A stretch of DNA of 63,699 nt, the filler included, from an uncultured bacterium (GTDB taxonomy: Bacteria > CAYUVA01): assembly GCA_964448115.1 (NCBI GenBank). It is 3 parts of 3 records of this genome, joined end to end, with 100 filler letters (N's around TTAATTAATTAA, not from the genome) between each part and the next. Parts side by side here need not be neighbours in the genome. Positions count along the whole stretch, not along the records: positions 7,215 to 38,581 come from CAYUVA010000046.1; 2 more parts are not named here. One strand, 5' to 3'. The notes beneath the pieces were generated by a model. That model was not told the DNA's origin. It saw only the letters and a list, made by a program, of their open reading frames with translations, and searched no databases. The translations under genes and the position numbers were made by a program. Of this stretch, positions 1-63,699 are shown piece by piece; the stretch's first letter is position 1; each line of letters starts with the position of its first letter.

Positions 1-836
1 ATATCTACTTCACAGCCAAATACATGCTAGACTACAAGATGACCGAGCGCACATTAAACTGCGCCACTGCATGCAAGGTTTACTCTCCTACATGGTTCTG
101 GTGTGGCTCGGACAAGAGATACTGGGATGCGATGGAGAACAATCCGCGCAATGGATACTATGGCACCGATTACGGCGAGAATTGCATGCACTATACGACC
201 AGCCTAAACGCATTGATCGGCTTGGATGATGCAATCTCACCCAAATACATGGGGGAGGATATCCCGTTTTTCAAGGCTTATGCTGCACTTCTGGGAGTTT
301 TAGCGCTTATCCATGATGATGGAAGCGCTAGCATGTGCTATACACCAGATCCCTTGAGCAATCATTTTGGCTTCAACCGCTTTAGCGGCGATGTAGGCTT
401 GTGCCTCTATGGTTATCTGAGGGGGGCGCAGGCTTTCGTGGTTCCAGTGTTCCGCAACCTGGGTCTTTCCACTGAGAAAGGATTTGGTTGCCAGATTATG
501 GAAACTGATCAAAGACATCTAAAAGTTAAGATGAACAATGGCGTGGATCAACGCTTCAACTATCCAGACAGGGAGTTCTACCTGAGCGTGGATAGGTGCC
601 GCATCGATACGCTTACCTTAGATAGAGACAAAAGAAGCGTTCGACTAACCATCCAAAATGAGACACCGGTAGATTGCAGGGTGAATATCGAGGTTCAGGG
701 CTTATGGGGCAAAGAATTCACCGTATATCTAGACGACCGCTTGATCGGCACAGCTAGCATCAAGGATGGCACCATCACAGCACTAGCCTCCATATCGGCG
801 GGGAAAAGCAGTAAGGTCAAAATAAGCTCAAGATAA
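1..836 (+). CDS. C-terminal part of a large putative glycoside-hydrolase-like protein (DUF5695-like), 5'-truncated by the window
   Basis: The frame is open upstream of the ORF-track ATG at 24 (IYFTAKYM...). Aromatic-rich WFWCGSDKRYWD and HYTTSLN segments precede a beta-rich C-terminus. Family recalled from memory only. Confidence 0.45.
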   Translation, partial: IYFTAKYMLDYKMTERTLNCATACKVYSPTWFWCGSDKRYWDAMENNPRNGYYGTDYGENCMHYTTSLNALIGLDDAISPKYMGEDIPFFKAYAALLGVLALIHDDGSASMCYTPDPLSNHFGFNRFSGDVGLCLYGYLRGAQAFVVPVFRNLGLSTEKGFGCQIMETDQRHLKVKMNNGVDQRFNYPDREFYLSVDRCRIDTLTLDRDKRSVRLTIQNETPVDCRVNIEVQGLWGKEFTVYLDDRLIGTASIKDGTITALASISAGKSSKVKISSR

Positions 837-1505
837 TCATAATTTATATGATAATCCTAAAACTAGATTCAGGCTACCTAGATCGAACTTGTCATCTTTG
901 TTTATGTTGCTAAGTTCAAGATAACTGAAAAATATCGTTTCCAAGGCGATGCTGATCTTTATTCTATTTATTTGCTTATCTGCCCCGATCTTCGTATAAA
1001 GACCCATGCTATAGTGTTGTCTATTATAGGATTCCTCTATATAACTACCAAAAGGATATGTCTGTTTAATCTTATAGTTTACTCTGGAACATCGAGCAGT
1101 AATGCCACCACTTATATAGGGTTTTAAGTTGCCATTCAAGAGCAAGCGTTTGTACCCCAGTTTTAAATCCCATATTTTTAAGCTCCCTTGTGATGAAGTA
1201 CAAATATTACCCAGGTAATTCTTACGGTTGGAATGGAGGTCAGTTAGATTATACCCGATCCCCGTTTCAAGAAAGTTGCATCTGCTAAAATAAACCTCGT
1301 ATCCTAGTGATATTCTAATGCCTAACATCTCCTTCCTGGATAGTCCAGCAGCCTTATCAAAATAATCCCAGGTTGGACTATTGGCATAGGGCATCGATAC
1401 TCCCATATCTGCACATAAGAACCAATCTATCCCAAGACATGAGTTGTGCCATAAAAAGATGGATAACAAGATAAATTTTAATGTATTTCTTAAAATTCCA
1501 ACCAA
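837..1505 (-). CDS. Putative outer-membrane beta-barrel protein
   Basis: Signal peptide, alternating beta strands (LKPYISGGI, MGLYTKIGAD) and C-terminal LVLGLSYKL resembling a beta-signal. AT-rich. Confidence 0.65.
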   Translation of the reverse strand: MVGILRNTLKFILLSIFLWHNSCLGIDWFLCADMGVSMPYANSPTWDYFDKAAGLSRKEMLGIRISLGYEVYFSRCNFLETGIGYNLTDLHSNRKNYLGNICTSSQGSLKIWDLKLGYKRLLLNGNLKPYISGGITARCSRVNYKIKQTYPFGSYIEESYNRQHYSMGLYTKIGADKQINRIKISIALETIFFSYLELSNINKDDKFDLGSLNLVLGLSYKL

Positions 1506-3066
1506 CTTATGTCCTCATCATCAGGAATAAATACAGGTATCATTTCCGTGGGGGTCTCTATTTCAACATATCTATCTCCCTGTAAAACAAGGTTCATATC
1601 CCACAAATATCGCCACCGTCCCTCTGGCAAGGGAAACCTCCAAGTATATGCTCCCGGGGCATATACCGGGGCGACCAGGAAGCTCTCTCCTAACATGAAA
1701 GTTACCGGTTGGGTATCAAGAGGGATCATTGGTGGTAAAGAGTCTTCATTGCAGTACTGAAAGGCAATTTGCGCCAGGTAATCCTTCAAATTCTCATGTA
1801 AGCGGCAGTATTTGGAATAAACCTCAAGCACAAGCTCTGAGTCCTCCCAGCAGTTTTCCTTCCAAGGCTCACGACAGCCGGATCCACCAAGCTCCATGAT
1901 GGGGCAAAAGGCAGCAAACTGGACCCATCGACAAAACAGCTCATCGGTCAGGCGATCACACCCACTGACCCTTGGATTCCATCCGCCGATATCAGAACCT
2001 ATGAAAGGATAGTGCTGGCATCTCTCCATGATATAACCGATAGCCTCTGCAAGCCCGATCCAGTCGCTATGCCGGTCATCTGCATTATTGGAACCAACCA
2101 GTCCCCTATTACCCTCTGCTCGGGAAAATGTGATCAAACCTAGACATCTGGAGAATCCGTATATCTCCTGGTAGTATTTTTCCTGATAATCTTTATCATC
2201 AATTCCAGGTGAATCGACCTTGAAGCCGTGGAAACCGATATCGATAGCTCTTTGTAGCAATCCATGCCACCAAGCGACCGCCTCACGATTATCGAAATCT
2301 ATTAGACCTCCCTCTCCCAGCCACCATTCAACATCCTCGTAGCCCTCGTGGAAGTAGCCATGCTGTAAGGCATGATCATATAAAATTCCACAGTTTCTGT
2401 TGATGTGCGGTGTCATCCAAGCCAATACCTTATAGCCACGCCTATTCAATTCTTCCATCATTTCCTGGGGGGCTGGAAAATCAAGGCTATTAAACTCGAA
2501 CGAGTTGAAACAGCTATGCCACGGCGCATCGATGATCAGCACTCGGCAGGGCAGATCTAAACTTTCCATAATGTTGACCTCTTCCAGCAGGCTCTGCTGG
2601 GTATAGTGCTCCTGCCATTTCCAGGGACTGAAGATAGCCTTGTCAGGTGAGGGTGGCATGTCGGAGACCACGACATCAACAGTTGGCGATATGGCTAATA
2701 GATGACCATGATCGTTCAAGNNNNNNNNNNATGGTAACCAGCACCGTTTTCAAGTCCATCAAATACATAACTATCTGCTGGATTTTGTATCAGTATTTGA
2801 TATTGGTAATCTCTTGTTTCATCAAATAAGTTCAACTCGAAATATCTAACATCGGTATGCGAGGCAACATTCCAAAGGCAATAGATTACCCGATCTCCAC
2901 CAATACATTTTAATGAATCGATTCCATAGGGATCATCTTCAGAAATACGAAAAGTTGGCAAATTGGTGTTTGTTATCTCATTATTATTATCAGAACATCC
3001 TATTGCTAATTGCAGGAATACAATTACTATAACAAAAACCAAACTCCTGAGAGGGTTTGAATCCAT
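1490..3066 (-). CDS. Lipoprotein with FN3-like domain plus GH31 TIM barrel; probably one gene split by the 10-N gap
   Basis: 2731-3066 has lipobox LAIG-C and FN3-like YVFDGLENG. 1490-2719 has IIDAPW, GFKVD (nucleophile region), GSDIGG, RWVQFAAF, FMLGESFLVAPV and LPEGRW, typical of GH31. Confidence 0.75.
2721..2730. other. Scaffold gap (10 N)
   Basis: Run of N in the sequence. Confidence 0.99.
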
Positions 3067-3100
3067 GCCTTATATTACCTCCGTCTATACATGACTTGGA

Positions 3101-5308
3101 TCATTGATTTAAGCTAGCCAACAGATCCTTGGCTTTCATGGCAAAGGGATCCGTAGGCGGGGATTCATCTATAATGGCTTGCAGATCTATTCTAGCATAG
3201 TTGCTGCTCTGATTATTCATGTATATTTTAGCCCTTTCAAGCCTTGCTTTGTTTCGAATCTCCAGTGATGTAAAGTTATCGATAATATATGAATACTTAT
3301 CAAGGGCAGCCAATGGTAAATCGATATCCTCAAGAAATCGTGCGTAATCGAAGATGACCTGCGCCTGCATCTCTTTATTGGCTATTGAATCGATGTTATC
3401 GAAGAGCATTTGGTATTCAAGCTCCATGCGATTCTTATCGTCAAGTTTCTTATATATCGATATCTTTGTTATACGAGCATTGGCAACGAACTGATGGTCT
3501 TGAAGAGAATCTAGCGCTTTTTCCAACTCGGTGATCGCCTGGTTAAGTTTTCCTTGTTTTTCCAGCACTAGTCCTTTGTAATAATGTGCTTTCGGTATGA
3601 GCTTATGATTCGGGAATTCATTCACAAAGTCGCTGAACATCTTGTAAGCCTTATCAAGATTCTCGTTTCTTAGCGCCTCTTCCCCACCATTAAAAAGGTA
3701 TAATGATCTTCCGATCAAGGCATTTTCATCATCAGGTTCCTTTTTCTTTTCCGTTCTTTTTTTGATTATCTTATCAGCCTCGGCTATTACTCGTTGTGCG
3801 CTCTTATCGGAATCAAGGCTTTCCTCCCTTAGCCATAGGTATCCCTTATACCCGCAAAAAGCAACCAGTATGATTAGAAGAAGAATAAAAAATGCGGTTT
3901 TATTGACCGAAAAGAACTCCTTCACCTCGTCCCAGAATGAAGGTAACGGCGCATAGATTAGTGTAGGAGCCGCCGCTTCATTTATCTTTTTCTGTTCGCC
4001 GGTCTGCAACTTGATTGGTGAATAGATCCCAGAGTCAAGCATGTCAATCGAACCCAACAAGGCTCGCAATTGATTTTTTACATAAGGATCGCCCGGTTTT
4101 ACTCGCCTTGCCCGTCTATAATACTTGATAGCCTCGATTATGTTGCCGCTCTTTTGATGTTGCTTGGCAAGCTGCATTAGTGCCTGGTAATTAGTAGGGT
4201 CGGATGCTACCTTGCGTTGGAGTTCTTCAATCTGAGGGCTGCTTACGGGATCGATATTTATGGTTTCCTTGGAACCGATTCGTGTAATATAGCTCTTTGC
4301 ATCCTTGTGATCGGGTTTCAGGTATAATGCCCTATAGAATTCAAGAAGGGCAGCATTTCGATTGCTCTCATCCTCGTAGTATAAGGACTTGCCTCTCTCG
4401 AAGAACTTCTCGGCTTCCTTATCATGCATGCTTTCAGAGTAACGAAGGGGATCTTGCAGGAAATCGAAAAGATCCTTGGAGCCGATAGTTACTTGACTTT
4501 CTTTAATGAATCGTTTGATATCCTCTCGAATTTCCCTGATATTTTGATAGCGGTAGATGATCTCCTTTGCCAGCATCCTCTCACAGAGATCCTCGATCTC
4601 TACAGGGATTGTAGGATCGATCTCGAAGAGCGGCTTGGGATGTTGGCGAGCTATCTTCATTATTGCTCCAGCAACGGTTTCATCCTCGAAGGGATTCCAG
4701 CCAGCGATCATCTCATAAAAAACGATGCCGGCGGAAAATATATCAGAACGGTAATCGATATCCTTGCTGCCTCGAACCTGTTCCGGAGACATGTATGATG
4801 GCGTTCCAACCAACTGCCCGCTTTGGGTTAGCTTTGTAAAGTCGAGAACCTTGGATATGCCAAAATCAGTCAGCTTCACCCTGCCTTTGCTAGTTATCAA
4901 GATGTTGGCAGGCTTGATATCTCGATGGATGATCCCCAATTGGTGCGAATAATCTAACGCCTTGAGCACCTCATCGAGGATATACAATGCAATATTTAAC
5001 GGGATATCCCTGGCTTTTTGAAGCAGGTCCCGCAAGGTTGTACCCTCGATATACTCCATAGCCATGAAGTAGGTGCCCTCAAAATATCCCCCATCATAGA
5101 TCCTAACGATATTCTTGTGATCCAGCCTTGTGTTTGCCTCCACCTCGTGGATGAATCGTTTTATATACTGTTCATCTTCCATGATGTGATCGTGTAGCAC
5201 CTTAAGCGCATAGAATTCATCATCTTTTTCAGCGAGATATATAACCGCCATACCCCCCTTGCCGATAATCTCCCTGATCTTATAGCCTTTGATTACTCTT
5301 CCAATCAT
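3101..5308 (-). CDS. Hanks-type Ser/Thr protein kinase with cytoplasmic TPRs, one TM helix and extracytoplasmic TPRs
   Basis: GKGGMA, ALK, HRDIKPAN, DFG and GTPSYMSPEQ motifs. TM segment AFFILLLIILVAFCGY. TPR helices on both sides. Confidence 0.92.
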   Translation of the reverse strand: MIGRVIKGYKIREIIGKGGMAVIYLAEKDDEFYALKVLHDHIMEDEQYIKRFIHEVEANTRLDHKNIVRIYDGGYFEGTYFMAMEYIEGTTLRDLLQKARDIPLNIALYILDEVLKALDYSHQLGIIHRDIKPANILITSKGRVKLTDFGISKVLDFTKLTQSGQLVGTPSYMSPEQVRGSKDIDYRSDIFSAGIVFYEMIAGWNPFEDETVAGAIMKIARQHPKPLFEIDPTIPVEIEDLCERMLAKEIIYRYQNIREIREDIKRFIKESQVTIGSKDLFDFLQDPLRYSESMHDKEAEKFFERGKSLYYEDESNRNAALLEFYRALYLKPDHKDAKSYITRIGSKETINIDPVSSPQIEELQRKVASDPTNYQALMQLAKQHQKSGNIIEAIKYYRRARRVKPGDPYVKNQLRALLGSIDMLDSGIYSPIKLQTGEQKKINEAAAPTLIYAPLPSFWDEVKEFFSVNKTAFFILLLIILVAFCGYKGYLWLREESLDSDKSAQRVIAEADKIIKKRTEKKKEPDDENALIGRSLYLFNGGEEALRNENLDKAYKMFSDFVNEFPNHKLIPKAHYYKGLVLEKQGKLNQAITELEKALDSLQDHQFVANARITKISIYKKLDDKNRMELEYQMLFDNIDSIANKEMQAQVIFDYARFLEDIDLPLAALDKYSYIIDNFTSLEIRNKARLERAKIYMNNQSSNYARIDLQAIIDESPPTDPFAMKAKDLLASLNQ

Positions 5309-5345
5309 GGTGCAATGTGAATTAATTAATATGATACAAGAGTGC

Positions 5346-7114
5346 TTACGGGGTATATTCTATCTCAAAGGTCGGTTCACCTGTTTCCTCAGATTCTCCC
5401 TCCTTGAGTTGCTCAAGATAGATCAGGAATCCAGGATGTCCCTTGTAGCCCCTGGTAACCGCATTGATATAGTATTGCTCAGCTAATACGAGATTTACCG
5501 GGGTCGCGGTAGCATAAAGCACAGCCATGTAATAATAGGGTTTACCATCCTGTGGAACCAGCTCGGTCAACTTTTCATAAGCCTCAAGGGCTTTCTTGCG
5601 TAGATCCAATGCCGTATAGGCTTCAGCAAGATTATAGTACGCATCGACATAATCCGCATCCAGCTCAACAGCCTTATTAAAACAAAAGACTGCGTTATAA
5701 AGATCCCCGCTCTGTCTGTATGCTATACCAAGATTATTGTATATCTTCGGATTATCCGGGATCTCTTTGAGTATCTCATCGAACATCTTGATTGCTTTCT
5801 CAGATGCCCCCATCTTGAAGTAAGCGGTAGCGAGATTAAAACGGGCATCATTGAGGGTTTTATCAACTAATAATGCTTTCTCTAAGACACGCACCGCCTC
5901 AGAGTAGTTCTCCATGTTCATGTAAGCAACCCCAAGGCGCTTAAGAATTTCTGTGTTGGTGGGGAATTTATAAGAAGCCCTGCTCAGTACCTGGACGGTC
6001 ATTTGGTATTTGCCGAGCTGATTGAAGACGACTCCAAGATTGCTGTAAGCAAGCTGATATTCAGGATCAATGCCTATCACCTGTCTATATAGGTCGATGC
6101 ACTTGTTAAATTCTCCTGCTCGGTAACATATCTCAGCCAACTTCATCTTTGCCTTTATATCATTGGGAATGGTCTCCACGATCCTCTCGAACTGCTTGCG
6201 TGCTTGTTCAGTTTGTTGATTGTTCAGCAAAGAGACACCCAAGTAATACCTGGCAAGATAGAAGTTTTCATCCTGCTCAACAGCTTGACTGAATCGTTCA
6301 GCAGCTCTCTTGTAGTTACCATCCTCGAAGGCAAGCATGCCCAGATTATAATAAACCAAAGAGAAAGAAGGTTCTTTTGCTGGCTGATAGCAGACCATAA
6401 AAGCTGCAAGTATTAAAATCACCATATTGAGAAATAATAAAACCCTTTTCTTGGAAATGAGGTTGAATAAATACTTAATGCCATAAACTGCAAATAAAAT
6501 CATGAAAGGAACCGCTGCCACTCGATAGTGTGCCAGTACAAAATAAAGGGTTAAGGAAAGAAAATAGGTCAATAACATCAAAATAGGCAAGAAAAACCGA
6601 TTGAATTCTCTGAAACTAAGAACAAAACCGACCAAGGCAAACGGTGCGATGAATATAAATGATAATGAATATTGCAGGATCAAAGAATGCTGCTTGAACC
6701 AGTAATAATTAAGATTTACCGGTGCCTCGTATTTATTCCAGAAAAGAAGGGCTTTTCTGAATAGTAATTTTGCCCATTCTCCAGGGTTCTGCCTTATCCA
6801 TGCCCAAGCTTGAGCATACCAATACCTTGAGCTCTCGCTCAGTTTCAGCTCTCTTCCAATTTTCTCAGAGGCAATCTTTTGAGCATCCTCTATAAGCTCT
6901 GCCGTTCCAGGACGCATGTTAGCCGGGGTCTCAAAATAGCCAGTAGCTCGAGGATTATTTCCAATATAAAAGTTAATCCCCCCCGAGGCGCTAATCAATA
7001 CTATATCATCTCCAACAATAGCATTATGTAATGTAACCGGCAGTATAACTAGGAAGCTTCCTAGAAGTGCGGGGATAATTATATGCAACCATCTCTCTCG
7101 CCAGGAAAGATTCT
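5346..7114 (-). CDS. Multi-TM GT-C-like (family 39/PMT-like) membrane protein with C-terminal TPR array; 5'-truncated at contig end
   Basis: GGINFYIGNNP loop, several TM helices, HYRVAAVP, then about 8 TPRs (YYNLG, YSNLG, YNNLG). Confidence 0.7.
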
Positions 7115-7214
7115 NNNNNNNNNNNNNNNNNNNNNNNNNNNNNNNNNNNNNNNNNNNNTTAATTAATTAANNNNNNNNNNNNNNNNNNNNNNNNNNNNNN
7201 NNNNNNNNNNNNNN
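7115..7214. other. Artificial contig linker N44-TTAATTAATTAA-N44
   Basis: Six-frame stop spacer at 7159-7170 flanked by 44 N on each side. Confidence 0.97.
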
Positions 7215-8123
7215 CATGGTCGGCGTGGCGGTTATCTCCGAGGTCGCAGTACTGGTCGGCGTCGAGGTCGGGGTATTTGTTGGAGTTGCCTCCGGACCAA
7301 TTATTTCTATAAGATAATCTTCGGTCTCGCCATAGACATATTTACCCTGCGGAGCGCTCCCATCCCAGCCGAAGAAGACCGGCTTGCCCTGCCATGGGGG
7401 AAAATCATCTGTGCTAATAGGCTCTCTGGTGAGAGTAACCCGCATCCAAGCCTTTCCTATGAGGTTTCCGGGCATAATGTCGATGTTGAACTCATTACAG
7501 TACCCCGGCTCTATATTAACCTCGTAGTTGACCACGCACCATTCAGGGATAGCTCTCGTCTCGCAGTAAACGCCCTCGGACCATTGACCATCCATGTTCC
7601 AGTCGATTAGTATATTGATGTATCTTGGACCTGGAGGTGCTGTCGGGCTTATCCCGACCACCACAAGTACATATCCTGGATTGTCATCGCAGACCCAAAA
7701 GAAGTAATCCTTTAAGCCATCATCATTGCCATCCCGATTGGAGTAGCAGATATTATAGTCTATGTTTGTCTGTCCATCCTCATCGGGCAGCATATCCGCA
7801 TCTCGCTCGTAGCTCACCGAGACTGGACAGTAAAATGGCATCCAGTCGAGCGGACCGAGCCACTCCATCTTGTCGTTACGATGGTTTATGCCGTGATTGC
7901 CTGGATACAAGCTGTTGGTGGTGTTGTAATCTGTAGGGAATGTACCCACTACCGTGTCGTAAGGGGGGCTGTATCCGCTGTACAAGATGCACGGTCTGTA
8001 TGCTGGATTATCGTCCGGCGCATCGCCGAAATCACCGTCAAGATAAGGCTCATAATCAGCATGAGCCAGCGCGCTCGCAAACAAAAGTAAAAATAAGCAA
8101 TAAAGATATCTTGGTCCTCTCAT
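7215..8123 (-). CDS. Secreted protein with GEVED-like domain and Pro/Thr linker; 3'-truncated at contig end
   Basis: Signal peptide ending AHA. DFGDAPD, IDWNMDGQW, WMRVTL and GETEDY motifs, then PTNTPTSTPT. Confidence 0.75.
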
Positions 8124-8209
8124 GTTAATTATCCTAATCCCTCGAGAAAGGTTGCTGATTGTTATCTCATATTAACCTGCCTATTATTTTGCCTAACCTT
8201 ATGTTAAAT

Positions 8210-8238
8210 AGGATAAAAAATAAAAGTTGCCTTGTCAA
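8210..8238 (-). promoter_or_regulatory. sigma70-type promoter TTGACA-N17-TATCCT for the GEVED protein
   Basis: On the minus strand, -35 at 8233-8238 and -10 at 8210-8215. Confidence 0.55.
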
Positions 8239-8420
8239 ATTTTTTCAAGAATGATCTTCAGCCTAACTTATGAGATTTTATAATAAAACTTGGTTTGACT
8301 ATCTTATCAAACATGACCTATTATAATTGAGATGGAAATGTATTTTTCATTGGAGTATGATTGGATAAAGTCCTTCAGAGATACACAAGGGCTTGTAGTT
8401 GATTAAAAAAGGGGGATGAA

Positions 8421-8987
8421 ATGAACCCAGGCACTAAAAGGATACTTTACGGTAATCTAAGTCATAACATTTCGCTTGGATATAATGCCAAGTATGCACT
8501 TTGTAGCGTCTCGCTTTTGGCGCTTGGCGCGACCTTTGAGCTAACCAGCAGATATGTTAAGGAGATGCAAGATGAGATCGCTGATTGGGAGGATGGCAGG
8601 AGAGTCGGCATTGGAGTTCTACCAAGGGGACCTTATGTTACAGTAGAAAAGAAGGGTAACCGTTTTCATTATCTTGGACGGGGGCTGAAAGATCCACACC
8701 TGTCATTATTATTCAAGAACCTCGAATCAGCAGTGCTCATCTTCACCGGTCAGCTCGGCGCAGCGCAGGCAGTCGCTGAAAACAGGGTCTGCGTGCACGG
8801 CGACAACTACCAGGCTATGCAGGTAACCAGGGCAATGGCTATCGTACAGACCTACCTGTTCCCTGGCATCATACTTAACAAGACCTTCAAGCGCCCACCT
8901 AAACTGAAAGCGGCTCAATTGGCTGTCAAGGCTAAGATCTATGCATTGCTTACGCCGATTATGGCATCCTTTTGGCTGCGAAAATGA
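8421..8987 (+). CDS. Hypothetical protein, possibly SCP2-like fold
   Basis: GGGGGA RBS before ATG, co-oriented with the ADH gene. Pattern LLFKNLESA...FTGQ...ENRVCVHGD resembles SCP2-like proteins. Confidence 0.55.
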   Translation: MNPGTKRILYGNLSHNISLGYNAKYALCSVSLLALGATFELTSRYVKEMQDEIADWEDGRRVGIGVLPRGPYVTVEKKGNRFHYLGRGLKDPHLSLLFKNLESAVLIFTGQLGAAQAVAENRVCVHGDNYQAMQVTRAMAIVQTYLFPGIILNKTFKRPPKLKAAQLAVKAKIYALLTPIMASFWLRK

Positions 8988-9057
8988 AAGTACAGATCGC
9001 TTTCATAAATAGATTATTATGATGGAAAAACAAAAACAATCGAAAAGGAGCATTGAG

Positions 9058-10233
9058 ATGGAACCAGCGTACTTCGAGTTTTTCTGCCCAGTTAAAATCC
9101 TGTGTGGTCGCAAGGCGCTACCCAATCTTCCTTATGAGCTGAAGCAGCTCGGCAGCAGCAAACCTATGGTCATCACCGATAAGGGCGTATTTGATGCAGG
9201 GCTGCTCGATAAGGTCAAGGCCGTCTTCGAGGATTCGGATATCGAGATCGCAAGCATCTATGCAGAGACGCCAGTAGATTCGAGCAATAAAGTGGTGAAC
9301 GAGATCGCCAGGCTGTATAAAAAGGTCGGCTGCGATGGACTGGTTGCTCTCGGCGGTGGCAGCGTTATCGATACCGCAAAAGGCGCCAACATGGTCATCT
9401 CCGAGGATACCGATGACCTGCTTAACCTCCAGGGTGTGGATCGCATCACCGCCAAGATGCAGCCCTTCATTGTTATACCGACCACGGCTGGAACCGGCTC
9501 CGAGGTTACGGCAGCAGCGGTGATCTACAACGAGGATAAAGGGTTAAAAATGGTTTTCACCTCCAACCGGCTGTATCCTAATGTAGCCATCATTGACCCG
9601 GTAATGACTATGACCATGCCTCCCTTGATTACCGCTGCCAGCGGCATGGATGCAATGACCCACGCCATCGAAGCGATGTATTCGCTGCAACGCAACCCCG
9701 TATCGGATGCGTATGCAACCGCTGCCATCAGGCTGGTGAACCGATACATAGAAAGAGCTGTAACCAAGAAGGATGATAAGGATGCAAGGCTTGGCATGGC
9801 TACCGCAGCGCTTCTAGCTGGCATGGCTTTCTCGAACTCCATGGTGTGCATCGTGCACGCAGTGGCGCATGCACTCGGCGGTATCGCGCATGTACCGCAT
9901 GGGATTGGAAATGCGATAATGCTTCCGTTTGGCATGGAGTACAACATGGATAAGGCTGCTAGTGTATTCGCAGAGATAGCGGGTTTACTTGGCGAGGATA
10001 TCAAGGGACTAACAGCAAAGGATGCAGGGATAAAGGCAGTAGAGAGGGTTCGCAAGCTCAATAAGTCTCTGAATAAAGCGTGTGGTATGCCGATTACGCT
10101 CAAAGAAGCCGGGGTCCAGGAAGATATGCTCCCCAAGATCGCCAAAGTGGCATACAACGATGGACCACTTACCTATAATCCAACCGAAGCGACCGAAGAG
10201 GAGATCCTGGCTCTGGTTAAGAGAGCTTATTAG
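9058..10233 (+). CDS. Iron-containing alcohol dehydrogenase
   Basis: GGGSVIDTAK, PTTAGTGSEVT, GMDAMTHAIE, HAVAHALGG and HG motifs. AAGGAG RBS favours a start at 9058. Confidence 0.93.
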   Translation: MEPAYFEFFCPVKILCGRKALPNLPYELKQLGSSKPMVITDKGVFDAGLLDKVKAVFEDSDIEIASIYAETPVDSSNKVVNEIARLYKKVGCDGLVALGGGSVIDTAKGANMVISEDTDDLLNLQGVDRITAKMQPFIVIPTTAGTGSEVTAAAVIYNEDKGLKMVFTSNRLYPNVAIIDPVMTMTMPPLITAASGMDAMTHAIEAMYSLQRNPVSDAYATAAIRLVNRYIERAVTKKDDKDARLGMATAALLAGMAFSNSMVCIVHAVAHALGGIAHVPHGIGNAIMLPFGMEYNMDKAASVFAEIAGLLGEDIKGLTAKDAGIKAVERVRKLNKSLNKACGMPITLKEAGVQEDMLPKIAKVAYNDGPLTYNPTEATEEEILALVKRAY

Positions 10234-10244
10234 CCATTAGATTT

Positions 10245-10295
10245 CTGTGATTCAGACAGTAATTTTATGATTGCTTAGATACTGATTATTAAGAA
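10245..10295 (+). mobile_element. Probable IS-end remnant (copy 1)
   Basis: CTGTGATTCAGACAGTAATTTT is identical to 38527-38548, with degenerate similarity for about 30 more bp. Confidence 0.45.
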
Positions 10296-10638
10296 TTTCT
10301 AAGCGTCATAAAAAAACCTAAATATTTCTGGCTACAGGCAATTTTTTCTATTGCAATATGAGCAGCGTTCTCAACGGTGATTTAGGTAGCCTCATGTACT
10401 ACAAGCGAACCAAACATCATCGTTTTGTTACTTCTACAAGGTAGATTTATTAAATTATCAAATTATTCTAATATAAATGGAATGATACCCCATTTTGGAT
10501 GGATATTTATTACAATAGGGCTTATGAACCACCCCTTCAAGCCAATATTCATAGGGGTATAATTTGAGGATCCAAGTGCCACTGCCATTTTTAAAAGCTC
10601 GATCTCGCAAATAAAGGCTTTGTCAAAAAAAGAATTAA

Positions 10639-10654
10639 TGTTCCATGTGGAACA
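10639..10654. promoter_or_regulatory. parS-like site TGTTCCATGTGGAACA
   Basis: One mismatch to the TGTTCCACGTGGAACA parS consensus. Identical copy at 42259. Confidence 0.75.
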
Positions 10655-10759
10655 TATGACTTAAATATTTGATTTTTTAGGTCGATTTTCTCCAAATCTA
10701 CATCAACGGACTCAAGTTTAAAAGCCCAAAACGAGGGGTGCTAATTGATCTATTTAGAT

Positions 10760-10879
10760 TAACTCGTTGATATTAAAGAATAATTTTTTTGAAATTTCCT
10801 TCCGAGGATCCTCGTGCCTCCATTTTTGCCCCCCAAATATCGTGCCAAAATGGCACGCAGAGGGGATAACTCGTTGATT
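10760..10879. promoter_or_regulatory. Two IHF-consensus sites (10760-10772, 10867-10879) flanking palindrome CGTGCCA-AAA-TGGCACG (10841-10857)
   Basis: TAACTCGTTGAT(A/T) matches YAANNNNTTGATW twice. Confidence 0.5.
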
Positions 10880-10979
10880 TAATTGAAGTTTTGGAATGGA
10901 TAATAATATATAATATTGCTTATAACATGGCTTTCGGGGGGTGCCGCCTTAAATAATCTGCGCCATACGCCGAAGATCT

Positions 10980-11503
10980 CACGCAAAGACGCTCACGCAA
11001 AGACGCAGGAAAGAAAGAGTTGATCACGCAAAGACGCAAAGACGCAAAGAGGAAGTGATACCGTGATACCGTGATAAGGTGATACCGTGTAGGAGCGCTG
11101 TTTAATTGTCATGCCCACGAAAGAGGGAATCCAGTAATCACGGGAAGTGATAGAGTAATAGAGACATATTGAACCACAAAGGCACAAAGGCACAAAGAAG
11201 AAGTGATACCGTGATAATGTGATAGAGGAAAGAAAGACCCTCAACCCAGCCCCCTCCCAGCGGAGTTTGTATCAAAATGTCCAAGAAATCCCATACCCTG
11301 TCATTCCGAGCGAGTGAGCGTAAGCGAGCGAGTCGAGGAATCTCTCCCCCCTTCTCCCTCCAAACTTGGGGAAAAGAGGTCGAGGCATGGGGCTTCTTAT
11401 CCCCTCTCTCATGCTTTCTTTGCGTTTTTGCGTGCTCCCCTTTCTTTCCTTCTTTCTTTGCATCTTTGCGTGATCAAATCTTTCTTTTCTGCGTCTTTGC
11501 GTG
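10980..11503. repeat. Composite REP-like element bounded by 49-bp inverted repeats
   Basis: 10994-11042 and 11455-11503 are reverse complements with 3 mismatches. Interior has GTGATACC tandems, GTCATGCCCACGAAAGAGGGAATCCAG, TGTCATTCCGAGCG...CGAGGAATCT and C/G-rich hairpins. Confidence 0.8.
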
Positions 11504-11567
11504 TCATTCTTTGTAAAGATCGTAACTAGAATTGAAATCAATACCAGTGTGTGTTCTAAATAGGATC

Positions 11568-13508
11568 ATGGAAGGGAAGAATAGAAGTCAAATTGATGCA
11601 ATATGGCTTCTAGGTTTGATGCTTTTCGGATTATTTGCCTGCTGTCAATTATACAGCAGAAACACAAAAAAATACGATGTTACCATTGATGATTCTTACA
11701 TCACTCTAAGGTACGCACGCAATCTGGCAGATGGCAAGGGCTTGACCTTCAATCCCCCCGAAAAGGTGGAGGGATACACTAATTTCTTAATGGTAATTTT
11801 TCTTGCCATATTAGATCCGGCACTGGATCAAGGTATTACCATAGCCAAGCAGCTATCATACATTTTTGGATTAGTGGCATTGCTGATGGCTGTTATGTTC
11901 GCCATTGCTTGTCCTGGCATCAATGGACGACTATGGATGATAGTTGCTGCCCTTTTTTTCGCCTCAAGTCCATACCTTGCCTACTGGTCGAGCAGCGGGA
12001 TGGAGACTAGTTTATTCGCTGCCTTATTGATTACCGGGGCTTTATTTACCGCTTTTTACCTGGAATTCAACAGGAGTTGGATGTTGATTATTTCAGGATT
12101 TGCTTGGACGCTTTGTGCTATGACCAGACCAGAGGGCTATCTGCCTTTTGTGCTGCTGATGATTTTTATTATTGGAAAGAGGAAAGTGATGAAACCGAGA
12201 TTTTGGCATTGGGTAGCTATTGTATTGCCAACTATTATCTATCAGGCTTTCAGGATCATTTACTTCGGTTCCTTGTTGCCCAATACCTTTATTGCTAAGA
12301 CCAGGTTCGATATCGAGCAGGTGATTGCAGGACTGAAATACAGCGCAGAATTCATCAACAACACAGGATTGGTTGGTATCATGTTGTTACTTGCTGTTGT
12401 AGGATCATTGATAGTTAACCGAGTATGGGTCAGATATCTAGGGCTGTTTACCTTTCTATACTGGTTTTATGTGATCCTCATAGGCGGTGATGTGATGAGG
12501 GGTGGTCGCTTCTTTGTGCCCATCTTGTTTCCCTTGTATCTGTTGGCAATGCTGGCGGTTGAGCGGATTATTTCTGTAATATCTTATAGATTTCTTGCCT
12601 TTTGGAGACAATATCCTAAAGATGTTATTGCTATTATCGTATTCATCGTACTTCTTGCAGGTGGTTCAATTTTTCAAAAAGGCAGTGATGCTTACTTGAC
12701 GGAATGTCTTGTCAATGAAAACGATCTAGTCGGTTACTGGAGCAGCATAGGACGATGGCTCAAGGATAATGCTAGGGCTGACTCCCTAATCGCTTGTACT
12801 GTCATAGGCGCCATACCTTACTACAGCGGATTGAGGACTATTGATATGATAGGGCTGACAGAGCCATATATTGCGAGGTATCCGAATCCAATCCAGGGCA
12901 TCGAATCGAGCTGGCGAGAACGCAAGTATAATGCGGAATATGTGCTCGACCAGAAGCCTGATTTCATCATCTTTGCGCTTGGTTTCAAGATCAGCGCTGC
13001 CTGTGAGAAGGCGCTATACACCGATTGGCGCTTCAGAAACCTCTATTATCGCTATCTTGTCGAGTTGCCAGGTGACTATCTGGTGTTTTACAGACGGAAA
13101 CCTCCGCCTGTATGTGCTGAGATCAGCCAACGATTATCGGCGACGGAGGCTAGCAATGTATCGTTTATCCATCACTATGATCGCGCTTATCGAGCCTTTG
13201 CCACGCAAGATTATCGGGTAGCTATTAAGCACGCTCAAAAGGCAGAAGCTATGCTTCCAGAAGATGGTCTGAGCGAGTTTTTCGTGCTCAAGGGGCTTAT
13301 TTTAAGGCAGCTTGGTAGATATGATAAATCAAGGGATGCTTTTGCGGTCGCGCTTGAGCAGAATTCTTTTTCCATCGAGGCGCTTTACAACCTTGGAGAA
13401 TATTATCTGCGTAGCGATGAACAAAAGGCACGAGATTATTATTCTCGTGCGCTTAAGCTTGACCCCGAGCTTGGCTTTGTAAGATCGAGACTGGAAATGC
13501 TGGAATAA
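11568..13508 (+). CDS. GT-C membrane glycosyltransferase (AftB-like N-terminal motif) with C-terminal TPRs
   Basis: [64 protein letters not shown]. TPR tail. Confidence 0.8.
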   Translation: [646 protein letters not shown]

Positions 13509-13588
13509 TCTTGGAGCGGCGAGTTACCTACCACAACCTTGGGTGAGTGGAGGTAGATTGGCGTCTATTATGTGGGATTTGCCAGGCT

Positions 13589-13909
13589 TTATATAAAAGC
13601 GTTCAGTTTCAGTGAAAGGGCGATGTTTCCGGTGATCTTCAGTTTGCCCTGGAAGAATGCCATCTGGCTGTTTAGTTCGCCTCTTACAACCGATAACCAA
13701 TCCTCTTCGCTCGCCTCTATGGTGCAGTCTGGATTATCGATCTCTCCCTCGGTCAGTTCGCCCTTACCATCCTTGATTACTAAGCTCCATACGCCATCGC
13801 CGACCTTAAACAGATAAGAGGCTGAGAAGTCCTCCATCATATCCTTGTTTTCCTTGATCTTGGCGGGCACGACTTCATCGAAGTATTGTTTTACCGAACT
13901 TATCTCCAT
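13589..13909 (-). CDS. SCP2 sterol/lipid-binding domain protein
   Basis: PDCTI...GELNSQMAFFQGKLKITGN, typical of SCP2. AAGGGAG RBS. Confidence 0.9.
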   Translation of the reverse strand: MEISSVKQYFDEVVPAKIKENKDMMEDFSASYLFKVGDGVWSLVIKDGKGELTEGEIDNPDCTIEASEEDWLSVVRGELNSQMAFFQGKLKITGNIALSLKLNAFI

Positions 13910-14095
13910 TTTGTACTCCCTTGTTCATAAGCGTTGATTGATTCCGTTCTCTTCTCGTTAGTTCATCCGTAATGTTTATATTAACGGAAAGGAAGAGGCT
14001 TAAGCTTTTTTCAACCCTTCTAAAGCCCCTACATATCTAGTGAGTTCAACTCGGAATAACGGTTTCATCTTAACAACAACTCCAGAGTCAATCAA

Positions 14096-14454
14096 GAGGT
14101 TCAGCTTGCAGCTTCAACATCCGCATCATCTTTTCTGCAGCTAGATTCTATCCTTAATTCGGTTGGTGTTTGGATCTTGAGGTTCAGCATCTACTAGTTC
14201 ATGCCAGTTTCCACTTCGACTTCACCATCAGCTCTTTGTTGTCCATCTCAGCCTCTTAAAGCGTTTCTATCAAGACATCCCAGCTTGGTTTCTCAGCGTT
14301 CGCTCGAATTATCAGTTTCAGGACCTAGATCATCGAGGTCGCATCAGCCATCATTTTCAGTCGCAGCTTAGCATCTCAATCTCAGGCTCCGCCTTATCAT
14401 CCCATCTCAGTCTCAGCTATTCAGTATGGAACTGGTTTTTGAGCAGTCGCATGT
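14096..14454 (-). ncRNA. Candidate non-coding RNA or site array rich in CUGA/GAUG
   Basis: No ORF of 60 aa or more. 14 CTGA on the minus strand in 14101-14458 (including the padR stop) and none seen on the plus strand, spread over all frames. Confidence 0.35.
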
Positions 14455-15048
14455 TCAGTGATTTCTATGAGCCTCTTCCTTGCCCGTTTTTTCTCTTTTT
14501 CTTCGCCTTTGCAGACGAAGTTCAAGCTTTTCTCTCAAGGAACAATACCAGGAGCTTCTTATCTTGATCTCCATCTGGTATTTTTCCTTAAGAGCTGCCA
14601 GGTTAAAGGGCCATCTAACCTGGTACTTTCTCTCCAGACTGTCAATGATCGAACTTTTATGTTCAAGCTCTTTGAGCTTCTTATCGATTGCCTCGATGAC
14701 GATCTCGTAATTGATGTAGTTTACGAAGTATAACCCAACATCGAAGACGCTGTTAAAATCGTCATTCTCCAAGAAGGAGCACTTCAGCAGTTCCAAGAAG
14801 CGCTGTTCCCCTTGGGGCGAGATGTGATAGACATTGCGCTCAGGGCGATCTCCGTCCTTCTCTTTTGTCTTGGTTACGAAGCCCTGCTTTTCAAGTTTCT
14901 TCAGCGTGTAGTAAACTGTGCCTGAGGTTATGTGAGTTATGTATTGTAATCGCTCATCGATCAGGCTTTTCAGGTCGTAGCCGTGTTTTGGCGATTCCTT
15001 TAGCAGTCCAAGAAGGATCAGATCCTGCACCATTAATCCGCTCATCAA
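14455..15048 (-). CDS. PadR-family transcriptional regulator
   Basis: LILLGLL-ESPKHGYDL, GTVYYTLKKLEKQG, RPERNVYHISPQG. Confidence 0.92.
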   Translation of the reverse strand: MMSGLMVQDLILLGLLKESPKHGYDLKSLIDERLQYITHITSGTVYYTLKKLEKQGFVTKTKEKDGDRPERNVYHISPQGEQRFLELLKCSFLENDDFNSVFDVGLYFVNYINYEIVIEAIDKKLKELEHKSSIIDSLERKYQVRWPFNLAALKEKYQMEIKIRSSWYCSLREKLELRLQRRRKREKTGKEEAHRNH

Positions 15049-15089
15049 TCATATCCGCCTTTGCTTTCTTTGCGGCTTTTAAAGAACCT

Positions 15090-15129
15090 TTGATTACTCA
15101 GATTAAAATGGTCAAATCTGAATAATCAA
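15090..15129. promoter_or_regulatory. 15-bp inverted repeat, probable PadR autoregulatory operator
   Basis: TTGATTACTCAGATT-N10-AATCTGAATAATCAA (14/15 match), between the putative promoter and the padR start. Confidence 0.6.
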
Positions 15130-15134
15130 TTTTA

Positions 15135-15162
15135 AGGATAGCAGTCTTCTATGATCTGTCAA
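15135..15162 (-). promoter_or_regulatory. sigma70-type promoter TTGACA-N16-TATCCT for padR
   Basis: -35 at 15157-15162 and -10 at 15135-15140. An IHF-like TAAGTCATTGATA lies at 15213-15225. Confidence 0.45.
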
Positions 15163-15533
15163 GGGGTAAATGTAGAAGAAATTAACATTGTTCTTGTTAC
15201 CTGAAGTCGTGCTAAGTCATTGATATTAAGTAAATACCTGACATTTTTTAAGGTTTACAAAGACAAAAAAGGACTTGCCTGCTTTAAAAAGATCTCCTTT
15301 CAAGTTACCTGTATCAAGCATCGGCTGCCGGGTACGAAGATGAAGCCTTCCGTATCCTGGCAGGAGTGAATGTAGTCAATACAAGCCTGGCGGTTGAACG
15401 TTCCTGCTCCCTGGGCATTGAAATGTCTGGATCATCAAACTAAAAAGCACAAGACATCTTGCTGGTTTTGGCATTTTATTGTAAAAAGAATTTTGAATCT
15501 AAGATAACCTCAATATGGATTAGAGAGGAGAAA

Positions 15534-16922
15534 ATGAAGGACTCTAAGGGCTGTAAATATACCATACCTAAATTCGCTACTGATAAAACTGCTGGAATTA
15601 CCTTGGATGGGCTCAAAGGATGGACTAACGCCTTCCTGAGCGATCCCAAGTACACCATGCTTCAGAATGCGATTACACAGAACAGTCTGGATGATGTTGC
15701 ACTGAACAGGCAAGTAGTAAACAGCTCGCAGACGACATTTTCCCACCTTCTGGATCACTGGAAGGTTACCGATCAGAAACAGTCCGGTAGGTGCTGGATC
15801 TTCGCAGGCTTGAATCTGATACGGGCAGGCACAATGGAGATGCTGGACCTTGAGGACTTCGAGTTTTCAGGCAACTTCGTGATGTTCTGGGATAAATTCG
15901 AGCGCGCTAATTACTTTCTTGAGTCAATTATCGAGACCGCTGATAAAGACCTCGATGACCGAACAGTGCATTGGCTACTTAGCCATCCGGTGGATGATGG
16001 CGGACAGTGGAACATGTTCGTTAACATAATAAAGAAGTACGGCTTGGTGCCTAAATCGGTGATGCCAGAGACCGAAAGCTCCTCCAATACCAGGCGAATG
16101 AATAGCATCTTAGCCTATAAACTCTGCGAGGGAGCAAAGAGGCTCAGAGACTTATATGCCGAAAATGCAGGGAAGGATAGACTCAAGCAAGCCAAAACAG
16201 AGATCCTCGAGGTCATATTTCGCATTCTTTGCATACACCTCGGCATCCCACCAAACAGCTTCCTCTGGCAGTGGAACGACAAGGATCGCGAGTTTCATAG
16301 AGACGGCGTTCTTACTCCGCTGAAGTTTGCTGAAAAGTATATCACTATTCCCTTGAGCGAATATATATGTCTTGTGCACGATCCCCGCAAATCCAGCCCT
16401 GTAGGCAGAACATTCACCGTGCAGTACCTGGGCAATATAGTGGGCGGGGAGATAGTCAAATATCTCAATGTCGATATCGAGGTGATGAAGAAAGCTGCCA
16501 TGTTCACCATCCAAAACCGCGAGCCGGTCTGGTTCGGATGTGATGTCACAAAGATGTTCCACCTAAAGAGCGGCATCCTTGACCAAAGACTATATGACTA
16601 TGATAACTTGTATGACTCGCCGTTTACATTGGATAAAGAGCAACGACTACTTTATCATCAGACCTCGATGACTCACGCCATGCTATTTACCGGGGTGGAT
16701 ATAGTAGATGATAAACCGAGGCGCTGGCGGGTGGAGAATAGTTGGGGCGAAAAAAGAACTGGCGAGAAGGGGTATCTGCTAATGAACGACAACTGGTTCA
16801 ACGAGCATATATTTGAGGTAGCGGTTCGAAGCAGTTACATCTCCGATGAGCTTAAAAAAGCCTACGAGATGAAGCCGATTGTGCTTCCACCGTGGGATCC
16901 AATGGGATCACTAGCCAGGTAA
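15534..16922 (+). CDS. pepC: Aminopeptidase C / bleomycin hydrolase (peptidase C1B)
   Basis: QKQSGRCWIF, DGGQW, MTHAM, VENSWG and C-terminal PWDPMGSLA. GAGGAG RBS before 15534. Confidence 0.93.
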   Translation: MKDSKGCKYTIPKFATDKTAGITLDGLKGWTNAFLSDPKYTMLQNAITQNSLDDVALNRQVVNSSQTTFSHLLDHWKVTDQKQSGRCWIFAGLNLIRAGTMEMLDLEDFEFSGNFVMFWDKFERANYFLESIIETADKDLDDRTVHWLLSHPVDDGGQWNMFVNIIKKYGLVPKSVMPETESSSNTRRMNSILAYKLCEGAKRLRDLYAENAGKDRLKQAKTEILEVIFRILCIHLGIPPNSFLWQWNDKDREFHRDGVLTPLKFAEKYITIPLSEYICLVHDPRKSSPVGRTFTVQYLGNIVGGEIVKYLNVDIEVMKKAAMFTIQNREPVWFGCDVTKMFHLKSGILDQRLYDYDNLYDSPFTLDKEQRLLYHQTSMTHAMLFTGVDIVDDKPRRWRVENSWGEKRTGEKGYLLMNDNWFNEHIFEVAVRSSYISDELKKAYEMKPIVLPPWDPMGSLAR

Positions 16923-16939
16923 TAAAGGAGAATTGAGCA

Positions 16940-17476
16940 ATGAGGATGGATAACAAGGATTTCGTTGATTACCCGCGAGAGCTTGTATATCAGACCTTCA
17001 GGGATAAGGTTTACGAACTTGCCGATTATCTCCCCAATGTGGATAAGATAGAAGTCGTTCAAAGGGAGTGGATGAATGAAGATCATCTGAGAATACTGGC
17101 ACACTGGCACACATCAGCTCCCGTACCGCCGGTTGTAAAAAAGTTCATCAACCCTAAGGTCTTCTCCTACAAGGACTACGCCAACTGGTACAACAGCGAA
17201 TTCAAGGTCGATTGGCGCATAGAGACATTTTGGCTCTCCAACCTATACACCTGTAGCGGTACCACATACTACATAGAGGTCTCTCCAGGGCGCACCCTGG
17301 TTCATCTTGTCGGCGACCTGACGGTAAATATCGATGCCATACCCCAAATACCGAGATTCCTTCGCAAGTCAATAGGACCTCAAGCAGAAAAATTCGTCAT
17401 CGGCATAATCTCTCCCAATCTGAGCAAGGCAGCCCAGGCGGTGCAGAAATACCTTGATTCTATTAAAGCGAAGTAA
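16940..17476 (+). CDS. START/SRPBCC-like (DUF2505-like) protein
   Basis: AAGGAG RBS. Helix-grip-like pattern YPRELVYQTFRD...YLPNVDKIEV...C-terminal helix. Confidence 0.6.
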   Translation: MRMDNKDFVDYPRELVYQTFRDKVYELADYLPNVDKIEVVQREWMNEDHLRILAHWHTSAPVPPVVKKFINPKVFSYKDYANWYNSEFKVDWRIETFWLSNLYTCSGTTYYIEVSPGRTLVHLVGDLTVNIDAIPQIPRFLRKSIGPQAEKFVIGIISPNLSKAAQAVQKYLDSIKAK

Positions 17477-17495
17477 TTGGCAGATTACCCTCAAT

Positions 17496-19169
17496 TTACT
17501 TGATGTAACCGAGATCCCGCAGCCGATCCAGCGCAGCGGGCGATAATCCCTTTAGCGACCCTGTTACAGAGGTCGCCTGCTGATAGAACAGCTCGATATC
17601 CGCAAGCAAACCATCATCGATATCAGCCCCTTCCAGCCCCTGAACCTCTTGGGCATCATATAAAAGATCATATACCTCGACTGTACGGTTCGGGCCCATG
17701 ATAACCTTGATATTCCCATGTATGATGCCCACCTTCTGCCTGAACTCCAGTCCCCGGCGATACTTTTCGACCAGGCTGGTCTGTAGGTAAACTCTTGTTG
17801 GTTTCACTTGGGCATTTTCGATAAGGATATTCCTGCCGGCAAGCCCCAGGGATTCGATGTCTAATCCAATCAACCCAGACACAGTGGGGATTAGATCGAT
17901 TATCGAGCATAATCCTTCACGAATCTGGGGCGAAATATCGCTATCCTCGGCAGGTATTATTAGCAGAGGGATACGAGTGGATGGCTCATAGAGGTGCTGA
18001 CCGTGATCAAAGTAGTACTGGTGCTCTCCCAGGCTCTCCCCGTGATCGGAGATGAAGATGATTACAGTGTTGTCAAGCATCCCCCGCTCATCCAGTTCCT
18101 TTAAGAGCCTGCCCAACTGTACATCCAGGTAGGCGACCTCGCTATCATACAAGGCTCGTTGTCTGCCCGCATCCACCTTCATACCCATCTCGCTTACAAA
18201 AGGCTCCGGCTCATAATGGTATAGTGAATCGAGCGGAGCGGGGGGGCGGTACGGCGTGTGAGGATCAAAATAATGTACCCAGAGAAACCAGTTGCGCTCT
18301 TTCATGGCTTTGACCAAGTTGAGTGCCCTATCGGTAGTATTCTCTGCCCGGCTCTCCACCGTGTCCCAGTAACTGCCGGGCAGGATTCCCATGCGCATCA
18401 ATAGCTTGCTGCAAAATAAGGTTAGACATTGGTCATTTGGATAGATCGCTGGCGAGAACTTCTCATCATATAGCTGAAAGCCAGCCTGAAGCCCTGATAT
18501 ATCCGAGTGAAGCGTCCAGGCGCTGATCACCGCCAGGCACAGATAACCTTTGCCTGATAGCATCCGAGCCAATGTGATCACATCCCGGTTTATCGGCTGT
18601 CCATTTGCAACGCTGCCGTGCTGGTAGGGCATGAGTCCGCTGAACATGCACCCATGAGATGGATTGGTGCGAGGGATATTGGAATAACAATTGCTTAGCT
18701 GGATCCCCTTATGACAGAGACGATCCATGACCGGGGTATGAATCCGCGGGTTACCATATCCACCCAGGCGATCCATCCGCAGCGTGTCGGCAGTTATCAC
18801 AAGAAGATTGGTACTATCAGCCCCGGAGACCTCCAAGCTTGATAACCTGGATGCACTAAGGCTTGAGTTATTCTGATATGCATTTACCAGAGCCACGATA
18901 GCCACCAGGTAAAAAATGCCGCTTAGATAAAATAATAACCTAGTAAAACGACCTGCCCGTGATGATAAAAATATGATTAAAACAATTGCGGTCGGAATAA
19001 GCAAAAATGACCATACAATCAAGGAAAAGCTAATAAGCAAAAGGAATGTATCAAATGGAAACCCCTCGCCCGATCCCAGGTCGTGAATAAGCACGAAAAT
19101 AGAGTCAAGCGCAGACGCTGCCAGCGCTAAACTAAACACTATTGCGATAAAATTCCTCACCCCGAACAT
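17496..19169 (-). CDS. Membrane-anchored sulfatase/alkaline-phosphatase-superfamily protein (TxPSH variant)
   Basis: Three N-terminal TMs. NLLVITADTLR, RTNPSH, HYFDPH, SDHGE, HG and C-terminal LRDLGY. Confidence 0.85.
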   Translation of the reverse strand: MFGVRNFIAIVFSLALAASALDSIFVLIHDLGSGEGFPFDTFLLLISFSLIVWSFLLIPTAIVLIIFLSSRAGRFTRLLFYLSGIFYLVAIVALVNAYQNNSSLSASRLSSLEVSGADSTNLLVITADTLRMDRLGGYGNPRIHTPVMDRLCHKGIQLSNCYSNIPRTNPSHGCMFSGLMPYQHGSVANGQPINRDVITLARMLSGKGYLCLAVISAWTLHSDISGLQAGFQLYDEKFSPAIYPNDQCLTLFCSKLLMRMGILPGSYWDTVESRAENTTDRALNLVKAMKERNWFLWVHYFDPHTPYRPPAPLDSLYHYEPEPFVSEMGMKVDAGRQRALYDSEVAYLDVQLGRLLKELDERGMLDNTVIIFISDHGESLGEHQYYFDHGQHLYEPSTRIPLLIIPAEDSDISPQIREGLCSIIDLIPTVSGLIGLDIESLGLAGRNILIENAQVKPTRVYLQTSLVEKYRRGLEFRQKVGIIHGNIKVIMGPNRTVEVYDLLYDAQEVQGLEGADIDDGLLADIELFYQQATSVTGSLKGLSPAALDRLRDLGYIK

Positions 19170-19196
19170 AAACCTCTGGGAGCATAATGGCTTGAT

Positions 19197-20765
19197 TTAC
19201 ATGTTATCCTTGGTTCCATATATCAGCTCCTTGTCGCCAAAGGGACCAAAATTCTCTATGCTATGGATAAGCTCATAGTTATTATCGATAATATTCCAGA
19301 TCTCCTCGAAGTGCTCTTTCGCTATTGGCTTAAAGTCCGGGTAGCGGATGCGAAAGCTGGATTCTTTCAGCACCAGTATCTTAGCCTGGCGCTGTTTAAG
19401 GGTGCTTTTCAGCATATCCAGGTTCATTACCCTGTAAAGCTGCGCTTGCTCATAACTCATCGATGGATACAGAAAACACCCCTCGCTTCCGGGAATCACA
19501 TCGCGATCCGCCTCGACAGCGATGTATGTATCCGGGGTAAGTATTTTGTCTGTAATGCTCGTATTTTGTTTTATTATTTTAGCAATCTCCTTTACATCTC
19601 TGATATGGTCGGGCGATATCTTGTTCCTGCCGAAGCTTATCATAGCAAGCACACATCCGACAGCAAATACGATCCAATACAGCCTTGTCAAATGCCTGGA
19701 GCGCAGGTGTTCAAGTAGCTTGATCGAATATCCGGTAGCCAATAGCAGGATTATCGGATAGATGGGCGCCAAGTAATGATGATCCCGATAACCAACCTGG
19801 GCTGGGAGGTGGCTTATTATCACCGAAAGGGCGGTCATCCATAACATACTCATTGCCGATATCGAGCTTTTTTCTTTTTTCATATCCTTAGGGGCAAACG
19901 GGTCATATTCCCTTTGATTTAATGAACTTTGTGCGATCAAGCCAATCGCTATCAACCCCCACAGCCAGTAAGTGTAGCAAAATGATGCTGCTAGGAAGGT
20001 CAGTTTCCCAAGCGCTATCTGAAAAATGCCGCCTATCTCCCTTGCCAGGTGGTAGGCGACCAGGTTGAAATAGGCTTGCTTGGGGTAAAGCATGAAGATA
20101 GAGCCTAGAAAACTGAATGAAAAAAGGATAAAGGAGCTGGTAATAATGAAGATACCCAGGAGATCTTTTTTTGATTGCCAGAGCAAGACTGCAAGCACGG
20201 TAAGCGCATAGCCCCATAATGATAGCCTGGTACAACCTGCCATTACGGCGAACAGCACGCAAGCGACTGCCCGAAGATATCCAATCGACTTGTTCTCGAA
20301 TCCCCTTGCTTCCACTATCAGAAAAAAAACGCTGCAAAGTATGAATAACGCCCCCTGCGGATAGGCTCGTATGGGGATGAGCTGATAGACCATGTTCGGC
20401 GATGATGCAAATAGCATCAGGCAGATCAAAACACCGCCCATATCCCATAGATAATACGATATAAAGACGACCAGGAGGAGGATTGTCATAACCATGCCCA
20501 AAGATACGATCCGTCCCTCAACTATGCCGAAATGATAAAACGATAATAAGAACGAATAAATGGTCAAGCTCATGGGGGCTTGGGTGAAGGAGAAATCCAC
20601 ATAGGGTCTTTGCCCGCGACTAAGAAGTTCAGCGCCAAGTAGATAATAGCCCTCATCAGGATTAAGCTCACCTGCCGTGGTATAGATAACGCCGTAAGCG
20701 CAGGCAATTACCAGGCAAATGCCGACCAAAAGGATAATCCCCGGTCTTCTTAGCTTTTCTTTCAT
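19197..20765 (-). CDS. GT-C glycosyltransferase (family 39/ArnT-like)
   Basis: NPDEGYY...GQRPYVDF..QAP in the first loop, about 11 TMs, HYL motif. Confidence 0.75.
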   Translation of the reverse strand: MKEKLRRPGIILLVGICLVIACAYGVIYTTAGELNPDEGYYLLGAELLSRGQRPYVDFSFTQAPMSLTIYSFLLSFYHFGIVEGRIVSLGMVMTILLLVVFISYYLWDMGGVLICLMLFASSPNMVYQLIPIRAYPQGALFILCSVFFLIVEARGFENKSIGYLRAVACVLFAVMAGCTRLSLWGYALTVLAVLLWQSKKDLLGIFIITSSFILFSFSFLGSIFMLYPKQAYFNLVAYHLAREIGGIFQIALGKLTFLAASFCYTYWLWGLIAIGLIAQSSLNQREYDPFAPKDMKKEKSSISAMSMLWMTALSVIISHLPAQVGYRDHHYLAPIYPIILLLATGYSIKLLEHLRSRHLTRLYWIVFAVGCVLAMISFGRNKISPDHIRDVKEIAKIIKQNTSITDKILTPDTYIAVEADRDVIPGSEGCFLYPSMSYEQAQLYRVMNLDMLKSTLKQRQAKILVLKESSFRIRYPDFKPIAKEHFEEIWNIIDNNYELIHSIENFGPFGDKELIYGTKDNM

Positions 20766-22562
20766 CTATTCAATGATACTTGAGGTTTTAAGCTCTTGAT
20801 ATCTTAATCCAGTAGGCATCTTCCTTCCGATGATACCCCACAGGTCTCCATCCTGTCCGTAGCTGCTCCAGGCATGGACTCCGAATCCATCCTCGCTAAG
20901 TGCGACCATCGGATCAGTCTGGCTTGAGGATGTATATTGGTTCACTAACTCTTCATAGGGGGGATTCGGTGAGCCTACTCGAAAGAGGCGTCGATAGATC
21001 CCGTAGCTGTCGCCATCCTGGTTGTAGCTCGTCCACGATACCAGGAAATTGCCCTGGCTATCCATGCTGACCGCGGGCAGCTTCTGGCTGTTCGACCAGC
21101 GTACATTGACCTGGAACTCATCAGCCAATCTGTGTCCCTTATCATTCATCAACCTGCCGAAGATGCCCCATTGATCTCCATCCTGCCCGTTGCTCTGCCA
21201 TACTATCACGAAATTCCCATCGCTGCATGAATCCAGGGCAGGGTAGAACTTGTTGTAACTGTTATTCTCGTTCACGATAAATTCATCGCTGGCATCTTCA
21301 TAAGTCTCGTATATACGACAGTAAATAATATTGCTCACCGAGGACTCATCGGGACCGTCCCAGCAGATAGCGTATCCTCCATGGCTGAAGGAGGTGATGG
21401 CTGGATGTGCTTGATCCAGAATATCGAGTTGGTTGGTCATCATCCTTTGAGATAGGGGATCACCCGAGGCGTTGAACACTCTATGATAAATATCGCATCC
21501 TTCCAGGGCAGTGCAGTGCTGCCAGACCACGATTATATTGCCATCAGCCAACCAGGCTGCATCCGGGTTCAGTTGACTCTCGCTGCGGATTGGATCGACC
21601 ATAAACTCACCAGTCGATGGAACACCGTTTTGATCGAAGATTCGTGCAACGCAGTCCGTATCATAGCTCGGATAGTCCTGCTGCCAGGCAACGATGCACC
21701 TGCCGCTTGAATCAGCAGCCAGCCTTGGATTAGCTGCTGTCGAGCTTTCAGATGCGTTGACCATGATCTCACCAGTTGTCGGGGCACAATGATCATCGAA
21801 CAGGCGAAACTTGATGAAGCCCTCCTGGTCGCTCCAGGCGATGATAAAGCCACCACAGGGCATGACAGCCACATCAGGCTCCACCTGGCTCCCGGGTGTG
21901 TATGGGTTGGCGATGAACTCATCAGTATAGACGGTCGGAGTGCTGGTAGGGCTTGCGGTGGAGGTAACTGTCGAGGAGGGGGTGAAACTTGGCGTATTTG
22001 TGGGGATCGAAGTGGGGCTATTTGTAGGCGTCAAGGTTGCCTGGATGGTGCTTGTTTGGGTCGGAGTAGGAGTGTTACGAGGGGTGAATGTCGCTGTTGG
22101 AGTCGATGTGTGCCTTAGTAAAATGAGGGTCTGGGCAATAACTTCGCCTTGCTCTGGAACGCAAAGTTTATCGATCGCTGCGCTCGAAAAGCCGTGGTAC
22201 CTGAACGCGCTTAGCCGGTATTCGCCGGCGGGAACATTGGTAAAACAGTAATAACCATTAAAATCGGTTAATGTGGTAAAAAGATGGTAACAGTATGCGG
22301 AAATCACCAAGAGGGACAGACATATAATGACCGCTGCGCCCAGGCTTTTATGCCCAAGCGAATATCTTAGAATAAGAGCTAATAAAATAGCGGTGATGCC
22401 GATGCCAATAAAGCCCAGCGATGGGATATACGATGCTTCACCGAGCACCACCTGGGTTGCGCTGAAATCATTCTCCCCCTGCAAGATGACCCGACCGATA
22501 ACATCTGCGGCATGGACACCATGGCAAGAAAGCAAAATACAAAGTATGAATAAAAGGGTCAT
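20766..22562 (-). CDS. Secreted protein: carboxypeptidase-regulatory-like Ig domain interrupted by a TM hairpin, PT linker, repeat (propeller-like) domain
   Basis: Signal peptide VHA. TDFNGYYCFTNVPAGEYRL. PT linker. Repeats of the form QxxPxV...GxFxxxW..QDGD.GI. Confidence 0.7.
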   Translation of the reverse strand: MTLLFILCILLSCHGVHAADVIGRVILQGENDFSATQVVLGEASYIPSLGFIGIGITAILLALILRYSLGHKSLGAAVIICLSLLVISAYCYHLFTTLTDFNGYYCFTNVPAGEYRLSAFRYHGFSSAAIDKLCVPEQGEVIAQTLILLRHTSTPTATFTPRNTPTPTQTSTIQATLTPTNSPTSIPTNTPSFTPSSTVTSTASPTSTPTVYTDEFIANPYTPGSQVEPDVAVMPCGGFIIAWSDQEGFIKFRLFDDHCAPTTGEIMVNASESSTAANPRLAADSSGRCIVAWQQDYPSYDTDCVARIFDQNGVPSTGEFMVDPIRSESQLNPDAAWLADGNIIVVWQHCTALEGCDIYHRVFNASGDPLSQRMMTNQLDILDQAHPAITSFSHGGYAICWDGPDESSVSNIIYCRIYETYEDASDEFIVNENNSYNKFYPALDSCSDGNFVIVWQSNGQDGDQWGIFGRLMNDKGHRLADEFQVNVRWSNSQKLPAVSMDSQGNFLVSWTSYNQDGDSYGIYRRLFRVGSPNPPYEELVNQYTSSSQTDPMVALSEDGFGVHAWSSYGQDGDLWGIIGRKMPTGLRYQELKTSSIIE

Positions 22563-23377
22563 CCGCCATCTCCAGGTAGGTATATATGTGGCTTGCCGCT
22601 GAAGGGGTCATTGGCGACCTTAACCTCGCAGCCGAAGTACTGCTTTATTGTTTGCGAGGTTAGCACCCCTTCGGGGGTCCCGATCTCATAAGCCGTAGCT
22701 TGCTTGCCCAAAAGGAGCAGCCTTTCACAATACCTGGCAGCAAGGTTCAGGTCATGGGAGATGAAGACCATGGTCATTTTCTCCTTTTCATTGAGCTGCT
22801 CGAGCAAATCGCCTATCGCCTGCTGATAGTTGATGTCCAGGTGGCTGGCAGCCTCATCGAGCAGCAAACATGGTGCCTGCTGGGCCAATGCCCTGGCTAT
22901 CTGCACCCTTTGCCTTTCTCCAGCGGATAGCTCATATAGGTACCTATTGGCAAAGCCCGAAATACCAAGCATATCCATGTATTTTTCAGCGATCTGGCGA
23001 TCATTTTTTCCCTCGAATAATCGATTTTTCAAGTGCGGATATCTTCCCATCAATACGACCTCGCGCACCGTAAATGGAAATTGATAGTAAATATCCTGCG
23101 ATACATAGGCTGTAAGCTTGGCTCGCTGAGAGAATCCGAGGTTATGCAGCTTGGTACCCATTATTTTAATGCTCCCCCGGCGAGGCTTTATGAGACCCAA
23201 TAGTAGCCTTAAAAGCGTGGTCTTGCCGGCTCCATTGGGTCCGATCACTCCCCAAAACGAGCCTCTTTGTATGGTGAGATTCAAGCCATCCAAGATGAGA
23301 TCCCCCCTGTCCATCGGTCTCTTACTATCATAACCGAAGCTGATATCGGTCAAGCTGAAGAAGCTATCGACGGTCAA
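22559..23377 (-). CDS. ABC transporter ATPase, FhuC/BtuD family
   Basis: GPNGAGKTT, VLMGRYPH, LSAGERQRV, LLLDE, SHDLNLAARY. Confidence 0.9.
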   Translation of the reverse strand: MTVDSFFSLTDISFGYDSKRPMDRGDLILDGLNLTIQRGSFWGVIGPNGAGKTTLLRLLLGLIKPRRGSIKIMGTKLHNLGFSQRAKLTAYVSQDIYYQFPFTVREVVLMGRYPHLKNRLFEGKNDRQIAEKYMDMLGISGFANRYLYELSAGERQRVQIARALAQQAPCLLLDEAASHLDINYQQAIGDLLEQLNEKEKMTMVFISHDLNLAARYCERLLLLGKQATAYEIGTPEGVLTSQTIKQYFGCEVKVANDPFSGKPHIYLPGDGG

Positions 23378-23384
23378 TCTTCAC

Positions 23385-24434
23385 TTACCTCGTGGTTGTA
23401 TTAAGATTGCGCACCAGAATGAAAAGAAAAAACGGTCCCCCTAAGATGGAGGTGATAACGCCGATCGGTATCTCCATGGGCGCGATGAGCACCCGGGCAA
23501 GCACATCGCATGATAAAAGAAAGATGCTTCCCCCAATAGCGCTAACCGGCAATAGCCAACGGTGATCCGGTCCAATGAGCAACCTCATGGTGTGAGGCAC
23601 GATCAAGCCGACAAATGCAATGAGCCCGGCTGCGGAGACAACGGCGGCGGTGATGAATGAAGCCAAAAGAAAACTCACTCGCTTCAGGTGCTCTACATCA
23701 ATGCCGCTCGATGATGCAAGATCCTCATCCATCACCAGGATATTGTATCCCTTGGAGTAGCTATACAAGATGCTGCATCCGACCAGGACAATAGCAGCAA
23801 TTATCCATAGATTATGCTCCATCCCGCCCAGATCCCCCAATAGCCAGAACATGATACCCTTGACCTTTACCGGATTTGCAAACCAATAGATTAAAAGGAT
23901 AACCGCATTGAAAAAGGAATTTAATATCACGCCTGCCAGGATCACACCGAATACCGATAGCCTTCCCCGCCGGTATCCGATGCCATAAGCGACGAAGATC
24001 GCAACCGAGCCGCCAAGAAAACTTAAGACCTGGATGGCTCCGTAGCCGAGCGCCATGCTGCCCAAGCCTAAAATGAAGCCGATGACCGCGCCCAGCGCTG
24101 CGCCGCCGGAGACGCCCAGGATGTATGGCTCTGCCAACGGATTGCGCAACAGGCACTGGAATACAGCGCCGACTACCGACAGCGCAGCCCCGGCGAGGAT
24201 GGCTAGCAACATTCGAGGAATGCGAATATCGAACAGGATCTTTCTAATGATCTCAGCATCCTCGGAAACGCTCACCCCAAAGCCTAGGCTCTGGTATAAT
24301 ACAGAGACGATATCTGCCAGGGCAATGGGGCTGCCGCCGAAGGCAAGCGAAATACATGCCACCAGCGGAAGCAAAAATAGCAACAGGATAGTGAAACCCT
24401 TTCGTCTAGAACCTTGAAGCATATTTACGATCAC
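23385..24434 (-). CDS. ABC permease, FecCD/BtuC family
   Basis: IRIPR, RNPLAEPYILGVSGGA, WLLGDL, IAFVGLIVPH, EIPIGVIT. Confidence 0.92.
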   Translation of the reverse strand: MIVNMLQGSRRKGFTILLLFLLPLVACISLAFGGSPIALADIVSVLYQSLGFGVSVSEDAEIIRKILFDIRIPRMLLAILAGAALSVVGAVFQCLLRNPLAEPYILGVSGGAALGAVIGFILGLGSMALGYGAIQVLSFLGGSVAIFVAYGIGYRRGRLSVFGVILAGVILNSFFNAVILLIYWFANPVKVKGIMFWLLGDLGGMEHNLWIIAAIVLVGCSILYSYSKGYNILVMDEDLASSSGIDVEHLKRVSFLLASFITAAVVSAAGLIAFVGLIVPHTMRLLIGPDHRWLLPVSAIGGSIFLLSCDVLARVLIAPMEIPIGVITSILGGPFFLFILVRNLNTTTR

Positions 24435-25816
24435 TCCTGGGAAGGCTCAAAGCTCCACACTGGATGCTCATCAGCGGGCTTCGCTTCCAATCCTATCACC
24501 TCGAAGCTGTGCATGAGCCAGAGTTGATGCAGGATCTCGCCAGAGTTGCCATCCTTTATCACTGGGGACACATAGTATTTCCCGGAGCCTACTTGGCTAA
24601 AAGGGAGCCCCACATAAGCATAATATGCGCCGGTTGTGTTGCAGATACTAGCGGGGATATCATATTGGGTATATAAGGTCTCCATTAGCGCGCTATCATG
24701 AATGCTTACCCCGATAATTGCTTTATCTACCGGTTCTTTGAGCCTAAAATGAATCAATATGCGAATCGGCTGCTTCTCTTGGACTTTTTCTATAAAACTA
24801 CCCTCGTTATCCAGTAAGCTTACCTTGTGGATGTGTGCCCTCATGTTGCCATAGGTGCCTGGAATCTTGGGGATATTTAGTTTTCCCTCCACATTAGCAA
24901 GCGTGATGTTTCTTACAAGCTCGTCTTTGTATTGCTCGAATCGATAACGCCACTTCCGTTCTGTCTCCCCCAGCATTTGATCGGTGCGTTTAATCTTCTC
25001 GGTAAGGGTTGACTCCCACTGTTTGAGTTCTTGCCTGATCTTATATAGATTGCCCTCTTTTTCCTGGTCGGAGAGCATGTTCAAGTAAACATCGAATGCA
25101 TCTTCGGTAATGCCGTCATAAAGCAGCCTCCCCTCGGATAACACCAGGCACCGATTACAGATAGGGCGCAGGTCTTCCAATGAATGCGAGACCATTAATA
25201 TCGTCTTTCCAGCATCGGCAAACTCCCTCAGCTTCTCCATGCAGCGCCTTTGGAAGGCTATATCGCCGACCATGAGAATCTCATCGACCAGCAGGATATC
25301 CGGATCAACGCTAACCGCCAGCGAGAAGCCGAGACGAAGCAGCATACCGGTGCTGTAGTTACGCAAGGGAACATCAATGAACTCCCCTAGTCCAGAGAAA
25401 GAGATTATACGATCCATCACCCTGGCAAGCTCGGCACGAGTAAGACCGAACAGGGTTCCATTAAGGAAGATATTCTCCTTGCCGGTCAGATTTTCGTGAA
25501 ACCCGGCAACCAGATCCAGGATGCCCGATATCCTGCCATGGGTTTGAACATCCCCGCTGCTCGGCTTCAGGATGCCGAGAATAATCCGAAGCAGTGTGCT
25601 CTTGCCAGAGCCGTTTTTGCCGATGATCCCGACTAGTTCGCCTTGTTTGACTGTAAACGAGATATCCTTGAGCGCGTCTATCTTCGACTCATGGGAAGGT
25701 GTTCCCAAGATATGCCTCAGAAAGACACCTTTAATTGTATCTTGGCTCTGGTGTCTTAATATGAAGGTCTTGGTGATATTATTAAGCTCAACCGCGATCG
25801 CATTAGCATTATCCAT
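24431..25816 (-). CDS. wzt: Polysaccharide ABC transporter ATPase Wzt with C-terminal carbohydrate-binding domain
   Basis: GKNGSGKST, GFHENLTGKENI, YSTGMLLRLGFS, DEILMVGD.FQ, VSH. C-terminal beta domain. Confidence 0.85.
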   Translation of the reverse strand: MDNANAIAVELNNITKTFILRHQSQDTIKGVFLRHILGTPSHESKIDALKDISFTVKQGELVGIIGKNGSGKSTLLRIILGILKPSSGDVQTHGRISGILDLVAGFHENLTGKENIFLNGTLFGLTRAELARVMDRIISFSGLGEFIDVPLRNYSTGMLLRLGFSLAVSVDPDILLVDEILMVGDIAFQRRCMEKLREFADAGKTILMVSHSLEDLRPICNRCLVLSEGRLLYDGITEDAFDVYLNMLSDQEKEGNLYKIRQELKQWESTLTEKIKRTDQMLGETERKWRYRFEQYKDELVRNITLANVEGKLNIPKIPGTYGNMRAHIHKVSLLDNEGSFIEKVQEKQPIRILIHFRLKEPVDKAIIGVSIHDSALMETLYTQYDIPASICNTTGAYYAYVGLPFSQVGSGKYYVSPVIKDGNSGEILHQLWLMHSFEVIGLEAKPADEHPVWSFEPSQE

Positions 25817-25906
25817 GAGAATAAATTATGATACTTTTTGCACAACCGGGTTCTCGTAGGGAACGGTTATAATTAGCGATACTTTATGGGGATTCGGCAA
25901 GAAGAG

Positions 25907-26350
25907 TTACTTATCGAACTCAACCCTAAGCAGCACCATGCCGACTCGAATAAGGTCTTTATCATCCAGTGCAACCGGCTCATCCACCCTCAAGGCGGCG
26001 TTATTCAGGTAGGTCTTGTTCTTCCCCCCCAGATCAATGATGTAAACCGCCTCATCTTCGAGCCTTATCTCAGCGTGTCTCCTGGATACATAGCCTTCAT
26101 CCTCGTTGCTTAGATCGATCTCTGGTACGATATTTCTCTCCTCATCTAGCCTACCGATCAGGTTCCTGGCTTTTATTAAAGTAAAGACCTTGCCTAATGA
26201 CTCCCCTTCCTGTATCACAAGTTTAACCTTCCCAGCCAGTGCAGGGAGCTTTCCTCCACCCTCGAGGTCATCTCCCCCTAAAAGAAAATCAGGCTTCAGA
26301 TTGTCGCTATCATTCTTGCTCATACCCGAATTAATCCTTGATTTATTCAA
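25907..26350 (-). CDS. Stand-alone FHA domain protein
   Basis: IGR, VSRRHA, DLGGKNKTYLN, DLIRVG. Confidence 0.9.
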   Translation of the reverse strand: MNKSRINSGMSKNDSDNLKPDFLLGGDDLEGGGKLPALAGKVKLVIQEGESLGKVFTLIKARNLIGRLDEERNIVPEIDLSNEDEGYVSRRHAEIRLEDEAVYIIDLGGKNKTYLNNAALRVDEPVALDDKDLIRVGMVLLRVEFDK

Positions 26351-26401
26351 CTATATTATATCTAACTATCTTGAGAATAACAACCCATCAAGTTCATTAG
26401 A

Positions 26402-27520
26402 TCACTTGTCAGAATCCTTTTCACCACCCGCATATTTTCGTAACATCTCTCCAAGCCTTTGATTCGAATCCATGACCACATTGACGCATTTTTGACAATA
26501 AGATGGCATATTCCCAGCTAAAAAGGAGGATCTGACCGACTGAAAAGGAGCGCTGAACCATATCTCTTCAAGGGAATTATTCATGACACTACCACCAAAA
26601 TTGTTTTCCTGGAAACCACAAATCATAGTCTGGCCATTAACCTGGATAGTAAGGTGGAGCCATGGCTCGTAGCAGGGCATGACTAAAAAGGAGATTGCCT
26701 GTTCTTTTTCATTGGAATGAGCCTTGTTTCTCGATTGAGAGACATTTTGCATCTGCTGCCTGTTAGCTTCCTCGATGATATGATCGAGATTATTTTGTAT
26801 TCCTTTTTTCTGGCAGAATTGATAAGCCTTGCTCGCCTCCTTCACAAGCAGTTCTATATCATCATCTTCAATCTGCAATCGCCTACCCTTATCATCATAA
26901 ACGGTAAGGCTCTGCGGTTTAAAGACATCAGCTCCCAGTCTATGTGCATGTTTTGCCATCCTTGATAAAAAGGGATAATTATCTTTTACTAGCACCGGAC
27001 CCACCTCAAGAACGGGCTTGTTTTTGCCCAAGTGTCGCTTCAAACCGGCGAATTGTTTAATAGCAGCGGTAATGCGCTTGAAGGCTCCAGGGATCTGTGT
27101 CAGGTTGTCATGGATACTAGCCTTGTGCCCATAAAGGGAGAACTTGATGTAATCCCAGCCCATATACACCGTTTGGTTTATGATTTCAGTGTTGAAGTTT
27201 GTGCCATTGGTATTCAGGTACCCATAGATTCCATGAGATTTGATGGCTTCCATTAGCATCAGGGTATCATCGAGTCTCATCAAGGGTTCTCCACCGCCAA
27301 TGATATGCCACTGTTGCACTCCCAATTTTGCTGATTCCTCTACTAGTTCCAGCATCCGTGTTATCGGGATCTCAGGGACTTGATAGCCCGGCGGTTCAAT
27401 GCGCTTATGGCAGAATATGCAGCAAAGGTTACAGCGATTGGTAGGGAAATACTCGATTTTTATAGGATAGGCTCGCTTGCCATGCAGCCAAAGCATCAGC
27501 CTTTTAATCCGTTCGTCCAT
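26402..27520 (-). CDS. Radical SAM protein with SPASM/twitch domain
   Basis: CNLCCIFC, GGGEP, TNG, C-terminal CYEPW...C...CQKC. Confidence 0.9.
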   Translation of the reverse strand: MDERIKRLMLWLHGKRAYPIKIEYFPTNRCNLCCIFCHKRIEPPGYQVPEIPITRMLELVEESAKLGVQQWHIIGGGEPLMRLDDTLMLMEAIKSHGIYGYLNTNGTNFNTEIINQTVYMGWDYIKFSLYGHKASIHDNLTQIPGAFKRITAAIKQFAGLKRHLGKNKPVLEVGPVLVKDNYPFLSRMAKHAHRLGADVFKPQSLTVYDDKGRRLQIEDDDIELLVKEASKAYQFCQKKGIQNNLDHIIEEANRQQMQNVSQSRNKAHSNEKEQAISFLVMPCYEPWLHLTIQVNGQTMICGFQENNFGGSVMNNSLEEIWFSAPFQSVRSSFLAGNMPSYCQKCVNVVMDSNQRLGEMLRKYAGGEKDSDK

Positions 27521-27639
27521 ATAAATTCATTATAACCATTTGTTCCCCTGCATGAAAGCTCAGCCCCAGGGTATTTAAAAGGCGATTTCTAACACCATCA
27601 TAGTGCGAATTAAATCAATTCTTCAGAGCTGCCCTTTGT

Positions 27640-28225
27640 TTTCCCACCCCTTTAATCCCCCCGTGTTCACGGTTGTCCCCTCTTCTTTTCCCCCCCTGTT
27701 CACGGTTGTCCCCTCTTCTTTTCCCCCCCGTTCACGGTTGTCCCCTCTTCTTTTCCCCCCCGTTCACGGGGGGGATTAAGGGGGGGGGAAACAGCCCCGA
27801 AAGACCGAATCTAATCACCCTCATTTTTACCTATGTCCCTTTTTCTTTTCCCCCCTGTTCACGGTTGTCCCCTCTTCTTTTCCCCCCCGTTCACGGTTGT
27901 CCCCTCTTCTTTTCCCCCCCGTTCACGGGGGGGATTAAGGGGGNNNNNNNNNNNNNNNNNNNNNNNNNNNNNNNNNNNNNNNNNNNNNNNNNNNNNNNNN
28001 NNNNNNNNNNNNNNNNNNNNNNNNNNNNNNNNNNNNNNNNNNNGGGGGGGGGAAACAGCCCCGAAAGACCGAATCTAATCACCCTCATTTTTACCTATGT
28101 CCCTTTTTCTTTTCCCCCCGTGTTCACGGTTGTCCCCTCTTCTTTTCCCCCCCGTTCACGGGGGGGATTAAGGGGGGGGGAAACAGCCCCGAAAGACCGA
28201 ATCTAATCACCCTCATTTTTACCTA
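27640..28225. repeat. Nested tandem repeat of REP-like units, containing a 100-N gap (27944-28043)
   Basis: About 32-bp unit GTTCACGGTTGTCCCCTCTTCTTTTCCCCCCC in runs. Each run ends in CCCCCCCGTTCACGGGGGGGATTAAGGGGG plus a ~45-bp AAACAGCCCCGAAAG...TTTTACCTAT block, seen at least three times. Confidence 0.9.
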
Positions 28226-28264
28226 TTGACAAATTGTGTCATTTATGCTTGTATTTCTCTTGCC

Positions 28265-29380
28265 ATGAAGAAGTCTTTGATCGTAAGGGTTCCTGGCAGG
28301 ATCAACCTCATCGGTGAACATACCGACTACAGCCTCGGTCTGGTTCTCCCTGCTGCAATCAACCGCTACCTCAAGTTCACCCTGAGCGAGAAGCAGCGCA
28401 AAACGATGAAGCTAAAGGCGATCGATCTCGACGAGGTCATCGAGGTTTCGCTATCCTCTAACATTCCACGCAACCAGAATATTTGGTCTAACTATGTCTT
28501 GGGGATCTATTTCCAGATGATCCGTGGCGGACCACCCATAGGTCTCGATGCATCGATCTCCAGCGAGATTCCCATTGGTGCCGGCTTGAGCAGCTCGGCG
28601 GCGCTTATCGTTGCCGCCGGCTTATCGTTCATGAAGTTCTTCAACCTTGAGATTGATGATCTTAATTTCATGCGACTCTGCCGCCAGGCGGAAATGAGAT
28701 ACACCGGCGTGCAGTGCGGTATAATGGACTACTTCGGGGTTTTCCTGGCAAAGGCGAACCATGCTTTGTTCCTCGATTGCAGCACCCTCGAATTCGCACA
28801 TATACCGCTAAACTTCGAGAAGAATAATGTCAAAATCCTAGTGATAGATAGCCGCATCAAGCGCGAACTTACCAGCAGTAATTACAACGTGCGCCAAAAC
28901 GAATGCGCCAAGGCAATTGAAATATTAAATGCAAAAGGTTACCAGATCGAACACCCCAGCATGATCAAGGAAACACAACTAGGGTTTATACAAGATATTC
29001 TACCTGAAGAACTCTACAAGCGGATGAAGCATGTGGTTACCGAGAACCTGCGCGTCAAGGAAGCGGTGGCTGCGCTCAATCGAAAAGACCTGCAAACACT
29101 CGGCAACCTGATCAGGAAATCCCATGAGAGCCTGAGCCATGATTACAAGGTGAGCATCCCGGAGATCGATCACATCGTCGAGATCGCCAATGAACACCCA
29201 GGTGTGCTAGGCGCGAGGATCATGGGTGGAGGCTTCGGAGGAGCTGCCCTTTGTCTAGCTTATGAGGATGCCGTGGAGGAACTGTCCAGCATTATGGAGG
29301 AGAAATATTACAAGCCAAAGGAGCTTGAGCCTGGCATCTACGACCTGGAAGTGGTTGACGGAGCCAAGTACTTCAACTAG
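28265..29380 (+). CDS. galK: Galactokinase
   Basis: PGRINLIGEHTDY, PIGAGLSSSAA, CGIMD, YNVRQNEC, GARIMGGGFGG. Confidence 0.95.
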   Translation: MKKSLIVRVPGRINLIGEHTDYSLGLVLPAAINRYLKFTLSEKQRKTMKLKAIDLDEVIEVSLSSNIPRNQNIWSNYVLGIYFQMIRGGPPIGLDASISSEIPIGAGLSSSAALIVAAGLSFMKFFNLEIDDLNFMRLCRQAEMRYTGVQCGIMDYFGVFLAKANHALFLDCSTLEFAHIPLNFEKNNVKILVIDSRIKRELTSSNYNVRQNECAKAIEILNAKGYQIEHPSMIKETQLGFIQDILPEELYKRMKHVVTENLRVKEAVAALNRKDLQTLGNLIRKSHESLSHDYKVSIPEIDHIVEIANEHPGVLGARIMGGGFGGAALCLAYEDAVEELSSIMEEKYYKPKELEPGIYDLEVVDGAKYFN

Positions 29381-29401
29381 GCTCTAACTTGCTAAGCGAG
29401 G

Positions 29402-29944
29402 TTAGCAATCGAAATCGCAAGGCGCCTTGGAAACGAGATCACCATCAACAATTCCATTGCAGGTGCATTCTATCGCTTCACCTAGATAAATGCCATTGAG
29501 ATTCACGGTTGCTGTTCCCTGGAACTCTCCGCTGTCCGATAATACAATCTCGGCGCTGATACGAAGGGTTATAACCGGATCCTCAAGAGCCAAAGTACCC
29601 TCGATGTTTACATTACCATTGTCGTAGTTTCCCTGAACAGGAAATCGGTAGCATTCTGAGCTTGGCAGTTCCGATTGCACCTGAATGTACCCGCTTACCA
29701 GGTTTCCATCGATATCCAGCTCTAGAAGCCCCTCATAGGCGATTATAACCAGGATCAGAATCCGACATTGATCGCTTCCCTGGCAGTTATTCAATACGAA
29801 TTCGTAGTCATAACAACCAAACGGTATCGGCACAACATCATCATCTTCATCTTCTTCATAACAACCGATGGGCAAGAAGGCTGTAAGCAAGATAACAATT
29901 ATCAGTGTTTTCAAGATCGATCTCCTCATTTCATCTCTCCTCAA
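29402..29944 (-). CDS. Hypothetical Cys-rich lipoprotein
   Basis: Basic N-terminus, hydrophobic core, LPIG-C lipobox-like motif, acidic linker, beta-rich body. Confidence 0.65.
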   Translation of the reverse strand: MRRDEMRRSILKTLIIVILLTAFLPIGCYEEDEDDDVVPIPFGCYDYEFVLNNCQGSDQCRILILVIIAYEGLLELDIDGNLVSGYIQVQSELPSSECYRFPVQGNYDNGNVNIEGTLALEDPVITLRISAEIVLSDSGEFQGTATVNLNGIYLGEAIECTCNGIVDGDLVSKAPCDFDC

Positions 29945-29990
29945 ATGATAACTTCAATCAAATAAACGAACAAGCAGCGAATCAATAAAT

Positions 29991-32900
29991 CTATGGATAT
30001 ACGATAAGATATGGCCAGGGATTCCCCTGAATGCCGCCTAGAAATGGCATCAGCTCCAGGTTGAATGTCTCGCTGAAAGGCAGGGTGAATCCCTCGATGC
30101 GCAGGTAGAAGACGCGCTCGAACTGCTCGCTCGGCTCCAGAAAGAGACCAGTCGGCGACCCCTGGTAATAAACCTTAACACCCATTGAGCTTATCCAGGA
30201 GCCAATCGACTCGTATTCACCCACCTGGCAATAAAGTTCCATAGTGTCAGGCACACCCCGCACCAACCGGGTTGACATGTATCCAGCGAACTCAATAAAG
30301 GGGCATTGCACCGCGCTGGTAGCAGTCGCTGTCGGAGTTACATAAGGGGGCATGGTGGCAGTTGGTGTATCGGTGGGGTGATCGGTCGGCGTAGCGCTCG
30401 CTGTCGGCGTAACTGAAGGCGCGATGCTTGGAGTTGCCGTCGGCGTCGTTGTCGGAGTCAATCGCCAGGGAAGACCCGGAACGGAAGCCTCCTGTGCATA
30501 AGGACCGCTTAGATAATCATCCCAATACCCCCTATCCTCAATGTAGGTATAGGCGAAGCTCGATTGACCGGGAAGACCCTTGGATCGCACATAAGCGATC
30601 TCATCAGCTATCTCGCTGAAGTCTTCATAGTTGCAGCTCATCCCCGGATAGATGTGTCTCCCATAAGCCCTGTCTGCATAGAAATCGACCAGAACATCGA
30701 AGTAGGGCGGGCTGCCTCCGATTGACCAATATATCATGGGGGTTATTGCATCGATCATGCCGCCCCGCAGCCAGTCGATCGAGTCCTGGTAGTAATCATA
30801 ATAAGCCTCGGCAGCTCCCCAACCCCAGAGATCCTGATATACACCGACCACAGCGGCGCTAAGCGTAACCTGGCGGGGTAGGCTAAGGATATCGCTGTAA
30901 ATCTGGCTCACCACATCGCCAAGTATCCAGCGCTGAAAATCATCCCAGGGCAGCGACTGTGGATTATCATTGACGAAGCGATCCAGAGTCCAGGCATCGT
31001 AAGAATAAACGCTCGAAGGATAGCGTATATAATCGAGGTGAATGCCATCAACCAGATAATAGGTTGTTATCTCGTTGATGACCATACGCAAGTGCTGTAT
31101 GTACTCGGGGATTCCTGGGCTGAAGAAGACATAGCCGCTATTCAGTTGCATCCTCTGCCCCTGATCATCGACGCAGAGCCATTCCGGGTGCGCGTTGTAC
31201 AGGTGCGGAGGCTCGCACGGTGGCGGAGGTGTGGTGCCGCTCCAGCAGGTCATGGCGTTTACCCAGGCGTGAAGCTCGATGCCGTTGATATGCGCCTCCT
31301 CAATGGCCACCATCAGCGGATCCCAGCCGGGATGTTGCCCCAAAGTGCCGCTCAGCTCCGCTGCCCACGGCTCGTAGCTGCTGTCGTAGAAGGCATCCGC
31401 CCTCCCCCTGACCTGGAAGAAGACTACATTGAAGTTGTGCTGGGCAGCCTTTTGGATGATGCTGCGCACATCGGACTCGGTGCTGTAGTTCCACCTGGTT
31501 ACCCACAGGGCGCGGAACTCCTCGCTCGGTTGAGAAGGGGTTTCGGTCGGAGAGGCAGTGAATGTCTCGGTTGGTGTAAGTGTCGGCGTTCTGCTCGGTG
31601 TAAAGGTGGGCGCATCAGTTGGACTGCTAGTCGGCGTTCTGCTCGCCGTATATGTAGGTGCTCCTGTTGGAGTACGGGTAGGCGACAAGGTCGGCGTCCT
31701 GGTTGGCGTATAGGTAATAAAAGGCGTATCCGTTGATGTTGATGAGGCTGTGGGTGTCCTGGTTGCTGTACGAGTTGGTGTTCTGGTGGGTGTGCGTGTG
31801 GGAGTCGGGCTTACCCCGCTTATGCGAACGAACTTGGCAGCAGCGGTTCGCAGCACCCCGGAGGTCGCATTCCCTCGATTATGCTCCACTTTACCGGCAG
31901 TCCCCGTGTTGAAGTAGTATCTTCCAAGGTAAACCCATGTATCTTGAAGCTCCTCAAGCTGATCGATATAGTGGTCGCTAGTGCCCCCTGCATGGTGCAC
32001 CCTGTACAGCACATCGTTCAAGCCGACGCTCCCCCAGGCAACATAGAGATCGTAATCCCCTGCAACCGATATATTCGGCTGATAGTACGCTGATCTTCCG
32101 CCATAGACCGCGCTTGTCCATCGAGTTCCGCTTGCGATGCAGCCTTGCGCGGTGCAGATCGAAGTGGTGCTATCCGCCCAGGTGCCGCTCTCGGAGTACC
32201 AGACATTGTTATGCCCATCCGGATAGCTCTCAATGATGATCGTCTCCTGGGGGATAGGAGTGTTGGTCGGTGTCGGCGTTGGTTCACCTCCATGCAGACG
32301 CTCATAGACCGCATCGCGAAGCCACCCGCTACTAGGATCGCTACCAATGTACCCATAAAGTATATCCCCTGGGCATGCAGTTGCGCCGACATCGCGATGT
32401 CCATAGATAGTCCTCATATTATCGCCATAGTTCCTGTAATAGTCCATACCATAAGGATCGATAGTATCGGTTACATGTCCAGCCATCCAGGCGAAGAGAT
32501 CAGCCAGGGAATTAAGCATGGCGCTGGTCGGCTGGTGATTGTATGGCGGATGAAAGTACCCCATGCAGGAAATGCCCATGGAGTCGCAGTTATATCCATC
32601 ATGTGCACCCCTGACATAGTCTCCCCCGTAACGCCCCTCAAAGATATGACCATGCTTACAGAATAGGTAATTATAACCAATGTCGCTCCAGCCGTTGTGA
32701 TCCATGTGGTAGTCCTGATGCGCTCGCACCCGAGCCTTGCACTGTTCGAGCGTCTCCGCGTTCCAGTCCGAGGGGGCTGCGGTGTGGTGAACGCACAGGT
32801 GGGTGGTCTCATAGCAGTAACTTGGTGAGCCGTTCATCGGTCTAGCGCCCCACTCGCTGCGGGATATAACCGGCGGCTTGGGGTAGATGTCCTTGGACAA

Positions 32901-33467
32901 ATCCGATGGCTTCACGGTAGGCTCCGCCCCCCCTTTGTATGGCTTGGTGCTATCGAAGAACAGGATGCTCAGCCGTTGCAACTCCAAGGGCATCGGTTCT
33001 GCGTTTATCCGGAGCCTTATCGAGTCATATACCGCCTCATTCATGGTCAGCAGGGTTGAAGCTGTGCCGCCATGGAAAGGATTGCGCCTGCCATCAGGAT
33101 AGGTTGGCGAGATCTCATCATCGTTGAGGGGAAGCTCCTTCCAGTCGGTGTAACCACCTTTCCTGCCCAGCGAGACCTCGATGATATAAGAACGCTCACC
33201 GGTGATCCCTGGAAGCCAGTTTATTGCCAGGGCATTGAACTTGCTCGGCGATACAATTTCAAGCAGATGCTCGCCTTCCTTGAGGGTAAGGGGTTTGATG
33301 AGTATGACCTTCTCGTAATCGCCAGCCTTCTCGATATCCTCCCTTACCCGCTGTCCAGGCTCGCTATCGAAGATATGCACCACAGCCACTGTCCTTGCCA
33401 GACAGACGCTGATAAAGGATAATGAAACCAAGAAAGATATTGCTAATATGACCCCTAGCTTCCTCAT
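29991..33467 (-). CDS. Secreted multidomain peptidoglycan hydrolase: amidase_2 (PGRP-like), golvesin/CBD-like domain, PT linker, GHL10 (DigH/YddW-like), PT linker, C-terminal WPYL domain
   Basis: ISRSEWGA, VHHTA, WSDIGYN, EGR and GHRD...ACPG. EFRALWV, FQVRGRADAFY, ELHAW, VDGIHLDYIRYP and PMIY. Confidence 0.85.
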   Translation of the reverse strand: MRKLGVILAISFLVSLSFISVCLARTVAVVHIFDSEPGQRVREDIEKAGDYEKVILIKPLTLKEGEHLLEIVSPSKFNALAINWLPGITGERSYIIEVSLGRKGGYTDWKELPLNDDEISPTYPDGRRNPFHGGTASTLLTMNEAVYDSIRLRINAEPMPLELQRLSILFFDSTKPYKGGAEPTVKPSDLSKDIYPKPPVISRSEWGARPMNGSPSYCYETTHLCVHHTAAPSDWNAETLEQCKARVRAHQDYHMDHNGWSDIGYNYLFCKHGHIFEGRYGGDYVRGAHDGYNCDSMGISCMGYFHPPYNHQPTSAMLNSLADLFAWMAGHVTDTIDPYGMDYYRNYGDNMRTIYGHRDVGATACPGDILYGYIGSDPSSGWLRDAVYERLHGGEPTPTPTNTPIPQETIIIESYPDGHNNVWYSESGTWADSTTSICTAQGCIASGTRWTSAVYGGRSAYYQPNISVAGDYDLYVAWGSVGLNDVLYRVHHAGGTSDHYIDQLEELQDTWVYLGRYYFNTGTAGKVEHNRGNATSGVLRTAAAKFVRISGVSPTPTRTPTRTPTRTATRTPTASSTSTDTPFITYTPTRTPTLSPTRTPTGAPTYTASRTPTSSPTDAPTFTPSRTPTLTPTETFTASPTETPSQPSEEFRALWVTRWNYSTESDVRSIIQKAAQHNFNVVFFQVRGRADAFYDSSYEPWAAELSGTLGQHPGWDPLMVAIEEAHINGIELHAWVNAMTCWSGTTPPPPCEPPHLYNAHPEWLCVDDQGQRMQLNSGYVFFSPGIPEYIQHLRMVINEITTYYLVDGIHLDYIRYPSSVYSYDAWTLDRFVNDNPQSLPWDDFQRWILGDVVSQIYSDILSLPRQVTLSAAVVGVYQDLWGWGAAEAYYDYYQDSIDWLRGGMIDAITPMIYWSIGGSPPYFDVLVDFYADRAYGRHIYPGMSCNYEDFSEIADEIAYVRSKGLPGQSSFAYTYIEDRGYWDDYLSGPYAQEASVPGLPWRLTPTTTPTATPSIAPSVTPTASATPTDHPTDTPTATMPPYVTPTATATSAVQCPFIEFAGYMSTRLVRGVPDTMELYCQVGEYESIGSWISSMGVKVYYQGSPTGLFLEPSEQFERVFYLRIEGFTLPFSETFNLELMPFLGGIQGNPWPYLIVYP

Positions 33468-33558
33468 CTATTTAAGTACCTTTCGACCTTGTAATATTTT
33501 AACCCTATAAGCAGCTAAAATCAAGCAATGACGAAGTAGTTTATTTCCATGCGGAGGC

Positions 33559-34158
33559 TTATTTCAAAAAGTGTGAGAGGATGAAATCTCGTGCTGCCCT
33601 GAAGGCTATCGCACGATGGCTGATGCGATTCTTGATATCTAAACCTAGCTCGGCAAAGGTCTGGTCATACCCATCGGGGATGAAGATGGGATCGTAACCG
33701 AAGCCGCTGCCTCCCCGCGGTTCATTTGAAATATGTCCCTTTACCACCCCTAGGAATACCTTACGAATGTTTGATTCTGGATGTACAAAGCCTACAGCGC
33801 AGCGAAATGAGGCTGAGCGGTCTTTGCCAGTTAGCTTGCCTAGCTTTTCGAGGATATACTCATTTTTCGTCTCATCTTTAGCCTCATCACCAAGGAACCT
33901 GGCGGAATAGACACCAGGAAAGCCATCGAGTGCATCAACGAAGATGCCAGAGTCATCGGATATGGCGGGAAGGTTAGCCAGCAATGCCACCTGGTCAGCC
34001 TTGCTTAGCGCATTAGCTTCTATGGTCGTCTCATCCTCGATTAGCTCAATATCCAATCCGAGCTGATCCAATCCCGTTATCGAGATCCTTGAACCAGCGA
34101 AGATATCATTCACCTCTTTTAGCTTGTTCAAGTTGTTGCTGGCAAGGACTATTTCCAT
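33559..34158 (-). CDS. rdgB: Non-canonical purine NTP pyrophosphatase (RdgB/HAM1)
   Basis: LASNNLNKLKE, DDSG, PGVYSARF, GFGYDPIF, KNRISHR. True start MEIVLAS at 34158. Confidence 0.95.
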   Translation of the reverse strand: MEIVLASNNLNKLKEVNDIFAGSRISITGLDQLGLDIELIEDETTIEANALSKADQVALLANLPAISDDSGIFVDALDGFPGVYSARFLGDEAKDETKNEYILEKLGKLTGKDRSASFRCAVGFVHPESNIRKVFLGVVKGHISNEPRGGSGFGYDPIFIPDGYDQTFAELGLDIKNRISHRAIAFRAARDFILSHFLK

Positions 34159-34189
34159 TTGAAAAATAAAATAGTATAATTGTATCCAA

Positions 34190-34975
34190 ATGACAAGTAA
34201 CCGTAAGCTAAAATATGTATTGACCATCGCTGGTTCCGACCCCTCGTGCGGCGCGGGCATTCAGATGGACCTGGCAGTCTTCAGGCACCTGGGATTGCAC
34301 GGTTTATCAGTTACCACCGCGGAGACCATTCAGAACACTCGTGGCGTCTATGGTTTGACCTGTATTCCTGGTCAGCAGGTCAGGGAGGCTGTCAAACGAT
34401 TGCTTGAAGACTTCGAGCTTTCTGCAATAAAGATAGGGATGCTCGGCGATGGAGAGATAGTGCTCTGCCTATCTGAACTGCTCAAGGGGATGAATACGCC
34501 GATAGTGTTCGACCCGGTGCTTAAAAGCAGCAACGGATACCTGCTGCTCGACTACAAGGGCATAGAGTTTATGAAGAACCACCTGATGCCATTGGTCGAG
34601 CTGTTCTGTCCTAATATCCCCGAACTTGTCGCCCTGACCGGCATGAATATCAAGAGCGAGAGGGATATCGATCGCGCTGCCAAACGGCTTCTCGATGCTG
34701 GTGCCAAGAATATCCTAGTCAAAGGCGGGCATCGCCAGGACGATTCGGCAGACATCCTATATAAAGAGGGTGAAAAGACGGTGTTTCCCTTCGAGCGCCT
34801 AGAGGGCTACGATGTGCATGGAACTGGCTGCACCATGTCGAGCCTCATCGCTGGGCAAATGGCTTTGGGATTTGACCTTAAGGAGAGCATTCGTTTTGCT
34901 CAACAGGTCATCCAGCAAAAGATAAAGGATGCGGTCAAGATCGGCAAAGGGGAGCGGTTTTATCTAAGATTCTGA
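34190..34975 (+). CDS. thiD: Hydroxymethylpyrimidine/phosphomethylpyrimidine kinase
   Basis: LTIAGSDPSCGAGIQMDL, KIGML, DPV, PNIPE, KGGH, HGTGC. Confidence 0.93.
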   Translation: MTSNRKLKYVLTIAGSDPSCGAGIQMDLAVFRHLGLHGLSVTTAETIQNTRGVYGLTCIPGQQVREAVKRLLEDFELSAIKIGMLGDGEIVLCLSELLKGMNTPIVFDPVLKSSNGYLLLDYKGIEFMKNHLMPLVELFCPNIPELVALTGMNIKSERDIDRAAKRLLDAGAKNILVKGGHRQDDSADILYKEGEKTVFPFERLEGYDVHGTGCTMSSLIAGQMALGFDLKESIRFAQQVIQQKIKDAVKIGKGERFYLRF

Positions 34976-34981
34976 GAATGA

Positions 34982-36340
34982 TCAGCACAGCTTTTCCAGT
35001 AGAGCTGCAAAGAACCCGCATCGCTTGTGTTTGAACGGTAAACACAGAACCTGCCCCTTTGAATCGAGAAGACCCTTTATACCTTTATTAAATTCATTTA
35101 TTAGTATCTTTGTCAATGCAAAGGACTTATTCTTTTTCATGAAATCTTTAATCACAGAGGTCGTTTCCTCTGGCTCGAATGTACAAGCCGAATAAAGCAG
35201 CTTCCCACCAGGCTTCAGGTATCGAGCATTTACATCAAGCAACCTTGATTGGAGCCGGGCAAACTTGTCTATATCATCCGGCATGCGCCTCCACCTGATG
35301 TCTGGGTGTCGTTGTACCACGCCGAGATTAGAGCAAGGTACATCCAAGAGTATGCGATCGAACCTGCTGATAAAATCTTCCCTGGGCTCTGCGGAGTCGC
35401 CTACTATCAGCTCTATATCGGGTATGCCAAATACCTGCAAGTTCTTCCTTAATAACTCGATGCGCTGTTGCGAGATATCCATGGCGGTGATCCTGGCTTT
35501 CCCCTGTGTAATGATCGACATCAGCATAGTTTTCCCACCCGGAGCCGCACAGGCATCTAGCACATCCACATAGCCATCAAGGTCGAGCAGAAAAGGGATG
35601 GACATGGATAGCTCGTTCTGCGGATAAATGAACCCCGGCTCGACAGATGCAATCTCCATAAGATCAGGTAGTCTCGACTGGCTGACCAGTCCGATGGGGC
35701 AAAGCTCGCTTCGTATGAGCTTAAGCTTATTCTTGAAGTTGGTATAGAAATCCCTCGCATCTTTATGTCTCGGATTTACCCAGAAGCTAAGTGGAGGCTT
35801 GCTATTGTTAAATTCCATGATTGCACGACAGTTCCTCGTTCCATAAGCTTTCTTGTAACGCTTGACCAGCCACTGGGGATGCGAGTACATGATTGACATT
35901 CCATGGATGGTTCTGTTGTTAACTTGTATGAAGAGGTCTTTCTTTTTATTTTTTGCTATGTTTCTAAGCAAGCCATTAGCGAACTTGCGCCATTTGGGAT
36001 TGACCAGTCCAGCCAGGTTGGTGCCCTCGTTCACCGCAGCATAGTCAGGCACCTTGTCCATGTATAATATCTGGTAGATACTCAGGCGAAGTATATTTTT
36101 TAGCCTATAATCGAGATGATGGTATCTTATGTTTGAAAACTCCCTGATAAGGTAGTCCAGCTTGCCTCGTTGGCGCATGATCCCCCACAGGATCTCGTAA
36201 AGAAACCCTATATCCCTTGCATCAAGGTTTGCCTTGCTTATCGCCTCTGCAACCAGGTTATCTAGTGATCGATCCTCAGATTGTAATCTGCAAAGCACCT
36301 CAAAGGCAAACCTCCTCGAATCGGTCGGCTTATCGCTCAT
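34982..36340 (-). CDS. rsmB: 16S rRNA m5C967 methyltransferase
   Basis: NusB-like N-terminus, SHPQWL, DACAAPGGKT, DVPCS, YSACT. Lies downstream of fmt. Confidence 0.92.
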   Translation of the reverse strand: MSDKPTDSRRFAFEVLCRLQSEDRSLDNLVAEAISKANLDARDIGFLYEILWGIMRQRGKLDYLIREFSNIRYHHLDYRLKNILRLSIYQILYMDKVPDYAAVNEGTNLAGLVNPKWRKFANGLLRNIAKNKKKDLFIQVNNRTIHGMSIMYSHPQWLVKRYKKAYGTRNCRAIMEFNNSKPPLSFWVNPRHKDARDFYTNFKNKLKLIRSELCPIGLVSQSRLPDLMEIASVEPGFIYPQNELSMSIPFLLDLDGYVDVLDACAAPGGKTMLMSIITQGKARITAMDISQQRIELLRKNLQVFGIPDIELIVGDSAEPREDFISRFDRILLDVPCSNLGVVQRHPDIRWRRMPDDIDKFARLQSRLLDVNARYLKPGGKLLYSACTFEPEETTSVIKDFMKKNKSFALTKILINEFNKGIKGLLDSKGQVLCLPFKHKRCGFFAALLEKLC

Positions 36341-37307
36341 TTCCAGCTCCAGGCTCGAAGCATTGGCCAATCTTATCCCTATAGCCGCACAAAAACTGTT
36401 TAGCTTCCATCTCACGCCTGCCCTCGGGCTGGAACCTGGTGATCTTGATTATTCCCTTTCCGCAGTGCACCCAAAGCTCATTTTTCGGGCAGTCGATGCA
36501 GAATCTCCCCGGCGTTCCCTCGATTGAGTCATAATCGAGTATCTCCACCGCGCATATCCGCAGCCTCATCCCTTTTATGAAGGTATGGGTGCCCGGCCAT
36601 GGGTTCAATCCCCGCACTCGGTTATATATCTGCTCGGCGCTCAATTGCCAGTTGATCAGTCCATCCTCCTTTTTCAGTAGCGGGTAATAGGTCGCCTCCT
36701 GGTCGTTTTGCGGCTTGGGCTTGATCTGCCCACTGGGGAGTTTATCAAGTACCTCGATTAGCAGGTCAGCTCCCTCGATGGCGATCTTCTCAGTCAGGGA
36801 CTCGACAGTATCGGTATCTTCAATATCGATCGCTTTTTTTGCCAGGATGGGACCAGTATCAAGCCCTTCATCCATGAGCATTATGGTTACACCGGTCTGT
36901 TTCTCCCCATTTATCAGCGCCCAGTTCACCGGCGCTCCCCCGCGATACTTAGGCAGAAGCGATGCATGTACATTGATACACCCATAACGAGGGATATCGA
37001 GCACCTCCTGGGGAAGGATCAATCCATAGGCAGCAACCACAATAGCATCAGGCTCCAGGTTACGCAGTAGTTGAAAAACCTCCCGGTTTTTACGCAATCG
37101 CTTTGGTTGATGGACAGGTAATCCCTCTTGAATTGCAAGGACCTTGACCGGCGAAGAAGCGATCCCCCTTCCTCTCCCTTTCGGCTTATCCGGTTGAGTA
37201 AAGACGGCAGTTGGCTTATAACCACCTTTCATTAAGCCTTGAAGGACCAGCACCGCATAGCGTGGAGTGCCCATGAATACTATATTCTCCAGCTTACTCA
37301 TCATCAA
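36330..37307 (-). CDS. fmt: Methionyl-tRNA formyltransferase
   Basis: FMGTP, TQPDKPKGRG, INVHASLLPKYRGGAP, GLDTG, NPWPG. Confidence 0.97.
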   Translation of the reverse strand: MMMSKLENIVFMGTPRYAVLVLQGLMKGGYKPTAVFTQPDKPKGRGRGIASSPVKVLAIQEGLPVHQPKRLRKNREVFQLLRNLEPDAIVVAAYGLILPQEVLDIPRYGCINVHASLLPKYRGGAPVNWALINGEKQTGVTIMLMDEGLDTGPILAKKAIDIEDTDTVESLTEKIAIEGADLLIEVLDKLPSGQIKPKPQNDQEATYYPLLKKEDGLINWQLSAEQIYNRVRGLNPWPGTHTFIKGMRLRICAVEILDYDSIEGTPGRFCIDCPKNELWVHCGKGIIKITRFQPEGRREMEAKQFLCGYRDKIGQCFEPGAGNER

Positions 37308-37370
37308 TTCCTTTTACCGTAGTAAATTAGCACAACGCCCTTCATGCCTGGTGAGAGGTTACCGCAGGGC

Positions 37371-38396
37371 TTACCTTTTTATAAGCCGACTAACTAAATG
37401 GTATCCGAGCAGGCTCTCTCCTAGAAAGGGCTTGAGATTCTCTAACGGGATGCCAAGCAGCGTGGGGCGGGTTATGCGATCGCAGCCCCAGCAAAGCTCG
37501 CGCTCCCTCTGCCGACCTTGATTCATTATGGAACGAAGCTCCTGGTAAGCCTCACCATTCCAGATTTCGGGGAATCGATATTGGTTGAGGTCGCCCATCT
37601 TCATCTCTCCATACCAGTCCTGCGGGCATGGACATACCGTGCCGTCCCAGAGCACAACCGATGCGTACCAGGGGAATGTGCAACGGGATCTCTTAAGGCT
37701 GTCATCTACCTGTTGCGGATCTTCCATGAAATCGTTTATCTTGACATTCCCTGCCCAAGAATGTGGCTTTTTTATGTAAAACTTGTCCACCGGCAAGCCT
37801 TTGAATCTTGCCATGAAGGCTTCCTTCTGCTCAGTTTTATACTTGTCTCTTATTGTCTCGATGACCTGGATGATGGTGTAGGGACCCTTGTTTTTCCTCG
37901 CCTTCATTTCCAGAAAACGGACAATATTGCATACCACCATCTCATAGTCTGATCCTCTCCTTATCGCCTCGTAGCCTTCTTTATCAAAGCCGTCAAAGGA
38001 GAAGCTGAGCAGGCTGAGTCCGCTGTCGATGAGCATCTCGCTTTTCTCGGCATCGAGCATGGTTGCGTTGGTGTGGATGCGGGTGGCGATGCCCTTGTTT
38101 TCTGCATAAGAGATGAACTCGTATAACTGCGGGTGAAACAGAGGTTCCCCGCGGTGGCTCAGGTTGATATCATAGGCGTATCTCTGGATATCATCGATCA
38201 GCCGCCGGTATATCTCAATGTCCATCAATCCCCTGATGCTCGTGTTATCGGCGCTGTTGGGGCAAAGGACGCAGGAGAGGTTACACTTGTTGGTGGTCTC
38301 TATCCAGTAGCGAAACGGCAGATATCCAAGGTGAAACCTTTTTAGCATAAAGCCAACGAATATCCTTGCCAACCTGGCTGTCCTTTTAAGCATCAT
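37371..38396 (-). CDS. Radical SAM protein with SPASM/twitch domain
   Basis: ETTNKCNLSCVLC, GEP, SFDG, CTFPW...CPQD...CWGC. Confidence 0.9.
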   Translation of the reverse strand: MMLKRTARLARIFVGFMLKRFHLGYLPFRYWIETTNKCNLSCVLCPNSADNTSIRGLMDIEIYRRLIDDIQRYAYDINLSHRGEPLFHPQLYEFISYAENKGIATRIHTNATMLDAEKSEMLIDSGLSLLSFSFDGFDKEGYEAIRRGSDYEMVVCNIVRFLEMKARKNKGPYTIIQVIETIRDKYKTEQKEAFMARFKGLPVDKFYIKKPHSWAGNVKINDFMEDPQQVDDSLKRSRCTFPWYASVVLWDGTVCPCPQDWYGEMKMGDLNQYRFPEIWNGEAYQELRSIMNQGRQRERELCWGCDRITRPTLLGIPLENLKPFLGESLLGYHLVSRLIKR

Positions 38397-38526
38397 CCTG
38401 CCTTTGCTTAATAATATACTGCCTCTACGATTAATGACAAGCAGCAAACAGGGCAGAAACTCAGCGAGGCGTCTGATATGCGCCTTGCCATTTTTACTTT
38501 AATTACGGAAGAAAAGCCTTCCTTCA

Positions 38527-38581
38527 CTGTGATTCAGACAGTAATTTTGTGGCTATTAGGCTCCTGATTTATCAGGGGCTC
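38527..38581 (+). mobile_element. Probable IS end at contig break (copy 2)
   Basis: Shares 22 identical bp with 10245-10266. The contig ends 55 bp after the repeat begins. Confidence 0.5.
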
Positions 38582-38681
38582 NNNNNNNNNNNNNNNNNNN
38601 NNNNNNNNNNNNNNNNNNNNNNNNNTTAATTAATTAANNNNNNNNNNNNNNNNNNNNNNNNNNNNNNNNNNNNNNNNNNNN
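38582..38681. other. Artificial contig linker N44-TTAATTAATTAA-N44
   Basis: Spacer at 38626-38637. Confidence 0.97.
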
Positions 38682-38701
38682 AAACTCTATTCGCTTTAAG
38701 G

Positions 38702-39610
38702 TTATCTGGATAACCGCGGTCTTTTGTTCCCCGGCGGCGCTAATCTAGGGGATCTTAGGCTTCCTGAGATGCTGAGAAGATACTTTCCCTGCGCCACCTT
38801 GTAAGGCTCAGCCAATGGAAGCAAGGGCTGTAGCTCATTGGCAATCGGCTCAAGGGCGGTAATCTGCAAGTTTCCACCTAGCATAGAATCATGGAGGTTT
38901 TCCTCGAGCTGCATGGTCAAGGCTCCCTTGAGGGACAAAACATCGCTATCCAGGTTTAGATTCAAGGTGCGAAGTATCCCTTTACTAAGTGAAAAATTTA
39001 TCGAGTCCGATCTGAAGGAGACATCCTCCAGCCCAACAAGAAAAAGGTTTAGCCTATCCAGGGAACAATTCTCAAACCTCAGCCTGACTTTGCCTTCCAG
39101 GGATTTTATATCATCGAGATCACCAGCAAGCTCCACGCTGCCGCTGATACTCCCCTTCAGACCCTCCGCAATGCCATCAACCAGACCTTCAAGCAACTGT
39201 AAGGATACATGGATGTCATCCGCCCGAAGGTCGATAAGTCTTGTCTTGGGAGCGAAATTAAGACTACCGTTTCCACTAATATCCGAGCCTTTAACCTTGA
39301 AATCAAGCTCAATCCTTTTTTTCATTAGCTCCATCCATGCTGGATTAATATTGACCTTTTGAAATTTGATGCTGACCGGATTGCCCTGGTGATAAATAAG
39401 AACCGGCATATTGCTCAGCGTTATGTTGCCGCCTAATGAAATGCTCAAAGCAGGCTTGCTGGTTATCGCTACCTGCCCCTTGAGGTTCTTATTAACCTGT
39501 TCTTGTATTAGTTCACCCCAAGGGTATCTGTGTGCGATCAACACGACCGCGAGAACCAGGGCATATAAAATAACCAGAATATTTATTGTACGCTCTCTCA
39601 AGGGCTGCAA
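38702..39610 (-). CDS. Type II secretion protein GspN-like (AsmA-like beta-taco)
   Basis: N-terminal TM then RYP, a beta-rich body and C-terminal ISGSLRSPR. Confidence 0.6.
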   Translation of the reverse strand: MQPLRERTINILVILYALVLAVVLIAHRYPWGELIQEQVNKNLKGQVAITSKPALSISLGGNITLSNMPVLIYHQGNPVSIKFQKVNINPAWMELMKKRIELDFKVKGSDISGNGSLNFAPKTRLIDLRADDIHVSLQLLEGLVDGIAEGLKGSISGSVELAGDLDDIKSLEGKVRLRFENCSLDRLNLFLVGLEDVSFRSDSINFSLSKGILRTLNLNLDSDVLSLKGALTMQLEENLHDSMLGGNLQITALEPIANELQPLLPLAEPYKVAQGKYLLSISGSLRSPRLAPPGNKRPRLSR

Positions 39611-39635
39611 AAGATCTTGCGGATGATTGACACCG

Positions 39636-40499
39636 TTAAATCAATGTCTCCTGGAACCACTTTTTCATCTCGACAAAGACCAGCTCCTGCTCGTAGTCTC
39701 CCATCAATGAATGTCCGGAGTTCTTGACCGTGATCAGTTTTTTCTTCTCTGAAGCCAGGCGGTTATAGACCTCCCTGGAATGCTCCGGCTTGACCACTTG
39801 ATCCCCCAAAGCCACGAAGACAGCCACCGGGTTATTAACTTGTCTTGCATACTCGCGGTTATCCACTATATTAGCCACATAGCGGTAGTTCTCAATCGAT
39901 ATGGTATCGAGCAGTAGCTTCTTTGCTCTTGCCTCCTTGGCAGCCTGAGGATTAAGAAAGATATCCTCGTAATTGACCCTGTAAGGCAATTGGATATGCC
40001 TTTTCATCAGCTTGGCAGCTGGTCGCGAGAGGTAATATGCGATGGTATAGGCGATGAACTCCAGCGGTTTCAGGTCCTGCTTCAGCCATCCTACAGGTGC
40101 GAAAAGACAGGCAGAGGCTAGGTTGGGTTCGATTGCCATGAGCCTGAGCACGGCAGCAGTACCCAGGCTATGCCCAACTGCACCTATCCTTTTTTGATCG
40201 GTTAGGCTGTGATCCCTGAGTGTCTCATAAGCCCTGGTGATATCCTCCAGGTGCTGGACTGCATCGACGAAGCCCTTCTCTCCTTTGCTCTTTCCGTGCC
40301 CCCTGAAGTCGAACTCCAAGGTTATGTATCCTTCATCTGCCAGCCTATCTGGAAAATTATTGAATTCCTCCTTACAGGATGCGAAGCCGTGTGCGAACAG
40401 AACCGCCGGCAGCTTCCCCTTGGCTTCCTTGGGGTAATTGAGTATTCCATGCAGCGCAACCTCGCCGGAGCGGAACCAGATCTCTTCCCTGTGTGCCAT
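39636..40499 (-). CDS. Alpha/beta hydrolase
   Basis: AHGF, DFRGHGKSKG, GHSLG nucleophile, DQVV, GH. Confidence 0.92.
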   Translation of the reverse strand: MAHREEIWFRSGEVALHGILNYPKEAKGKLPAVLFAHGFASCKEEFNNFPDRLADEGYITLEFDFRGHGKSKGEKGFVDAVQHLEDITRAYETLRDHSLTDQKRIGAVGHSLGTAAVLRLMAIEPNLASACLFAPVGWLKQDLKPLEFIAYTIAYYLSRPAAKLMKRHIQLPYRVNYEDIFLNPQAAKEARAKKLLLDTISIENYRYVANIVDNREYARQVNNPVAVFVALGDQVVKPEHSREVYNRLASEKKKLITVKNSGHSLMGDYEQELVFVEMKKWFQETLI

Positions 40500-40622
40500 C
40501 TCTGATTCTCCTTTTATAAGTTCGAGTTAAACATCAAAACTGGATGCATGTTAATATATTCACAATTTGCCTACAAATCAAAGTGCACGAGGCATCAGGA
40601 TGGGTTGGCGATCTAATACAGA

Positions 40623-42002
40623 CTACGGATGAACTGTTAATAGTGCCCTTTTTATAGCCTTTACTATGAGATCGATCTCGCCGGTTGAAATAATGAGTGG
40701 GGGTGCGCTAAAGATGACATTGTTGAACCCGGGAACACATCGGTTCATCTTGCCGATGATAACGCCTTGCTTAAAAGCCTCTCCAACTATTCTTGATACC
40801 AGCTTTTCATCAACCGGCTTCTTACTTGTCTTGTCCTCCACCAGTTCCAAACCGACCAGAAGTCCCTTGCCCCGCGCCTCGCCGACCAGCGGGTGATCCG
40901 ATAGTTCCCTCAGTCGCTTAAGGAAATAATGACCCATTTTTTCCGCTCTATCCACAAGGCGTTCATTTTCAATGATCTCGATATTCTTTAGGGCTACCGC
41001 AGCCGAGGCAGCGCACCCGCCGAAGGTGTTTATATGCCTTAAGTAACCTATCTTATCCGAGGGGTCATTGAGGAAGGCATTGAAGATCTCTTCGGTAACA
41101 GAGGTAACTCCCAGGGGAGCATATCCGCTGGTGATGCCCTTTGCCATTGTAACCATGTCAGGCTTGACATCCCAATGCTGGTGTCCGAACATTCTGCCAG
41201 TGCGCCCGAAGCCGTTGACCACCTCGTCCATGATGACCAGGATCTCGTATTTTCGGCAGATCTCAAAGAGGATCTTGAAGTAATCATCATGGGGAACGAT
41301 GATACCACCGCCGGCGGTGATCGGTTCCACTATGATGGCTGCAATGCTGTCCGCGCCCTCGTATTCGATTAGGTGCTCAAGGGATCTAGCGCAGTCGAGG
41401 TCGCAGTTGTGTGCCTCCTTCCCGAAGTAACAACGATAGCAATAGGCAGGGGGTATGGCTCTGAAGCCGGGTACCATCGGTCCGTACCCCACCCTTCGCT
41501 CGCTCTGCCCGGTGGCGCTGAGCGCTCCAAATGTGGTGCCATGATAGTCCCGATACCGAAACACGATGAGGTTTTTATCAATTGCAGGATACCTGAGCCT
41601 GAAGTACTGGCGCACCATCTTGAAGGCGGTCTCATTCGCCTCGGAGCCGCTGTTTGCATAGTAGCTGCGCTTCAGGTGCGGCATGAGCTGGCTCAGTTTA
41701 TCTGCCAACAGGAGGCTCGGTATGTTACCCGCACTCATGGCATAGTAAGGGATCTGCATTAACTGCTCGTAACATGCTTTGGCTAGCTCCTCTCTGCCGT
41801 AGCCTGCATTTACCACCCATACCCCACCGGATAATCCATCAATATATTCGTTACCGTGAATATCCTTGACCATGCATCCTTTGCCGGAGACAGCGATGAA
41901 GGGATCTTGTTCCTCGAATATCTTGTGCTGAACTATATGGTGCCACAGGTGCGATCTGTCCAGTTGGATCATATCTCGGGTCCTTTTATCATCAGGCATC
42001 AC
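40623..42002 (-). CDS. Class III PLP aminotransferase (taurine-pyruvate/omega-amino acid aminotransferase-like)
   Basis: HLWHH, SGSEANE, YHGTT, DEVVNGFGRTG, MAKGITSGY, TFGG. Confidence 0.88.
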   Translation of the reverse strand: MMPDDKRTRDMIQLDRSHLWHHIVQHKIFEEQDPFIAVSGKGCMVKDIHGNEYIDGLSGGVWVVNAGYGREELAKACYEQLMQIPYYAMSAGNIPSLLLADKLSQLMPHLKRSYYANSGSEANETAFKMVRQYFRLRYPAIDKNLIVFRYRDYHGTTFGALSATGQSERRVGYGPMVPGFRAIPPAYCYRCYFGKEAHNCDLDCARSLEHLIEYEGADSIAAIIVEPITAGGGIIVPHDDYFKILFEICRKYEILVIMDEVVNGFGRTGRMFGHQHWDVKPDMVTMAKGITSGYAPLGVTSVTEEIFNAFLNDPSDKIGYLRHINTFGGCAASAAVALKNIEIIENERLVDRAEKMGHYFLKRLRELSDHPLVGEARGKGLLVGLELVEDKTSKKPVDEKLVSRIVGEAFKQGVIIGKMNRCVPGFNNVIFSAPPLIISTGEIDLIVKAIKRALLTVHP

Positions 42003-42258
42003 GAAACCCCCTTAAATTCTGGATTCAGGATACAATGTCTTATCTTATAAACCGAGAGAAAAGTCAACCGTGCCATTTAGGCAGCGGAATTGCTCCAAAG
42101 GATAAGCCGCTTCAATGCCTTTTTCAGTTAAGCCAGTCAAATATACGAAAATATTGATGCTATTATTATGCTTATAGAATATCTAAATAATATTTATGTT
42201 ATTTTGCTTATTATTTATTCTACTATTCTATTTTTTGTCTATTATAGCTTTCCAAAAA

Positions 42259-42274
42259 TGTTCCATGTGGAACA
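42259..42274. promoter_or_regulatory. parS-like site TGTTCCATGTGGAACA
   Basis: Within the extended palindrome AAAATGTTCCATGTGGAACATTTT (42255-42278) in an AT-rich intergenic region. Confidence 0.75.
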
Positions 42275-42461
42275 TTTTACGAATTTATGGGATCCCCGTA
42301 TGCAGGCCAGGAAGTTAATTCGTATATTACAAGCAAGCTGTAGCGATTTTGCCTTATAGTTTTTTCGCATTTCGCATTAGCTTAGCATACAAAATGAGAT
42401 CCCCGACAAATCGAGGATCCCATCTCGGCTAAGTTCCATGCCACGCGAGGTATGAACGCGG

Positions 42462-43586
42462 CTAGATGAATATGATATACGCTGGGGGTAAGCCGACATC
42501 GATAAGCTCCGCATAGACCAGCTCATCGGTGGCGGGATCGATAATGCCCACGCCAGGAGCGATATAGTCTTGATCCCCGAAGTAAACCATCCCATCAGGC
42601 TCAGCGGCTATGGTGGGAATGAAGCCTGTCTGCGAGATATAGACCTCATCACCCAGCTCGCCTGTCTTTACATCGAAGGCATATACATGATTCATCCACG
42701 AGAGATCCTGGGTTACCATGTACCCCTTGTCAGCAGAGGCGAGGGCTATCTGCGTGATATCATGTCCCACCTGTTGTTCGCTTACAAGCGCGCCGAGCGA
42801 GGTGATAGCCGCCCCTTCAGTGATGCTTATCTCCTCGATAGCGCCATCCAGGGCGCCCCAAACGCCAGTACAGGCGACCAGGAAGCGACTGCCCCTACCT
42901 GCACCGGGAACCTCGATTAGCGGGCTTACCGGGTTAGTGAAGGCAAGCGTAAAATCGCCGAAAATGCTATCGCTTGCCGTGTCAATGACCACGATGTAGC
43001 TCTCCCCCACCGGCTCCCATGTTGTCAAGGTATCCAGTCGTTGAAGCAGCAGGTAATAATACCCGCCAACCAGCACCCCCTGTGCCGCCTCTGGCGAGCC
43101 ATCCTCGTCCGCATAAGCTGACAGGTCTATCCTGCCTAGCTCCTCTCCGCTCTGAGGGTTAACTACCAGGAGATAAGGCGCCTGGTTGAGTGATATATAC
43201 GCCTTGCCGTCGCTGATAAAATCGATGTCCTGCGGGTTGGTGCCGTTGCCGGTCGAGAACTGTAAAATCGTGTTGTAACCATCCTCTGGATCGAGCACCT
43301 GTATATTATCGTAGGTAAAGCGGTTGATCACATAGATCTTACCATCATAGTAAACCGCGGTTGCATCCGGGCTTACCGAGCCGATGTTCTTCACAACCTC
43401 GTGAGTCAAGCGGTCTATGGTAGAGAATGAACCTACTCCAGATGCGAAGTCGGCGGTTACCACGAAAGCCAGGTTGTAACTTTTGGTCTCCTTCTTATCA
43501 TCATCGCTCTTGTCGCAGCCGATGAATGCTGTGGCTACATAAATCATCGAAAGCAGACATACCATCAGTGTAAGGCTTCTTGCCAT
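42462..43586 (-). CDS. Beta-propeller lipoprotein, probable cobalamin-capture partner of the TonB receptor
   Basis: FIG-C lipobox, NPQDI, KAYIS. Directly downstream of the btuB-like gene. Confidence 0.7.
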   Translation of the reverse strand: MARSLTLMVCLLSMIYVATAFIGCDKSDDDKKETKSYNLAFVVTADFASGVGSFSTIDRLTHEVVKNIGSVSPDATAVYYDGKIYVINRFTYDNIQVLDPEDGYNTILQFSTGNGTNPQDIDFISDGKAYISLNQAPYLLVVNPQSGEELGRIDLSAYADEDGSPEAAQGVLVGGYYYLLLQRLDTLTTWEPVGESYIVVIDTASDSIFGDFTLAFTNPVSPLIEVPGAGRGSRFLVACTGVWGALDGAIEEISITEGAAITSLGALVSEQQVGHDITQIALASADKGYMVTQDLSWMNHVYAFDVKTGELGDEVYISQTGFIPTIAAEPDGMVYFGDQDYIAPGVGIIDPATDELVYAELIDVGLPPAYIIFI

Positions 43587-43613
43587 AGTAGTTTCTCCTT
43601 ATTTCCTAAGGGG

Positions 43614-45737
43614 TTAAAGCCTAAAGGCTATTGTGCCAAAGAACCATCGCCCAGGAAGCGGGTAGCCGGCTACATCGCTCACTCGATTATCGGTGAGATT
43701 CTTTACTTCCAGGGTTATTGAAAAGCCCGTATTTGGCGGGCTAATCGTCATGCCAATGCCGTGGATATAACTGTTGTCAATCAAAACCAGGTTTGCCCGG
43801 TCCAGGTAGTTACCGGCGATGAATGTAAAGTCATAATATATCTCCAACCAGGGAGCTAGGCTAGCTCTGGTGCAGTTATATAGGTTATGAGCTGGTCTGC
43901 CGGGGAGCTGATTCCCCCTGGAATAAGTTACCTCGCTGACATCGCGGGCATCCTGATAGGTGTAATTTCCATAAAGCCTGAAATGCTTGTTTATCTTCAA
44001 TGACCAGGAGAGCTCGTGCCCCTGCATGTTCGATGCTCCGATATTGACCGCAATATTGGTGCGCTGCGAGTTCTGCACGAAGGCTATCAAGTCCTCTGCA
44101 TCTATATAATAGAAACAATACTCCAGGTTGAAGGAATGGAAGATACCCATTTTATCGATATCGAGTACAAATCCGATATCCCGATTCAGGCTGGTCTCGG
44201 CAGCGAGGCTAGGATTACCCTTCGTATAGCCGTTGTTCCCGTAAAGCTCAAGCAAAGAGGGAAAGCGGTAGTATCGTCCAATATTGCCCTTTAATTGCAG
44301 ACTCTCGCTTAATCGATACTTGAATCCTAATGATGGGGTGAAGGCGCGCTGTAGATCATCTACAAGGTTGGATGTGGATGCAAGCAGACCCGACGTCTTG
44401 CCCGATGAATATTGGCTTTGTTGATAACGAACAATGACATCGAGCTTAAACCTCCCCGCAGCAGCATAAAGCGTATCGCTTATCGCAGAGGATATTATCG
44501 TGCGATCTTGCCTGGGTATATCGTTGCTATGGTTTATGCGATCGCTTGCGCGAAAGCTTTGTAACTGCACCTGAGAGGATAGACCCAGGATCTGCTTCCA
44601 GGCAGGGATGGGATACTCAATTAGCAAGCTAATGCCGAGTGTCCCTGCCTTGCTCGCCTGGTCTTGTGCTCCAAGACCGATCTCGTTGTATGCATCCTTG
44701 AAATGGTGCCTTTGCATGTTATACGATAGGGATAGCTTGTGGCGCAGAGTCGAACTTTCATCGTATCCGCGCTCCCAGCAGAGATTGGAGAAACTGTAGT
44801 CGCTGGCGTATGAGGCATTGCTCGACTGGTAATAGCCTAATCCAGGAACCCCTTGCTTGCTTGTTATATAGTTCTCGGCAAGGCTGAGATTCCCCCATGC
44901 GGTATCGACCTCCGCCTTTAGCGCCATGCCCCATCGTCCCAGATGGTTGTTTATTCGTCTTACCGTGCGATCATCATCAGTATTGAAATCGGTGCCGTTG
45001 TCATCGATATACTCAAAGTCCCCTTTACTGTTCAGGTGGTTTCCATAAACGGTGAACCTGAAGTTATTGATGCTTCTCTTGTAGATAGCACTGAAATTAA
45101 GTGTGCTGAAAGATCCCAAGCCAATCTGCGCCTTGAGATCCTCCTCGCCGCTTTGGTGGGTTACCAGGTTGACCGCTCCGCCCAGATTGCCGCCGCCAAG
45201 ATAAAACGGAGAGTTACCTCGATAGACCTCTATGCGCTGTAGGCTGCCAACTGGAATATCTCCCAGGTTGACAGTGGGCAACTGGGGTGGATTTATCAGG
45301 ATTCCATCAAGATAAACATCGACCTGGCTTGAGGTAAAGCCGCGGATGCTTATGGTAGAAAAAGCCCCCAAGCCACCGTAACTCTTTACATTAACTCCCG
45401 CTTGTCGAGCCAGGATCTCAGGAACCTGGTCAGCCTTGGAACGCTCATCGTCCAGTTCAATTATGGTGACGAAGGCTGTAGATTTGTCGGCATTTTCATC
45501 ATCGTCCGGCGCATCTTCTACTACCTCGATGTTGTGGTAGTAAGCCTGGGAATCATCCGCCTTAGTCTGCTTAGTCTTGGCTCTATCGCATGAGTCATCG
45601 GTATTGGAGCCGTAAGCTGGCAAGGATACTATGATCGTTGACAATAAGAGGGTGATGAGCAATAAAGATGGTTGAAGAATATCACGAACTAGCTGCCTGT
45701 TGGGCGATATTGTAATCGCCGTATCATTTAGCTTCAC
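43614..45737 (-). CDS. btuB: TonB-dependent receptor, probably for cobalamin
   Basis: Plug motifs SIRG, VYLDG, RIEVYRG, GGAVNLVT. GNPSL..E, NLTD, YPLPGR and terminal FRL. Lies under a cobalamin riboswitch. Confidence 0.85.
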   Translation of the reverse strand: MKLNDTAITISPNRQLVRDILQPSLLLITLLLSTIIVSLPAYGSNTDDSCDRAKTKQTKADDSQAYYHNIEVVEDAPDDDENADKSTAFVTIIELDDERSKADQVPEILARQAGVNVKSYGGLGAFSTISIRGFTSSQVDVYLDGILINPPQLPTVNLGDIPVGSLQRIEVYRGNSPFYLGGGNLGGAVNLVTHQSGEEDLKAQIGLGSFSTLNFSAIYKRSINNFRFTVYGNHLNSKGDFEYIDDNGTDFNTDDDRTVRRINNHLGRWGMALKAEVDTAWGNLSLAENYITSKQGVPGLGYYQSSNASYASDYSFSNLCWERGYDESSTLRHKLSLSYNMQRHHFKDAYNEIGLGAQDQASKAGTLGISLLIEYPIPAWKQILGLSSQVQLQSFRASDRINHSNDIPRQDRTIISSAISDTLYAAAGRFKLDVIVRYQQSQYSSGKTSGLLASTSNLVDDLQRAFTPSLGFKYRLSESLQLKGNIGRYYRFPSLLELYGNNGYTKGNPSLAAETSLNRDIGFVLDIDKMGIFHSFNLEYCFYYIDAEDLIAFVQNSQRTNIAVNIGASNMQGHELSWSLKINKHFRLYGNYTYQDARDVSEVTYSRGNQLPGRPAHNLYNCTRASLAPWLEIYYDFTFIAGNYLDRANLVLIDNSYIHGIGMTISPPNTGFSITLEVKNLTDNRVSDVAGYPLPGRWFFGTIAFRL

Positions 45738-45767
45738 TATCTCGCTCCTCGAAGAATTGCGAAGCCT

Positions 45768-45928
45768 CTGCAGGCAGGTCTTCTGACTCCCGGATCATCC
45801 TACTTGCTGCGCCTTCCCAGGGTCTCCCCCAGTGGCATCATTGCAGCTTTCGTCCCCGGTTACAGCGGCGGGTCCGTGGTGGTATTTAACCATCTTCCCT
45901 TTTAATCCCACGCCTGGGAACCTGCAAA
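45768..45928 (-). ncRNA. Cobalamin (AdoCbl) riboswitch
   Basis: Minus strand reads GCAGGTT...AAAAGGGAAGATGGTTAAATACCACCACGGACCCGCCGCTGTAA...GCCACTG...GGGAAGG...GAGTCAGAAGACCTGCC, with all hallmark segments. Confidence 0.95.
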
Positions 45929-45950
45929 GCACGGTTTATTTAACAAGTGT

Positions 45951-45979
45951 AATATAAGTATTTGGCATTTGTTTGTCAA
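45951..45979 (-). promoter_or_regulatory. sigma70 promoter TTGACA-N17-TATATT driving the riboswitch-btuB transcript
   Basis: -35 at 45974-45979 and -10 at 45951-45956, just upstream of the riboswitch. Confidence 0.8.
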
Positions 45980-46111
45980 GGGGTAATTTCACCAGATGCT
46001 CCTGGAAGAAAAAAATCTTGGAGCGGAAGGAGTATATTAAAAATGTCTAACACGCCCCCAGTATGTCATTCCGATGCTTAAATGAATAATACTAGGCTTT
46101 GGGGAGGTGTC

Positions 46112-47077
46112 TCAGTTATATTTGCGGGCATGCTGCTTAAGGGCTTCCATGATGCTCTGCGACAGGCGAAGCGCTCGGATCGCATCCCATGCATCTACCG
46201 CCGGCTTTGCGTTATTCTTTACTGCCTCGATGAAGGATGATAATTCGAGTTTCAGCGGCTCCTCCTTCTCCGGCTCCACCTTTCGATAGTGTATGCCAGG
46301 CAAAAGGGGATGGGGCGCGCTTCCGGTAAACGGCTCCCTGCTGTAAAACTCGTAGTTTTGTCCCATGAAATCGAGTGAAATATATGCATTATCCTGGAAT
46401 ATGCGCACCTTGCGGAACTTCTTGGCGCTGACCCGACTGGCAGAGAGCACCGCAACGCAGCCGTTCTCGTACTCGAGGCGGACATTGGCAATGTCAACCT
46501 TGCCGGTGAGCACCGGCACGCCTACAGCGCGTATCTCCGAGACCGGATACGATAGCCAACTGGTAATCAAGTCAAGATCATGGATCATAAGCTCGCTTAT
46601 GACATCCATATCGGTTCCCCTGCCGGAAAAGACGCCGAGTCGCTCGGTCTCGATGTAGCGGGGATTATCTATCACCTCGCTTACCGCGATGATACCTGAG
46701 TTGAAACGCTCTATATGACCGACCTGCAGCACCAGGTTTTTCCCCTCTGCAAGCTTACCAAGTTCCTCCGCCTGCCGGATGGTGGAGCAGATCGGTTTCT
46801 CGACCAGCACATGAATGCCTCTCTTAAGGCAATCGAGCGCTATCTCATAGTGGGTTACCGTGGGAGTAACAATGCTTACCGCATCGACCCGCTCAATAAG
46901 CTCCCCATAGTCGCTATAGGGCACAGCGTTATACTTTTGTGCTATCTTGCCGGCGGTCTCGGCATCGACATCAGCCACACCTACCAGATCTGCCTCGGGT
47001 AGCTCAGAGTAAACCCGGGCATGTATGCTGCCCAGGTATCCAACACCGATGACACCGACTTTCACCATGTTACTCAT
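46112..47077 (-). CDS. Gfo/Idh/MocA oxidoreductase, GnnA-like (UDP-GlcNAc 3-dehydrogenase)
   Basis: GVGYLG, VEKP, VGHIERFN, LMIHDLD, ASRVS. Overlaps the lpxA stop. Confidence 0.8.
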   Translation of the reverse strand: MSNMVKVGVIGVGYLGSIHARVYSELPEADLVGVADVDAETAGKIAQKYNAVPYSDYGELIERVDAVSIVTPTVTHYEIALDCLKRGIHVLVEKPICSTIRQAEELGKLAEGKNLVLQVGHIERFNSGIIAVSEVIDNPRYIETERLGVFSGRGTDMDVISELMIHDLDLITSWLSYPVSEIRAVGVPVLTGKVDIANVRLEYENGCVAVLSASRVSAKKFRKVRIFQDNAYISLDFMGQNYEFYSREPFTGSAPHPLLPGIHYRKVEPEKEEPLKLELSSFIEAVKNNAKPAVDAWDAIRALRLSQSIMEALKQHARKYN

Positions 47078-47880
47078 AAATTGTCCCCGTCTCTCTCCAT
47101 CGCCCTAGGTACAATCCGTTTCTTGGTGGTTCGTATGAACTCTACGATCATCTTCACATGTTCATTACCGGGGAATCGTTGAAGGATGGTCTCAAGCGCA
47201 AGGTCGGTATTCCCTATTTGGCTGTAAAAGATCTCATACACCTCTTGCAGGGCTCTAATTTCGCCAGGTTTGAATCCGGATCGTCTCAAGCCGATGATAT
47301 TCACATTGTGATACCGGGCGCGATTACCCCAGACGGCACAGAAAGGGGGGACATCGTCATTGACCGCAGAGCAGCCGCCAATAAAGGCTCGGCAACCGAT
47401 ACGGTAGAACTGGTGGATAGCAGAGAGTCCCCCGATAGTGATATAATCTTCTACCAGGACATGACCGGCCATGGTAGCGCAGTTGGCAAAGATGTTGTTG
47501 TTCCCTACCAGGCAGTCGTGCGCAACATGGCAGTATGCCATGAAGAGGTTCTTACTGCCGATTACGGTCTTCTTATTCCCCTCCATGGTTCCGCGGTTTA
47601 CGGTGCAGAACTCGCGAAAGACATTGTCATCGCCGATTATAAGCTCGGTCAGCTCACCCTTGTATTTTAGATCCTGGGGCGGTCCTCCGAGACTGCAATA
47701 GTGAGAGATCTTGCAGCGATCTCCTATGCGGGTGGGACCCTCGATGATAGTGTGGTGTCCGATGACGGTGTTATTGCCTATGATCACATCGGCTCCGATG
47801 ATGCTATTAGCTCCGATCTTGACCTCAGAGCCAAGCTCAGCCTTTTTATCAACTATTGCTGTCGGATGAATCTCAATCAT
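47074..47880 (-). CDS. lpxA: UDP-N-acetylglucosamine acyltransferase
   Basis: IHPTAIV, PQDLKYKGE, RE..TVNRGT, HVAHDC, HQF. Confidence 0.95.
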   Translation of the reverse strand: MIEIHPTAIVDKKAELGSEVKIGANSIIGADVIIGNNTVIGHHTIIEGPTRIGDRCKISHYCSLGGPPQDLKYKGELTELIIGDDNVFREFCTVNRGTMEGNKKTVIGSKNLFMAYCHVAHDCLVGNNNIFANCATMAGHVLVEDYITIGGLSAIHQFYRIGCRAFIGGCSAVNDDVPPFCAVWGNRARYHNVNIIGLRRSGFKPGEIRALQEVYEIFYSQIGNTDLALETILQRFPGNEHVKMIVEFIRTTKKRIVPRAMERDGDNL

Positions 47881-47945
47881 GGTTAGATATCGATAATATA
47901 AAGTTTCTTGTATCTATTTCATCTATATTTAAATATGCTAAGATA

Positions 47946-49004
47946 TCACTGAACCACGGTATCATTGTTATTTTCTTTGTTAAGATTACCTTCCAATTTC
48001 TCGATTTTATTACTTAACTCGCGAAGTTTATTTATGAAATTTGGGAGTTGGTTTATGTAAGCCATCTGCCTTAGCCATTGGCTGTGCTCTATAGGGGGCA
48101 CGCCGGAGACGGTCTTGCCCTCCTCGATATCCTTTGTGATGCCGGCTCTGGCAGTCGCTATAACCCCGTCGCCTATCTTGACATGCCCCGCCACCCCGAC
48201 CTGCCCAGCAAGGGTTACATGCCTGCCCAGCTCGCTGCTGCCAGAGATGCCGACCTGAGCAACCAGCAAAGAGCCATCACCGATCTTGACATTGTGCGCG
48301 ATCTGCACCTGGTTGTCTATCTTGACTCCATTGCCGATGACCGTGCTGCCAGTGGTCGCTCGATCTATAGTAACACCGGCTCCGATCTCCACATCATCCC
48401 CGATCTCCACAGAGCCGACCTGCGGGATCTTCTGGTGCCTTGAGCCATCGAATACGAAGCCATATCCATCGGAGCCTATGACCGTGCCGCTGTGGATTAT
48501 GGCATTCTTGCCTATTTTTACCCTGTGATAGATGGAGACATTGGAGTAAATCACGGATCCGTCTCCGACCGAGCTCTCATCGCCGATATAGACATGGGGA
48601 TAGATGGTTACATTTTTGCCCAGGGTAACATTCACTCCACAGGCAACCAAAGGCATGATGCAACATCCCTTGCCTGCCTTGAAACCACTCCCATGAACAA
48701 AGGTCTCATGGATGCCGGGTTGGTGTTTTTTAGCAGGATTGAAAATAGCCAGCACCTTTGCAAAAGCTAGATATGGATTGGGGCACAAAAGCAGCGGAAT
48801 ATCGGTGTTCAATGACTCCTCGGAGGTAATGATAGCCGAGGCTTTGCACTCTTGCACATACGATTTGTACTTGGGATTGGCGATAAAGGTGATGTCACCA
48901 GGTTTCGCCTCGATTATCCCGCTGACCGAGGTGATCTCGACATCACCAGAGCCAATTACCGTACCGCCGACCATCTCGGCAAGTTTAGCCAGGGTGAATC
49001 TCAT
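47946..49004 (-). CDS. lpxD: UDP-3-O-acyl-glucosamine N-acyltransferase
   Basis: NPYLAF, GSDGYG, KIPQVG, TIDRAT, KIDNQVQIAHN. Confidence 0.96.
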   Translation of the reverse strand: MRFTLAKLAEMVGGTVIGSGDVEITSVSGIIEAKPGDITFIANPKYKSYVQECKASAIITSEESLNTDIPLLLCPNPYLAFAKVLAIFNPAKKHQPGIHETFVHGSGFKAGKGCCIMPLVACGVNVTLGKNVTIYPHVYIGDESSVGDGSVIYSNVSIYHRVKIGKNAIIHSGTVIGSDGYGFVFDGSRHQKIPQVGSVEIGDDVEIGAGVTIDRATTGSTVIGNGVKIDNQVQIAHNVKIGDGSLLVAQVGISGSSELGRHVTLAGQVGVAGHVKIGDGVIATARAGITKDIEEGKTVSGVPPIEHSQWLRQMAYINQLPNFINKLRELSNKIEKLEGNLNKENNNDTVVQ

Positions 49005-49540
49005 TGCCCCAGGCTGGTATTTTTATTGGTAAAGTACTCATCGTACCTTTTGATTATCCGTTCGGTCAGATTTACGCTTGGATTGCCATATAAGACCATT
49101 GCCTTGCTTATTATTAGGTCATATCCCTCGCTTTTCCCGTAGTTCTCCACTATCTGGGTTATCTCTTCGGTAATGGTCTTGAAGTATTTCTCCTGCATCC
49201 TCTCCAGCTCTCTTTCCGAGTCCTCGAGCAGCCTTTTGAGGTTTATCTTCATATCGCTTAGGGTCTGTTCCTTTCGTGCCAGAGCCTCGTCGGTAAGAGT
49301 AAACTTTTGTCTGTAGATCTCATTCTCGAAGTCGATCACCTTCTCTTGCTCCTCATCAATCGACTTTTGCCTCTTGGAGTGGAACTCTTCGAGCTTCAAT
49401 CTTGCATCCTTACCAGCCTTGGAGTCCTGTATAACCTTCTGGATATCAATGAAGCCGATCTTAGCCGGCTGCTCCGCGATGGCTTTGAGGGGCACAACCA
49501 GGATAATAGAAAGCAACGCAATTATCGTTTTGTTAAGCAT
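49001..49540 (-). CDS. skp: Periplasmic chaperone Skp/OmpH
   Basis: Signal peptide, KIGFIDIQKV, coiled coil, GYDLII...NLT. Overlaps the lpxD start. Confidence 0.9.
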   Translation of the reverse strand: MLNKTIIALLSIILVVPLKAIAEQPAKIGFIDIQKVIQDSKAGKDARLKLEEFHSKRQKSIDEEQEKVIDFENEIYRQKFTLTDEALARKEQTLSDMKINLKRLLEDSERELERMQEKYFKTITEEITQIVENYGKSEGYDLIISKAMVLYGNPSVNLTERIIKRYDEYFTNKNTSLGQ

Positions 49541-49620
49541 AACGCCTCCCTAGTTTAATTTCTCATTTACTACAATCGGTTCTTGTACATGTTCCATCTA
49601 GCAACCTATTTACTTGATGT

Positions 49621-52600
49621 CTAGTCATCGCTTTCAATTTCCTCCTGCTCCAAGGAGACTCTTTTTATCCGGTTTATCGCCTTCTTGGCAGCTACCTGGA
49701 TGGAGGTATTCTTTGATTTGGCTAACTTTTCCAGTAGCGGTATGCACGAGTGATCCTTGATATAGCCGAGGGCTCTAATCGCTGCTACCTGGAGCTTTAC
49801 CTTGCTGGGGCTTAGCAGATACTTGTCCTTGAGAATATCGACCAATCCCTCGACCGCGACCGGATCCCTGAGTTGTCCCAGCGCGATGGCTATCTCGGTC
49901 TTTATGTGATCATCGATATCACCGATCCCGAAAAGGTTGCGTGGTAACATACTGGAAAGGATCTTAGCTGACTTGGTGGTTCCTATCTTGCCGAGATGTT
50001 TGATGAGTAATGGCGTAAGCTCTCGGTCGTTCTCATCCAAGCCAGCAAGAAGGATATCCTCCGCATCGGATCCCATCAACATTACCAACGAGTTGTAAGC
50101 TTCCCTGCGCACCTGTGGATGTTCATCATGCAGCAGCTCCCTAATGGCAGGGGCAGCACGGGCATCCGAAATCGCGCCTAGGATAAGACATGTATTGCGC
50201 CTGACATACCACCTTTTGTCCTTCAGATCCCTGATGAAGTTATCCGAGATCGATGGACTCAAGGTGCGCAGAATATCCAATATTTTAAGCCGTACAAACT
50301 TATTCGCCGAGGTCTTCATCAGGTCGGTGAGCGCCTCGTAAGCCTTCTCGGCGTTATTCTTCAGGATCTCGTAAGCCTCTTTTGCCGTCTCTGCCTCCTC
50401 CAAAGCCCAGACCAGGGACTCCACCGCCGGCTTGGAGCCGATTTCCCCCAGGGTCTCAACCAGGTATTTTCTCTCCACATTGGTGCGCTTCTCCTTGTCA
50501 TTCAGGTGGCTGATCAGGATCTCGGTCAAGGTATCCGCGTAGTACTGTTGACCCCGATTTTGCAGCTTGAGGATAAAATCTTTGAGCGAATCCATGATCA
50601 TCTTGTAGTTCTTGAAGGCGGCTTCCTTGCTTAATTGCACCTTGAGCTGAGCAACGCAGTAGGACCATATATCATCGAGCTTGGAGCCGCTAAGAAGATC
50701 CATTCCATGGAGCACTACCTCGACAGACCTGGTCTTGGCGCCCAATGAAGGGCTTTCCACAAGCGGAAAGTAATAGCTGAGTATCATCAAGGCGATCAAA
50801 CCATCATTACCTGAGATCGCCTTGGCAAGGTTATCCTTGACAAGCGGTATGGTCTCCTCGCTGATAAGCTCGTAGTTGTTTAGCCGCTCAAGTTTCTTCA
50901 ATATGGGAGATCGGTAGTCCGCCTCTTGTACTATATCTGCGGTAAGGCGCATTTGATTTAGGCGACTAAGATCGCCTTGTATCTCCGGCAGTATCTTGGG
51001 AAGCAGGCTCGTATCTGAGATGATCTGCTCGATGAAGTGTCTCAACTGCTCGAAGATCCACTTACTATCCTCATCAAGTTCCTGGGACTTTAAGGTAAGT
51101 GAGTGTTGCTTGGCAATTATCAGCTTGCGCAATTGCAGGATGGATAGGGTCTCTATATATCGTTTGATGATATCGTTCACTCCGTTACGCTCGGTGATGT
51201 TGTTGATGATCTCGATAGCCAGATCATCATCCAGGGAGGAAAAAAGCCTCTGTAGCCGTTTTTCGTTTACCAGGCGTGGCGAGTATTGCTCGGCGGTTAG
51301 ATATATTCGCTCCACAGCATCGAAGATATCGAGCATTATAAATACGGGATTCTCAGCAGTAGAGCTTTTTGCCTTCATGCGCAACGAGAAGATCTCGTTC
51401 ATGGTGGCGATTAGCTCTTCGGGACGATTCTTGAGCATCTCCAGAAGCTCGGCTAGGCTGCATAGAAGGCGCCTGAACTCGGGCAGGGTGGTTATCCTCT
51501 GCAGGTTCAAGTATTGTTCCTTATCTACCTCGTGAACTACTGATTTACCGAGGGTTACCTCTATATTATATATCTCCTCATGGCGCATCCAGTCATGAAA
51601 GTTCTCTCGTTCAGCCCGGATTTTATCCGCTTGGTGGGCGCACAAGGCAAGAAAATGGCTGAATTCTCGCTGAGTTATCTCTTTTTTGAATTTCACGCTC
51701 TGTGCGTTGAACTTACTCAACATGGGAGCAAGAATGAGGTTCATACAATTCGGATCTCGGTTATCCAGCTTCAAGACAACCGAATCGCTGCCCACGAACT
51801 TGCTATTCAATATCTCGTAGCCCTTGGCAACCTGCTTCTCTGCCTTGGGATGACCGGGGTTCAAGGTTATCAACTGAGCCAGGGCGAGGTTTATGCACAA
51901 GGCAAGGTTGGTCTCCACCTCCTTTTGGGCTACCACCGGTTTCTCCAGGATCAATGTATCCCTTGTACGTGATCTTGATGTTTTGGGACTGACACCTTCG
52001 ATCCAGGCGATCCTCTGGTGAAGAAGCCTCATAATAAGATACAAGGTATTAAAGCGATAGGGATAGAGAAGCTCATAGATCTGCTTGATATTATGTTTGT
52101 TATCCACCAGGTGCAGTAGTACCTCCTGGAAGCTATCTTTGCCAACATCCACCGGCTGTTCGGTGTTTCGGTAGATGATCGACTCCAGGGGCGGAAAGTC
52201 CTTTTTATATTGTTCCCACTCCGAGTTGCGTCGATAGCACTCCTCGATCAGCTCAGCTATCGACTCAGGCAATCCGCTCACCTCATCCTTTACCTCCATG
52301 TTGGCATCGGTGAAGACGAATTTGCCGTTCTTCCAGGTTACCATCTCGTAAAGATTGTACCTTAGCTTGTTGAGCAGAACCTCATCCAACTTGGATCTGG
52401 TTAATATATTCTTTTGTATCAGCAGATCCTCGATAGATTGATCGGTTAAAAATAGGCTGTTTTTTATCTGGCTGAATTGTGATGGCGCCAGGCGATTAGT
52501 GAAGATTAAAAACCTACGCAGGTACTCCAGGTCGGTCATGTTCTCTATCTCACCAGCCAAAATAGTACCCTTATGGAAGATGATCTTCCCTTTCTCCTCC

Positions 52601-52695
52601 CCCTTTTTCAGAAGCATGATCCCTGAGCGCTTCTGCTGGGCAATCGATTTTATCGAGCTGGTGATGTTCTTGATGCCGAGATCGCCTGAGAGCAT
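49621..52695 (-). CDS. DUF4388 N-terminal domain plus HEAT-repeat protein
   Basis: LSGDL...KRSG...GKIIFHKG...WKNGKFVF. C-terminal HEAT repeats DKRWYVRRN and DEHPQVRRE. Confidence 0.8.
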   Translation of the reverse strand: MLSGDLGIKNITSSIKSIAQQKRSGIMLLKKGEEKGKIIFHKGTILAGEIENMTDLEYLRRFLIFTNRLAPSQFSQIKNSLFLTDQSIEDLLIQKNILTRSKLDEVLLNKLRYNLYEMVTWKNGKFVFTDANMEVKDEVSGLPESIAELIEECYRRNSEWEQYKKDFPPLESIIYRNTEQPVDVGKDSFQEVLLHLVDNKHNIKQIYELLYPYRFNTLYLIMRLLHQRIAWIEGVSPKTSRSRTRDTLILEKPVVAQKEVETNLALCINLALAQLITLNPGHPKAEKQVAKGYEILNSKFVGSDSVVLKLDNRDPNCMNLILAPMLSKFNAQSVKFKKEITQREFSHFLALCAHQADKIRAERENFHDWMRHEEIYNIEVTLGKSVVHEVDKEQYLNLQRITTLPEFRRLLCSLAELLEMLKNRPEELIATMNEIFSLRMKAKSSTAENPVFIMLDIFDAVERIYLTAEQYSPRLVNEKRLQRLFSSLDDDLAIEIINNITERNGVNDIIKRYIETLSILQLRKLIIAKQHSLTLKSQELDEDSKWIFEQLRHFIEQIISDTSLLPKILPEIQGDLSRLNQMRLTADIVQEADYRSPILKKLERLNNYELISEETIPLVKDNLAKAISGNDGLIALMILSYYFPLVESPSLGAKTRSVEVVLHGMDLLSGSKLDDIWSYCVAQLKVQLSKEAAFKNYKMIMDSLKDFILKLQNRGQQYYADTLTEILISHLNDKEKRTNVERKYLVETLGEIGSKPAVESLVWALEEAETAKEAYEILKNNAEKAYEALTDLMKTSANKFVRLKILDILRTLSPSISDNFIRDLKDKRWYVRRNTCLILGAISDARAAPAIRELLHDEHPQVRREAYNSLVMLMGSDAEDILLAGLDENDRELTPLLIKHLGKIGTTKSAKILSSMLPRNLFGIGDIDDHIKTEIAIALGQLRDPVAVEGLVDILKDKYLLSPSKVKLQVAAIRALGYIKDHSCIPLLEKLAKSKNTSIQVAAKKAINRIKRVSLEQEEIESDD

Positions 52696-52830
52696 AATCT
52701 TACACCTTCATTGGTTCCTTATATATACTACTATTATTTTAGGTAGCTATTCAAGTATATGGAGAAATCAGTTTCTTCACCAGCATATTTGCACTACCCC
52801 CTAGAGCGGACACCAGGGATCGTGTCTTAG

Positions 52831-53442
52831 TTAAATGCCGATGAACAGATGCTCCAGCTTCACATTCAAGGCAGTGGCAATCTTATACAGGGTAGATACC
52901 GAGCTTGAACTTTTTGCTCTTTCAACTTGCGAAATAAGGCTTATCGAAAGATTGGTGCGGTTAGCAAGCTGCTTGAGAGTCAGCTTTTTTTGCTTCCTGA
53001 GCTGTCTGATTCGCTTACCTATCTCGATATTTATTTGGCGCTCGAAGTCAACCACCAATCCTTTGGTGTTTATCGCCCGATCAAGAACCTCTCGGAAGCT
53101 GGCATCATCGACTGGCTTGGTTATGAAGTCAAAGGCGCCATAACGCAATGCCTCCAGGCAGTAATCGAAGCTAGGCGAGCCGGTCAATATGATAATGCAG
53201 ACATCGGAATCGATCCTGCGCACGAAACTGATGATACTGCTCCCTCCTATATCGTCGAAGGTGGGGTCAATTATAGCAATCTGGAAGCGCTCCTTCTTCA
53301 GTTTATTTTCAATATCCTGTTTCGAGCTAATAATCTTGGCTTGATAACCCTCGTGAGTTAGAAACCTCTTGATATTATCCGCATACTGAAGATCAGGATC
53401 CAGCACTAGTACCTTTATCTTTTTTTCTTCCTCCTTTTTCAT
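52831..53442 (-). CDS. Response regulator: receiver plus XRE-type HTH
   Basis: IILTG, GAFDFITKP, then IGKRIRQLRKQKKLTLKQLA...SQVER. Confidence 0.9.
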   Translation of the reverse strand: MKKEEEKKIKVLVLDPDLQYADNIKRFLTHEGYQAKIISSKQDIENKLKKERFQIAIIDPTFDDIGGSSIISFVRRIDSDVCIIILTGSPSFDYCLEALRYGAFDFITKPVDDASFREVLDRAINTKGLVVDFERQINIEIGKRIRQLRKQKKLTLKQLANRTNLSISLISQVERAKSSSSVSTLYKIATALNVKLEHLFIGI

Positions 53443-53688
53443 GCCAGTAAACCTCCATTTGCTATGGAACGATTGAAAAGCCCCCTGGAAACTCTAGCGA
53501 AGCTGGAGCAGTTCATGTTAATTCCAGACTCCTTATTTTTATAAAATTCATTATTAGTTAAATACCATATCAAACGCCACTGTTTTATTCAAGATGAATT
53601 TTTCAATCTTCGATAAATTTTTTATGCATAAATCAAGCGGTGAGGGCTTGATATTTTGACGCCTTGAAGTATAAATCAAGGGACAATT

Positions 53689-54834
53689 ATGACTACCAAA
53701 CACCCAAATATATGGCTAGTAATTGCTGTTTTTTATGCAATGGAAGTGATTTTCATCCCCCAGGGGCTATCAATGGAAGCGAGCATCCAAGATCCAGCCT
53801 TCAAGGCTGCCGTGCTCATGGATGCCGACAGCGGAACAATTCTGTACCAGAAAAACATGCACCAGAGACTTCAACCTGCCTCTTTGGCTAAGCTTATGCT
53901 TATACTTATGATATTTGAAAAAGGATCCCAAGCGGAACTCGATTTCAACGACACGATAACCGTATCTGCCCGAGCCAGCAAAATGGGTGGCTCCCAGGTT
54001 TACCTAAAACATTTCGAGGTCTTCACGGTTAGGCAGTTGCTCGATGCGTTGATCATTCACTCAGCCAACGATGCTGCTGTGGCTCTAGCGGAACATATAG
54101 CCGGCTCCGATGGACAGATGGTCAGCCTTATGAACAAAAGAGCCGGGGAAATGGGGCTGAAGAACACGATTTTCCATTCGGTACATGGATTACCTCCAGG
54201 AAAAGGACAACAGCCAGACCTAGGCAGCGCCTATGATTTGGCTTTAATCTGTCAGCGCCTGGTCAAGTATCCAATGGTGCTAAAACTCGCATCGACCTAC
54301 CGTAAGCCTTTTCGCGACGGGAAGTTCATCCTTTCCAACTCCAATAAGTTGATCAATGACTATGATGGAGCAGATGGACTAAAGACCGGATATCACTCAA
54401 AGGCAGGATTCTGCCTTGCTGCAACCGCAAAAAGAGGTGATATGAGGCTGATAGCAATAACCCTTGGCATACAAGAGAAGAAAGACTGGTTCAACCAGAC
54501 CAGGCGACTGCTCGACTTTGGTTTCGATCACTTCACTCGACATAGGTTGGCAAAACAAGAACAAGTAATTGCCAGGAGATATCCGATAAAGATCAATGAA
54601 ACCGGAAAAACTAATTATTTTGATCTAGTTGCCATGAAGGACGCATGGGCGGTTGTACGAAAGATCGATGTCTCCAGAATCTCAAGGAAGATCGTTATGG
54701 AGACAGAGCCTGCCTTGCTAAAATCACCAGGATATGCCCCTGAGCCTGTCGGGAGCCTTATTTTCTATCTTAATGGTCAGCAGTTATCTTCGGTGCCGCT
54801 TTTGCTCAAGGCATCTGCTCAGTTGCCCCAATGA
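53689..54834 (+). CDS. dacA: D-alanyl-D-alanine carboxypeptidase (peptidase S11)
   Basis: PASLAK (SxxK), SAN (SxN), HGL, KTG. Confidence 0.9.
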   Translation: MTTKHPNIWLVIAVFYAMEVIFIPQGLSMEASIQDPAFKAAVLMDADSGTILYQKNMHQRLQPASLAKLMLILMIFEKGSQAELDFNDTITVSARASKMGGSQVYLKHFEVFTVRQLLDALIIHSANDAAVALAEHIAGSDGQMVSLMNKRAGEMGLKNTIFHSVHGLPPGKGQQPDLGSAYDLALICQRLVKYPMVLKLASTYRKPFRDGKFILSNSNKLINDYDGADGLKTGYHSKAGFCLAATAKRGDMRLIAITLGIQEKKDWFNQTRRLLDFGFDHFTRHRLAKQEQVIARRYPIKINETGKTNYFDLVAMKDAWAVVRKIDVSRISRKIVMETEPALLKSPGYAPEPVGSLIFYLNGQQLSSVPLLLKASAQLPQ

Positions 54835-57800
54835 CTTCCCTGATACAGCCTCGGCTTGATGCCCAATTCATCCTCAAGCAAGCGGTTGAAATCCCGGTGC
54901 ATAAGGATCATCTTTATCAGGGCTTCCTTGTCTTGAGCAGGTCTAGTTGCCTGGTTGGAATCCCCCTCGCTCTTGGTGAAGTGGAAGATCATGTATCCGC
55001 TATGCTCGCCGAAGGAGGATCTTGCGATCACGGTCCATAGCCAGAAGCCGGCATCAAAGCTGTCCCAGTAGTCTTGAGTCAGCCATAGCTCGGTGAGCCA
55101 GCCGGGCACCTGATCCTGCACCAGATCTCCGATGAAGCCATCATCGCCCATGAGAGCCAAGAATATGCGATATATATGAGCACCCGGATACGCATCCCAC
55201 TTGAAGATGGGAGCAGGAGATACGGGGAGAACCGAGAAATCAGCCGGCTCACGCAAGACCACGGCATAGGTCGGGGCAAAGGTAACCACGGTCGGCTCAC
55301 TGTACGGGGTTATCTCCGCGCCCCCAGGTTGCCTAATACCGCAGACATCCCAGGCTATGCCGCCTAGCTCGGAGAGCACATCCCAGGTCTGCTCGCTAAC
55401 CGGGTATAATACAGTGGCGATGCCCATGAACTCGCTGTAGTCCCCGGGAGCGAAGTCAACCCAGGATACGCTATCGCCGATTATAGTGCGCAGGCGATAG
55501 CAGTCCACACCGCTTACCGTTGTCCAACTGAATTTGACCATCCCCTCCTCGAGGTAGTAGTTGAGCCATGCGCCATCGGCGGGATAGACATTAATCGGCG
55601 TTTCTGGAGTATTATCCAAAATATTGAATGTCCAGCTCTCCTCGATGCAGTTTCCAGCAAAATCGCATACCCCCAGGCTTACATCGACCCGGCTACCTTG
55701 TGGGTATGGCTCTGAGGCTTGATAAACCATCCTTATGCCGGATTCGATCGCTTCCATGGTCGGAGAGACGGAGGAATGGTTAACGGTAATCGCCACCGAG
55801 CTGGGATCGACCCCTCTACCCTTGTCTTTGACCTCGATGGTGATCGACGTATCCGGCCGCACGCCAGTCGTCCCTGGAGCCGGAGATCTGAAGCTGATAT
55901 AAGGAGGAGCGGTGGTGATGAAGCTCCAGGCGAACTCACTAACCATTCCGTGAAGATCGGCCGCCGATACCCAGACATCCACATCAGCACCGGCGGGGAA
56001 CAGATCTAATGGTTGAAAGCTCACATAATAAGAGCCATTGCTTCGAGGTTGCAGGGATGGGGTAACCTCGGAGCCATTGATGGTCATAAGTATCGTCTCA
56101 GGATCAACACCGATCCCCTTATCGAGAATATTTATAGAAACGGTGCTATCGAGGGGTACCTCGTTGCCTTTGGGGAGGTTGTCATAATATACCGGTGGCA
56201 TAAGGGTCTCGAACACCCAGGTGCTTGTGGCATCGCTGCAATTGCCCACCATGTCGCACGAGGAGACCATGACACAGACCGTCTCATTATCAGAAAACGG
56301 AGTCGAAGGTTGATATGCAAGGTGATAACCATTTTCAATCTGCGTTAACTGCGGGCTTACTAGCTGGTTATCAATGGTCATCTCGATGCTGGTCGGGTCA
56401 ACACCGGAGGTTTGATCAGTAAGATCAGCCTCTATAATGACATCCCCAGGCACATCCGATGCACCGTTAGGTGGATGCAAATTAGTCAACACGGGAAGAT
56501 CAGCCGAGATAAAGCTCCACTGCGTGCTCTTAAGCTCTCCATTGCTCACTAGGCTCACCGAAACCGTGTTCTCCACGCCCGGATCAAGGTATTCGTGATT
56601 ATTGGGATGCTGGTAATCGATGGATACCCCGTTTTCGATCTGGGAGACAGTGGGGGTTACGCTTGTGTCGTTGATGGCTAATGTTACATTGCTTGGGTCG
56701 ATCTGAGCACCTTCCTCGATATATTCAACATGGATATTGGTATCAAGTGCCACCTCGATCGCTCCAGGTTCTGGATAATGATCTCTCCATCCACCAGCGC
56801 CCTGGATGGTGGTAAATGTCCATGATACATACCCTTCATCGCCGGTGATTGTTGCTGCGCTGCATTCGGCTTGAAGTATAGCCCCCTCCGGCAGCATCTG
56901 TTGAGGATAAGCGGAGACATGGTAGCCCTTCTCGATAGCCTGTAGGCTCTGGGTTACCGGTATATCGCCCAAGATAAGACTGATGCTCTGGGGATCTACC
57001 TCACTTTCATCAGAAAGAACATCCACGCTGATAATTGAATCAACAGGTACATCCATGCTTCCCGGTTGGGGAGCCTGGTTCCTGAAATATATGGCGCCGC
57101 CAGAGATCCCCACGAAATACTCTTGGGTAATGCATTGCTTGGTTACAGTGCACGCTGAGATCTCTATTCCAAGCTGATAACCGGCGGGGTATAGGTTGTT
57201 CGATTGGTAATAGACCGAGTACCCTTTCTCGATTGGGCTGATGGTAGGAGTTACCTCTCCATCAAAGCTAGTCCATAGCGTGATGGTGGAGGGTTCCACT
57301 TGGGTTGTATCAGAGAGCACCTCGAAGTAGATGCCCGTATCCCTGGCAACGCCAGTCGCTCCCGGTGCCGGATGGTGATTTGCAAAGTAGATCTCCCTTT
57401 GGGATTGCAAGGTGGTGAAGCTCCAATAGAAGCTATCACACTGAGCTTTCATGCTACAGGCAGCGACATCGACCCGGTAGTTAGTCCCCTCGACAAGCGT
57501 TTGGGGAGCATAGCTGACATGAACGCCACCTTGGATCTCTGTGATTTCAGGTGTTACCGCGCTCCCATCCAGCTGCATGATCACGCTCGAACTGTCGATA
57601 CCTACACCGCTCTCGTCAACAATATCCACCGAGATAACTACATCAACAGGTACATCGACCGAGTCAGGCTCCGGAAACGGATTTTGGAACATGACCGATG
57701 GCTCTGTGGATCCTCTTTCAGAGCCGGTCATATCGCTGGACTGTGCTTCCAGGAGCGCCTGCGGATCATGAAAATTCAATGAAATATTGCTCGCATCAGC

Positions 57801-57869
57801 GTACATGGCTGTACAAGCTATCGAACAAAGAAAAACTAGTGCTGTTAAAATATACCTGTACTGTCTCAT
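54819..57869 (-). CDS. Secreted protein with about 7 tandem SbsA/Big_5-like Ig repeats and two FN3-like C-terminal domains
   Basis: Repeats of P.PG...VP.D..I....D...G.D.SI......WSFTT, about 100 aa each. Confidence 0.8.
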   Translation of the reverse strand: MRQYRYILTALVFLCSIACTAMYADASNISLNFHDPQALLEAQSSDMTGSERGSTEPSVMFQNPFPEPDSVDVPVDVVISVDIVDESGVGIDSSSVIMQLDGSAVTPEITEIQGGVHVSYAPQTLVEGTNYRVDVAACSMKAQCDSFYWSFTTLQSQREIYFANHHPAPGATGVARDTGIYFEVLSDTTQVEPSTITLWTSFDGEVTPTISPIEKGYSVYYQSNNLYPAGYQLGIEISACTVTKQCITQEYFVGISGGAIYFRNQAPQPGSMDVPVDSIISVDVLSDESEVDPQSISLILGDIPVTQSLQAIEKGYHVSAYPQQMLPEGAILQAECSAATITGDEGYVSWTFTTIQGAGGWRDHYPEPGAIEVALDTNIHVEYIEEGAQIDPSNVTLAINDTSVTPTVSQIENGVSIDYQHPNNHEYLDPGVENTVSVSLVSNGELKSTQWSFISADLPVLTNLHPPNGASDVPGDVIIEADLTDQTSGVDPTSIEMTIDNQLVSPQLTQIENGYHLAYQPSTPFSDNETVCVMVSSCDMVGNCSDATSTWVFETLMPPVYYDNLPKGNEVPLDSTVSINILDKGIGVDPETILMTINGSEVTPSLQPRSNGSYYVSFQPLDLFPAGADVDVWVSAADLHGMVSEFAWSFITTAPPYISFRSPAPGTTGVRPDTSITIEVKDKGRGVDPSSVAITVNHSSVSPTMEAIESGIRMVYQASEPYPQGSRVDVSLGVCDFAGNCIEESWTFNILDNTPETPINVYPADGAWLNYYLEEGMVKFSWTTVSGVDCYRLRTIIGDSVSWVDFAPGDYSEFMGIATVLYPVSEQTWDVLSELGGIAWDVCGIRQPGGAEITPYSEPTVVTFAPTYAVVLREPADFSVLPVSPAPIFKWDAYPGAHIYRIFLALMGDDGFIGDLVQDQVPGWLTELWLTQDYWDSFDAGFWLWTVIARSSFGEHSGYMIFHFTKSEGDSNQATRPAQDKEALIKMILMHRDFNRLLEDELGIKPRLYQGSHWGN

Positions 57870-57956
57870 TTTATGACCTCGCTTCTTTGTGTCTTTAACG
57901 AGATAAGTTACTCCTTTTCATATAATATAATACCTTCTCTGTCATGGATCAAGTGA

Positions 57957-57994
57957 TAAAAAAGAAAAAAGGGGCGATCATGTTGCCGCCCCTT
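57957..57994 (-). terminator. Rho-independent terminator
   Basis: Minus strand AAGGGGCGGCAACATGATCGCCCCTTTTTTCTTTTTT, downstream of the stop at 58023. Confidence 0.8.
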
Positions 57995-58022
57995 GAATTT
58001 TACTTTCTTTGTCTTGTTTAGA

Positions 58023-60836
58023 CTACTCGACTACCACCAGGTAGGGCCACTCGTGGCTTTCCACACCAGAGCGTACCGCCTTTAGGCTAACCAATAAACT
58101 GGCTGGGTAAGTCGGTCCCAAGGGCGTAACCGGGAATTGATAAACCAGGTTTACAGGATCAACCAAAGGCAGATCTACTCCAAGATAATTGCCCTGGTAA
58201 TACATGCCGACATAGTCGATCCCAAGCCCTAATGGATCTAGGCAGAGCGCCAGCATGGTGAATAATCCACCGCTGGCTGATGTTATTCGGGTATCCATGT
58301 ATCCAGCTAGCTGAATTACCGCCGGCTCAGAGGGGGTCGGTGTAGATGTCGGTGTTGGCGTATTAGTTGCTGTATCGGTAGGTGTATTTGTGTTGGTTGG
58401 TGTAGCTGTGTCGGTTGGAGTTCCGGTAGCGGTAGGAGTCGGGGTCATAGTTGGTGTATCGGTAGGAGTCGGGGTCCTGGTCGCAGTCGGGGTCCTGGTC
58501 GCTGGTGGCACTCCTAGCCATACCCTTAGCACTGGACGATGCTCAGCCTCAAGCCCCTCGCAGGATATGAAGGTTAGCGCACCTTCGCCGCTGCTAGGTT
58601 GCACCTCGCCGAGCCACACACCGAAGTTAGTGTTCTTATCCGCAGTCCATTGATTCACTAAATGGGTTACATCCCATGTGTACCAGCCAGGCATCGAATC
58701 ATCAGTAAAGTCAACAACATCTTCAGCTATGCCGCTTCTATCTATCGGAACGCCGTTTGCACCCCACTGGTTCCAGGGGTCCATTGGATAGTGAGCTGTA
58801 CCCCAAGTAACCTCGCCGATCTCCGCTGCCCGACCCATAGCATCATTAGGATTAGCGCCGATGCCTACCCCCCAGCCACGGTTCATCCTGAAAACAGTCA
58901 ATTGCTTATCAGCATTTATTGGATCGGTAAGGTAAAGCTCAAGGTTGGCTTGCGATACGCTCATCCCGTTTATGCTGTCGATATCGAAGTAAAGAAGCGC
59001 ATTTCGTGCCTTGTTAGCCCCGCCGGGACCGCTTGCATAGAGCAGCTCCTCGTTGCCGGTGTTCCTGGTCGTCTGGTCGGCAACTATATGCGCATCCTTG
59101 GCTTGACTGTAACCATCAAAGCCGTTCTGGAATATGCGCATCACGGTCGGAGTTGGGGTTACGATCGGCGGCTCGGTACAGTAGCCGAAAGCATAGACAT
59201 CGGGCATACCATCCCAGGTGTTTACTATGTCGAATCCACCTGCGCTGTAAGGAGTATCATCCAAGGTTGCCGCAGCGTGCCTGAAAACGCTTATCGGCAG
59301 GTTCGGCTTCTCCTCCCATAGATTGGTTACCGGGTCGTAAACGAAGACCCGGTTAGTGGTATTCTCTATGTAAGTGCCGCCGATCATGCCAGCGATATGC
59401 CAAAACTTGCCATCGCTTATGGTCGAGGCTGCTCCCCACATGGTATAGGGCAGATACATGAATCGAGTCGTATCCATGATCCAGGTGGCGTTCACATCGG
59501 CAAGATCAAGAAACTCGGTCGTATTCGATGGATCGGAGCCGACTATGCCTCCAGCGACCCACAGCTTATTATCATAGGCATACATGCAGTGGAAATAGCG
59601 CGCATAGTTCATATTAGGCAACTGGGTCCAGCCTTTGGTCGCCGGGTCGTACTCGAAGACCTTGTTCTGAGTGGCTCCCGCCTCGGTTCTGCCACCGGAC
59701 ATATACAGCCTTCCATTATAGGAGACAGCCTTATGACCGAATACCGCCGGGATCTCGCCGGGCATAGCTATCGAATCCCAGGTGTCGTCCCCGATATCGT
59801 AAATCTGCATATTGCTCACCGCGGTATTGCCCAGAATATAGATCTTGTCGTCTATCACCGCGGCTGCCGTGTTGGTCAAGGGTTCAGGCACATCGGTGAT
59901 ATAATCCCAGGTATCAGCTAACGGGTCGTAACGCTCCACCTGGGGTACAGGGTCCGAACCGTTGTCCAATCCACCCACGATGTAAAGATAATCATCGTGG
60001 CTTACTAGTGCCGGGTCAAGACGCTTATAGCTCAGGAAGTCCTTCTCTGCCCACCCCCATATAAAGGTCTCCACCAGCACCTCGGCAGATGCCTGGAGCT
60101 TTATCGTATCGCAGGTGGCTACCACCTGTACTGTTGCCGGTAGCGTGTTGGCTGCAGTAATGTCTATGGAGAAGACGAACTCGTTGAGATCAGCCAAAGG
60201 ACCAACCGTGCCGGGACCGCTTACCGGGATATCGGCAATGTAATCGAGGTAAAAGACCTCGGTGCCACCAGTGTAGTTATACAGGGTTAAGTCATGCTGA
60301 AATACAGAGTTTAAACAGACGCTGTATTCTGCCTCAGCCGGCTGCATTAACAGCGCCGGGGGTAGGATCAGATAGACAATGCCATCGAGCTGGTGCGGGG
60401 GTGAACCCCAAGTATCCCCCTCAAGGTACCACTCTACCGGTTCGGTATCCTTAGATAAGCCCGGAATGGTTACATTGACGCAGAAGTAATGATCGCTTTG
60501 ACCATACTGCTCGCCGTAAGAGCCATCGGCATCTATCCAGGTGGCTACATTGGTGCCTGCTCCGCTGGTGTTCCAGTTGTGATCGCCATCATCATTAGGT
60601 CCGGGAAGATCCCACAGAGAGTTCACCGTCCAGCCGCTGGGAAATGTAAACTCCACATAGCTGAGCCACTCTGCATCCTCAGAGTTGTTCCAGACCAGAA
60701 AACAGATGTCAACATCGCCTGGTGCAACGATCTCAGGATCCGGAGTTACGGTAGATCCAGCGATACTTGCATGGGCTAAAGGCGCCCATAAACAAACAAA
60801 TAGAACCAAAAGTGGAATTATTGTCTTGTAGTTCAT
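58023..60836 (-). CDS. Secreted protein: Ig-like domains, Kelch propeller, DNRLRE/CBM96-like domain, PT linker, C-terminal WPYL domain
   Basis: Signal peptide AHA. Kelch motifs LYIVGG..VERYDP..W. DAHI...NTG...ALLYFDI...WDVT. Likely start MNYKT at 60836. Confidence 0.82.
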   Translation of the reverse strand: MNYKTIIPLLVLFVCLWAPLAHASIAGSTVTPDPEIVAPGDVDICFLVWNNSEDAEWLSYVEFTFPSGWTVNSLWDLPGPNDDGDHNWNTSGAGTNVATWIDADGSYGEQYGQSDHYFCVNVTIPGLSKDTEPVEWYLEGDTWGSPPHQLDGIVYLILPPALLMQPAEAEYSVCLNSVFQHDLTLYNYTGGTEVFYLDYIADIPVSGPGTVGPLADLNEFVFSIDITAANTLPATVQVVATCDTIKLQASAEVLVETFIWGWAEKDFLSYKRLDPALVSHDDYLYIVGGLDNGSDPVPQVERYDPLADTWDYITDVPEPLTNTAAAVIDDKIYILGNTAVSNMQIYDIGDDTWDSIAMPGEIPAVFGHKAVSYNGRLYMSGGRTEAGATQNKVFEYDPATKGWTQLPNMNYARYFHCMYAYDNKLWVAGGIVGSDPSNTTEFLDLADVNATWIMDTTRFMYLPYTMWGAASTISDGKFWHIAGMIGGTYIENTTNRVFVYDPVTNLWEEKPNLPISVFRHAAATLDDTPYSAGGFDIVNTWDGMPDVYAFGYCTEPPIVTPTPTVMRIFQNGFDGYSQAKDAHIVADQTTRNTGNEELLYASGPGGANKARNALLYFDIDSINGMSVSQANLELYLTDPINADKQLTVFRMNRGWGVGIGANPNDAMGRAAEIGEVTWGTAHYPMDPWNQWGANGVPIDRSGIAEDVVDFTDDSMPGWYTWDVTHLVNQWTADKNTNFGVWLGEVQPSSGEGALTFISCEGLEAEHRPVLRVWLGVPPATRTPTATRTPTPTDTPTMTPTPTATGTPTDTATPTNTNTPTDTATNTPTPTSTPTPSEPAVIQLAGYMDTRITSASGGLFTMLALCLDPLGLGIDYVGMYYQGNYLGVDLPLVDPVNLVYQFPVTPLGPTYPASLLVSLKAVRSGVESHEWPYLVVVE

Positions 60837-61047
60837 TGAGTTCCCCCTATCGGTACCGGGTTTACTACTTCTCATTCTAAGCCATCCTTTTCTTACATGA
60901 TACAGCTTACATATTAATTATGCAAATCCAATTTCAAAAAAAATTATCTCATCATGCCGCTTGGACTTAAGGCGCATTTTTAGTATGATCAGCCAACAAA
61001 TGATGCAAAAGAAATCAAGTATCGAAAGATCACGGGAGACTTAATCC

Positions 61048-61893
61048 ATGCTGTTAATAACCATCATGAACATCATTATCGACCTTTACATTATCTTCTT
61101 TCTGCTCAAGCTGGCGCTTCCCCGGCGTGATTTCACCTTCAATCCCCTGCTCAATCCCATAGATAAAGCGACCGAGCCGGCTTTGCTTCCCATCAGAAAG
61201 GCGCTTTTAGCTATCGGCTTCAAACGAGATATATCGCCTATCATGGCCATTCTCGTCTTGGTACTTATCCGGGGAGGATTTTATGCCCTAGCCATGAAGA
61301 CGCCAGTTGTCTCAGCGATCAGGATGAGCCTGCTTGGCACCATAACCTTCTTGTTCCAGGCGGTGGTTGTAATGGCGATAATAACTATGCTGGTGCCTAG
61401 ATGGTCAGGCAATCCTATTGTCAATTTCTGCTATCGTGTTGTTGAGCAGCCGATCCGCCTGACCGAGAGCCTGATCGCCTTTTATCGCAAGGCTGCACCG
61501 CTGCTTTTTATTATACTTTTGTTTCTGTGTTACTATATTATTGTTTTTTTGATGAGCTTCGAGCTTCCTTATAGCTCCTTGCGGAATCCAATTGGCATGG
61601 ATAGCGCCAAGACCATTTTTTACCAATCGTTCACCAGGTTAACTGCTATAACGACCTTTTTTGTTGTTGTCATTATCATTCGTGCCCTCATGTCCTGGTT
61701 CAGCCCTGATTATCGTAACCCGTTAGTCTCTGCGCTTATACAGATCACCGATCCCATCCTTGTTCCCTTCAGACGCATTATACCCCTCATCGGGGGAATT
61801 GATATCTCTCCAATCTTTGCTATCATAGTAATAGGTTACCTAGGTAGCTTCCTTAATGAACTCATGCGATACATCCTATTCGGTTGGCCATGA
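61048..61893 (+). CDS. yggT: YggT-family membrane protein with three YggT-like units
   Basis: NPLL..IDKATEP, NPIV..CYRVVEQP, NPLV..LIQITDP...IDISP. Confidence 0.82.
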   Translation: MLLITIMNIIIDLYIIFFLLKLALPRRDFTFNPLLNPIDKATEPALLPIRKALLAIGFKRDISPIMAILVLVLIRGGFYALAMKTPVVSAIRMSLLGTITFLFQAVVVMAIITMLVPRWSGNPIVNFCYRVVEQPIRLTESLIAFYRKAAPLLFIILLFLCYYIIVFLMSFELPYSSLRNPIGMDSAKTIFYQSFTRLTAITTFFVVVIIIRALMSWFSPDYRNPLVSALIQITDPILVPFRRIIPLIGGIDISPIFAIIVIGYLGSFLNELMRYILFGWP

Positions 61894-62219
61894 ATGACAA
61901 GGAATGGATAAAAGAGCAGAAGAACCGCTGGCTTCTCCGAGTACTGGTCAAGCCATTGGCTAAGGCTAATGAGGTGATCGGCATTCAAGGCGGAGCGCTG
62001 AAGGTGAAGATCGCCTCGCTCCCCGCGGAGGGTAGAGCCAACGCCGAGCTTATTAGGTTTTTATCCAAACGACTAAATGTGCCCAAGAGCGACATCAAGA
62101 TCATAGCCGGTACAACCGCAAAGGAGAAGCTGATTATCATCCCCAAGGACGAGCGTTCAATCAGGGAGATACGAGCTGCCCTCCTGAAACGAGAGATAAA
62201 ACAAAAACCAAAGAAGTAA
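61890..62219 (+). CDS. yggU: DUF167/YggU family protein
   Basis: VKPLA..NE, LKVKIASLPAEGRANAELIRFLS. ATGA overlap with the yggT stop. Confidence 0.88.
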   Translation: MNDKEWIKEQKNRWLLRVLVKPLAKANEVIGIQGGALKVKIASLPAEGRANAELIRFLSKRLNVPKSDIKIIAGTTAKEKLIIIPKDERSIREIRAALLKREIKQKPKK

Positions 62220-62292
62220 CCATTGTAATTTGCCTTATATATTATATTTTATTATAAGGAAGGTCGTTGAACAATCCGAACAGGAGATCGAT

Positions 62293-63699
62293 GTGAAAGT
62301 AAATAGGTATATTAACTTTTTCCTATTCTTCATAATTTGCGCTTCATTTTTCATAAGTACTGCACCAAGAAAGGGCATCGCATTACCTTTAGATAGTTCA
62401 TCATCAGGGATGACGGTATCCGACCTCAAATCCACCCCGGACACTACGCCTCCCTACACTACCGACCATGATCCTGCAAGGTTCTCATCGGCAGTTCCTC
62501 GCGATGCAAATATCACCTTCCATGTAAGAGACGATGGCGTTGGGGTCAATATCGAAAGCATCACGCTAACCGTTGAATCGATCAGCATCTTTGAGCTTAC
62601 TATAAGCGGCAGCCCCAACGACTACTCGGTTATGTACAATCCCCCGCAGCTATTTGACTTCGACCAGGTGGTGGATGTGAGTATAGAGGCTTATGACCTG
62701 TGCATGAATGTGATGGATGCCGATACCTACGATTTCACCATTGTTTCAGCGGGCGAGCCGACGCTTACACCGACCCTCACGCCTCCTCCAACGAACACAC
62801 CCACGATGACGCCCTCATTAACACCAACGGTTACCGGCACGATAACTCCCCCGGATGAGGAGCCTCCGCGGGTAGAGAATCTCAAGCCTGAGCCAGGAGC
62901 GACTCAAGTCCCCGCGGATACAAACATCACCTTCCATCTGCTCGATGATGACAGCGGCGTTGATCAATCCACCATCAGGCTCAGGGTGGAGGGATTCCTG
63001 GTAACTCCACAGGTAGCAGGCGATCCGGCTGACTATTATGTTTACTACCAAAGCCCTGATGACTACCCAGAGGGGCAGGTAATCAATGTCAACATCAATG
63101 CAGCGGATCTGGCACAAAACACCATGCCGCCACTCAATTACGCATTCACAATTTACGGTCCAACTGCGACTCCAACCCCGACAGACTTTGTTCCCCCCTA
63201 CACGACCAAGCACAATCCGGCAAGGAATGCCCAGAATGTCCCCGCTCATCAACCTATCACCTTAAAGATCAAGGATGACGGAGTAGGAGTAAACGCATAC
63301 ACCATCCAGATGACCGTGGAGGAGGGATCCGTATCGCCTTACATAGTCGGAACTATAAACGACTATAATGTTTCCTATACGCAACCGGGTGGATTCTCGC
63401 CGCTGCAAGTAGTCAATGTAACCGTTGATGCAGCCGATTATGCGGGAAACGAGATGGAGACCGATGCCTACTCGTTCACTATCTGGCCATATACGCCGAC
63501 TCCCACGCCTATCGATACTGATCCCCCTTATGCTTACGATCATCATCCCCAGCCTGGCGAGGAAGGGGTGATGCCGGATACATTTATCTCATTCTTGCTT
63601 GCCGATGATGGAGTGGGTGTCGATTACAACAGCATCATCCTGGTAGTTGATGACCAGGAGGTAACCAAGGCGATCAGCGGATCTCCCTCGCTCTACTCG
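62293..63699 (+). CDS. Secreted Ig-repeat/PT-linker protein, 3'-truncated; absent from the ORF track because there is no stop in the window
   Basis: AGGAG RBS and GTG start give MKVNRYINFFLFFIICASFFISTA...DTTPPYTTDHDP...ITFHVRDDGVGV. Four Big_5-like repeats separated by PT linkers, similar to those in 54819-57869. Confidence 0.85.
   Translation, partial: MKVNRYINFFLFFIICASFFISTAPRKGIALPLDSSSSGMTVSDLKSTPDTTPPYTTDHDPARFSSAVPRDANITFHVRDDGVGVNIESITLTVESISIFELTISGSPNDYSVMYNPPQLFDFDQVVDVSIEAYDLCMNVMDADTYDFTIVSAGEPTLTPTLTPPPTNTPTMTPSLTPTVTGTITPPDEEPPRVENLKPEPGATQVPADTNITFHLLDDDSGVDQSTIRLRVEGFLVTPQVAGDPADYYVYYQSPDDYPEGQVINVNINAADLAQNTMPPLNYAFTIYGPTATPTPTDFVPPYTTKHNPARNAQNVPAHQPITLKIKDDGVGVNAYTIQMTVEEGSVSPYIVGTINDYNVSYTQPGGFSPLQVVNVTVDAADYAGNEMETDAYSFTIWPYTPTPTPIDTDPPYAYDHHPQPGEEGVMPDTFISFLLADDGVGVDYNSIILVVDDQEVTKAISGSPSLYS

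Follow-up and report, generated by a model that had tools for sequence, protein, structure and literature searches.

A lineage-specific Ig-like domain at the C-terminus of secreted proteins in an uncultured bacterium, and its predicted self-pairing

The genome of this uncultured bacterium devotes ~5% of its genes and ~11% of its DNA to large secreted proteins with one unmodelled terminal domain, and the same domain architecture recurs in one other small phylum. The tails of two proteins encoded in the window (the whole stretch of 63,699 nucleotides that was analysed) are members of this real, unnamed family of Ig-like domains of ~100 residues. Here, we establish the family, its size, placement, fold and restricted distribution, a conserved stand-alone orthologue and the absence of T9SS components, and we propose, with a probability of roughly 45%, that the tail is a self-pairing tethering module made of a lineage-specific Ig/FN3-like domain on ~160 Sec-exported proteins. 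On balance, the data favour pairing or tethering over a cleaved secretion signal as the role of the tail. If it does pair or tether, the domain would define how the exoproteome is organised in these uncultured lineages without T9SS, and it could serve as a secretome marker for metagenomes and as a compact natural tag for joining proteins. Even read with the greatest caution, the tail represents a new and clearly delimited domain family fit for curation, defined by the AGY and WPYL end strands, with the choice-of-anchor-X loop as an optional element.

The two genes and their parts, with positions in the window, are:

29991..33467, minus strand: gene 1, an ORF of 1158 aa on contig C46
30669..33467, minus strand: gene 1 cargo, with a signal-peptide-like start, Amidase_2 (aa 222-368, 3.7e-14), Golvesin_C (aa 424-547, 1e-13), a first PT linker and GHL10 (aa 651-933, 2.9e-33), from Pfam and the ORF
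30309..30461, minus strand: P/T-rich linker of ~51 aa from GHL10 to copy 1, read from the translation
29994..30308 (stop codon excluded), minus strand: copy 1, the C-terminal Ig-like domain, aa 1054-1158 of 1158 (iterated family HMM, E 2.5e-13)
58023..60875, minus strand: gene 2, an ORF of 950 aa on contig C55
58518..60875, minus strand: gene 2 cargo, with a signal-peptide-like start, a Kelch beta-propeller (aa ~279-547; Pfam Kelch_6 5.7e-36) and DNRLRE/CBM96 (aa 593-786; CBM96 1.6e-12, NCBIfam DNRLRE_dom 6.3e-18), from Pfam and NCBIfam
58329..58508, minus strand: P/T-rich linker of ~60 aa before copy 2, read from the translation
58026..58328 (stop codon excluded), minus strand: copy 2, the C-terminal Ig-like domain, aa 850-950 of 950 (family HMM, E 3.6e-23)

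The two contigs are separate and are joined by runs of N within the window.

As the first-pass annotation had described, both secreted proteins end in a PT linker followed by a tail of ~100 aa, and the translations bear out its statement that neither tail has a transmembrane segment or a basic end, with no hydrophobic segment in either. The motifs AGYM..., YYQG... and WPYL are visible in the translated tails, which share 27/101 identities in a single BLASTP comparison (34.7 bits, E 2e-8). Their homology is far above chance, because an HMM built from just these two tails finds 92 ORFs at E≤1e-3 among the 30,492 six-frame ORFs of the window's own genome, the search space used for the family HMM. 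Both are short forms. Copy 1 lacks the acidic DDG loop and its chain stops 5 residues past the WPY motif; copy 2 scores 63.6 with an HMM of tandem first copies versus 51.5 with one of second copies.

On iteration the HMM converges on 163 ORFs with 201 domain copies in the genome, so the many paralogs that had been anticipated do exist. Domain-bearing genes make up 160 of 2919 in a crude gene call, and the 163 ORFs sum to 152,390 aa, or ~11.5% of the genome. The expectation that the domain is always C-terminal holds for most of the family but not for all of it: the domain ends no more than 10 aa from the C-terminus in 144/163 ORFs, but 35 ORFs carry two copies in tandem, single copies elsewhere in the chain are N-terminal (5) or internal (9), and PKD repeats lie downstream of the domain in some relatives. 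Among terminal full-length copies the stop falls 4-5 residues past the WPY motif in 111/141. Signal peptides were also expected on the paralogs, and signal-peptide-like starts are found in 140/163 ORFs, but by a crude test that flags 910/1869 background ORFs as well. At least half of the 40 aa preceding the domain are P, T or S in 73 of the 113 single-terminal paralogs. The cargo is diverse, with amidase/GHL10, Kelch/DNRLRE, subtilase, GH31, FG-GAP, beta-propellers and beta-helices.

Lineage specificity, as first suggested, is confirmed by the distribution of the family. It is rare (2361 matches among 1.84 billion proteins) and occurs in this genome (G000), the sole genome of its phylum among those compared, and in 11/14 genomes of one other small phylum. 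Tandem copies are present in most of the 115 full-length matches from outside the genome that were among the best 150. A search for homologous proteins with the tail region alone gave no match; a profile search at longer lengths returned 20 proteins, and those that have a name in the source are named after their cargo ('VCBS repeat-containing', 'M36 family metallopeptidase'), in no case after the tail. Protein P0015 as a query against the genome contigs gave no confirmed locus. Within the main text of openly accessible articles, we found no account of the domain family, only T9SS papers and unrelated mentions of 'choice-of-anchor'.

The domain also exists as a small stand-alone protein with a signal peptide, a short helix and one domain. 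Copies of 184-222 aa were found in G000 (at C4:99847-100404), G022, G041, G045, G047 and G050, and these six orthologues, which represent two phyla, have 33 invariant columns in common. The 11 positive genomes of the second phylum all have a small ORF (171-264 aa) as their best match. In that phylum the stand-alone gene is preceded by a TPR gene, which was considered as a partner and set aside because its product lacks a signal peptide and G000 has no clear orthologue of it.

The tail has a generic Ig/FN3 sandwich fold of ~100 aa and is acidic, with a median pI of 4.1 and a net charge of -8 over the copies. The AF2 model of copy 2 has 8 strands at a pLDDT of 79.2, and its closest structural match, in a flat list from a wide search, is FN3 (Z 9.1, rmsd 2.3 over 85 residues). 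With Foldseek, the single-domain model has no match in the PDB at E≤1e-3, and a model of a tandem pair finds generic tandem Ig/FN3 structures only, near the Ca-binding adhesin SiiE and CbhA FN3-like modules. A profile search of PDB sequences gave Bap alone (E 0.002), and the ESM Atlas gave only unnamed clusters, with recognition below the useful mark. The tandem model reaches a pLDDT of 82 and a pTM of 0.80 although one linker stretch is disordered, which suggests a fixed mutual arrangement of the two domains.

The first-pass annotation recognised nothing in the motif, and for the two window tails this stands, with zero matches to Pfam and NCBIfam models at E≤10; it does not extend to the fold, which is ordinary, or to most paralogs, whose loop is matched by NCBIfam NF041940 (choice-of-anchor X). 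This acidic DxG..xD loop is present in 85/201 copies and missing in 116/201, including both window copies, on which NF041940 has no match at E≤10. The model covers 37 positions, the loop only, and matches it in 20/22 aligned copies at E≤1; against its curated cut-off of 25 bits, L005 (32.4), L001 (29.0) and the stand-alone protein (25.2) score above, and L036 (20.9) and L013 (18.4) below. The loop of paralogs also weakly matches a Ca2+-stabilised adhesin repeat. Sub-threshold Pfam matches to DUF4625, Big_13 and Big_7 occur in 3/22 copies each (best E 5.8e-4), and the kinship to the Pfam bacterial Ig-like families (Big_3_3, Big_7, Big_13 and DUF4625) is at the level of fold class. The domain core is also matched by two giant repeat proteins, P0001 and P0113 (Pfam Big_3_3); such core-only matches, 11 of 126 proteins from outside the genome, have neither the AGY and WPYL end strands nor a C-terminal position. 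The family thus resembles NF041940 and Big_3-type repeats in the loop of most paralogs and in the core, but differs in the loopless window copies, the end strands and the terminal position. The first strand (AGY), a YLLE-like strand and the last strand (WPYL) are the most conserved parts of the domain.

The prediction of self-pairing comes from a complex in which residues 50-186 of the stand-alone protein were modelled together with the copy-2 tail. The model scored 0.81 (runs 0.70, 0.82 and 0.81) versus 0.02 for the best of three controls, these being unrelated proteins and not other Ig-like domains of this genome. A score of 0.81 is reached by 116/157 solved complexes and 2/215 mismatched pairs, a calibration that is approximate here given the custom alignments used. 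The runs share at least 71% of contacts, with a partner pLDDT of at least 68. The predicted interface is symmetric and consists of the AGY, YLLE-like and WPYL strands from both chains. Its columns are more conserved than the rest over the 201 copies (mean 2.10 versus 1.27 bits, Mann-Whitney p 4e-4): the interface makes up one third of the columns and holds 10 of the 15 most conserved ones, among them all of the top four (W, Y, P and G of WPY/GY). The pairing of domain copies is a prediction only. The predictor may simply carry the in-chain packing of tandem domains over to two chains, and the conserved aromatics could be residues of the fold core and not of an interface.

In the mechanism that we propose, the three conserved strands would form one face that docks onto the equal face of a second copy. 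Pairing could take place in cis within proteins that have two tandem copies, which we infer from the pTM of the tandem model alone, and in trans, either between single-copy cargo proteins or between cargo and the small, highly conserved stand-alone copy encoded in every positive genome. The likely outcome would be a large exoproteome whose members are linked to each other or retained on the cell surface, a purpose that we again infer. The rare N-terminal and internal single copies are easier to reconcile with a binding module than with an export signal at the C-terminus. Against pairing, single copies fall into no clean class complementary to the stand-alone copy: scored with the HMMs of tandem first and second copies (n = 127), 57 are first-like, 28 second-like and 42 ambiguous, and complementary sub-types are therefore unsupported. 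Moreover, pairing would, even if real, by itself leave cell attachment unexplained, because the stand-alone protein sequences contain no consistent lipobox or membrane anchor. Nor did the neighbourhoods of the domain genes yield any dedicated machinery or anchor.

The tail may instead have no protein partner and be an acidic, possibly Ca2+-binding Ig-like domain whose ligand is LPS or exopolysaccharide of the same cell, in the manner of SLH domains and S-layer anchors, or a substrate polymer, in the manner of a CBM, or it may be just a favoured spacer. The low pI and the acidic loop agree with ligand binding, as do the matches of that loop to choice-of-anchor X and to the Ca2+-stabilised repeat, the placement of the tandem model near SiiE and CbhA, and the tandem repeats, which would suit avidity. 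Wzx-type flippases (4/6, p 0.012) and PMT_2-like proteins (3/4, p 0.021) are also encoded near domain genes, but neither p-value, like any other in the neighbourhood analysis, survives correction for 12 tests. Conservation peaks in the first and last strands and not in the loop, which most copies lack, and a ligand-binding or structural role leaves both the conserved single-copy stand-alone orthologue and the near-exact stop after the last strand unexplained. We regard this reading as possible, but rather doubtful.

A further reading, which we consider unlikely, is that the tail gives the signal for export or sorting, as a folded C-terminal sandwich that is read in the periplasm by an outer-membrane route and then perhaps cleaved or covalently attached. 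This diderm cell encodes LpxC, four Omp85 proteins and six secretins. Any of the six secretin systems, or else a FadL-like shuttle comparable to PorV, could provide the route, with the stand-alone copy as a periplasmic chaperone or targeting factor. The strict placement at the chain end, with its near-constant stop position, the flexible PT linkers and the signal-peptide-like starts all agree with such a role. There is also a T9SS precedent: according to PMC4804311, the last two strands of the Ig-like C-terminal domain are the signal and the domain also dimerises, as reported there for RgpB. Tandem, N-terminal, internal and PKD-trailed copies are, however, unexpected for a terminal signal. Of the nine FadL-family barrels encoded, four lie no more than two genes from a domain gene, but this enrichment is not significant (4/9, p 0.065), and FadL proteins occur in 14/14 genomes of the second phylum, including three without the domain, so that the FadL profile does not tell positive from negative genomes as a co-occurrence marker. 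Among the neighbours of the 160 domain genes, large families are unenriched and no accessory family is clearly enriched; three class-I tRNA synthetases near domain genes are put down to chance. The idea that the domain comes with its own machinery or scaffold therefore finds no backing in these neighbourhoods, and a scaffoldin-like protein with an anchor was not found. Of the original proposal of a secretion or surface-attachment tag, the terminal position, diverse cargo and restriction to a lineage remain, but the tandem, N-terminal and internal copies argue against a strictly terminal tag.

A divergent T9SS C-terminal domain is a highly improbable identity for the tail and was rejected: the tail is of the same size class, forms an Ig-like sandwich (AF2, 8 strands) and sits at the extreme C-terminus of diverse Sec-exported cargo, but Por_Secre_tail (PF18962/TIGR04183) is absent from both tails (E≤10), from the 22 aligned copies (E≤1) and from the whole genome, and in G000, at 94.45% completeness, searches for SprA, PorV and GldM found nothing at E≤0.001. 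The SprA and GldM negatives are the weaker ones, as the PorV search was positive in one control genome and those for SprA and GldM in none. In the second phylum SprA is absent from 14/14 genomes and Por_Secre_tail is confined to two fragmented genomes. No solved T9SS tail stood among the structural matches listed by Foldseek against the PDB or by the wide search, a result that weighs neither way.

Compared with known systems, the family is like the T9SS C-terminal domains of Bacteroidota in being an Ig-like sandwich (~70-100 aa) that terminates many otherwise unrelated Sec-exported proteins, with the last strands most conserved. It differs in having no sequence match to them, no SprA, PorV or GldM beside it, and tandem pairs, N-terminal copies and a stand-alone orthologue; we know of no tandem, N-terminal or stand-alone forms of T9SS tails. 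SLH domains and other non-covalent anchors, small and repeated at one end of a protein, keep diverse exoproteins on the cell surface. The present domain shares the repeated small modules at the protein end, but no sequence or fold relation was detected, and SLH (PF00395) has no match on the tails (E≤10) or the 22 copies (E≤1). In cohesin-dockerin systems, a small module on many secreted enzymes, mostly but not always C-terminal and set off by P/T-rich linkers, provides protein-protein tethering; the dockerin is a Ca-binding helical duplicate, and its partner is a distinct cohesin on a scaffoldin. Neither dockerin (PF00404) nor cohesin has a Pfam match on the tails or the 22 copies, and the present fold is all-beta. 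By analogy, the logic of the proposed tethering module would be closer to cohesin-dockerin than to T9SS-type export, with a single small module on many secreted proteins, mostly C-terminal and behind P/T-rich linkers, but with another copy of the same Ig-like domain as the predicted partner and with no anchored scaffoldin found. In its furthest form, which we think improbable, this would be a homotypic 'Velcro' display in diderms without T9SS, in which one small conserved hub protein, periplasmic or secreted, captures the matching C-terminal domain of more than 100 exoproteins via the AGY/WPYL face and tandem proteins act as self-closed units or linkers. If true, about a tenth of the genome would be organised as a single surface-associated coat of enzymes and adhesins, and this would add a third, independent way of displaying an exoproteome to T9SS tails and cohesin-dockerin.

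Two genes of the window, which consists of contigs C29, C46 and C55 separated by N runs, end in related tails, each behind a linker rich in proline and threonine.

Window genes and their tails (translation and domain scan)
29991..33467, minus strand: gene 1, 1158 aa, signal-peptide-like start, Amidase_2, Golvesin_C and GHL10
29994-30308, minus strand: copy 1, tail of ~100 aa after a P/T-rich linker, end of gene 1
58023..60875, minus strand: gene 2, 950 aa, signal-peptide-like start, Kelch repeats and a DNRLRE/CBM96 domain
58026-58328, minus strand: copy 2, tail of ~100 aa after a P/T-rich linker, end of gene 2

The copies share 27 of 101 positions (pairwise alignment, E 2e-8), which bears out the first-pass annotation's proposal of a common tail on two unrelated secreted proteins, and their translations contain no hydrophobic segment and no basic end, as it had also stated. 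The tail is not universal among the large exoproteins of the source genome (G000), given that a 1016-aa secreted protein with Big_5-type Ig-like repeats adjoining gene 2 (54819-57869, minus strand) lacks it. Elsewhere in the window, an intergenic repeat block (27640-28230) flanks an assembly gap (N run 27944-28043) and consists of a C-rich unit of ~32 nt in head-to-tail copies and a longer unit of ~107-116 nt with copies on either side of the gap; long ORFs there were rejected as genes, being translated repeat. A 372-aa ORF (26402-27520, minus strand) has a Cys-rich motif close to its N-terminus and, judged by its translation, resembles radical SAM enzymes.

An HMM from the two window tails alone matched 92 of 30,492 six-frame ORFs of the G000 assembly (3.98 Mb, 86 contigs, GC 48%) at E<=1e-3, and on iteration it converged on 201 domain copies in 163 ORFs, so these two copies are not the only ones in the genome. 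The family ORFs total 152,390 aa (11.5% of G000), and 160 of 2919 genes in a crude gene call bear the domain. One copy is found in 127 ORFs, two in 35 and four in 1. The domain lies within 10 aa of the ORF end in 144 of the 163, 11-60 aa from it in 2 and deeper in 17; by class, there are 113 single terminal copies, 30 terminal and 5 internal tandem pairs, and 5 N-terminal and 9 internal single copies, with the domain at the N-terminus of one GH31 protein. Stretches with at least 50% P/T/S precede 73 of the 113 single terminal copies, and the chain ends 4-5 residues past the WPY motif in 111 of 141 terminal full-length copies. A crude signal-peptide test was positive in 140 of 163 family ORFs, which is weak evidence because 910 of 1869 background ORFs of at least 300 aa were positive as well. 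The expectation of many paralogs with signal peptides, always C-terminal, holds for their number and largely, though not strictly, for the terminal position. Cargo among 24 own proteins scanned includes S8 subtilase, FG-GAP, PQQ-like propellers, a prenyltransferase-type toroid, beta-helix/NosD, BNR, fn3 and Big_5; 11 of the 24 had no Pfam match at 1e-5.

Copy 2 is modelled as an 8-strand sandwich (AF2, 22-row alignment; pLDDT 79.2, pTM 0.68). Foldseek with this model found no match at E<=1e-3, and VIA against 48,161 chains gave a flat list of FN3/Ig domains headed by a chitinase FN3 (Z 9.1, rmsd 2.3 over 85 residues); since these are generic, the predicted fold is an ordinary FN3/Ig-like sandwich. 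Pfam and NCBIfam found nothing at E<=10 in either window tail. Across 22 aligned copies, Pfam gave sub-threshold Ig-like matches only (DUF4625, Big_13 and Big_7 in 3 of 22 each), and NCBIfam NF041940, 'choice-of-anchor X', matched 20 of 22 at E<=1. The latter model has 37 positions and spans only an acidic loop (D-D/N-G..x-D...G-D-G-x-Y); some copies exceed its 25-bit cut-off (32.4, 29.0, 25.2) and others miss it. Of 201 copies, 85 have this loop, neither window copy among them, and Pfam and NCBIfam cover this optional part alone, not the whole domain. Conservation peaks in the two end strands, AGY at the start and WPYL at the finish, rather than in the loop, and the family is acidic, with a median pI of 4.1 and a net charge of -8. 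The earlier statement that the motif matches none that was recognised stands for the sequences of the window tails, but not for their fold or for the loop of other copies. A search of the main text of openly accessible articles yielded no description of the family.

Among 40 relative genomes, akin to G000 only at the taxonomic level of domain, strong matches were confined to G022 (25 matches). In its phylum, hereafter the second phylum, the family was detected at E<=1e-12 in 11 of 14 genomes, with 4-47 matches per genome; G000 is the sole representative of its own phylum among the genomes compared. A search of 1.84 billion representative proteins gave 2361 matches at E<=1e-3, 885 at <=1e-10 and 217 at <=1e-30. 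The best 150 of the 2361 comprise 24 of G000's own and 126 others, 115 of which have a full-length copy (ending within 10 aa of the C-terminus in 91) and 11 of which are giant repeat proteins matched in the core only. Two of these eleven were scanned (P0001, P0113) and carry 6-12 choice-of-anchor-X/Big_3_3 repeats, with the domain core and loop present and the end strands absent; the C-terminal end of P0001 consists of zinc-ribbon/RING-like and PCI-like segments. Where relatives have source-given names, these reflect the cargo, never the tail. Some chains extend past a tandem pair (P0021, P0032, P0039, P0054, P0104, P0106 and own P0003; P0051, P0063, P0069, P0079, P0082): one group of extensions consists of ~350-390 aa of PKD repeats, and a second of ~150 aa that closes with a G-x-G-R-C-like motif, for which Pfam found no family in 4 of 5 and Cep192_D4 in one.

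Tandem copies are joined by a 24-54-aa linker with a Trp-bearing helix; one pair was modelled (AF2, pLDDT 82, pTM 0.80) as two sandwiches with a helix at 123-141 and disorder at 110-127. The same type of helix followed by one domain makes up a small secreted stand-alone protein of 184-222 aa in G000, G022, G041, G045, G047 and G050, and 33 columns are invariant in these six orthologues, which span two phyla. In each of the 11 positive second-phylum genomes a small ORF (171-264 aa) gives the top match. Gene order around the stand-alone gene is conserved there: FabF and a cytoplasmic TPR gene without a signal peptide lie on one side, and a circularly permuted (CP) ATP-grasp-like gene on the other (L037-L040 and L022; G045, G047, G041, G050 and G022). 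Scored with HMMs of first and second tandem copies, 127 single copies divide into 57 and 28, with 42 ambiguous, and the stand-alone copy is second-copy-like.

Residues 50-186 of the stand-alone protein were modelled in complex with copy 2. This pairing, a model only, scored 0.81 (runs 0.70, 0.82, 0.81); of three controls, none of them Ig-like, the best scored 0.02. In a benchmark that is approximate, given self-made alignments, 116 of 157 solved complexes attained the score mark, compared with 2 of 215 mismatched pairs. Contact agreement between runs was at least 71% and partner pLDDT at least 68. The predicted interface is two-fold symmetric, with the AGY strands opposed and each WPYL strand on the YLLE-like strand of the partner chain. 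Over 201 copies, interface columns average 2.10 bits versus 1.27 elsewhere (p 4e-4) and hold 10 of the 15 most conserved columns, the top four included. The predictor may be echoing in-chain tandem packing, and the conserved aromatics may instead be core residues.

Our leading reading, to which we give a probability of about 45%, is that the domain is a self-pairing Ig-like module, and that such tails would act as a common tether across a very large exoproteome. A ligand-binding or structural role is a less probable account; as a mere spacer, the domain would be hard to square with conservation focused on the end strands, with the exact point at which chains terminate and with a conserved stand-alone orthologue.

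Somewhat less probable still, and in our view unlikely, is an export signal for an outer-membrane route. LpxC, four Omp85-family proteins and six secretins indicate a diderm envelope; the Omp85 genes (837-988 aa; contigs C2, C9, C25, C43) and secretin-domain genes (C1, C6, C14, C15, C40) are an unusually rich outer-membrane channel set for a 4-Mb genome. PorV of the T9SS belongs to the FadL fold family, which makes the nine FadL/TodX-family barrels of G000 candidate shuttles by analogy. Four of the nine lie near domain genes, two directly adjacent and two more within two genes (C36:23670-24869, C39:31066-32367, C22:40230-41573, C5:111540-112775), which is not significant (p 0.065), and FadL proteins occur in 14 of 14 second-phylum genomes, domain-positive or -negative alike. 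The frequency of tandem pairs and the occasional copy away from the terminus also speak against a pure export signal. The machinery or scaffold of its own that the first-pass annotation had envisaged did not emerge from the neighbourhoods of 160 domain genes in G000: no large neighbour family is enriched, and no small-family enrichment survives correction for 12 tests. Three tRNA synthetases beside domain genes were dismissed as chance. Four of six Wzx-type flippases and three of four PMT_2-like glycosyltransferase-type proteins lie within two genes of domain genes (C10:31771-33213, C32:36475-37968, C35:35395-36642, C53:18337-19746; C39:27976-29370), and together with the P/T-rich linkers they hint that exoproteins are glycosylated or connected with surface polysaccharide.

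A divergent T9SS tail is very improbable, with no match to Por_Secre_tail, SprA, PorV or GldM in G000 (94.45% complete), the SprA and GldM searches being weaker evidence than that for PorV as they matched in no control genome either; in the second phylum SprA is absent from 14 of 14 genomes and Por_Secre_tail occurs in two fragmented genomes only. One second-phylum genome, G049 (69% complete, 520 contigs), has eleven Por_Secre_tail matches where other members have almost none, possibly bin contamination. The family is a variant, itself new, of a known kind, in which unlike secreted proteins have a terminal module in common; a homotypic mode of action would possibly be new.
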